Positions 1 through 57,164 of a DNA stretch of 57,164 nucleotides are shown in pieces. The first letter of the stretch is position 1, and every line of letters begins with the position of its first letter. The notes under the pieces are model-generated. The model did not search any database. It had not been told where the DNA came from and saw only the letters and a list, made by a program, of their open reading frames with translations. Made by a program: the position numbers and the translations under genes. This DNA comes from Prorocentrum cordatum (taxonomy: Eukaryota): the NCBI GenBank assembly GCA_963575745.1, contig CAUYUJ010000043.1, forward strand, positions 62,001-119,164, given 5' to 3'.

Positions 1-12499: not shown

Positions 12500-14100
12500 C
12501 CAAGCTTCCTCTTCATAGGCCCTTACAACGCTTCATTTCCATTGTTGGAATTGCCTCTCCGGAAGACAACCGTTTGAGGACCCTGAAGCATGCCAAAACA
12601 TTGTTCTCGGGATTCCAACGCCACGGATCAACCTGACTGTTGCGTCTTGACAATCCTGAACCGTGCCAGAAGGCCGTTCTTGGGACCTCAACACAGCGAA
12701 TCAACATGACTGTTGCGCCCGCATAATCTTGAACACGTTCAAAACACCATTTGTGACACGTTGATGATGTGAGGCCGTGAATCTTGCAGGTGTGCAAATG
12801 AATGTGCGCCGCGCTAAGGTGAGAGCCACATTTTGAAACGACCCGCCCTCAATCCGTGAAGCTGTGGCATTTTTTTGCAACGAGTGTGCGCCGCGCTAAG
12901 GCGAGAACTACATTTTGAAAGAACCGCCTTCAATCTTTGAAACCCTCGCATTTTTTTGTAACGAATGTGCGCGGCGCTAAGGCGAGAGCCACAGTTTGAA
13001 ACCAGCCCGCCCTCAATCCGCGAAGCCCTTGCACATGTTTACAAAAGGTGTGTGCCGTGCTAAGGCGAGAGCCACATGTTGAAAACCACCCGCCATCAAT
13101 CCGTGAAGTTTTTGCACCTTTTTGCAACGACAGTGCGCCGCGCTAGGGCGAGAGCCACCTGTTGAAAACGATCCACCATCAATCCGTGAAGCTCTTGCAA
13201 ATATTGAAACCAATGTGCGCCGCGCCAAGGCGCGAGCAACATTTTGAAAACGACCCGCCATCAATCCGTGAAACTCTTGCACAATTTTTAGAACGAATGT
13301 GCTCCGCTCTATGGCGAGAGCCACATTTTGAAAAAGACCTGCCCTCCATCTGTGAAGCTGTTGCCAATTTGGAGCTTCAGAATCATACAAGGTGAGGAAG
13401 TCTCAGGCGAAGCGCCCGGCCCGCTCTAAAATCTGGCCTCTGGGTGCGACAGGGAGTAGTTATTTATACGGAAAAGGAATTGAGAAGGATGAGGAGGACG
13501 AGTTGTTCCTTCCCTTCTTTGAAGGCCAAGACAGCAGGTTCCAATAACTTTGCTTGACGTCTTCTGGCAACTTTGGTGTGTACGAAGGAGTCCCAGAGGA
13601 AACAGGGATGTCGTTCGTGACAGCGTCGGCCTGCCCCGTGTGGTTGGTTGTGGCAGGTCCTGAAGAGGATGGCCAACCACACGCCGAAACGCTGAGGGCG
13701 AACTGGACCAGGGGTGCCCGAATAGTTGGGCATATTCAGTCCGAGACCAAAGGAGGATCCCAAGACCAAGATAATGCCGATTATATTGAACTTGTGTTGA
13801 CATGTAGTTGCTTTAATAATCCTTCCATTCAGAGTTGGCATGATGTTGCACTTGTTGTGACATGACATGCACATGACGGGATATCAGCCGAAGCTCTCCA
13901 GGAGCTCGTCTTCGGCGGCGCAGCCTTTTTCCCATCAGTCAGAGAGATTCTGGCATGCCTGCTGTGAAGTCGGCTCCGCCGTCCTGTGCTCCAGTCAGTG
14001 CTCTGGTCACGGGGGCGGGGGGTCAGACATTCAGGGAAAAAGTGGGCACTTGCGGCCAGTCCGCCAGGTGCCGACGGTGTCACGAAAGAGTGGGCAGTTG
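12500..14100 (-). pseudogene. Possible highly decayed ISXO2/Merlin-like DNA transposase fragments
   Basis: Minus-strand peptides GTWRTGRKCPLF (zinc-ribbon-like, about 14040-14080) and CKIHGL...CHK...RNSHVDSLC (12690-12795). The latter resembles the H..V.H...T..I(E/D)S.W tail of IS1595/Merlin transposases. Many frameshifts. Confidence 0.25.
12797..13365. repeat. Minisatellite with a unit of about 82 bp, about 7 copies
   Basis: TGTGCGCCGCGCTAAGGCGAGAGCCACATTTTGAAA...CCCGCC(C/A)TCAATCCGTGAA recurs near 12801, 12883, 12964, 13047, 13131, 13212 and 13296. Confidence 0.9.
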
Positions 14101-14476
14101 TTCCTTCCCTTCTGTGAAGGCCAGGACAGCAGGTTCAAATAACTTTGCTTGACATCTTCTGGCAACTTTGGCGTGTACGAAGGAGTCCCAGAGGAAACAG
14201 GGATGTCATTCGTGACAGCGTCGGCCTGCCCCGTGTGGTTGGTTGTGGCAGGTCCTGAAGAGGATGGCCAACCACACGCCGAAACGCTGAGGGCGAACTG
14301 GACCAGGGGTGCCCGAATAATTGGTCATACTCAGTCCGAGACCAAAGGAGGATCCCAAAACCAAGATGATGCCGATTATATTGCACGTGTGTTGACATGT
14401 AGTTGCTTTAAGAATCCTTCCATTCAGAGTTGGCATGCTGTTGCACTTGTTGTGATATGACAGGCAAGTGACGGGA
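13501..14476. repeat. Direct duplication of about 380 bp (13501-13881 and 14096-14476)
   Basis: Near-identical sequence at an offset of 595 bp; the ORF translations at 13554 and 14149 almost match. Confidence 0.9.
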
Positions 14477-14477
14477 C

Positions 14478-14995
14478 GAGGAGGAGGACGAGGAGGATGA
14501 GGAGGAGGACGAGGAGGAGGAGGATGAGGAAGAGGAGGAGGGGGGAGGACGAGGAGTAGTAGTAAATGATAAGGATGAGGAGAAGGTCGAGGAGGATGAG
14601 GATGCGGATGATGATGCGGATGATACTGATGGTGGTGCTGCTGATGGTGATGATGACGACGACGATATTGATGACGATGGTGACGATGCTGCTGCTGATG
14701 ATGATGATGATTCGGACGATTATGGTGATGATGATGCCGATGATGGTGATTCTGGTGATGTCGATGCTGATGATGATATTTCTGATGCGAATGATGTTGA
14801 TGATGATGCTGGTGATGCTGCTGATGATGATGCGGATGGTGATGATGATGATGGTAGTATGTTGCTGCTGCTGCTGATCATGCCGGTGATGATGCTGACG
14901 ATAATGATGATGATGATGATGAAGAGGAGGAGGAGGAGGAGAAGGATGATGAGGAGGAGGAGGAGAAGCTGGAGGAGGAGGAGCAGGAGGGGGAG
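14478..14995. repeat. (GAG)n/(GAT)n low-complexity tract
   Basis: Read directly from the sequence. Confidence 0.9.
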
Positions 14996-15649
14996 GGCCT
15001 GCACTCTGCTTGAATTCCAAGCCTCTCGGCACCCCGCTCTTGCCCACACGGTGGGCTCGGGCTCACCGCGTGGGCCCCCCCTCTGCCACGTAGGAGGCCC
15101 GTGGCGCTTTGCCTGGTGCGCGGCTGCTGCCGCACCGTCGTTGACCTCCTCGGATACTGCTGCCCCTCGGCTGTGCGCTCGCTCCCTCCTCCGTCTTGGA
15201 GTCGGCTGCGGGTTTGAGGTGGCCCAGCACTGGTTCTGGCCAGCAGGAACTGGCGGGGGGCAGGTTCGATGTTCTGGGTTCCAGGATGTTTCTTGCCTTT
15301 TTTGGCCTCGGGGGGTTTTGTCGGCTCCCCACACCGTCAAAAACAGACCCGGGGTGAAAAACTACACCAGATCGACCCCGGGAGGGGCCCGGGGGCCGAT
15401 TTTGAGCGGATTGGACCTCATTTCCCCCCATTCCCTCGGGGCCCAGTCAGCTCAGACTCCCTGGCCCCCTTCGTGATAGCCAGCTCCAGAGAATCGTACC
15501 GCATCGCCGATGCATCGGCGCTGCGCGGGAGTGTGGCCTGGAAGTGCATTGGACTGCCTCGATCACGTCGACTGCTGGCTCTTTGCTGCTGGATCTTCTT
15601 TGACGGCAAGTTCGTGGACGCATCGCCGATGCGGCCGATGCGCCAGCAC

Positions 15650-15811
15650 TAGGTCGGGCGTGTCCTTCTACAGGCGGATTTTGGGCGACAAATGACAGCA
15701 CATATGCTAAACATATTCCCAACAGATGGACAAATAGTCAAACATCGTCCCCATACTATTTTTCTTAACCGTTTTTGAATAATTCTCCTGTGGAGGGACG
15801 TGCCCGACTTG
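15650..15811. mobile_element. MITE-like element, copy 1 (inverted ends TARGTCGGGCRTGTCC...ACAGG)
   Basis: Imperfect terminal inverted repeats of about 25 bp, AT-rich interior, about 160 bp long. Confidence 0.75.
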
Positions 15812-15865
15812 ACGCCAGCGATGCGGCGTGATCCTCCGGCCTTGCCCGTGCGGCCTTCGTGACAG

Positions 15866-16020
15866 GCGGGTGCGGGACGTGGTGATCTTGGCGTGCGCCG
15901 TGGACGCGGCGGACAAGGCGCTGCTCCCCGCCACCTTCAAGGCGCTCTCGGAGATGATGGACGCGGGGCCCGCGCGGTTGAGCGTCCTCGCCTTCGCTCA
16001 GAGCGTGTCCTTCTCCCTAG
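15866..16020 (+). CDS. MFS transporter, first visible exon (RVRDVVILACAVDAADKALLPATFKAL...FAQSVSFSL)
   Basis: CAG|G acceptor at 15864-15865. The D..D..LLPA TM1 motif matches spinster-like/plant-type MFS proteins. The reading frame continues into the exon at 40254. Confidence 0.75.
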
Positions 16021-16909
16021 CTCGGGGGCGGCCAAGGGGGGGTGATGCCAGGGGGGGGGGGGAATGGAGGCGGCGTCCACGATACCTCCCCAGATTTCAT
16101 GGCGCCCCTTCTTGTTTCATGACGTCCTTGGCCTCGCCCCTGGGCCACGCACATGCCGCCGGCCATGCTTTGCGCCCCCCCCCACCTTGGACGCCCCCCT
16201 CGTGGCCGCCCCCGACCAGTCGCCGATCGGAGCGGTGCCCGCGCCCCCAGGGAGGGGGAGGGGGAGGGGGAGGGGAGGGGGAGGGGGAGGGGGAGGGGAG
16301 GGGGAGGAGGAGGAGGAGGAGGGAGGAGGGGGGGAGGAGGCGGAGGGGGAGGGGGAGGGGGAGGAGGAGGAGGAGGAGGAGGAGGAAGAGGAGGAGGAGG
16401 AGGAGGAGGAGGAGGAGGAGGAGGAGGAGGAGGAGGAGGAGGAGGAGGAGGAGGAGGAGGAGGAGGAGTAGGAGGAGGAGGAGGAGGAGGAGGAGGAGGA
16501 GGAGGAGCCTGGATTCCAGCCTCGGGGGCCCGTCGTCGGGCCGGGGGGGGCACCAAAAATGGACCCGGGACGAAAACACACCCCCGTGGAAGGGCTCGGG
16601 ACCTCTGGGGTCATCAGGGGGGCACCTGAGGGAGGGAGACAGGGGAGGAGGCAAGCTAGGCGTGCAAGCGTCATAGCAGACGCTCTACCCCCCTACCATG
16701 CCATACCCTTGCGTAGACCTCTCTATTGGCACAGTCGGATGTCGAACAGGGCAATGATCCCGAGAGGGTACGGGATGCACGGTCTAGCATTGCATGGCAT
16801 GACACGTGTCGAGAACGCGATTCATGTCGACAACAAGGTCAGAGGGACACCAGAAACGACACAGGACGGAGAACGCAAATGGACAGTTTGGAAAATGGGA
16901 GGCGCACAG

Positions 16910-17100
16910 TGAGATCAGTGCTGCAGCGGGAGCATGATTTTGAAGGACCGAGGCTGCGAAACGAGACCAGCGCTGCAGTGGGAACACGATTTGGAATGAC
17001 TGGGAGCGTGGAGGTCAGCGCTACAGCGGGAACATGATTTGGAAGGATTGGACACGGGACAATTGAGCCAACGCTGTAGCGGGAGCGACATTCTGAAAGG
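16910..17100. repeat. Short degenerate tandem repeat (CAGCGCTGCAGCGGGAACATGATTTGGAAG)
   Basis: About four degenerate copies at roughly 50-55 bp spacing. Confidence 0.6.
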
Positions 17101-17329
17101 ACAGAAAAGGTTCGGATGGTAAACCACATATTAGTGAGACATTCGGCGGCACTATGTGTGTAACAAACAATACGCGGAGTAGGCCAGGACCTATCACCGC
17201 CGTCTTTGGGGGAGAGAGGAAATAGTTATTCATCTTGTGTTCTAGTCAAGGGAGGAAAGGGAGGAAAGGGAGGAGGAGGAGGAGGAGGAGGAGAAGGAGG
17301 AGGAGAAGAAGGAGGAGGAGGAGGTGAAA

Positions 17330-17699
17330 GTGGAGGCCTTTCGGGGGCCTCTTGGAGCCCTCTTGGGGCGTCCTGGGGGCTTCCTGGGAGCCTCTTCGGG
17401 GCCTCTTGGGGCCTCTAAGGGGCCCTGTCCGTCGACTGCCTCCTTTGGGGGGCTCTCTGGACCGCCTTGGGGCCTTGCCTGGGCGCTCTAGGGCCGCCTC
17501 GGAGGTCTCCGGCGCCGCCTCAGGGCCCCCTTTGGGGCCGTTTCGGGAGTCGCTCGGGCTGCCTTTGGGCCCTCCTGGCCCCTCTTATGGCCCTCTTGGG
17601 GGGCTGCTGGGGCCGTCTGGGGGCCATCTTGGAGGCCATATTGGCCGTCTCGGAGGCCACCGTGGGCCACGTGGGCCCTCTTGCAGCCACCCGGGCCGG

Positions 17700-17740
<41 letters not shown>

Positions 17741-19140
17741 TAGCCTACCTCTTTTGGTGAGGCTTTGAGGGCGGCCAGTTGGATCGGCCGAGGGTTCAGG
17801 CACGCGAGATCTGGGCATGCCAGCGACTCCCTCGCGCAGGCAACAGGGATCGGCGGATCGAAGACTCCTACGGCGAATCACCGCCGCCCTCTGCCTTTCT
17901 TGAAACGCCTATGTGGCAGAACGTTGGGTTAGAGCTTGGCCAAGCTATCGGACCAGTGTTTCCCGAGTCGGTTTGGAAAGCCTTCGGGGGACACGTGGGG
18001 GAGGAGGAAGAGGAAGAGGGGGAGGAAAAAGGAGAGGGAGGAGGAGGCCTCTTGAGAGCCTCTTGAGGCACTCTTGAGCTCTATATTGGGCCATCTTGGC
18101 GGTTTCGGAGGCATGTTGGGACCGTCTTGAAGACCATATTGTGACTACCTTGCTCGTGCAGAAGGGAAAGAAGACGAAACAGATGATGAAGAGGAAGCGA
18201 AGGTGAGGGAGCCTCTTGGGTCATTCTTGGCGCGTCCTGGGAACTTCAGAGGAGTCTTTCGGAGGCATCTTGGGGCCGTCTTTTGGATCGAGGAGGAGGA
18301 GCAGGCTGGACGAGAAAGAGCAGGAGGAAGAGATTTCTTGGGAACTTCTTGGTAGCCCTCTGGAGAGGCCTCTCGGGAAGCCTCTGCGGAGCTTCCAGAG
18401 GTGTGTTGGCCATCTTGGCCCATCTTGAGCCGTCTTGGGGCCGTCTTGGGGCTGTCTTGGGGGCATCGTGGGCCATCATGGAGCCCTCTTGGGGCGGCCT
18501 GATCGAGCATGAGGCGATCTTGGGGGCCTCTTGGGCCGTCTTGGGCTGTCGAAAGGTCCAAAGGAAGCACATCCCAACATCTATCAAACACCTCAGGACA
18601 CCGATGACTTTTTGGCCTCTTCGGCCTCTCCTGGAGGACGTCTTGGAGGCCTCTGGGGCCATCTTGGAGGCACCTTGGGGCCATCTTGGTCGTCTTGGAG
18701 GACATCTTGGCTGACTAGGAGGCGTCTGGGAGGCCATCTTGGCCATCTTGGCCGCCTTGAGGACCATTTGGAGCCATCTTGGAGCCGTCTTGGGGCCGTC
18801 TTATGGGGCCTCTTGGGCCATCATGGGGCCATTTGGGAGGCCTCATGGGCGATCTTGGGGCGATCTTTAGGATCTCTTGGGCCGTCTTGGGCTGTCGGAA
18901 TGCCCAAAAGAAACACATCCCACAATCTATCAAACAACCTTGGGAACACCAATGTTGTTGGCCTCTTCGGGCTCTCCTGGAAGCCGTTTTGGAGGCCTCT
19001 TGGGCCGTCTTGGAGGCATGTTGGTGCCATCGTGGCCGTCTTGGAGGGCATCTTGGCCGTCTTGGAGGCATCTTGGAGACCATCTTGGGCCATCAGGGCG
19101 GTTTTGAAATCCATCTTGAGCCGTCTTGGGAGATTTCTTT
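17330..19140. repeat. Degenerate 10-bp-period satellite (GGCC(A/G)TCTTG / GGCCTCTTGG) with a (TA)n run at 17704-17738
   Basis: Read directly. A higher-order duplication links about 18470-18700 and 18825-19050, and a similar tract lies at 38800-39100. Confidence 0.8.
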
Positions 19141-19193
19141 GCGAGAACTACGCGCCCTTCGGGTGGCCGGGGGGACGGGCCGAAGCTCCAGGG

Positions 19194-19364
19194 TGTGGAA
19201 ACGCACCTCGTTTCGACGTTCATGTTCCTATCGGTTTAGCGTTCTGTTTTACTTGAACGTTACAGTTGCACTTGCAGTTGCGATCGAGTTCATGATTGTG
19301 ACTCTTGCAATCATACGTTGACTCAAGCTCATACAACCTCACCGCCATCGGTTCTGCTGCCACC
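19194..19364 (+). repeat. 5' LTR (TGTGG...CCAC)
   Basis: Colinear with 38480-38654, roughly 85% identical by eye. Confidence 0.9.
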
Positions 19365-19366
19365 GT

Positions 19367-19379
19367 TGGTAGAGGAGCC
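19367..19379 (+). promoter_or_regulatory. Primer-binding site TGGTAGAGGAGCC (probably tRNA-iMet type)
   Basis: TGG lies 2 nt after the 5' LTR and the site resembles TGGTAGCAGAG/TGGTATCAGAGC. Confidence 0.6.
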
Positions 19380-19699
19380 TCGTGGTGTGCTCGAGGCCGG
19401 GGGGCCCGGGCGATGAGGCGCCAGTTCGCGCCTTGCGCCGTGCTCGCGAGTTTGGGGCCTCTGCGAGGCCTTGCGCCCGCGTGAGCTCGATCAACGAGTC
19501 AGCAGAACGAGCAGAGGGAGCAGAGGGCGACGCAGCAGGAGAGGCGGGCAGCTGCAGGACCAGCCAACGACGATAATAAGTGGAGTGCTGATGAGTGGAA
19601 GTCCTGGCGCGATGACGGCTGGAAGGCCGACGGCGGAGACTGGAAGCAGAAAGAAGGATGGTACGTTGGCAACTGGACGGGCGACAGTTGGTGGTTGGT

Positions 19700-20760
19700 G
19701 GTCATCTCTTCCAGGACGTGGTGACTATTCAGATCCTCCTGCAAGGCCCGACTGGAGTCATTACCGCCAGTGGAAGCGAGCGATCCAGAGGTGGAATGCA
19801 AACACAGACTTGGCTGTATGGAGGAGATCGGAACAGTTGTTGAAAAGGATTCGGGTTGGCCATGCAAGTTCGAGGACCTGTCCGAGTACGCCCTGCAGGG
19901 GCCCGAGTGGCTGAACCTCGTCCTGGCACACATGGACCTGATGATCGGTGAGCGCGAAAGCGACGAGGTCAGGCGCTTGGGAAGGCGAGCAGCCTATGAG
20001 GCTAGCCGAGAGTCGCAGGAGACGCTCATCCAGTTTGCGTCGAGGCGCGAGGCGCAGCTCCTGGAGGCAGAGGGGCACGAGTTGTGGATGAGCGGGCGTT
20101 TTATAGGTCTGCTCTTAAAAGAGGGCGCCAGCCTCGCTCAGCAAGGCCTCCAGAACCTGAGGGCCTTGACTCGCGGATCGCTAGATTTCGGGCAAGTCTC
20201 GTGGGCTCTTGGGCAGATGGATTCGACGGGTTCTGAGCGCTTCCTCCCGAGCCGCCCACGCGCGCGCGTAGCCCTCGTTGCCGGTCAGGACGGCTTGCCC
20301 GAAGAGGCACGGCCATCGACAGGCGGCAGGCAGACGCCTTTGATTACGAAGATGAGCAGGACGGCGACGATGACGCTTCTTCTCTTTCTTCTGCAGCCGA
20401 GGCGGCACTGCTGGCCGAGATGGAAGAACTAGACTTGGACGAAAGCCAGCTTGACACGTACTTCGCCAGGCGTGCCCGGGGCTGAGGTCGCGGCGGTCAG
20501 AAGTCCCAGCGGCCCACGTGGAAGGAGAACAAGGACCTGAAGCGCGAGGCCAAGAGGGACAGGCAGTACTTCGGTTCTTGCTCGGAAGGAGAAGGGTGCT
20601 CATCCTCCGCCCGGCCGTTGCCGCGAGACACGGCCGGCCCGTGACGGGCCGCAGAGACCTCGTAGCAAGAGACCGTCCAAGGAGAGGTTGGCGCAGGTGG
20701 TCAACTGCGCGCGCTGCAAGAAGAAGGATCACTCCGAGGAGACTGGCAGAAGCAGCGGGG
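19700..20760 (+). pseudogene. Copia gag with degenerate CCHC knuckle
   Basis: HYRQWKRAIQRW...TDL, ORF 19770-20432 (QETLIQFASRRE) and NCARCKKKDH near 20703-20732. Confidence 0.65.
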
Positions 20761-20884
20761 GAAGAACGACGGAGGACTGGCCGCTGCCACTATCGCGCCG
20801 CCGGAGCGTGGAGTTTCAGGATATACGTTTACTGGGTGTACTCTCGAGAAGCAGGAGATCCCGGAGATCCAGGCCTGCGACTGG

Positions 20885-21300
20885 GTGAAGAGCGAGATGG
20901 ATCAGCCTGGAGCGACAGTGGCGCTGGCAGCCACGCCGGCATTGGCGCTGGTCGACTCGGTCGCAGGCAGCGACCTGATCGGCTACAACGCGCTGAACCT
21001 GACGGCCAGGGCACTGGCGCAGCGGGGCCTGGTTTACGCGGCGGCCCCCGACGCCCGGCACAGGGCGACGCGCGGCGTCGGAGGGGATGCCCGCCCAGTG
21101 AGCACGATCCTGTTTCCCATGTGTGTGGGCGGCGCCTTCGGTGTAGTGGAGACGACGGTGCTGCAAGAGGGTATCCCTCGTATTCTGTCCGCCCGGTTTC
21201 TTGATCTCTTGAAGTGCGTGATCGACCTGCCCGGGGGCGCCGTGCCGGGTGGCGTGCGAGACGCGTCCGCGGCGCTCAATCGCCCCCCGTCGGGTCATCG
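20885..21300 (+). pseudogene. Retropepsin-like aspartic protease
   Basis: LALVDSVAGSDLIG (variant of the D[S/T]GA motif) followed by IPRILSARFLDLLKCVIDL. Confidence 0.75.
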
Positions 21301-22309
21301 GCTGGCGTCAGTGGCGGGGCCCGCAAGTGGCGGCCCTGAACCGCCGGCGTCGGCCGTGCAGCGCTATTCGTTCTTGCGCAAGGATCCTTTCAAGGCCTCG
21401 CCTGACGGCGTCGCCATGATGAGCGAGAATGGCGAGGTAAAGCTGGATCGAGCGTACATCCTCCGTATTCTCTTCCGCCACGTCGCTATCTTGAGCGCGG
21501 TAAGTATGGCTTCTGCTACGGGGGGGCCAAGTGTTGGTCTGCGGTTTCTCGGCGTCCTGATCGTGGTAGGGTGTGCCGTTCCTATCGGGGTCTCTGCTCG
21601 GGTGAGATCCACGAGATTCTGGCTAGCGTCCTCGAGGGCCCAGGAGGCGCGCGCGTCTGGGGGTCCCTGCAGATCTGGAACGAGTTTTTCCGACCTGGCC
21701 CGAGGCGAGCTTAGTTGGCGCCCCCCCAGCGTTTCGCAGGGGCTTGGGATCGTCCGATAGACCCCCGCGGATCCCGATCCGGAGCGAGATGCAGCAGGAG
21801 CAGCTCATGCGGCTCTTCACGGGGCAGGGGCCGCCTCAGCAGGGCCTGGCAGAAGCCTGGCGGACAGGCGGCGACCCGTGGACGGCGCAGTCAGGGACGC
21901 CCGGGAAGATGTCTTTTCCGAGCGCCAGCTGGCTGGGGCAGGCAGTGCCGGCCGACGCGGATTGGGAGGAGCCAGTCGAAATGGTCGAAGACGACATCGA
22001 GTCGGCGTCAGCCAGCGCGATCGCCTGTGCCAAGCGGTCGCGGGGTTGTGCTGCCCAGCTTTCTCAGGCCGAGCGCCCGCTGTTGCGCCTGTTGGGGCGC
22101 GGCCTGCAGTCTCCCCTCTTCCTCCCGCCAGTTCTGAGGCCGAGGGTTCGGTGGCCGACTGGCTGGGGGGTGAGCGCTTCAACGACGATCGAGAGGTGTT
22201 CCTCGCGCGGGCCCAGGAAACTATGCTCTGAGTCTCGGTTGCCAGGTGCTTCCAGTTGTAGAACTGTCTCAGAGACCCAAAAAGACCAGTGCGACTCGAG
22301 CTGGATCGG

Positions 22310-22930
22310 TCCTCAAGGAGCTCTTTTCCCCATTCAGGATCTCGGCTGAGGTCGTCGTCGTGGGGGCCGCGCGGGAACTGTCGCGAGTTTCGATCTGCGG
22401 GGGGGATGGGGCTCCAGTGGCAAGGCCGACGTTCGCGCTATGTGGTGAATCCAAAAAGAAGAGGACCCCTTTTTATCTTCGCGATGTATCTAGAGTGTCG
22501 AGCCTACACTCTTCTGAATTATGTTAACGGTGACCGCAGTGACCCTGAGAAGTGGGAGAGAGTGCTCCGAGCCGGCCTCGGAGATCTCGAGTTGTGCATG
22601 GAGGTCGCCATGTGCCAGATCGAGCCAGGCCGTTACTTTCTGTGAACACCCGAGGTTCGCTCTCTCTTGGGTGGCGGCAATGGCGCAGCGTGCTGGGGCA
22701 GCCCGGAGTAAGACGTGTTCGAGTGGACATGTGCGCGTTCGGGTCCCAGGTCTCTTCCCTCGGTCTCAGTGAGAAGCCCGCGGGCTTGATGACTAACCCT
22801 GAGTCGCTGGCTCGGGTGATGTTTGAGCGATTCGCGCGCGTGCGCGGCCATTTTCACGTCGCCCTCGAGGATGGGCGACCATCCAGGGCCAGGGCCTACC
22901 CCATCAAGTTTGCCCAGACAGTGGTTCGAG
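22310..22930 (+). pseudogene. C5 cytosine methyltransferase-like domain within the copia polyprotein (frameshifted; PC motif not seen)
   Basis: In order: LKELFSPFRIS (motif I-like), GRYFL/CEHP...SW (motif VI-like), VDMCAFG, EKPAGLMTN (motif VIII-like), HVALEDG, ARAYPIKFAQTV (motif X-like). Confidence 0.55.
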
Positions 22931-23189
22931 TTACCGCGGAGGTCTGGCAAGGTGCCCCCAGCTGGCGGTCTAAGCGTGGCTCTGGAGTTTTCGGCTCCCG
23001 GGGCTTCCCTCGTCGCGCGGTCGGATTCAACTTCGGCTTTTTCTGTGCATGAGTCTGAGGAGCCCGTGGTGGCTGAGAGGGGCCTCCAGGGGCTTGACCT
23101 GGATCTCTCAGGAGACGAGCAGGAAGCTCGGCCACCGCTCCAGTTAAAGCCCAGCGTGCCAGATATCGAGCCGGACGAGACTGACGATC

Positions 23190-23873
23190 GAATAGTTCAC
23201 CATCTCCACCTTCATATGGGCCATCCGGACAATGGGAAGTTTCTCCGAGTGTTGCGGGCTGGGGGGATCAAGCCACACATCCTGCGGTGGATTCTCGTCA
23301 AGTGCGAGTTTAGTGAGTGTGCGGGGCGGGCTCGCATGGATATTCGTCCAAAGATAGCCCCTCCCCGCGCGTTCAGATTCAACCGCATCGTTGGCGCAGA
23401 TATGTTTCACTTGTCTTTCAAGGGAGAAGTGGTGCTCTTCCTCAATGTATTCGATCACGGCTCCAATTTTCAAGTCTGCAGTCGTGTGCTGGACGCAATG
23501 GCCGCTCGGTGTGGCGAGCCTTCTGCGCCTCGTGGGTCAGGCTCTTCGGACGCCCCCACCTGTTGATCATTGACGGGGGCCACGAATTGGAAGAGCGTTT
23601 CGCCAGGGGGTGATGCAGGCAGGGATTCTTCGCCGCGCGACCAATGCTGAGTCTCCCTGGGAGAGCGGGCGCGTGGAAAGGCACGGAGGATCGATCAAAT
23701 ATCGGATCGAGGCCGATATTGACGCCGGCTCGGATCTGCCTAAGGATGTGGAGGAGCTCGAGGCCCTAGTGGTGGAGCTCGTTAGCCATGAGAATAGGTT
23801 CTGGCGCCGCTGGGGTTTCGCCACTTCCAGCTCGCGTTTGGAGAAAACCCTCGGGTTCCTTGCGAGTTGTTGA
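23190..23873 (+). pseudogene. Integrase (HHCC and DDE core), frameshifted
   Basis: HLHLHMGHP...C...C, RFNRIVGADMF, LNVFDHGS, LLIIDGGHE and SPWESGRVERHGGSIK. Confidence 0.9.
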
Positions 23874-24637
23874 GCGACGATCATCTCGGCCTTCCCCGCT
23901 GGCAGGACGTTCTGAGGCTCCATTCCGAGTAGGCTCCCGCGGGGGCCGAGTTCGCTCGGTCCCAGGCTGTCCGAGACAAGGCGCGAGAGCTGGCCCTGAA
24001 GACAGCGGCTCAAGAGCAGATCCAGCGAGCGACCAAGGCGAATACCCCTCCTCTTCGTCAGTATGTCCAGGGCCAGTGGGTGTTCGTGTGGCGCCAGTTT
24101 CTCCCGTGTGTCGTCTCGGATTCGCTTGGGGTCCGACGCGGAGCCTGGTGTGGCCTTGGCATGGTTGTTTTGCGTGGGCACGGCACCGCGTGGGTGGGAA
24201 TGCGTGCCGGGCTCTGGAAGTGTTCTTCGCCCCGAATCCGGCTTGCCAGTCCGGGCGAGGAGCTGCGGGCGCGGCTGGCGGATGGCCCCCGGTGGCAGGA
24301 CCTGGTTCGACAGGCTGGGGCGCGCCGCGCCCCCAGTAGTAGGCGCGCGGCGAGAAGGTGAGCCGTCGGGAGACGCATGGAACCAACCCCTTCCCGCTAG
24401 CACCGCGGGGGTCGACCCGTTTTCCAATCCAGGCCCCCCCGAGGCGGCGGGCCTTAGCGGGCCCCGGGGTGACGCGGAGGACTCGGGTCTCTCAGACCCT
24501 CGGCGCAGGTATTTGTCCCTCGCTCCTCCTCCTCTTCTGAGCCCTGTCGCGACTCGTCTTCCGTGGGTCTCTGAGGAAGCGGAGGTGGCGCCTGATCTGT
24601 CTCGCTTTGTCTCGGATGATTCGGCTTCGAGTGCCGC

Positions 24638-24881
24638 GCCGCCAGAGCTTTCGGCCCCGTCGCCGGCTCCTTCGGTCCGTCTGAGTTGTCGCGCGCTTCG
24701 GCAGCCCGGCGACGCGCCAGTGTCGATCCGCCGTCAGCGAGAGCTTGTCCCCCCAGGGCCGCCAGAGCTTTCGGCCCCGTCGCCGGCTCCTTCGGTCCGT
24801 CTGAGTTGTCGCGCGCTTCGGCAGCCCGGCGACGCGCCAGTGTCGATCCGCCGTCAGCGAGAGCTTGTCCCCCCAGGGCCG
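24638..24881. repeat. Exact 120-bp tandem duplication in the copia INT-RT linker
   Basis: 24661-24760 is identical to 24781-24880, and the identity extends upstream to about 24638. Confidence 0.95.
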
Positions 24882-25399
24882 AGCAGCGACATATGTCCGC
24901 CTGCGCCTGCGAGAGCTCTCGCTGGGGAGTCGGAGATCAAGAGGCCCCGCCAGGCCTTGAGCCGCCCGCTGGCGCCGAGGATCGATCGGCGACTCAGGTC
25001 CCCGCCTCGTCTCTTCCGTCTGGTCATCCCTCGCGAGGGTCCCTGAGGTCTGGCCTGCCGATTCCAGATCCCCCTGGGGAGCCCGCGCCTGGGTCGAGCG
25101 TGCTGCAGTCCGCCACCGTCCAGGATCGGGTCAATGAGATCGAGAATCGGACCGGATAATCTCCACCCATCTGGCCGTCAGCCGACAGGGGGTGCTCTCC
25201 GTGTCGGGGGATGTCCGAGCAGACGTTCGATTTCCTGGTGTCGGCGATGCCCGGAGAGGGCGTTCAAGCGCGGCCGCTACGCGAGGGCCAACCTGGTGCT
25301 TTGCCGCGGGAGTCGGGGCAGAAGATTCATCCTCGTCGCATGCGGTCGGGCGCGGATCGGAAGTGATAAAAAAACAAGTCGGGTCTGGAGGATCGGAAA

Positions 25400-26140
25400 A
25401 AGTTCGACGCCGTGGATCCGAAGGAGTGGGGCTCGATTTTGAAGTCTTCAAGAGTGAGGGTGATCTCGCCCAAGCAGGCGGAGGCTGTGCGGAAGGAGTC
25501 TCCGGGGCGCAGTATCAGTTCCAGGATGGCGCGCATGGAAGCCGGCAGAGGGGGCGTTTCACGCCCCCACGGCCAAGAGCCGCTGGTGCGTGCGCGGTCG
25601 CCGAGACCCAGGCGCAGTTAGTCTAGAAGTCTAGTCTCCTACTCCTCAAACCTCCTCCATCATGCTCTTCCACCGAATTTCCGTGGTTTCGAAGCTGATG
25701 TCGAGCATGCGTTCTGCCAGAGCGACCGCGTGCGGCGTGCTGTCGGCGAAATATTGGCAGTGCCCTGCGACGTTCTCCCTCTGGGGCCGGGAAGTTTCAT
25801 CCAGCTTAGCGTCAATGTATACGGTCTTGACGGTGCTCCCCCAGCATGGCGAAGAACGGTGCTGAAGTATCTCGCCGAGAATGGTTTTGTTCGCGCCCTG
25901 CTGGAGCCCTGTTGGCATGAATTACTGCGCGCGTGGGCAGGGTTCCGTCGTGATTCTCTTAGAGGTGGATGATTTCTTCCCGGGGTCCAGAGAGGGGTGG
26001 GGCGTGAGTGGGCTCGGGGAACGTTAGAGAAGCGTTTTACGTTTGGGAAGTACCGTGATTGCCACCAAGGCTCCCTGGATTTCGCAGGTAGACGGTTAAC
26101 GGTACACGGGAACCGAGCTGTGGTGGATATGGGGATCTAT
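25400..26140 (+). pseudogene. Copia reverse transcriptase, N-terminal and core part
   Basis: VYGLDGAPPAW, LLEPCW, LEVDDF, LEKRFTFGKY and DFAGRRL. Confidence 0.8.
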
Positions 26141-26149
26141 CGGGGGTTT

Positions 26150-27480
26150 GGGGGTGAGATCGAAGTGGAACGGAGAGCCCCCCTACTGGGAAATCGATTT
26201 CGGTTTCGCGTTCGTGCCGTGCGTGCGGGCGAGGCGAAGCTGCGTGGGCGGAGGAGAGGAAATTCTCCTGTGGCTGGGCCGCAGCTGGACCAAAAGGATG
26301 TCCGCCCGGCAACCAGTGCCGCGCGTTGTCCTGCAGGTGTTCTGCTGGCGTCCCGCTGGTGCCCCGCCGGCGCCCCGTCGTGGCAAGGCCGCGGCCGGGC
26401 CGAAAAGTTCTCCGCCAGGCAACCGGTGGCGCGCGTTGTCCCGCCGGTGTCCCGCTGGTGTCCCGCTGGTGTGCCTGTTGAGATCGACAGTGAGATCGAT
26501 AGTGAGACCGATAGTGAGATCGATAGTGAGATCTATAGTGAGAGATCGATCGTGAGATCTATAGTGATATCGATAGTGAGATCGATAGTGGGATCGATCG
26601 TGAGATCGATCGTGAGATCGATCGAGTGGGATTGATAGCGAGATCGATCGTGGAATCGACCGTGAGATGAGTAATGAGATCGAGAGCGAGATCGATAGTG
26701 ATATCGATAGCGAGATCGACAGTGGGATCGATAGTGGGATGGATCAGAGGTTGGGGGTGTGATCGAAGTGGAACGGAGAGCCCCCCACCGGGTAATCGGT
26801 TCCGGTTTCGTGTTCGTGCGTGCCGTTCGTGCGGGCGAGGCGAAGTTGCGTGGGCGGGCGAGAGGAAATTCTCCTGTGGCTGAGGCGCGGCCGGACCAAA
26901 TGATTCTCCCTCCGGCAAGCGGTGGCGCGCGGTGTCCCGCCGGTGTCCCGCTTGTGGCTGGTCCCCGGCTGGACCAAACGATTCTCCCTCCGGCAAGCGG
27001 TGGCGCGCGGTGTCCCTCCGGTGCCCCGCCGGTGTTCCGGTGTCCCGCTGGTGCGAAAACGATACTGAGACCGATGGCGAAATCGAGTGTGATAACGATA
27101 GTGAGATCGATAGTGGGACCGATAGTGAGATCGATCGTGAGATCGATAGTGAGATCGACAGTGAGATGAATAGTGATATCGATTGTGAGATCGAGCGGCA
27201 TCGATAGGGAGATCGTTAGTGGGATCGATAGCGAGACCCAAAGTGAGATCGACAGTGAAATCGATCGAGTGAGATCGATAGTGGGATCGATCGAGTGAGA
27301 TCGATACTGGGATCGATGGTCCCATCGATCGTGTGACCGATGACGGCATCGCTCGTGATATCTACAGATATATCGATAGTGAGATCGATGGTGCGATCGA
27401 TCGTGGGACCGATAACGACATCGCTTGTGAGATCGATAGAGAGATCGATCGTGATATCGATTGAGTGGGATCGATTGGTT
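26150..27480. repeat. Duplicated unit of about 600 bp containing (GAGATCGATAGT)n and (GGTGTCCCGCC)n
   Basis: 26152-26280 matches 26754-26885. GATC-rich 12-mer arrays at 26478-26745 and 27080-27475. Confidence 0.85.
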
Positions 27481-27951
27481 CCCAGGGGGGGGGGGGGGGG
27501 ATGATGCCAGGGCGCCCTGGAGCGAAGGGCGACGTGAACAATTCGACACCAAGGCTCCCAAGAGCGAGCGGCAACGCAACGATCACCACTGTTTCCCATT
27601 GCTGCCCCCCCTCCCCCCCGACCCCCTTATCACCTGCAGGGTGGTCGTATAGGTGTATATATTTGCATTTTAGAAGAGGTGAAGCCCCTTAAGGTAGAAG
27701 TAGGAAGGCTGAGCAATTAGGGAAGTTTTTTTTTTTTTTTTGTTTCTCCTTCTCCTCTTTCTGGAGAGAGAGTGCCAAAAAAACCCAAGGGCGTTTTTGG
27801 CCCCCAGACCTATGCATTTATTTGCAAAGGCATAGAAAACGAAAAAGCAGGAGGAGAGACAACAAAAAAAGGGACGACGGAGAGGGAGAAAAGAGAGAAG
27901 TGGGAACGCCAAGAGAAGAGGGAGGAGGAGGAGGAGGAGGAGGAGGAGGAG

Positions 27952-27986
<35 letters not shown>

Positions 27987-28309
27987 GGAGGAGGACAGCA
28001 AGCAGGGAGCTCAGCAGCATAGCTCAAGCGCTACCAGAGGGCCCTCCTCCCTCCCCCTCTCCCTCCCCCTCCCCCCCTCTCTCCTCCTTCCCCCCCCCCT
28101 CTCTCCCTTCCTCTCCCCCCCTCCCTCCCCCTCCCCCCTCTCCCCCTCCACGGCGGCGACGACGGCGGCGAAGACGACGACTACGACGACGACAAGCCCT
28201 GGGCCCTCGGGGGATGGCGCCGCGGTCGTCCAGCACCCCTAGGTGGGGGTGGGGACGGCAGCCCCCGAGGGTCGCAGGGTTATTTTTTAGCGCGCCACTG
28301 GCGTCTTGG

Positions 28310-28682
28310 GCGCCCTGCTCTCTGATTCCGATTGTCGAAGGCCTTTCGCGTCTTCGGCCGCCGCTGGGAGAGGGAGATTGCCGGTGCGACAAGAGATTCC
28401 AGAGAATGCACCAAGTGCATTCTTCAGTCGGCGCTGGGGGCGAGACCGGTGCACCAAGCGTGCTCTGAAGATAATTGCGCTTCAATATATTTTTATACAT
28501 ATTGCATTATATGTATCATTATCATAATCATCATTTGCGCTCTTGGCCGCCCTGCTCTCTGATTCCGATTGTCGAAGGCCTTTTGCGTCTTCGGCCGCCG
28601 CTGGGAGAGGGAGATTGCCGGTGCGACGAGAGATCTCAGAGAATGCGCCAAGTGCATTCTGAAGGTAACTGCGCTTCAATTC
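28310..28682. repeat. Direct repeat pair of about 115-135 bp upstream of the helicase gene
   Basis: CCCTGCTCTCTGATTCCGATTGTCGAAGG...CCAAGTGCATTC at about 28313-28422 and 28550-28659. Confidence 0.85.
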
Positions 28683-28867
28683 ATCTATCATAATAGAGTA
28701 TGATATGTATTATTACCATAATCTTCAGTTATTGTATCATTATCCATTTTCGTTATATGTTATCATTATTACCATTTGCCTCCTCCTCTCCTTCTCCTCG
28801 CCTCAGAGGCTCAAGCTTAGGCAGCAGACGAGTTACGCTGACTGCTTGTTGGCAATAAGGTTAGCTG

Positions 28868-31054
28868 ATGGCTAACGTCATATGCGGCGGCATGAAGACG
28901 TTGGGCGTTGTATTGGACTCGCCAGGGAAGACAAATCAAATCCTGGCAGATACGGACAAGGAAGTTACCAACAAGAAGTTGCAGTTTGCTACGGAAAATC
29001 CGACTATCAAGTGGCAGGCGCCCGTTGTGACCGAAATTTCTGATTTGCCTGTTTACCCATACCCACATGGGAACATTAATCAGAAAAACAGGTGGGTGGT
29101 TGATTGCGTTTTAGATTGGGATGGGAAGTTCGACAATGATGCACAGAATATCATCAAGCAGCTTTCAAATGATTTCCATGGAAGTAGCGAGTGGAGTGAA
29201 GGGTGGGATGGCAGTTACAATGACCATGTGAAAGGATTGATAGCTCAGCAAATGCAAACGGGCAGCTACGACAAGTTACCGCAACCGTTCGGTCCTTCGA
29301 GTTCGTGGCAAGTAGCGTGCACCATGCAGTTGGCGATTGTGCCCGCTGACGATAAGTGGCACGTGATCAAACACATTATGTTCGAAGAACAACAAAAGTT
29401 GATCAAAGTGACGGAAGAATTCGCGTGCGGAACCACTTACTGCCGCAGCTGGTGGCCTCACAACCCTTGGAGCTCTAAAAAAATATTCCAGAAGATATTC
29501 GAAGGGCTTGGTGGTTTTCAGATTCGATACGGAAAATGGCAAGGAGATGATGATGTGCAGAAGGTGGTTGATTTCAACAAAATCTCAGCCGGTTATGCAT
29601 TTATGCGCAAGATGAGGCCGTCCTCGAACAATGAAGGACAGTTCGCAGAGTGGGTGGATGTGTGGACCAAAAAACCAGGAAGCCCGATATTGGATTGGCC
29701 TGAAGCAAAGTGCAGATCGTTTTTGGAACGTTGTGCGAGAGGCGCGACAACTGCCAAAACGATTGACTTCAATTTCACCACCTACAAGGATTTGAAACCG
29801 TGGTTCTTGGATTTGGTGCTGAAAGATAAGATTACCACACATAAAGAACACGGTATTCTATGGATTGGAATTTCGGAATGCGGCAAAAGCTTGTGTTCGA
29901 GGACGCACGCTTTCATGGTGTCCAACCATTGGATAGCAGCAGAAAAGAGAGACGACGAGCAACCTGCCATCGCGACTGCCAAATTCATTGATATGTTCAG
30001 AGGCGAGCGAAACACTGTATTCAAGCCGTGTATCTTTGATGATGGACAATTCTATCAACTTGGGGCCGATCTGGTGACAGCTTTTTTATACCCCGCAGAG
30101 GTAGATGCTCTTCTATGGGCCAGATGGGGGGGCTCTGGTTTCGACATGTATTCGTGCCGCCAAGCAGCGAGTCAGCAGTGCGACAGTAAATTGGCCAAGA
30201 AACTTGCGCGCAAAGATAAAATCTCCGACAAGGATTGGCAGAAGCTCATTATGCCATCAATCGATAAAGAAGCAGACGATGAGGATTGGGTAGCATTCAG
30301 GCGTCGTTTCCACACTATTGTCATTACTCGCGAGGGAATTTTGCACCGCAATGAGACAAATGAGTTAGTGGACGTCCCCTGCATTCACTGGTCGAACGGC
30401 GAAGATATGGATATTTTCAAACCAGAGGTGAAAGAAGTTATGCAGAAATGGAAAAATGGGCAACTAAAGGGGGCTCCACCAAATTATCACGACGATGTGA
30501 AGTGGTCTTTGGAATATTTGAGCAGAGCCATGAGAGGCGAGGCGATTCCCCATTCGAGGACAATCAGGCCTTCATCTGCACGGGGCGCCAGAGGGTTATT
30601 CAATGATTCATCAATGGCATCCCAGTCATACGACCGTCCTCTATTGACGGCTGCCGGGTTTAGCTCTTTGGATCGCAGCGTGAATGCAGCTCCGATTGCG
30701 TTTTGCGGTGCCCTCGAGGACATTCAAGAAAGGCAGCGCATTCTATCAATGAAAGCAGAACCTCTCCACGGAAGCGAGTTTGATCTGACTGCCGTCACGC
30801 CGGAGAGGAAGCGCAGCAGGGCAGAGGAACCTGAGATTCCTGGCACACCCAAGAAAGAAAAGACCACGGCCGAGGCAGAACTAGCCGACGACGAGGAGAA
30901 CATGGAGAGAGTGTGGGAGGAAACTGGCACAGAGGAACTGGCCCGCGCCGTTCATGAGTCTCGCGTCAACGCGGGAATGTCTGCTGGATCTCGCCCAAGC
31001 AACCACGGTTTAGAGGAGGAGGACGTGTTTGGTCATCAGCGTGAGGGCATGTGA
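28868..31054 (+). CDS. 728-aa protein with a superfamily-3 (Rep/NS1-like) helicase domain
   Basis: Intact, intronless ORF. Walker A ILWIGISECGKS (29867-29890), Walker B PCIFDD (about 30026-30043), motif B'-like ARWG, motif C-like RQAASQ and Arg finger AFRRRF (about 30293-30310). Spacing is typical of SF3. Confidence 0.75.
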   Translation: MANVICGGMKTLGVVLDSPGKTNQILADTDKEVTNKKLQFATENPTIKWQAPVVTEISDLPVYPYPHGNINQKNRWVVDCVLDWDGKFDNDAQNIIKQLSNDFHGSSEWSEGWDGSYNDHVKGLIAQQMQTGSYDKLPQPFGPSSSWQVACTMQLAIVPADDKWHVIKHIMFEEQQKLIKVTEEFACGTTYCRSWWPHNPWSSKKIFQKIFEGLGGFQIRYGKWQGDDDVQKVVDFNKISAGYAFMRKMRPSSNNEGQFAEWVDVWTKKPGSPILDWPEAKCRSFLERCARGATTAKTIDFNFTTYKDLKPWFLDLVLKDKITTHKEHGILWIGISECGKSLCSRTHAFMVSNHWIAAEKRDDEQPAIATAKFIDMFRGERNTVFKPCIFDDGQFYQLGADLVTAFLYPAEVDALLWARWGGSGFDMYSCRQAASQQCDSKLAKKLARKDKISDKDWQKLIMPSIDKEADDEDWVAFRRRFHTIVITREGILHRNETNELVDVPCIHWSNGEDMDIFKPEVKEVMQKWKNGQLKGAPPNYHDDVKWSLEYLSRAMRGEAIPHSRTIRPSSARGARGLFNDSSMASQSYDRPLLTAAGFSSLDRSVNAAPIAFCGALEDIQERQRILSMKAEPLHGSEFDLTAVTPERKRSRAEEPEIPGTPKKEKTTAEAELADDEENMERVWEETGTEELARAVHESRVNAGMSAGSRPSNHGLEEEDVFGHQREGM

Positions 31055-31514
31055 GAAATGCAATTTGCACTGAAAGCGATTCGCGCAACTCTGCGACGCG
31101 AGTTTCAAGTCAGCTGATTGCTGACAATGTTTGTGCGTTGCAATATAATTGTATATCTTTTGATAGTTGCGAGATTGACTGCTGGTCAACTATGTATATA
31201 AATGCTGCTGCTAGCAGCGAAACTAGTGCATAACGTTGGTATGTAAATGCCGCTGCTAGCGGCGAAACTCACTCGCGTGCTTGCAAACTGTCGCTGCTAG
31301 CGATGCAGGAGAGACTCGGCTTGATATTGCGTTTAGAAAAAAAGGATAATACTTGGCAGTTCTGCTGAATCGTGTTTACGATTTCCATATCGATCAATGT
31401 CATTCTTATTTGTTGTCGCCGCAGTAGCCATCGGCTCGAAACAAATTGGCTTATTGCCAACTCTACGCAAGTTTGTGTTTTCGCAAGCTCTATATAAGTC
31501 GGCTTCTCGCCGAC

Positions 31515-32793
31515 ATGCAATACTGTACCATTGCCAAATGTTTTCGCTGTTCTTCTGTGCTTCAAGAGAAAACGGGCGCAGGCCGAGATCACGAAGCCAC
31601 GGTTTGGAACGGATCTGCTTGGGAGCGCGTTAAGCATGGAACGAAAATATGTACGAACCAGAAGTGCCGGACAATTCATAAGCTCAATTACGCTCGGTGT
31701 TATAATATGAGATTAAATTTCTTGACAAAAGACAACGTCACGGATCAAACTATTCTGTTGTTGCACCCGGGCTTGGGTTTCAGATGGTGTTATTTACGTC
31801 AACTTTGGCATCGCACGTGTCGCTCTGCTCAAGCAGCCGGAGCGGAAGCAGCAGCTATTTTGCTTACGTATCCCGATTGGAAGCCACAGTACGAGGAAAA
31901 AGGGAAAACAGAAAAGAAAAAAAGGTAATCACATGGAGAATTTTCCCGGCCGTAAGATTCACGACGCCTTGTGTTGTTATCTCAGGATTCAAGAGGAAGG
32001 CGTTTGCGATTTCGACGTTACAGATCCCGTTCCAGAGAAAGACCCTGACTACGGCGTAAAGAACGAAGGGTTCTTTGAGATCTTCAATGCGGCCAAACAT
32101 GACATAGACTTCAAGCGAAGTGGTGAGATCAATAACCCTAAAGACGTCGTTGCAGATGGGAACGAGAAGGTGACGCGCATCGTAATGGAGGACGAGAAGA
32201 AGTTCAACAAGAAATACAAGCAGAAAGGCAGACCCGTTGTAAACAAAAAGGATCGACGATGCCAGCACGTCAAAAAGGTTGCCGTAATTAAAGAGAAAAG
32301 AACCAGAATTGGAGGTCGCTGGGTTACAATGGACATGAAGAAGAGAGGCCAGGAAGGGGCCTTAAATGCAATTCTCCACTTGGGAGAGATGATGAATTGT
32401 GAATGCTCAGAATATAAGAAGGAAGCGTTGCGACAGTTAAAGAAATCTAAGATTGCAGTTCGCGATTACGTTGGAGATTGCAATTGTATGTATCACGACT
32501 GGAAAGGAACCTTGTTTTCTGGTGGATGTTATCTCGATGGGTTCCATTGGAAAAGACACAAATGTGATGCGCCTCGTTTCCCGAAGAAGAAGTCGACTTG
32601 CAATTCTCAAGCTGCCGAGCAGTTCTGGTCAAAGTTGAACAAATTGCGGTTTCTATACACAATGCGAAGAGCTCATTACAGATTTCTCCTTAGGCAGTTC
32701 TGCGTGTGGCGCAACCGATTCTGTCGTTCTGATAAGCATAGGAAGGACTACACCCCGGCAGTCAGCAAGAAGCGGGCTCGCACGGGCAAGTGA
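31515..32793 (+). CDS. CxC5-like cysteine cluster plus KDZ (Kyakuja-Dileera-Zisupton) transposase, with one extra A in the A7 run at 31917-31923
   Basis: MQYCTIAKC...HGTKICTNQKCRTIHKLNY, VVADGNEK, YVGDCNC, LDGFHWKRHKC and CNSQAAEQFWSKL...M...YRFLL...RN. Removing one A fuses the two ORFs into 425 aa. Confidence 0.8.
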
Positions 32794-33211
32794 ATAACTG
32801 GGAAATATTTCCATTCATTAAGAGAGCTGCTTGCTCTCACAAGAAAGCTTTTCGCTTTCACGTTAGGCGCTGCAAGCGCAAGAAGACTGATCGTCTTCAT
32901 ACTGACAGAGGCGCAGCCTACAACAGTTTTACTGCTCAAGTTGCGTCTCAAAAAACATCATTCATCATAATCAATATCACCATTCAGGCACATTAATTAC
33001 CATCGCTACACAGATTATCACCATTATCAATACAGTTATCATTATCCATATCATCATTATCATCATTATCGATATCATCATTCATTCATAGTGCAACGCA
33101 ATATCATGATCATAACAATGTTGTTGCGTTGCCACAGCTGCAATTGTTCTTATATTGCCGCTATATCATCCGTACCTCTCGCGGCTCGAGATATCCTCTT
33201 TGAAAGCTCTC

Positions 33212-34600
33212 ATGGAGGAGTTGCGCCGCATCATCGGAACAGCGGGGCCGGCGCCAGATGCGATCAGTAGATCTTCAAGTTGGGATTCATTTGGAGACGC
33301 TCTATGGAAAGACTTGAAGGCAAAACACAATTTAACGGTTTCGAAACAAATGCGCGAATCCAAAAAGAAAGGAGGTGGAGTAATTGGGATTTGGAAAAGT
33401 TTGTTCCCAGAGGCTGCACTCGCTCTCGAATCTGGACCCTTTGCCAAGACAAATAATCAATATTCAAACGGTGGTTCTTCTTCAGCGCATCCTCAACCAA
33501 TTGTGTACGTCCCTGTGCATTATCCATATGCTGGCAATTATTATGGGTGTCAATACGCTGGGAACTTTTATAGCGGTTATCAGACAACGCATGAAACTGG
33601 TGGACAGAGAGCAACTATTAAAGAGAGTTCTTCATCGTCTTCTTCTTCAGAGGACGAGTGCGAGGCATTTGGAGAAATCAATGCAAAGTCGAAAGGTTCA
33701 CCTCCAACCGATCACGCCGATGAGTTGGGACCAACGCAAGGGGCGCAACCAAAAAGTTTGGCGCTCAGCAGCAAGAAACGTTGTTGGGCGGATAGTTCGC
33801 AAGATGGGGATTTGTTAAGCCCGCGCAGCGAGTGCCCAATGCCACCTCCTCCTCCGCAATCCGCCGCTGCCAGTGACATTCCGCATATCGAAAAGAAGAA
33901 ATACAGTGATATTTGGCTTATCGCGGGAGATGATGCGCTGCATCCCGGTTTCTTGCAAAGCATTGAAAAGGAATCGGCTGACAACGGTTGCGCGCTCGAT
34001 CGCATCAAGCTGCCGGCAAACATTGTTCTGCACACTGGTGTGGCGTTATCTCACGTGCTGTTCTGTTTGGATGCTGGCCTCTTCGGAGAACAAGTCAAGG
34101 GCGACGCAAACGTCCACTGCGTCATTTCAGAAGGCTGCTTAAAAACGTGGCCGAGATCATATCAGTCGTCATTCAAAAACAGATTGGATAACATTAACCA
34201 TTGTCTGAGGTCCTTTGGAGTGGATGGGAAGTCGACTCGTTGGATGGAGTCAGAGGCAAAGCAAGCGAACTTCTCGCGCGAATTCCTGCTGAGAGCTTCC
34301 TTGAAAACTTTCATGGTATTAGGAGACGGACCCGTTGGCACTATAGACGTACCTGTTTACAAGGAGAGACTTTGCTGGCTTAAGAAGCGCGTGCTCTCCG
34401 AGGACAATCTCATTGAGGAGATTGTTTACGCGAACAATTACACTCCTGACACGGCGCCGAACGGCGTGAGGCTATGGCGCAACCCAGGAAGCGAGACTAA
34501 GGATATGTTGCGTGAAATTTCAATCCGATCTGGGACTGGCGCCAATGTGCTCGTAGTTGTGCTTGACCCAGCGGGCAGAGCGCTTTGCCCTAAATGGTAG
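33212..34600 (+). CDS. Hypothetical protein of about 462 aa: helical N-terminus, disordered middle, alpha/beta C-terminal half
   Basis: Long open frame of complex composition in the low-GC cassette. The first in-frame ATG is at 33212. Confidence 0.7.
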   Translation: MEELRRIIGTAGPAPDAISRSSSWDSFGDALWKDLKAKHNLTVSKQMRESKKKGGGVIGIWKSLFPEAALALESGPFAKTNNQYSNGGSSSAHPQPIVYVPVHYPYAGNYYGCQYAGNFYSGYQTTHETGGQRATIKESSSSSSSSEDECEAFGEINAKSKGSPPTDHADELGPTQGAQPKSLALSSKKRCWADSSQDGDLLSPRSECPMPPPPPQSAAASDIPHIEKKKYSDIWLIAGDDALHPGFLQSIEKESADNGCALDRIKLPANIVLHTGVALSHVLFCLDAGLFGEQVKGDANVHCVISEGCLKTWPRSYQSSFKNRLDNINHCLRSFGVDGKSTRWMESEAKQANFSREFLLRASLKTFMVLGDGPVGTIDVPVYKERLCWLKKRVLSEDNLIEEIVYANNYTPDTAPNGVRLWRNPGSETKDMLREISIRSGTGANVLVVVLDPAGRALCPKW

Positions 34601-34862
34601 ATTTCTTGGCTTGTATACTGCGACGTGCAATTACCAGAAGTGGTTGTTAGCAGTTGAATCTCTGCTCTCACCTTCTCCTCGTTCTCGCCCCAAGCTGGCT
34701 GCTCGCTAGCATTCCTAATGTAGCTGCTAGCTACACCCAAGGTAGCTGCTAGCTACCGCGCGCTTGGATAGCCCGCAGAGGAGCATCGCGAGGAAAAATA
34801 CACACCTGCGCTTCGCGCTCCATTCCGCCGTCTCCGTGGTGCTCATAGGACCTGCGGTGTTC

Positions 34863-34873
34863 TTAGTAGTAAC

Positions 34874-34929
<56 letters not shown>

Positions 34930-34992
34930 GTAGTAGTAGTAGTAGACTGGTCGTAGTAGTAGTAGTAGTAGTATAAGTAGTAGTAAGTAGTC

Positions 34993-35038
<46 letters not shown>

Positions 35039-35092
35039 TAGTATTGGTAGTAGTAATAGTGGCAGTAGAGAGACAAGAGGGGTAGACAGAGA

Positions 35093-35140
<48 letters not shown>
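34863..35140. repeat. (TAG)n and (GA)n microsatellites
   Basis: Read directly from the sequence. Confidence 0.95.
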
Positions 35141-35145
<5 letters not shown>

Positions 35146-35208
35146 GCCGCAGCCACCGGGCTCAAATCTACAAGCCGAGAAGACTAACCAACTGCTGGTT
35201 GGTTACGT

Positions 35209-36129
35209 ATGAAAACATTAGGCGCAGCCTCTTCAATGGATTCAAGTGATGGCAACAAATGGAATTGTGGAACGCAAGCCAGAGATTTTGAGAGACTCAT
35301 ATTGACAGATTTGGAACAGCAGCCAAAACCAACCAGTAGCTTTGGACCAATAACAGTGAACGCAGTAGGGGAATTGGACCCAACGGTGCCATGGTTGGAA
35401 CGAGCACAGAAGTTGTATGATGTCACTAATCAGAATTTGAAAGTTTTGTGCGACGCAGGCGCGGCAGGGCCTTTCTATAATGTGTCTGGGTTCAGCTGCA
35501 AGCAGTTTTTACCTTTTGACGAATTCGCAAAGGCGTGGAATTACAGATGCGGTCTAGTATTTTGGGGAAGCCCCCATTGGGGAAGCGGAAATGATGAGAC
35601 TACACAGGAGTGGAAGGACTCGGCGCAGTTCAAAACAAACGCATGGGAAAGTATGGCATGGCTAGCGGAGTCAGCGTGCATAATGATGGCGTTTCATGCA
35701 TGCTACAAAGTGGAATTCTGGAATCCAAGCTATTCAAAAGCAGGCTCGGACGCAGACACGCGCGCAAAGCGACAGTTGGTGGTGGCACCAGCGTACTTTT
35801 GAAGCTACGCGCCCATAAAATCTGGCAACATATACAGTGAGATTAACTCGTACAGGAACATACCGGTGATGATCGCATTACTGGTGCCGGCTCGTTTCAA
35901 AGATCTGACTACCTACCACGACGGCATACAAATTGACGTGGGAATGACAATGTTCAAAATATATCAACATTTGCACTTGCAAGATGAACATGCAATAGAG
36001 CTTGGAGGTCAAACATTTGCATTATCAATGGAATTGCATTTGGCAAAGGAGGAACTGCTTGAAACGAAAAAAGCACAGCTGCGCATGGAAATGAATGATC
36101 CAGTTGCAATGAATGTGGACAGCTCATAA
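35209..36129 (+). pseudogene. Hypothetical protein of about 306 codons with one internal TGA (35800-35802)
   Basis: ORFs 35209-35802 and 35866-36129 are in the same frame with no other stop between them. Confidence 0.6.
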
Positions 36130-36404
36130 TCGTTAGCGCTTGATTTGCGCGTAGAATAACACTCGCAATATCTCCTCCATCTCCTCTCCGATCTCTTCCT
36201 ATGCTGGCTGCTCGCTAGCATTCCCAAGGTAGCTGCTAGCTACCACGTGCTTAGATTCCCAGCAGAGAAAACGCGTGTTCGCAGAAACAAAACAATGAAA
36301 ATAACATAACATTTCTTTTGATCGTGCAGATTTCCACGCTTTCCGCCCTCTTCCGCCGTCTCCGCGGTGCTCATAGGATCTGTTGTAGATGCAGGCATTG
36401 CGGT

Positions 36405-37410
36405 TTCCCCCTTCTGTATTCCGCAGCAGAGGTAATTCTTGTGTATGTCATCACAAAAGGAATTCCTTTGTATTCCGCAACAAAAGAAATCCTTTTGAAT
36501 TTCGCCACAAAAGGAATTCCTTTGTCTTCTGTCACGAGAATTCTTTTGTATCGTACCGCAAAAGGAATCCGTTCGTATTCCGCCACAAAGTTAATCCTTT
36601 CGTATTCAGCCACAAAGGAAATCCTTTTGTATTCCGCCACAAAAGGAATCCCTTTGTATTCCGCCACAAAGGGAATTCTTTTGTATTCAGCTACAACGGG
36701 AATTCTTTTGTATTCAGCCACAAAGGGAATCCTATTGTAATTAATATAGATGCTGTAAACATTGTGTTTTCACAGAGATTCAGAGAATTTCAATAAAAAC
36801 AATGAAAAACAATTTGTTTCATTTGTGTTTTCACAGAGATTCAGAGATTTTTCATTGAAAATATTGTTTTTTCATTGCCAGGCACAGAGATCTCAGAGAT
36901 TTTAATGATTTTCCAACTATGGAGGATAGTTTTTTATGAAATCTGTGTGAAAACACAATGTTTTCTTTGATTTTTGAATAGAAAACCAAAGAAAACCTTG
37001 TGTTTTCACAGAGATTTCATAACAAACTATCTTCCATAGTTGGAAAATCATTAAAATCTCTGAGATCTCTGTGCCTGGCAATGAAAAGACAATATTTTTG
37101 TTTTTATTAAAAATCTCTGAATCTCTGTGAAAACACAGATAAAACCAATTGTTTTTTAGTGTTTTCTTTAAAATTCTCTGAATCTCTGTGAAAACACAAT
37201 GTTTCAATATCTATACGAATTACAATAGCATTCCTTTTGTAGCGGAATACAAAGGAATTCCTTTTGTGGTGGAATACAAAGGATTTCTTTTTGTAGTGGA
37301 ATACAAATAGAATCTTTGGTAACGGAATGCAAAAGGATTTTCTTTTGTGGCAGAATACAAACGAATTGCCTTTGTGATGGAGTACTAAGGAATTCTCCAA
37401 GGAATTCCTC
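36405..37410. repeat. AT-rich foldback palindrome of about 1 kb, centred near 36978, with 30-bp tandem repeats in the outer arms
   Basis: 36871-36923 is the exact reverse complement of 37033-37085. TTGTATTCCGCCACAAAAGGAAT units on the left are mirrored by TTCCTTTTGTGGTGGAATACAAA units on the right. Confidence 0.92.
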
Positions 37411-37474
37411 TTACAAATAAATGCATAGGGAGGGTGCCAAAAAAGCCGCCAGGCTTTTTTGGCCCCCTCTATGT

Positions 37475-38200
37475 CTTTCTGCCCGAGGTTTTTGGAATTG
37501 CCAGCAACTTGGCCAGCCGACTGGTCGCGCCCATCGCCTGGGGCGTGATTTGCGCGAATAAGTTGGTTCGGAATTTGTTGGCGACGGCCGGTCGGGGAGT
37601 CGCAGTCTGGGCTTGAGATCCCGAGCGCTTCGCCTTCGCCACCTTCTCGGGCGCAGGTGGAGTGGGATTCCGAGCCCGCCTGCGCGACCCCCGAGGACTC
37701 CCAGGAGACCCCGCCCAGGCAGCGTGGATGATCCTCGCTGCCGATTCGGATCGGTCTCGGAAGAGGGCGTCTCGAGTGTCTATCCTGGGGTGGAGGCCAT
37801 GTCAGTTAAAGCGGAAGGTGCCTTGTACCTTAGCGGGAGAAGCGCTATCGCTGTCAGCAGCAGTAGCAGAGGTAGAATACATGCAGGTGTTATTTCGCGA
37901 TGTTGTGCTTCATGATGATGATGTTCCTGACTGCAGGAGCCTCTGGTCCGTTTACCACTATCTTGAGATCGGAGCGGTACAAAGGAAATGGTCGGGAGAC
38001 CCAGCTTCATGTAGTAGACGCTAAATCAGCGTATGACATGACGCACAAGGAGGGCAACGCCAGCTCCAAGGACAGGCGCACGGCGTTGGAGCTTGCTATT
38101 ATATCACAGTCATGGGACAAAAATCAGAGGGGTCTTCCGGTGAGTAGCCCGCATTCGGATGATCGTAGATTCCATGACCCAAGGCGACACTAGCAAGTCC
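37475..38200 (+). pseudogene. Copia RT C-terminus and RNase H, resuming after the insertion
   Basis: PEVFGIASNLAS...ANKLVR, LGWRPCQLKR...TLAGEALSL, LHVVDAKSAYD, DRRTALELAII and MIVDSMT. Confidence 0.85.
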
Positions 38201-38479
38201 AATGCCGCCCTCCCCCAGCCCCTCGCGTCTGGTCGTCTAGCGTCGGTGGGCGAGCCTCGGGATATCGAGGCCCGGCGCAAGGCTCCTGAGCGAAAGGACC
38301 GCTCCCGCGCCGCCTCTCAGCGCTTGCTGGACTCGGACCCTGGTTCGACGAGCTGACCTAGGCCGTGCGGTGTCCGTCCGGCTTCATTACTTTTCTCGTT
38401 GTTCCTTTCTTTCTTCGTTCTCTCTCTGACTTGTCTCGGCTCGACGACGACGGCTGGACCTGCTAGAGAACTTGACGAG

Positions 38480-38654
38480 CGTGGAAACGCACTTCGTTTC
38501 GACGCTCATGTTCCTATAGGTTTAGCGTTCTGTATCACTTGTGCGTTACATTTGCACTTGCGTTCAGTCGAGATCGAGTTCCTGATGGTGATTGTTGCAA
38601 TTCTACGTTGGCCCAAGCGCATAAAACCTCACCGCCATCAGTTCTGCTGCCACA
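38480..38654 (+). repeat. 3' LTR ((C)GTGG...CCACA)
   Basis: Colinear with 19194-19364 and ends in CA. Confidence 0.9.
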
Positions 38655-39673
38655 AGGGGGGGTCTTTTTGGAAAAGGACCTAAAACCATAAACGATAAAG
38701 TTCACCACGCCAGGCACCCCTGTGATGAATCAACAGGGGGCGGCGGATCTACTGGCCGCAGGCCCAACCCGCCACCGTGTTTGCTTGGGTTTGTGCCAGG
38801 GGCGTCTCGGGCGCCAGTCGGGATTTCTTGGGGTGCCCCCCTGGAGCTTCTTGGGGGGCCTCCCTCTTGGAAGCAAGCTGTACGACTCAAGTTGATCCCA
38901 GTGGCGTCGGTCTTTCGTGACCAGGTTGTGGGTCAAAGGCTCTTGGGGTCTCTTGGGATGTTTCTTTGGGCCTCCTTGGGGTCTATTGGGGGCATCTGGG
39001 TGGGCCTTTTGTGGGCCTCTGGGGGGCCTCCTGGCGTTTTCCTGGAGCGCATTGGGGCCCTCGCGGGCCTTCTCGAGAGGTCCGCGGCGGTCTCGGAAGG
39101 CCATTTCGTTTCAACATGACTCCAGGGCACAACCGTGGTAACACCCTTCGGGTCTAAGCCTTTTTGAGGAGGATGTCTTGAGCGAAGCTGCCAGTTTGTA
39201 GCTTCTGAATAATCGCCCGGGGAACCCCATGAGCGCGCGGGAATGCCAATGGGCGCCCCGACGTCGGGGCTTCGGGCCACGCAAACAGCGTTCTATGTTC
39301 TATACAGGCTGCCTGTAGCTGGCACGCCGCCCGGCCGTGGCGGCCGCTTTCCGCTGCTGACTCGAGGCTATGTTTAGGAAATCCAGCGTTCGCTAGGGAC
39401 TGGTTTCCTTTCCAAACAGCCGAAGCCCTCCCGAAACCCTGCGAAAACTCTCCGGGAGGGGCTCTTGGAGGCTCTTCGGAGAGTTTCGGGAGGGTCTTGG
39501 AAGGGTTTCCGTCGTCCTCGGGGGGCGCCAGTCCCTAGCGAACCCTGGGCTTTTTAAGGCTATGTGCCACTGGCGCGCCCGTAGCGGCAAGGCCACGGGT
39601 GCTTCGGCCAGCGCGCCCGCCTCTGCTGCACCCGGCACCTGAGGACACTCCACTTCGTGCTTCGGGGCGCGGT

Positions 39674-39829
39674 TAAGTCGGGCATGAGCCCTTACAGGAA
39701 GAAAATTCAAACAGAACTAAAAGATGTGATGGGCACTATTTTTGATTATGGTTGTATATTTTACCACACTTTTTACATACTTCTGATACTTCGTTAAAAA
39801 GCCCCCTGTAGAAGGACGTGCCCGACCTA
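39674..39829. mobile_element. MITE-like element, copy 2
   Basis: TAAGTCGGGCATGAGCCCTTACAGG ... CCTGTAGAAGGACGTGCCCGACCTA. Confidence 0.75.
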
Positions 39830-40040
39830 ACCTCAGAAAAAGGCGGCAGCGGGCTTCTCGGAAGGTATCGGGGGCTCATGTAAAGACCCTCGTGGTAGGA
39901 CGACTTCGAAAACGCACCCTGCTTGTAGAAGGCCGCCCCCCCCCATCCTTGGCGCGCCCCCTTCTGTGCGCGCCGCGGAAAAGTGTGTGCCCGTTGGGCC
40001 ACGTGGGCCTGGGGCCAGGGTCCACGGCTCGCTCCAGACT

Positions 40041-40199
40041 TAAGTCGGGCCTGTCCCTCTACAGGAGGAATCTTCAAATCTAGTCAAACAAAATAGTCAA
40101 GGGATGATTTGTCGACTCTTCTTGCATATTGTTGAATGTGTTTTGAGTATTTTTGATTTTTCGTCCAAACTCCGCTTGTAAGAGGACATGCCCGACCGA
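40041..40199. mobile_element. MITE-like element, copy 3
   Basis: TAAGTCGGGCCTGTCCCTCTACAGG ... CTTGTAAGAGGACATGCCCGACC. Confidence 0.75.
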
Positions 40200-40253
40200 A
40201 CTCCAGACGGCCGGGGGGTGGCGACTGGGGCGCCGCCTCGATCGGTCACCCAG

Positions 40254-40427
40254 CGCTCCCCGTCTGGGGCTCCCTCATGCAGTTCTACAGCCCCCGGGAG
40301 CTGATGACGTTCGGCTGCGTGCTGTGGGGCCTGGCCACGCTGCTGCTGGCTGCGGCCTCGAGCTACGAGGTGCACCTCGCCTTGCGTCTGGTGGCTGGGG
40401 CAGCCTTGGCGAGCGTTGCACCCGTCG
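40254..40427 (+). CDS. MFS transporter exon (ALPVWGSLMQFYSPRELMTFGCVLWGLAT...LALRLVAGAALASVAPVG)
   Basis: CAG acceptor at 40251-40253. Encodes the TM2-TM4 region with the R...G motif. GA donor at 40428. Confidence 0.8.
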
Positions 40428-41639
40428 GACGTCCACGGCCAGAACAGGTCCAGATCCACCGCGTCGGGGTCGTTCCCACCCAGACCCAGAGATCTAACGT
40501 TTTGAGAAAGTCAAGCCGAATGGTTTTCGCCGTAGGAGCCCTCGTCTGGCCCCGTGACAATCAAAAACGCCGAGTCTGGATGGAACGCTGGTCCTGGGGA
40601 GTGGGTCCAGACCTCAGGGGACCCCGTCTTGAAAACAAGCAGGACATCAGCTTCCTAAAACATATGGGGCGTTCCAAGCAGGGCCTTACCTTCGAGGATC
40701 GAAGGAGTTGTCGTCTCTTCCGCGGCGGAAGGCGGCGGAACGGCGGCGGCAGGTCGGCTGAAGTAGAGCGAGGCCGCCCCCGCTGGCGGAAGCCTGCGGA
40801 AGCTCGGCCGAAGGCGGCGGAAGTAAAGCATGAGGACCCAAGAGATGAACACGTTCTTGGGTTCAGGGTCTCCGACGTCGCCCATCTGGAACATGTGGGG
40901 AAACGAAGGGGAAGACGGGCATCCAGAAAACTGTGCAGCACCGAGTGGAAGTCCTGGAGCTCGTGTCTGGTCCTCCCTGCGTCTCCCCAGGCCCCTTGAA
41001 CGTCGCATCTCTTGGGGGCCGCGCCGGGGTCGTGGCCCGGGGGAAGAGGAGAAGGAGGAGGAGGAGGAGGAGAAGGAGGAGGAGGAGAAGGAGGAGGAAG
41101 AGAAGGAGGAGGAGGAGGAGGAGGAGGAGGGGGAGGAGGAGGAGGAGGAGGAGGAGGAGGAGGAGGAGGAGGAGGAGGAGGAGGAGGAGGAGGAGGAGGA
41201 GGAGGCTCGAGGGGAGTCGTGGCTGTGGGTGCCTGTGCCTGCCCGCCCCCCCAGGCGGGCGGGCGGGCCCCTGTGCAACCGCGCCCCCCCCCGCTCCCAG
41301 GCCTTCCCCTGGGGCCAGGCCTCGAGAGGCCGTGTCGGGAGCCTTGAGACTCTAGAGGCCTCCTACCCAGAGATCCAACGGTTTGAAAAGAAACAAGACG
41401 GAGGTTTCTCTCAAGGCCCCTCCTAGGCCCGCGTCTTGGAGTGTGCCCAGGAACCCAGAGACCCAACGCATTGAACAAATCAAGACGGAGTTTTTTCGCA
41501 ATTTTCGGTCTCTAGGGGCCCTCGCCAGGCCCCGGGACCGTCAAAAAATGACTCAGGATGAAAAACCGGTCCTGGGGAATGGATGGAGACTTCGGGTGAT
41601 CTCGTATTGAAAACAAACACGACATCGGGTCTCTGGGTA

Positions 41640-41845
41640 GATTGGGTCCGAGTAGATGGGGTCGGAGGATCGCGCCGCATCGCCGATGCATCGCCGATGC
41701 GGTTCGATGTGGAGCCCGATTTTCTGTACGCTGGCGTCGCCGATGCATTGCGGATGTCGCCGATGCATCGCCAATGCATCGGCGATGTATCGCCGATGTA
41801 TTGGCGATGCGGCGCGATCCTTCGACCCCATCTGCTCCGACCTCA
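41640..41845. repeat. Palindromic (CATCGCCGATG)n hairpin element; related copies at 15497-15640, 42135-42310 and 46965-47125
   Basis: GGTCCGAGTAGATGGGGTCGGAGGATCGCGCCGCATCGCC ... GGCGATGCGGCGCGATCCTTCGACCCCATCTGCTCCGACC. Confidence 0.8.
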
Positions 41846-42326
41846 TCTAGGAGGCCTCTAGAGACGGGGGTCAATGCAAACGGGGGACAGCCAGAGCGCC
41901 CGATCTTGCCAGATCCTGCAGGGCCAGGGTCGCAGTGACCCGGGCTTGGGCGCAGGAACCTGCAGGATCCTTTGCATTGGCCCGGGCTTGGGTGCAGGAT
42001 CCTGCAGGATCTTGCAGGATCCTGCAAGACCTGGCTGGCCCTGGTCTGGACTGACCCGTGGCAGCAGATCCCCGACCGTGGATGTGCGGATGCTCTTATC
42101 GCGGTGCGGGGCGCCCCAGGCCTCCCAGGTGGGGTGGCGCCGCATCGCCGATGCGTCGGGGATACGGCTCGCCGCGGAGCCCAGTTTTTTTTTGTCCTCC
42201 ACGCCGACATCGCCGATGCACCGCCGACGCGTCGCCGACGCATCGCCGATGCATCGGCGATGCATCGGCGATGCGGCGCGATCCTCTGGCCCGATCTGCT
42301 CGGACCCCTTCTGGGAGGCCCCCAAG

Positions 42327-43260
42327 GACAGGCTCTCATCTGCGACGTCGTCCCCGAGGAGGGGCGCGGCTGGGCGTTTGGGCTCCTGCAGTCCGTGTCC
42401 AGCGCGCTGACCATGGTGGTGTCCTTCTGGACGACGTCGATCGCGACCTCCACCGTCCTCGGGCTGCAGGGCTGGAGGGTCCCGCACCTGCTGGTTGCTG
42501 TCCTGTCGTTCCTGACCGGGGCCGCCGTCTGGCAGGTGGTGCCTCAGGTCGCCCCGGTCAAGGCGCAGCGTTCGTGGCTCGCCGAGCAGCGGAGGGTCGT
42601 GTCCGCCGTGGTGCGGAAGCCGTCCTTCGTGATCATGGTGTCGCAGGGCGTCACGGGAAGCATACCGTGGAACGCCTTCGCCTTCCTCACCTTCTTTTGG
42701 CAGGTGAGCGGTTACAGCGACATGGAGGCTGGGGAGATCAGCCTGATGATGGGCCTCGGGGGAGTGGTGGGGGGCATGCTGGGCGGTTGGCTCGGAGACT
42801 CCTGCGCCCGCATCTCTCCCTACTCTGGGAGGTGCGCGGTGGCACAGGCCTCCGTTCTCCTGGGCACCATCAGTTTCCTGGGCCTCGTGCACGTTCCGCA
42901 AGGCCGCTACAGCTTCTCCCTCGTCTCGGCGCTCAGCTTCACCTTCGGGGCCGTGGCCAGCTGGACCCCGGCGGCCGCGCTGCGGCCGATCTCCGGAGCG
43001 CTCTTCGAGGACAGCCAGGACAGGGCTCAGGTGCTTGCCCTGTGGATCGCCGTGGAGGGCGTCGTCGCGTCCATCTGCGGCGCGCCCCTGGTGGGGCTGC
43101 TCTCCGAGGCATTCGGCTTCAAGCTCTCGCACGGGCACGGTGCGAGCGCACAGCTTCCAGAGGACAGGGCCGGGAGCCTGCGGGCCCTGCGGGCGGCACT
43201 GGTGGGCACCAGCGTGGTGCCCTGGACCCTGTGCTTCCTGGCCTGGGTGCCCATGTACTG
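42327..43260 (+). CDS. MFS transporter, main exon (QALICDVVPEEGRGWAFG...PWTLCFLAWVPMYW)
   Basis: AAG|G acceptor at 42324-42327. Hydrophobic TM pattern with motifs QGVTGSIPW, GGWLGD and GAPLVGLL. GA donor at 43261. Confidence 0.9.
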
Positions 43261-43967
43261 GACCCCGGCAGGCGCCAAACCCTACCCCACCACCCCCTGG
43301 ATTCTACGGGGGGAGGCGGGGTTCGCTTCGCTCGGGACCTCCCGAGCAAGGTGAACCCCACCTCCCAGGCCCCCCCCCCCCGCCGCCTACCTCTCCTCCT
43401 TGCCCTCCTCCTCCTCCTCCTCCTCCTCCTCCTCCTCCTCCTGCTCCTGGTGCCTGGTTCCTGTCGGCCTGAGGATTCGGTGACCGCGGCCTCCCTCCTC
43501 CTCCTCCTCCTCCTCCCTCCTCCTCCTCCTCCTCCTCCTCCTCCTCCTCCTCCTCCTCCTCCTCCTCCTCCTCCTCCTCCTCCTCCCCCTCAGAAGTCGT
43601 TGGGGTGGCGGGGCAGGGCTCGAATGTGGCCTCCTGCGCTATCCGCCGACGCCGGTGCTGGGCGGGCCCGCCCGGGGGGCTCCGGGATCGGGGCGCACGC
43701 GCCTGGCCTGGCCTGGAGCTCGGCAGCGCTCGGACGTGTGCATTTCTGATGGGCTTGTTTTCCACCACCACCACCATAAGTTGGAGGGGGAGGGGGTCCT
43801 CCTCCTCCTCCTCCTCCTCCTCCTCCTCCTCCTCCTCCTCCTCCATCTCCTCCTCTTCCTCGTTCTCCTCCTCGTCCTCCTCCTCCTCCTTCACCTCCTT
43901 CCCCCCTCCAACTTCTGGTGGTGGTGGTGGGGAAAAACAGGCTTATCAATGTCTTCTCGGCAAGGAT

Positions 43968-44122
43968 TACGTCGGGCACGTTCCCTCTAGAGGAAGGGAT
44001 TTGCAATAATGGTAAAGAAATGTTATGGTGACGATTTCCCGTGTCTTTTCACCTTTTTTGGGGGGTGAATTGTTTTTACATGTTTCTTTCGAGGTCTCTT
44101 GTAGGAGGACATGCCCGACCTA
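43968..44122. mobile_element. MITE-like element, copy 4
   Basis: TACGTCGGGCACGTTCCCTCTAGAG ... CTTGTAGGAGGACATGCCCGACCTA. Confidence 0.7.
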
Positions 44123-44307
44123 AGGTAAGGACTACCGAGGAGCATGTGAGGCCATCCTGCGACACGTGCACGCGCGAAAGCCGAAGGATGCGCGGGGAGT
44201 GCACGTCCGAGCGCTGGCGACGGGAAGGCGTGCGCGCCCATCCCGGGCCGAGGGCTCTGGCTCTCAGCCAGGAGCGGCGTCGGTGGAGGGCGGGGGTGCC
44301 CTGCGAG

Positions 44308-44370
44308 GACCTACCCGAGGGACCACCAGCGGAACCCGGCCGCGCAGCAGCGGCGGCGAGCACGAGCGGA
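44308..44370 (+). CDS. MFS transporter downstream exon starting (W)TYPRDHQR; 3' end uncertain
   Basis: GAG|G acceptor at 44305-44308. The join TG|G ACC TAC CCG AGG GAC restores YWTYPRD, the motif expected after the last TM in this family. Confidence 0.7.
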
Positions 44371-44799
44371 TGGGGGGCGGAGGGGGCGGCCTTCTTCTCT
44401 CGGCACCGGTCGGGCGTCGGCCCCGCCATGCAACAGGGCGCGGAAGCTCTCCCGACTGTGCACCACCTGTCCGTTGCTCATCGCCTGCCCCTGCCCCACC
44501 TGTCCGGCCCCCAAAGATCTCCGGGGGCCCCCCCTCCTCGTCGTCCTCCTCCTCCTCCAAAAGACAAACTGTGCACCACCTGTCCGGCCCCGCCGCCCCG
44601 GCCAAACGCCAGGGGGAAGGGGGGGGGGTTAAACGCCGAGCGCGGGCAAGGACGCCTGACGATTAAGGGGGGATGCCCCGGAAGGGGGGGGGAGGGGGAG
44701 GAGGAGCATTTGCCTCGGCGGGGGCCATCGAGGAGCATCCTGGACCTCCTTGCGCATTGTGGCCGCGCGCGGCGTCGGACGGAGCCGGTTCGGACCCCT

Positions 44800-45010
44800 C
44801 AGTTACACTCAGTTCCCCTCGGTTATACTCAGTTCCCTTCAGTTACATTCAGTTTCCCTCAGTTGCACTCAGTTTCCCTCAGTTACACTCATTTTCTCTC
44901 AGTTGCATTCAGTTTCCCTCAATTACATTCAGTTTCCTTCAGTTACATTCAGTTTCCCTCGGTTACATTCAGTTTCCCTCAGTTGCGCTCAGTTTCCTCT
45001 CGGTTGCATT
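44800..45010. repeat. 10-bp-period satellite (CAGTTACATT/CAGTTTCCCT)n
   Basis: Read directly. Related by reverse complement to 47265-47457. Confidence 0.9.
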
Positions 45011-45300
45011 TAGCTTTCCTGGCACTACGTTTGCGGCTTGGTGTCCTACAGCTGCAGCCTCTTTCTGACGCAAGGAACTGAGACGAAACTGAAGGAAAAC
45101 TGCGGGGGACAGCGGCGCCCCTTTGTCAACACCTCCCTTCGCCCCCTCCTATCTCATCTTCTTCCGCCACCCTTCCTCGCTGCTCTGCCTCCCTCATGTT
45201 CCTTCTTCCCCCCTCCCTTATCCTTGTCCTGTTCCTGTTGTTGTTGCTCCTCCTCCTCCCCTCGTGCTTCGGGGCGTCAGGCTTTCCGGGGTTGCGTCCT

Positions 45301-45301
45301 C

Positions 45302-45385
<84 letters not shown>

Positions 45386-45560
45386 CGTATGACGATGAGG
45401 AGAGGACGATGATTGTGACGGACAGCGGGGATGAACAACATGATGGGTTGAGGACAGCGAGGAGGAGGAGGAGGAGGAGGAAGAGGAGGAGGAGGAGGAG
45501 GAGGAGGAGGAGGAGGATGGTGGTGGTGGTGATGGTGAGGGGGATATGATGAGGAGGAGG
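45301..45560. repeat. (GAT)n and (GAG)n microsatellites
   Basis: Read directly from the sequence. Confidence 0.9.
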
Positions 45561-47264
45561 CGTGTGGCGCCGCCGGTTCTGGCTCACCACGCTGCGGCGC
45601 CGCATGCTAAGCACGATCCGGTCCCACAGCGCACAGCGTCATTTCCTCGAGCTCCTGCCAGCCTCCCGCCCCGCGGAGCGGAGCGACACGCTATCAGCTC
45701 GCCAAGGCATAGCGTGCCTCCAGGGGCGCCGCTGCGACACGCTCAGCAAAAGTCCCTGGCCGTAGGCTTCCTGGCGGTTGTGGGCCTTGGCTGGGACTGC
45801 CAGCGCGTCCTTGTCGCCACGAGGCCAGGTTTTCCAGAAAAGTATTCGGCAGACTGCAAGCGCCACGTGGGGCGTTTCAGAAAGGGCCTTGCCTTCAAGG
45901 GTCGAAGGAGTTGTCATCTCTTCCTCGGCGGAAGGCAGCGGAAGGGCGGCGGAAGGTCGTCGGAAGTAGAAGATGTCCCCCCAAGGGATGAAAATCATTT
46001 TGGGTTCAAGGTCTCCGAGACCGCCCGCATGAGGGGTCCGAGGGGCCGACAGGAACGGGAGGGGCCCAGATTTCCAGGCGCCGTCGAGGCATCATCGTGG
46101 GCGCCAGAGAGGGACTACAGGGCGGCAGTCGTCCGGGATTGCGTTTCACATAGCTTAAAGTTATGGGAAACGCTATTGTGGCTCATTGAGTGCGGTTTTT
46201 GAAGGAAAATTGCGTTTCCCATCACTCGCGAGGTGTAGGGCCTCGTCCAGGGAGGTTCTTTGCTGGCGTTTTCGTGGCTTCCCTGGGGTTTTGCCAGCTT
46301 CTGGATGCTCAGCCGCAGCCGCGCCTCGCCAGGAGCGGCCCCCTAGGTGTGCCCGGATCGTCCCGTGAGAGGCCGCCGGAGACCGGGTGTGGCGTCCTGA
46401 AGACACCAGGCGCCCGACAGGGGGTCAGGACTGTGACTTCTTATTCTTCTTCTTATTCTTCTTATTGTTCCTCTTCCTCTTCCTCTTCTTCTTTTCGTTT
46501 TCGTCTTATTCCTCTTCCTCTGCTTCTTATTATTATTTCCCTTTATAATTACCTTCTTATTATTTTCTCATTCGTATTGTTCGCCCTCTTCGTTATAACA
46601 CTCATGGTTAACAGTGTTTCTTGTTATGTTGTATGTGGTATTGTTTTCTTGTTCTCATGATTGCTCGTCGCATTCGTATTTGTACTCGCATTCGCATTCG
46701 CATTCCTATTCGTAACATATGTATTCCTCTATACGTATTATCTGTAGTTGTGATGTCTATGATCATGAGATCATGAGTATAATAATCTGTTTCGTATAAT
46801 TCGTATCATTCTTATCACTCTTATCATTATGATTGACATTATTATTATTAGTATCCTTTTTTTTTATTCTTCTGCTTCTTTGTTCAACACGCTCCAAGGC
46901 CCCTGCTCGTCCGCGCCCCATGCTTTTGGCCCCAGTGCGCACCACCCCCTCTTCCTGGCCCCCCTGGGTCCGAGCAGATGGGGTTGGAGGATCGCGCCGC
47001 ATCGTCGATGCATCGGCGATGCGGCCCGATGTGGAGCTCGATTTTCTCCGCGCTGGCGTCGTCGATGCATCGCCGATGTCGCCGATGCATCGGCGATGCA
47101 TCGCCGATGTATCGCCGATGTGTCGGCGAGGTTGTCTTGAAAAATGTAACCAGGATCGAGGACCGAGGATAGGATTGATGACCGAGGCGAGGATCGAGGA
47201 CCGAGGTTCCAGGTTCGAATGCCTGCACTCCGATTCAGACTGATTGCGTCATGCCTTAACTCGG

Positions 47265-57164: not shown

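Follow-up and report, generated by a model that had tools for sequence, protein, structure and literature searches.

Introduction

The Kyakuja-Dileera-Zisupton (KDZ) superfamily is among the least characterised superfamilies of DNA transposons. According to PMC12730594, Zisupton is the only KDZ group that has been well characterised together with its ends, and target site duplications (TSDs) measure 8 bp in Zisupton and Dileera and 7 bp in Kyakuja. Zisupton and Kyakuja have also been reported from Chlamydomonas (PMC8226300). The elements of the Zisupton/Dileera type encode a transposase with a CxC-type N-terminal cysteine cluster and a KDZ catalytic domain, and they are multi-gene elements with additional ORFs.

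In bacteria, the gene of a DDE transposase lies beside a co-oriented gene for a P-loop/AAA+-like ATPase in IS21 (IstA/IstB), Mu (MuA/MuB) and Tn7 (TnsB/TnsC), with the helper gene downstream of the transposase gene. We know of no eukaryotic cut-and-paste transposon with an AAA+-type helper or an SF3-type initiator, and a literature search for such a pairing found none. Among eukaryotic DNA transposons, AcademH and KolobokH encode a helicase of the DEAD/Helicase_C (SF2) type (PMC10799480), and Teratorn, a piggyBac-herpesvirus fusion of 180 kb that contains an entire herpesvirus genome, joins a DDE cut-and-paste transposon to viral-type replication genes (PMC10175614).

Here, we describe a locus within a 57,164-nt stretch of genomic DNA of Prorocentrum cordatum (the window, to which all positions refer). 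Its novelty lies in the unusual accessory genes that accompany a likely KDZ DNA transposon.

Results

A discrete low-GC element with TIRs and a TSD

The element spans 9,710 bp (27764-37473), and its ends, as defined by the terminal inverted repeats (TIRs), coincide exactly with the coordinates proposed by an initial annotation of this DNA (Table 1). The low GC content claimed there was also confirmed, with 46.9% in the element vs 60.2% and 60.4% in the left and right flanks, and 0.43-0.50 in the element genes vs 0.60 in the flanks. The TIRs are imperfect and 67 nt long, and their alignment score of 57 compares with 16 +/- 1.9 (maximum 22) in 200 shuffles. Within the left TIR are a hairpin (GCCAAAAA..TTTTTGGC) and the core CTATGCATTTATTTG, which has two exact occurrences in the 57-kb window, in inverted orientation, where 0.06 would be expected by chance. 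Both copies of the TSD lie 3 nt outward of the ends of the TIR alignment. When 20-nt flanks were compared, matches of at least 8 nt turned up in 44 of 5000 shuffles and in 71 of the 5000 window pairs drawn at random, a chance rate of about 1% of trials, and the context is CT-rich. These evaluations of TIRs and TSD refer to a single copy: no second full copy with other flanks, empty site, excision or circle junction was seen, and among the joints listed for public-run contigs (15 of 87) none spans the element. A discrete mobile element is supported by the TIRs and the TSD, which fit the pattern of Zisupton and Dileera.

Table 1. Features of the element and its borders in the window
Feature	Position	Strand	Evidence
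Left TSD copy, 8 bp, TCTTTCTG	27756-27763	.	Flank comparison
Left TIR	27764-27833 (aligned part 27767-27833)	+	Inverted-repeat alignment
Left non-coding part: (GGA)n, C-rich low-complexity, tandem duplication	27834-28867	+	Repeat search
P-loop ATPase, 728 aa	28868-31054	+	Homologue alignment; matched by no curated family
KDZ-like DDE transposase, N-terminal Cys cluster	31515-32793	+	Pfam on relatives, alignment, run contigs
ORF3, 462 aa	33212-34600	+	Homologue alignment
Direct repeat copy 1	34669-34854	+	Repeat search
ORF4, 306 codons	35209-36129	+	Frame analysis
Palindrome, ~1 kb, of 27-nt tandem units	36410-37395	.	Repeat search, folding
Right TIR	37404-37473 (aligned part 37404-37470)	-	Inverted-repeat alignment
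Right TSD copy, 8 bp, TCTTTCTG	37474-37481	.	Flank comparison

Several repeats occupy the non-coding parts of the element. Upstream of the ATPase gene lies a tandem duplication of ~237 nt (28304-28536 and 28541-28730). ORF4 is bracketed by a pair of direct repeats with 83-87% identity, the second at 36178-36382, and microsatellites of (TAG)n and (AG)n (34864-35140) come after the first. The palindrome has a unique inverted pair at its centre (near 36978), flanked by two inverted arrays at 36410-36739 and 37216-37395, and its outer arm adjoins the right TIR; one listed inverted pair measures 117 nt at 95% identity, and the whole folds as one long hairpin of -328.9 kcal/mol, a value without a shuffle control at such length.

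The insertion had been thought to interrupt a copia element, which we did not detect in the flanks. Reverse transcriptase, integrase, RNase H and protease domains were absent from 112 flank frames (16 + 96) scanned with Pfam, and none of the six frames contains a YVDD, DSG or CCHC-type pattern; the two histidine/cysteine-pattern matches obtained both fall within low-complexity sequence. Such a search could overlook a heavily decayed copy.

A compact and distant KDZ-like transposase

The transposase frame of the window copy is not the single intact frame described initially, as a surplus A in the homopolymer at 31917-31923 (7 A) shifts it. Contigs of three public runs from three studies (X1, X2 and X5) have one base fewer at 31917, resulting in an open frame of 425 codons, and near-identical copies from public runs are open at this site. 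The run contigs differ from the window at 23 visible sites, 7 of them synonymous and 16 non-synonymous, which indicates that the copies drift neutrally and lends no support to current selection.

Neither KDZ (PF18758) nor any other Pfam family matched the window transposase frames at E<=1. At least 257 representatives of its relatives were found at E<=1e-3 in a library of 1.84 billion proteins, and a Pfam scan of 52 family members, each of at least 240 aa, detected CxC5 (PF18718) in eight (best E 3.4e-6) and KDZ in six (best E 1.9e-5), in the expected order along the proteins, with at most one member matched by each other family. The KDZ matches cover profile positions 5-214 of 217; those listed individually score 16-21 bits for KDZ and 18-23 bits for CxC5, below the Pfam cut-offs of 26.6 and 26.9, respectively.

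A D-D-E triad with an H/C-rich insert before the E is the pattern that defines KDZ. Multiple sequence alignment of the family demonstrates conservation of the D of DGN (48/49), the D of DCxC (38/38) and the E of AEQ (34/35), as well as of the H (37/38) and C (38/38) of an HxKxHKC insert. All of these residues are kept in the window transposase, and the motifs DGNEK, GDCNC and AAEQ previously put forward as its triad are indeed present in these conserved columns; cysteines and histidines are also visible in the frame 31515-31928. The KDZ assignment made initially is backed by the matches of the relatives and the retained D-D-E residues, but not by any Pfam match of the window protein itself, and the listed relatives stay below the cut-offs. 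Taken together, it is credible that the window transposase is a distant KDZ member.

The element resembles Zisupton and Dileera in its TIRs and 8-bp TSD (PMC12730594), in its additional ORFs and, as a remote signal, in the cysteine cluster followed by a KDZ domain. It differs in its much shorter transposase (~425 aa, below the Pfam KDZ cut-off), in its extra genes, which encode a 728-aa P-loop ATPase and two proteins without known family instead of TET/JBP, and in its host, a marine protist/alga and not a fungus or animal.

A conserved P-loop ATPase with possible affinity to SF3 or IstB-type proteins

Judging from its sequence, the 728-aa protein is certainly a conserved P-loop ATPase with Walker A and B motifs. 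It comprises a conserved N-terminal domain of ~300 aa, the ATPase core and an acidic C-terminal tail. The core contains Walker A (G334-K340-S), Walker B (D391-D392) at a spacing of 51 residues, R419-W-G421, R431 and A476..R480; [ST][NQ] near 437-438 and R480 are candidates, read by eye, for motif C and the arginine finger. Walker A and B at short spacing are common to all AAA+-type ATPases. Six close homologues and seven distant loci were identified, and across an alignment of 10 sequences with identity down to 20%, G334, G339, K340 and D391-D392 are invariant, together with further residues beyond Walker A/B. The motifs GISECGKS, CIFDD and AFRRRF, on which an SF3 helicase had been proposed, occur in conserved columns (G334/G339/K340, D391-D392 and R480, respectively). 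No conserved catalytic residues, whether acidic, His or Tyr of the nuclease/primase type, were found in the N-terminal domain, which has no HUH, Tyr or primase motifs and no similarity to Rep_OBD or P4 primase.

Profile searches did not bear out the SF3 assignment. With the ATPase as query, Pfam, PHROGs, NCBIfam and PDB sequence searches picked up only Walker A; there was no SF3 match in NCBIfam or in full-length Pfam scans of eight family members, and Pfam on seven ATPase-core stretches yielded a single RNA_helicase match (E 0.16), on Walker A of one distant relative (L005). Comparison by hhalign with self-built SF3 profiles of the P4 type (9-42 sequences) gave probabilities of 42.8% (23 columns) and 21.8% (87 columns), and a bona fide P4-type SF3 protein (L061) gave 1.9%.

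Self-built IstB_IS21 profiles reached 82-88%. The best of them (34 sequences) scored 88.2% with E 2.9e-6 over 153 aligned columns (reversed-query control, 0.3%), in an alignment that runs from upstream of Walker A across Walker B to a C-terminal A..R..H..G segment and places the IstB sensor-1 strand on a variable part of the ATPase. This value is not specific, since single generic AAA+ proteins score 25-82% through Walker A alone, and the Pfam IstB_IS21 model matches no member of the ATPase family. Thus, profile-profile comparison weakly favours an IstB-type AAA+ protein. In a protein-language-model atlas, the neighbours of the ATPase (scores 0.90-0.94, 191-216 of 256 features in common) are clusters that carry PF00910 RNA_helicase with Rep_OBD, Viral_Rep, Gemini_AL1 or Parvo_NS1. 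The atlas alone points to the Rep/SF3 class, with a recognition of 2261, slightly below the mark of 2300 under which a high score is weak evidence.

Compared with the SF3 initiators (CRESS Rep, parvovirus NS1 and P4 alpha/D5-type), the ATPase has a similar Walker spacing, a by-eye order of B', C and arginine finger, and neighbours with PF00910, Rep_OBD or Parvo_NS1; it differs in lacking HUH, Tyr and primase motifs as well as any profile match, and in being encoded within a transposon that has TIRs, a TSD and a DDE transposase. With IS21, Mu and Tn7 the locus shares the adjacency of a DDE transposase gene and a co-oriented ATPase gene, and with IS21 also the best profile match of the ATPase core; the bacterial helpers are smaller (253-266 aa for IstB frames), their transposase families are unrelated to KDZ, and Pfam detects no IstB_IS21 in the window family.

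Accessory ORFs and gene linkage

ORF3 has a low-complexity N-terminal half and a conserved C-terminal domain of ~230 aa, whose invariant residues include D233, W235, G239, D240, H274, D287, C303, S306, E307, R324, D326, N327, N329 and D338. ORF4, taken initially as an uninterrupted gene of 306 aa, contains an in-frame TGA at codon 198 (35800-35802); removal of a 45-nt GT..AG interval at 35793-37 would take out this stop. Pfam assigned no known family to either ORF. Hence, four co-oriented frames on the forward strand do exist as claimed, but they are not four intact genes, given the shifted transposase frame and the TGA in ORF4.

The ATPase, transposase and ORF3 have 6, 4 and 8 homologues, respectively, mostly in ENA metagenome assemblies. 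For a member of the ATPase cluster (P0172, 37% identical) and an ORF3 homologue (P0160, 40%), both from Logan+ENA, the longest contig measures 8,495 nt and is probably one and the same; at such identity, a shared contig speaks for conservation of the genes as a module. The ATPase gene of the window lies 460 nt upstream of the transposase gene in the same orientation. At another locus (L004), an ATPase relative (24% identity) is followed by a co-oriented IS1595-like DDE transposase (Pfam E 0.005, sub-threshold), and a palindromic repeat region likewise lies 3' of the ATPase relative. In both cases, a gene of the ATPase family immediately precedes a DDE transposase gene of the same orientation, and the two transposases are unrelated. 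Conserved linkage of KDZ transposase and helicase at other loci, suggested initially as a check, was not found: none of the seven distant ATPase loci, most of them shorter than 3.3 kb, has a KDZ or ORF3 relative, none of 23 transposase-family clusters has a longest contig equal in length to that of an ATPase or ORF3 cluster, and KDZ-ATPase linkage is documented at the window locus only.

Discussion

We consider it likely that 27764-37473 is one copy of a KDZ superfamily transposon with an accessory ATPase, ORF3 and ORF4 of its own. The element would move by cut and paste through its compact DDE transposase of ~425 aa, whose N-terminal cysteine-cluster DNA-binding domain may recognise the TIRs, and would insert via an 8-bp staggered cut, as in Zisupton and Dileera. 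Decay of the window copy is slight and amounts to a single frameshift, in the homopolymer of the transposase gene, and a single stop codon within the ORF4 frame. The three accessory genes probably belong to the element and not to the host, because their GC is low like that of the element, their homologues are few and mostly come from metagenomes, and relatives of the ATPase and ORF3 probably share a contig. Our best guess is that the ATPase, of the AAA+ superclass, acts on the element's own DNA jointly with the transposase. As to how, we lean, still tentatively, towards an SF3-like hexameric helicase that binds either an origin or the element ends, for which the 27-nt iteron palindrome would be the putative binding site; with slightly less confidence, we see it as a possible AAA+ helper of the IstB/MuB/TnsC kind, engaged in target selection or in activation of the transposase, and that it is something else seems less probable still.

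It would be rather unlikely, in our estimation, for the locus to be a self-replicating virus-like or plasmid-like element, in which an SF3 initiator (origin-binding N-domain plus helicase) starts from an iteron palindrome origin and the KDZ transposase only integrates or excises the episome. The Rep/SF3-type atlas neighbours, the ~1-kb palindrome inside the element, a size and layout of the ATPase like those of viral initiators, and the possibility of reading Walker A, Walker B, K..AR, [ST][NQ] and A..RR plus strand by eye as SF3 motifs A, B, B', C and arginine finger would agree with such a replicon. It is opposed by the atlas recognition below its mark, by the absence of SF3 profile matches together with the P4-type hhalign values, and by an N-domain that has no conserved residues of the nuclease/primase type and is unlike Rep_OBD or P4 primase; moreover, no Pfam family of capsid, packaging ATPase or DNA polymerase was found in any element frame, IMG/VR viral contigs contain no relatives of the ATPase, ORF3 or transposase, and no circular junction is present among the joints listed.

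It is conceivable, though doubtful, that the ATPase is a eukaryotic counterpart of IstB, MuB and TnsC that binds target DNA and/or the transposase tail and steers the KDZ transposase without any replication. The best profile match and the position of ATPase genes upstream of both KDZ and IS1595-like transposases speak for such a helper, but that match is unspecific, is missing from Pfam and puts the sensor-1 strand on a variable segment, the ATPase, with its large conserved N-domain, is ~3x as big as IstB, and the adjacency amounts to two cases, one of which depends on a sub-threshold Pfam match. Passive cargo, that is, host or foreign genes caught between KDZ TIRs like fungal TET/JBP and with no role in mobility, appears improbable. 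KDZ and other DNA transposons are described as acquiring cargo genes (PMC12730594), no function can be assigned to ORF3 or ORF4, and the contigs of distant ATPase relatives lack a KDZ gene; on the other side are the GC of all three genes, which is that of the element and not of the host, their few and mostly metagenomic homologues, as for the transposase, the probable shared contig of ATPase and ORF3 relatives, and the compact, co-oriented arrangement of the four genes.

Within the preferred reading of a KDZ transposon with its own accessory genes, the element has partial parallels in eukaryotes. Like AcademH and KolobokH (PMC10799480), it is a eukaryotic DNA transposon with a helicase gene, here a putative one, but its ATPase has no DEAD or Helicase_C domain in Pfam and its transposase is KDZ-like. 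In concept it recalls Teratorn (PMC10175614), but it has four genes in 9.7 kb, among which no virion or polymerase gene is detectable. We also entertain, with considerable doubt, an undescribed kind of eukaryotic transposon with two components, a large AAA+/SF3-like ATPase as the constant one and a DDE transposase that can be exchanged (KDZ here, IS1595/Merlin-like on L004). It could possibly represent the first eukaryotic analogue of the target-selecting helpers IstB/MuB/TnsC, or possibly a cut-and-paste transposon that amplifies as an episome from its iteron palindrome by means of its own initiator helicase.

For the KDZ superfamily, the locus provides a member that is complete and delimited at both ends, from a marine eukaryote of high GC content, with a minimal transposase of 425 aa. 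If the ATPase works with the transposase, the element would connect eukaryotic transposons with the bacterial design of transposase plus AAA+ protein or, alternatively, with self-replication of a virus-like kind.

Boundaries and composition of the element

The GC content of the window falls to 40-52% at 29-38 kb, compared with about 60% on both sides; for the element itself it is 46.9%, versus 60.2% in the left flank and 60.4% in the right, which bears out the initial annotation of a region lower in GC than the host sequence. A terminal inverted repeat (TIR) pairs 27767-27833 with the reverse complement of 37404-37470 at an alignment score of 57, compared with 16 +/- 1.9 (maximum 22) for 200 shuffles of one arm. 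Each TIR arm contains a short hairpin, GCCAAAAA..TTTTTGGC, along with a core, CTATGCATTTATTTG, that occurs exactly twice across the 57-kb window, the two occurrences being inverted to each other (0.06 expected). Moreover, an identical octamer, TCTTTCTG, is located at 27756-27763 and 37474-37481, 3 bases beyond each TIR arm; by chance, two 20-nt flanks shared 8 nt or more in 44 of 5000 shuffles that preserved composition, and in 71 of 5000 pairs drawn at random from the window. The TIRs and flanking octamers therefore define a unit of 9,710 bp at 27764-37473, the same interval as annotated initially. Judged on this single copy, the element resembles a TIR transposon flanked by a target-site duplication (TSD) of 8 bp. 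None of the 15 joints listed from run contigs spans the element.

Four co-oriented genes had been proposed, and all four are present on the + strand, as are the motifs quoted for them. The length of 462 aa for ORF3 was confirmed, but the transposase gene turned out to be split between two frames and the 306 codons of ORF4 to be interrupted by TGA.

Features of the element and its surroundings, in window coordinates
Feature	Position	Strand	Description
12-nt satellite arrays (TGAGATCGATAG)	26479-27475		directly left of the element
237-nt tandem duplication			upstream of the ATPase gene
P-loop ATPase gene	28868-31054	+	728 aa
Transposase gene	31515-31928 plus 31933-32793	+	one gene across two frames
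ORF3	33212-34600	+	462 aa
Direct repeats	34669-34854 and 36178-36382		~185-205 nt, 83-87% identical, on either side of ORF4
ORF4	35209-36129	+	306 codons, TGA at codon 198
Palindrome	36410-37395		~1 kb; two arrays, inverted to each other, of 27-nt tandem units; adjoins the right TIR
(GAG)n	51028-51190		precedes the (TGATGA)n array
(TGATGA)n array	51288-57164		5.9 kb, to the window end; 979 copies, 83% matches

A probable, remote member of the KDZ superfamily

Three full-length homologues of the transposase (P0008-P0010; 423-433 aa, 49-55% identity) align to the first and then to the second of its two frames, and the break between these frames falls within seven consecutive A (31917-31923). Contigs from three studies (public sequencing runs X1, X2, and X5) have one base fewer at 31917, i.e., six A, at depths of 24.5, 4.46, and 4.79, respectively, the latter two below the level where a single contig may err. 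The six-A version of the gene is a 425-codon frame. Since the run contigs do not have the extra A, the seventh A is either a frameshift peculiar to the window copy or an assembly error in the homopolymer.

Pfam gave no match at E<=1-5 for the two window frames and three close relatives. Out of 1.84 billion, 257 representatives matched the transposase profile at E<=1e-3 (166 at E<=1e-10 and 69 at E<=1e-30), most of them fragments, and 52 members of at least 240 aa each were scanned against Pfam. The CxC5 domain ("cysteine cluster associated with KDZ transposases") was matched by eight of the 52 (best E 3.4e-6) and the KDZ domain by six (best E 1.9e-5), and each of the 13 other families listed was found in no more than one. 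Among the relatives listed individually, CxC5 is N-terminal and the KDZ match extends over profile positions 5-214/217, with all scores under the Pfam cut-offs. Conservation extends to the putative catalytic residues: the DGN motif keeps its D in 48 of 49 sequences, DCxC its D in all 38, and AEQ its E in 34 of 35. The HxKxHKC motif keeps its H in 37 of 38 and its C in all 38, and each of these residues is found in the window copy. Thus, the residues of the CxC-KDZ transposase described initially are intact and its frame in this copy is not, and KDZ membership, which is remote and below cut-off in the individually listed relatives, is probable from these sequence comparisons. In addition, three larger proteins of the family (P0019, P0025, and P0029; 685-872 aa) have N-terminal extensions of 270-400 aa that resemble neither any window sequence nor a Pfam family.

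Passages of PMC12730594 give 8-bp TSDs for Zisupton and one Dileera family, the same length as in the element, and 7-bp TSDs without TIRs for Kyakuja, in contrast to the 8-bp TSD and TIRs observed here. The element thus agrees with the Zisupton/Dileera side of the superfamily.

Class of the P-loop ATPase

Six homologues of the 728-aa protein (25-53% identity) were detected in a collection of 5.8 billion clusters, and seven distant loci (21-27% identity) in JGI metagenome contigs. Residues W262, W277, A296, G334, G339, K340, S352, F377, G379, P387, D391, D392, R419, G421, R431, A476, and R480 are invariant across 10 sequences, and the Walker A to Walker B distance is 51 residues. The protein is therefore a genuine P-loop ATPase under constraint, which, as judged from its sequence, is a member of the AAA+ superclass not close to any family tested. 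Neither its N- nor its C-terminal region resembles Rep_OBD, the P4 primase, IstB, or SF3 in profile comparisons, and no acidic, His, or Tyr position is conserved in the first 300 residues.

One hypothesis, that of the initial annotation, takes this protein for an SF3 helicase and the element for self-replicating. Motifs B', C, and the arginine finger can be read by eye, and in the atlas (a protein-language-model feature search) every one of the closest named clusters has PF00910 RNA_helicase accompanied by Rep_OBD, Viral_Rep, Gemini_AL1, or Parvo_NS1, at scores of 0.90-0.94 and a recognition of 2261, which is just below the mark under which high scores are weak evidence. However, Pfam, PHROGs, NCBIfam, and PDB yielded nothing past Walker A; PDB sequence searches with all profiles A1-A5 (A5 being the transposase alignment) gave no matches or Walker A alone at E>=0.06, and tblastn against phages gave no match. 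Profile-profile comparison of the ATPase core (residues 290-540) with self-built target profiles by hhalign also speaks against SF3: the SF3 profiles compared, all of them P4-type, reached probabilities of only 42.8% (23 columns; 9-sequence profile) and 21.8% (87 columns; 42-sequence profile), versus 81.7% (4-sequence profile) and 88.2% (34-sequence profile) for IstB_IS21. What stands of the initial assignment is a Walker A and Walker B ATPase; an SF3 class was not recovered in profile searches, and the atlas alone places it near Rep/SF3 proteins.

An equally live alternative is that the ATPase is an IstB-like helper of the transposase. The 88.2% alignment (E 2.9e-6) covers 153 columns, from pre-Walker A through the A..R..H..G segment, but single generic AAA+ proteins already score 25-82% from Walker A alone. 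For comparison, the true relatives DnaA and IstB scored 98-99% mutually, the ATPase core scored 2% with the DnaA profile and 1.9% with a true P4-type SF3 protein, reversed-query controls were at most 0.5%, and with P4 alpha alone Walker A was the sole aligned part. Rep-type SF3 references were also sought in Bacillota, where Rep_OBD was present in two of 401 genomes, in short frames, and weak PF00910 matches in five genomes were actually DnaA, RuvB-like, and similar proteins.

ORF3, ORF4, and internal repeats

ORF3 has eight homologues (37-64% identity) and a conserved C-terminal domain of about 230 aa; overall, 43 columns are invariant, among them D233, D240, H274, D287, C303, E307, D326, N327, and D338. 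This residue pattern makes the C-terminal domain look enzyme-like. No relative of ORF3 was found in Pfam, PDB, or the atlas (scores for the C-terminal domain <=0.84), and Pfam revealed no recurrent family in nine ORF3 relatives. ORF4, which matches no Pfam family, lies between direct repeats and may be a later insertion or duplication within the element. ORF4 may also contain a 45-nt intron, whose removal would take out the TGA.

In the palindrome beside the right TIR, the arrays surround a 117-nt inverted pair of 95% identity. Its single-stranded form is predicted to make one continuous hairpin, with a raw value of -328.9 kcal/mol that is not calibrated against shuffles. Candidate identities for the palindrome are a set of iterons bound by a protein, an origin, and a nested foldback element.

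Linkage of the four genes

All four genes share the GC content of the element, and only a handful of homologues, mainly from metagenome assemblies, was found for each. A member of the ATPase cluster (P0172, 37% identity to the window protein) and an ORF3 homologue (P0160, 40%) are both from Logan+ENA with a longest contig of 8,495 nt; given this equal length, they most likely share one contig, in a lineage far from that of the window. Among 23 transposase-family clusters, the longest contig was never 8,495, 8,420, or 6,681 nt, the values for the ATPase and ORF3 clusters P0172/P0160, P0181, and P0003, respectively. Relatives of KDZ or ORF3 were seen at none of the seven distant ATPase loci, which measure 1.3-5.3 kb, and scans of IMG/VR with the ATPase, ORF3, and transposase detected no relatives. 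Hence, the proposed coupling of KDZ transposase and helicase holds as a KDZ-ATPase pair at the window locus, the only one at which it is documented, and was not seen at the distant loci.

One metagenome contig (L004:2-5262) encodes a distant ATPase relative (24% identity) followed by a co-oriented 439-aa frame (2799-4118), which contains a zinc ribbon and matches DDE_Tnp_IS1595 below threshold (E 0.005), and then by a palindromic repeat region (4813-5153). This layout parallels the window element with a different transposase superfamily, the 439-aa frame being unrelated to the KDZ-like family of the window. So the ATPase family adjoins two different DDE transposases.

Occurrence in public sequencing runs

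Element words are present in runs of nine studies, two runs containing half or more of them, and the richest may be the source sample; no RNA run is listed among those that contain them. Contigs of X1, X2, X5, and X6 match the element at 90-100%, with 0-14 letter differences per 154-1279 nt in the listed pieces. The 23 listed single-letter differences inside genes comprise seven synonymous and 16 non-synonymous changes, as expected from neutral drift of copies, and this split is uninformative on family function, either way. Two fragments carrying the EukProt name Pyramimonas sp., P0007 (transposase, 82% identity to that of the window) and P0183 (ORF3 cluster, from a transcriptome-derived protein set), hint at transcription of such elements, and at a host that may be closer to prasinophyte green algae than to dinoflagellates. 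A dinoflagellate spliced-leader relic is absent from the window at <=3 mismatches, which carries little weight in 57 kb.

Flanking sequence

The element had been thought to interrupt a copia element. Among 112 flank frames, Pfam recognised none with a domain of reverse transcriptase, integrase, RNase H, or protease. The patterns YVDD, DSG, and CCHC were likewise missing from all frames; the pattern scan picked up just two histidine/cysteine spacings, both in low-complexity sequence. With neither copia domains nor patterns, an interrupted copia element is therefore not supported. The open frame 40157-40996 partially matches the Major Facilitator Superfamily (MFS_1, E 1.1e-7, just below cut-off) and probably represents one exon of a transporter gene of the host. 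In each of the runs X1, X2, X5, and X6, summed contig depth is far higher over the 12-nt satellite than anywhere else, and the (TGATGA)n array has a GC skew near +0.45 and 45% GC.

Relation to known transposons

In the literature searched, no KDZ element carrying a helicase or other P-loop ATPase turned up; KDZ families with other extra ORFs may be listed in the supplements of PMC12730594. Helicase-bearing DDE transposons are already known: passages of PMC10799480 describe AcademH and KolobokH, whose helicases belong to SF2. For the window element, the helicase label and self-replication are put forward as hypotheses. The element itself is a genuine DNA transposon with defined ends, probably of KDZ type, and its accessory genes form an unusual and conserved set.

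Follow-up and report, generated by a model that had tools for sequence, protein, structure and literature searches.

Degenerate spliced-leader-like motifs precede all four genes of a DNA transposon

Dinoflagellates add a short spliced leader to every mRNA, and relict leaders are an accepted fossil of mRNA recycling in these organisms. Relict DinoSL copies are documented ahead of both host and virus-derived genes (PMC5585692, PMC9651163, PMC10235124). The 2017 study (PMC5585692) counts as a relict an exact leader match of at least 9 nt within 500 bp and finds relicts best preserved between −50 and −100 bp. Benites et al. (2022, PMC9651163) and Veglia et al. (2023, PMC10235124) report an upstream DinoSL in 13 of 59 and 6 of 26 virus-derived genes of Symbiodiniaceae. 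A further setting is provided by giant-virus contigs, in which exact DinoSL recurs behind an AT-rich box in 139 copies at 119 loci of 27%-GC DNA (132 of the 139 preceded by A), showing that a DNA-encoded leader ahead of mobile-element genes exists. Our literature search found no published description of such cassettes of giant-virus promoter and exact DinoSL.

In the 57,164-nt stretch analysed here (the window), leader-like motifs stand before every gene of another kind of carrier, a 9,710-bp element at 27764–37473. Its ~60-nt TIRs lie at 27764–27829 on the + strand, where a hairpin (GCCAAAAAA...TTTTTGGC) is followed by CCTATGCATTTATTTGCAA, and, as located by repeat search, at 37411–37473 on the − strand. 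They are abutted by an 8-bp TSD, TCTTTCTG, at 27756–27763 and 37474–37481, which are two of only three occurrences of this 8-mer in the window. The TIRs and TSD bear out the initial annotation, which had described a DNA-transposon-like unit. The four genes are intron-free and co-oriented on the + strand: gene 1 (28868–31054) encodes a 728-aa P-loop NTPase; gene 2 (31515–32793), a candidate KDZ-like DDE transposase of ~420 aa with a family of homologues; gene 3 (33212–34600), a 462-aa protein conserved among its homologues but assigned to no family; and gene 4 (35209–36129), 197 aa and 108 aa in one frame with an in-frame TGA at 35800–35802. Genes 1 and 3 each consist of one ORF. Gene 2 contains a 1-nt frameshift somewhere in the A-rich segment 31893–31935, and an intron was rejected as the cause of this break in the reading frame. 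Homologue N-termini back the starts of genes 1, 2 and 3, and gene 4 had no relatives in the searches made.

The motifs occupy 28796–28815 (gene 1), 31418–31440 (gene 2), 33170–33190 (gene 3) and 35147–35166 (gene 4) on the + strand, ending 52, 74, 21 and 42 nt before ATGs at 28868, 31515, 33212 and 35209. Re-checking the sequence confirmed the four positions and their letters exactly as initially annotated, and reproduced the distances of 52, 21 and 42 nt that had been given for genes 1, 3 and 4. The gene 1 motif terminates in an exact GGCTCAAG at 28808–28815 and has a pyrimidine tract and CAG ahead of it. The gene 2 motif, also behind a pyrimidine tract, reads CCGCAG plus TAGCCATCGGCTCGAA and includes GTAGCCATCGGCTCGAA at 31424–31440; that of gene 3 (CCGTACCTCTCGCGGCTCGAG) includes GGCTCGAG at 33183–33190; and that of gene 4 (CCGCAGCCACCGGGCTCAAA) stands immediately behind (GTA)n and (GA)n runs. 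GGCTCRAR, a pattern defined post hoc, has four + strand occurrences in the element, each of them in one of these motifs, and none on the − strand. Within the window there is neither a full leader copy (≤3 mismatches) nor a leader RNA gene. None of the motifs is directly followed by GT, which argues that they are relics of a leader joined to a UTR rather than leader RNA genes.

Like the relicts described in PMC5585692, where partial decay is usual, the motifs lie on the coding strand less than 100 nt upstream of the ATGs of intron-free genes. They differ from those relicts in being carried by a multi-gene TIR/TSD DNA transposon with all four genes tagged, in having lost the T-run, and in that neither parental copies nor clear poly(A) relics were seen. 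Moreover, the 9-nt exact rule of that study would exclude all four, as the longest exact DinoSL runs for genes 1–4 are 8 (GGCTCAAG), 8 (GTAGCCAT), 5 and 7 nt and no motif contains a 9-nt match. The Symbiodiniaceae cases (PMC9651163 and PMC10235124) likewise concern foreign or mobile genes with an upstream leader that is taken as a sign of retro-copying. Those, however, are single RNA-virus or giant-virus genes near retroelements, mostly with introns, whereas the four tagged genes here, a candidate transposase among them, belong to a cut-and-paste element. The giant-virus cassettes share with the transposon a DNA-encoded leader a few tens of nucleotides before the ATGs of many mobile-element genes, but the viral leader is letter-perfect and the transposon tags are degenerate and without the AT-rich box; no box of that type is common to the four upstream regions. 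The viral collection contained no relatives of gene 1 or gene 2. The reading we favor, at somewhat better than even confidence, is that the motifs are decayed copies of a trans-spliced leader, either DinoSL or a near variant of it, and record a history of mRNA recycling inside a 9.7-kb TIR/TSD transposon. On that reading they would be molecular fossils of a familiar type, though carried by an unusual vehicle.

One challenge to a leader origin is pure coincidence, with four unrelated weak matches having been chosen by a reader looking for leaders. Using local Smith–Waterman alignment against the 21-nt DinoSL and taking the best score in the 100 nt upstream of each gene, we obtained 16, 19, 14 and 19 for genes 1–4. 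The + strand of the window contains 159 matches that score at least 14, and ~9% of 100-nt windows have one of at least 16. The four scores sum to 68, for which P = 3e-4 when random positions are the reference and P = 0.001 when 3000 permuted leaders are. Gene by gene, decoy P is 0.11, 0.021, 0.37 and 0.005, so that genes 2 and 4 alone exceed chance as short local matches. End-to-end alignment with the same 21 nt, a scoring picked after the data were seen, gives 6, 7, 7 and 8. These scores correspond to 14, 15, 14 and 15 of 21 matches, with one gap each for genes 1 and 4, an aligned part at 31422–31440 for gene 2, and a gapless alignment over the full 21 nt for gene 3. The alignments terminate exactly at 28815, 31440, 33190 and 35166, the coordinates of the initial annotation. 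For a sum of at least 28, P = 8e-6 over the window's entire + strand and 1.2e-5 when the element itself supplies the background; none of 3000 composition-matched permuted leaders reached it. Singly the motifs are marginal (decoy P = 0.054, 0.024, 0.034 and 0.0037), and six further + strand peaks in the element score at least 6. Of the four-of-four positional consistency on which the initial annotation rested, the joint part held up under both scorings; the single components are weak, and two are at noise level locally. The noise-level motifs, the additional peaks and the late choice of the end-to-end scoring all lend something to coincidence. Against it, the joint result was already significant under the first, pre-chosen scoring, and all four matches fall on the coding strand 21–74 nt from an ATG. 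We consider coincidence highly improbable; the four motifs are jointly more leader-like than chance.

The motifs have not decayed evenly. Matches to the leader are kept at 20 of 20 GGCTC positions and at 28 of 36 among positions 1–9, and CCGYA is kept at the correct spacing in three of the four motifs. By contrast, only 2 of 16 T-run matches survive, against 56 of 68 at the other leader positions (Fisher P = 2.6e-7 for unevenness), a contrast that is inflated because the alignment places gaps in the T-run. PMC5585692 reports the opposite, with TTT(T/G) preferentially retained. Loss of the T-run together with retention of GGCTC in all four motifs leaves room for a functional motif. One such possibility is that the resemblance to the leader is accidental and the element has its own upstream box, such as a promoter, initiator or protein-binding site with the core GGCTCRAR. 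The invariant part is indeed short, GGCTC plus purines, the T-run that is most typical of the leader is missing throughout, and leader-like strings do turn up fortuitously in GC-rich coding sequence. For example, one locus (L006) has a 17/20 match inside an ORF, and two others (L001 and L003) mimic the leader through a conserved P(I/L)WHK peptide. Such a box should not, however, resemble the leader in its 5′ half as well, as the retained positions 1–9 and the gapless gene 3 motif do, nor is it easily reconciled with the failure of every composition-matched decoy or with a relative whose tag includes the T-run. An accidental likeness is therefore improbable, if less so than coincidence.

That relative (L004) is a distant one on a marine metagenome contig, and its NTPase is 24% identical to gene 1. 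A 17/21 tag that retains the T-run lies 86 nt before the ATG of its NTPase gene, and the next ORF is preceded by a second tag, itself behind a pyrimidine tract (locus-wide decoy P = 0.005 and 0.0025). These tags, which precede both L004 genes, are more clearly leader-like than the four in the window. Among loci with a readable 5′ region, L004 alone has clear tags, with none in L002 or L007. Had these tags been neutral relics of shared ancestry, they should have been lost over such a divergence.

The L004 tags bear on another alternative, in which the box derives from the leader but is now a working part. Selection would then maintain a bipartite box, CCGYAG ... GGCTCRAR, ahead of each gene, minus the T-run, which resembles an Sm site. 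The box might, for instance, act as an integral trans-splice acceptor or enhancer, or supply a 5′ end that looks like host mRNA. Such a box would permit expression of a mobile element where all mRNAs need a leader. Besides the tags of L004, the strongly uneven conservation, the pyrimidine tracts with AG before two or three tags, and the exact DinoSL behind the AT-rich box of the giant-virus contigs are in keeping with a working box. On the other hand, the tags in the window are ~30% diverged and differ among the four genes, in contrast to the letter-perfect viral leader; the T-run is kept in L004 and lost in the window, leaving no common functional consensus; and the gapped T-run alignment exaggerates the contrast in conservation. 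Recurrent fresh capture of leaders, moreover, accounts for L004 equally well. We regard a working box as unlikely, although it merits more weight than an accidental likeness. A combined version, speculative and to be held about as loosely, is that a DNA transposon family in leader-trans-splicing alveolates keeps the CCGYAG ... GGCTCRAR box before every gene as a functional module renewed by recurrent cDNA recycling. As a portable trans-splice acceptor or host-mRNA look-alike, this module might, in parallel with the giant-virus DinoSL cassettes, render the element expressible wherever it inserts.

Under the decayed-leader reading that we favor, the host would be a dinoflagellate or a near relative that trans-splices leaders, and mRNAs of the element would receive the leader there. 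Some of these leader-bearing mRNAs would be reverse transcribed and recombined into a copy of the element, fixing the leader in element DNA before each gene, where it would be copied by transposition while decaying. The leader origin, the trans-splicing and retro-copying steps and the dinoflagellate-type host are all inferred. The initial suggestions that the unit was built or refreshed from trans-spliced retrocopies, and that it may yield a single transcript which trans-splicing resolves, stand as hypotheses. As a pyrimidine tract with AG precedes two or three of the four tags, the present tags, 21–74 nt before the ATG, probably coincide with the trans-splice acceptor of each gene or lie shortly 3′ of it. 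Because the genes lie inside a TIR/TSD-bounded element, the decayed tags appear to travel with the DNA transposon rather than to have been made at the present locus. They also seem older than the present insertion, as the ORFs are nearly intact, with one frameshift and one stop in ~5.8 kb, while the tags are ~30% diverged.

If this reading is correct, transposon genes pass through the host's loop of trans-splicing and retro-copying, after which DNA transposition spreads the tags so produced. A census of 'retrogenes' that relies on upstream leaders could therefore take in genes with no history of retro-copying where they now stand. It would also offer a handle on how multi-gene mobile elements express each of their genes in hosts that need a leader on every mRNA. 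Should the tags be under selection, they would constitute a compact natural expression signal for organisms that are hard to engineer.

Gene 1 had been called an SF3 helicase, a label that we could not confirm: it is a P-loop NTPase with a Walker A motif (GxxxCGKS), a Walker B motif (DD) ~50 aa away, and a putative motif C. Comparison with six relatives identifies G334, G339, K340, D391, D392, R419 and R431 as invariant. The protein matches nothing in Pfam, PHROGs, NCBIfam or PDB, and one relative has a faint PF00910 match (E = 0.061). For gene 3, Pfam returned only a sub-threshold Dehydrin match (E = 0.035; 15 bits against a 30.6-bit cut-off).

The KDZ label of gene 2 survives as a remote likeness of the family, although the protein in the window has no Pfam match at E ≤ 10. 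PF18758 is matched at E ≤ 0.01 by 15 of 129 family members (best 1.9e-5), with three displayed scores of 16–21 bits that fall below the 26.6-bit cut-off. The KDZ-associated CxC5 cysteine cluster (PF18718) matches 5 of the 129 (best 8e-5) in the expected order with PF18758. Across 17 sequences, D57, D184 and E211 are invariant, with adjacent Cys and His, and may form the catalytic triad. By these profile matches, the family appears remotely related to KDZ transposases, at the family level only. As with KDZ (Kyakuja–Dileera–Zisupton) transposons, the element is of the cut-and-paste type and has TIRs and a TSD, whose length of 8 bp is in keeping with Zisupton. By contrast, its transposase candidate is short (~420 aa), and its partners are an NTPase and two proteins without an assigned family. 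Our literature search found no publication linking KDZ elements to dinoflagellates.

The 3′ flanks of the genes have features of their own. Clear poly(A) relics are not evident at the 3′ ends of the units; the element contains nine A-runs of at least 6 nt, four of them in coding sequence and only two in 3′ flanks (31337 and 32950). Short perfect hairpins are clustered on the + strand 3′ of the gene 1 stop (31109–31263, including GCTGCTGCTAGCAGC and GCCGCTGCTAGCGGC), and a hairpin scan located four more 3′ of the gene 2 stop (32801–32898). Two GTAGCTGCTAGCTAC hairpins at 34719–34757 (+ strand) belong to a 3′ module that recurs 3′ of gene 4 at 36178–36382. Beyond it, a ~1-kb foldback (36410–37400) consists of inverted arrays of a 27-nt sub-repeat centered near 36978.

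A 9,710-bp element (27764-37473) holding four genes, all in the same orientation, is bounded by inverted repeats of ~60 nt (27764-27829 and 37411-37473), which are directly flanked by the 8-mer TCTTTCTG (27756-27763 and 37474-37481), a sequence of which the window has only three copies. Such a combination of inverted repeats and flanking 8-mer marks the insertion as that of a cut-and-paste DNA transposon. The GC content is 43-51% in the 28-38 kb stretch, compared with 57-68% around it. A long tandem repeat with a 12-nt unit, (GAGATCGATAGT)n-like, extends over 26480-27470, immediately left of the insertion site, and a ~1-kb foldback (36410-37400) with 27-nt sub-repeat arrays in inverted orientation lies within the element next to its right end. 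The inner arms of this foldback are 95% complementary; the structure may represent a nested insert of foldback or MITE-like type, or else belong to the end of the element itself. Scanning the window for Rfam families and tRNAs gave no matches, and a Pfam search of 96 flank ORFs returned nothing credible except one MFS transporter fragment (40157-40996, E = 1.1e-7), the sole coding piece there recognisable as host-like.

The starts of genes 1, 2 and 3 (ATGs at 28868, 31515 and 33212) are backed by the N-termini of homologues. Gene 1 encodes a 728-aa protein with six relatives among metagenome proteins, in which the Walker A and B residues are invariant; its initial annotation as an SF3 helicase was left unconfirmed by searches of Pfam, PHROGs, NCBIfam and PDB sequences, none of which yielded a match. 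Gene 2 encodes a member of a ~430-aa protein family (128 representative clusters) and had been labelled a KDZ transposase. This label finds remote backing at the level of the family, in which sub-threshold matches to the KDZ transposase domain occur in 15 of 129 sequences and to the KDZ-associated CxC5 cluster in 5 of 129, with no family recurring apart from KDZ-type domains, and does not extend to the window’s own protein, which has no Pfam match. A candidate 61-nt GT-AG intron in gene 2 (31925-31985) was rejected because homologues align across the stretch, the break being a 1-nt frameshift: they follow one frame up to 31892 and the next from 31936, which places a one-base deletion or insertion in the A-rich run between. 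Gene 3 (462 aa, eight relatives) has no family match, and gene 4 (ATG at 35209) is a single frame with an internal in-frame TGA (35800-35802). This TGA and the gene 2 frameshift (31893-31935) reflect either a decaying copy or assembly errors. An ESM Atlas search with genes 3 and 4 returned nothing usable. Relatives of genes 1 and 2 were found neither in a prokaryote genome collection nor in a viral contig collection, and on the latter ground a viral origin was rejected.

Each gene is preceded by a leader-like tag (28796-28815, 31418-31440, 33170-33190 and 35147-35166), which the initial annotation had attributed to spliced-leader relics from retrocopies. The positions it gave for the four motifs and ATGs were exact on re-reading of the sequence, and the motifs end 52, 74, 21 and 42 nt before the ATGs of genes 1-4, respectively. 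In a local Smith-Waterman scan of the 100 nt upstream of each gene with the 21-nt dinoflagellate spliced leader (DinoSL), the best scores were 16, 19, 14 and 19; scores of at least 14 occur 159 times on the window + strand, and scores of at least 19 at seven further places, both strands summed. Against 3000 permuted leaders, the per-gene P values are 0.11, 0.021, 0.37 and 0.005, so that short matches of the kind first noted single out genes 2 and 4 alone, and the summed score has P = 0.001 against these decoys and 3e-4 against random positions. End-to-end alignment of the whole leader, a scoring chosen post hoc because the gene 3 region was found to match the full 21 nt ungapped, gives best alignments that terminate exactly at 28815, 31440, 33190 and 35166, with 14/21, 15/21, 14/21 and 15/21 matches. 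When four windows are drawn at random from the + strand, the sum of these scores has P = 8e-6; with the element’s own sequence as background, P is 1.2e-5. None of 500,000 random sets on the - strand reaches this sum, and neither does any of the 3000 decoys. Six further peaks with an end-to-end score of at least 6 lie inside the element. Within the element, GGCTCRAR, a pattern defined post hoc, has four copies on the coding strand, all of them tags, and none on the opposite strand. The four-of-four positional consistency is thus borne out jointly, against both permuted leaders and random positions, and the observation is real and non-random as a set. The proof rests on this four-of-four placement; any one motif alone proves nothing. 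Coincidence, with which the local scores of genes 1 and 3 would agree if taken singly, is very improbable for the four together.

High local leader scores elsewhere along the window were rejected as relics, as they correspond to a GGCCRTCTTGG satellite (17.5-19.1 kb) and to coding DNA (43104). Degenerate satellite of this type occupies 17500-19130 and 38780-39060, and gives many spurious local matches because a GCCA...TGGC palindrome is common to satellite and leader. Leader-like matches at L001, L003 and L006, metagenome-contig loci with distant relatives of the gene 1 NTPase, were also rejected as tags, since they lie inside ORFs and are coding-sequence coincidences. At L001 (897-919) and L003 (1283-1304), DNA coding for a conserved NTPase-family P(I/L)WHK peptide resembles the leader’s 3′ half, a caution for leader scans across coding sequence.

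The tags have not worn evenly. Over the four, leader positions 1-9 match at 28 of 36 sites, positions 10-13 (TTTT) at 2 of 16, positions 14-18 (GGCTC) at all 20 and positions 19-21 at 8 of 12; the contrast between the T-run and the rest of the leader (Fisher P = 2.6e-7) is inflated by the alignment, which puts gaps in the T-run. Symbiodinium relicts, as described in an excerpt of PMC5585692, show the opposite bias, with TTT(T/G) kept. Leaders of the Perkinsus type have a C within the T-run (PMC3101222), and match all four tags as well as or better than DinoSL, with glocal scores for genes 1-4 of 7, 9, 9 and 10 (PmaSL1) and 6, 11, 8 and 12 (PmaSL2, which ties at 6 for gene 1) compared with 6, 7, 7 and 8 (DinoSL). 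Possible reasons are a variant source leader, in which a C in the T-run would account for the good fit of the Perkinsus-type leaders, and constraint on the ends. An upstream box unrelated to the leader would sit easily with the poorly matched T-run and less easily with the end-to-end likeness of all four tags, and we consider it improbable. A single duplicated leader module is also unlikely, as outside the motif no homology links the upstream regions of the four genes. The tags are ~30% diverged from the leader and the genes of the element are nearly intact, so that the tags must be older than the present insertion; we infer that they belong to the element and were copied with each transposition.

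On balance, we favor the tags being true leader relics that arose by mRNA recycling of the element’s own transcripts, have since been fixed in a DNA transposon, and lie at or near trans-splice acceptors. Transcripts of the element would pass through mRNA recycling and thereby leave leader relics, these would then become fixed within the transposon, and each tag would mark, or lie close to, the acceptor of its gene. This mechanism, proposed from the sequence, is plausible. The earlier suggestion of a unit built from retrocopies and expressed as a single transcript resolved by trans-splicing would be compatible with dinoflagellate biology; poly(A) relics are not evident in the element. Because no GT follows any tag, the tags are not leader RNA genes. 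According to excerpts of published reports, some 23% of the genes of Symbiodinium have relict DinoSL ahead of them (PMC5585692), and DinoSL also precedes 13 of 59 (PMC9651163) and 6 of 26 (PMC10235124) virus-derived genes. On this reading, the tags are a fossil type already documented, and the carrier is new. Among the literature matches listed, nothing relevant concerned KDZ-type transposons and dinoflagellates, and no such case appeared in the titles or abstract openings of those pairing the dinoflagellate spliced leader with transposable elements or transposases.

A leader-derived box could instead be held by selection, as constraint on the ends of the tags would imply. Viral contigs bear on this alternative: they contain 139 copies of the exact 21-nt DinoSL at 119 loci (mean GC 27%), mostly in giant-virus bins, and 132 of the 139 have an A immediately before. 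These copies lie behind a recurring AT-rich box, with the first ATG mostly 30-59 nt downstream, and no publication on DinoSL copies in giant-virus contigs was among the literature matches listed. The viral copies are letter-perfect whereas the transposon tags are worn, which favors a decaying relic over a working mimic for the transposon and leaves maintenance by selection rather unlikely.

The seven distant NTPase loci from metagenome contigs (L001-L007) are 21-27% identical to gene 1; beside them, tblastn found no relatives of genes 2-4, and a gene 2 family profile search gave no match. L004 has a microsatellite followed by a 17/21 leader match 86 nt before the likely NTPase ATG, the top end-to-end score among the loci examined, and a second match after a pyrimidine tract, ahead of the next ORF. 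Both L004 tags have the same C-to-A change. The second ORF (2553-4118) has a weak IS1595-type DDE match (E = 0.005) and an in-frame TAA at 2796-2798, which suggests that L004 may pair the NTPase with a different transposase. L002 and L007 have no significant leader tag. For the closer relatives P0141 and P0152, the longest contig given is in each case 8,495 nt, and genes 1 and 3 may thus be linked there.

The non-coding parts of the element have features of their own. The left arm contains a tandem duplication (28304-28423 and 28541-28660, 95% identity) whose second copy ends in CTGAAG followed by GTAAC, with a pyrimidine tract and CAG ~140 nt further on, before the gene 1 tag; this region may be a leader exon plus intron or outron. 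Short perfect hairpins cluster after each stop codon (31109-31263, 32801-32898, 34719-34757 and 36228-36244), with 13 across the spacers (1,757 nt) compared with 2 across the coding sequence (5,776 nt), and may be 3′-end signals. The 3′ module after gene 3 is repeated after gene 4 with 83-87% identity. Two further perfect hairpins lie at gene starts, one with a 6-bp stem (31498-31514) directly abutting the gene 2 ATG and one with an 8-bp stem (35185-35205) 3 nt before the gene 4 ATG.
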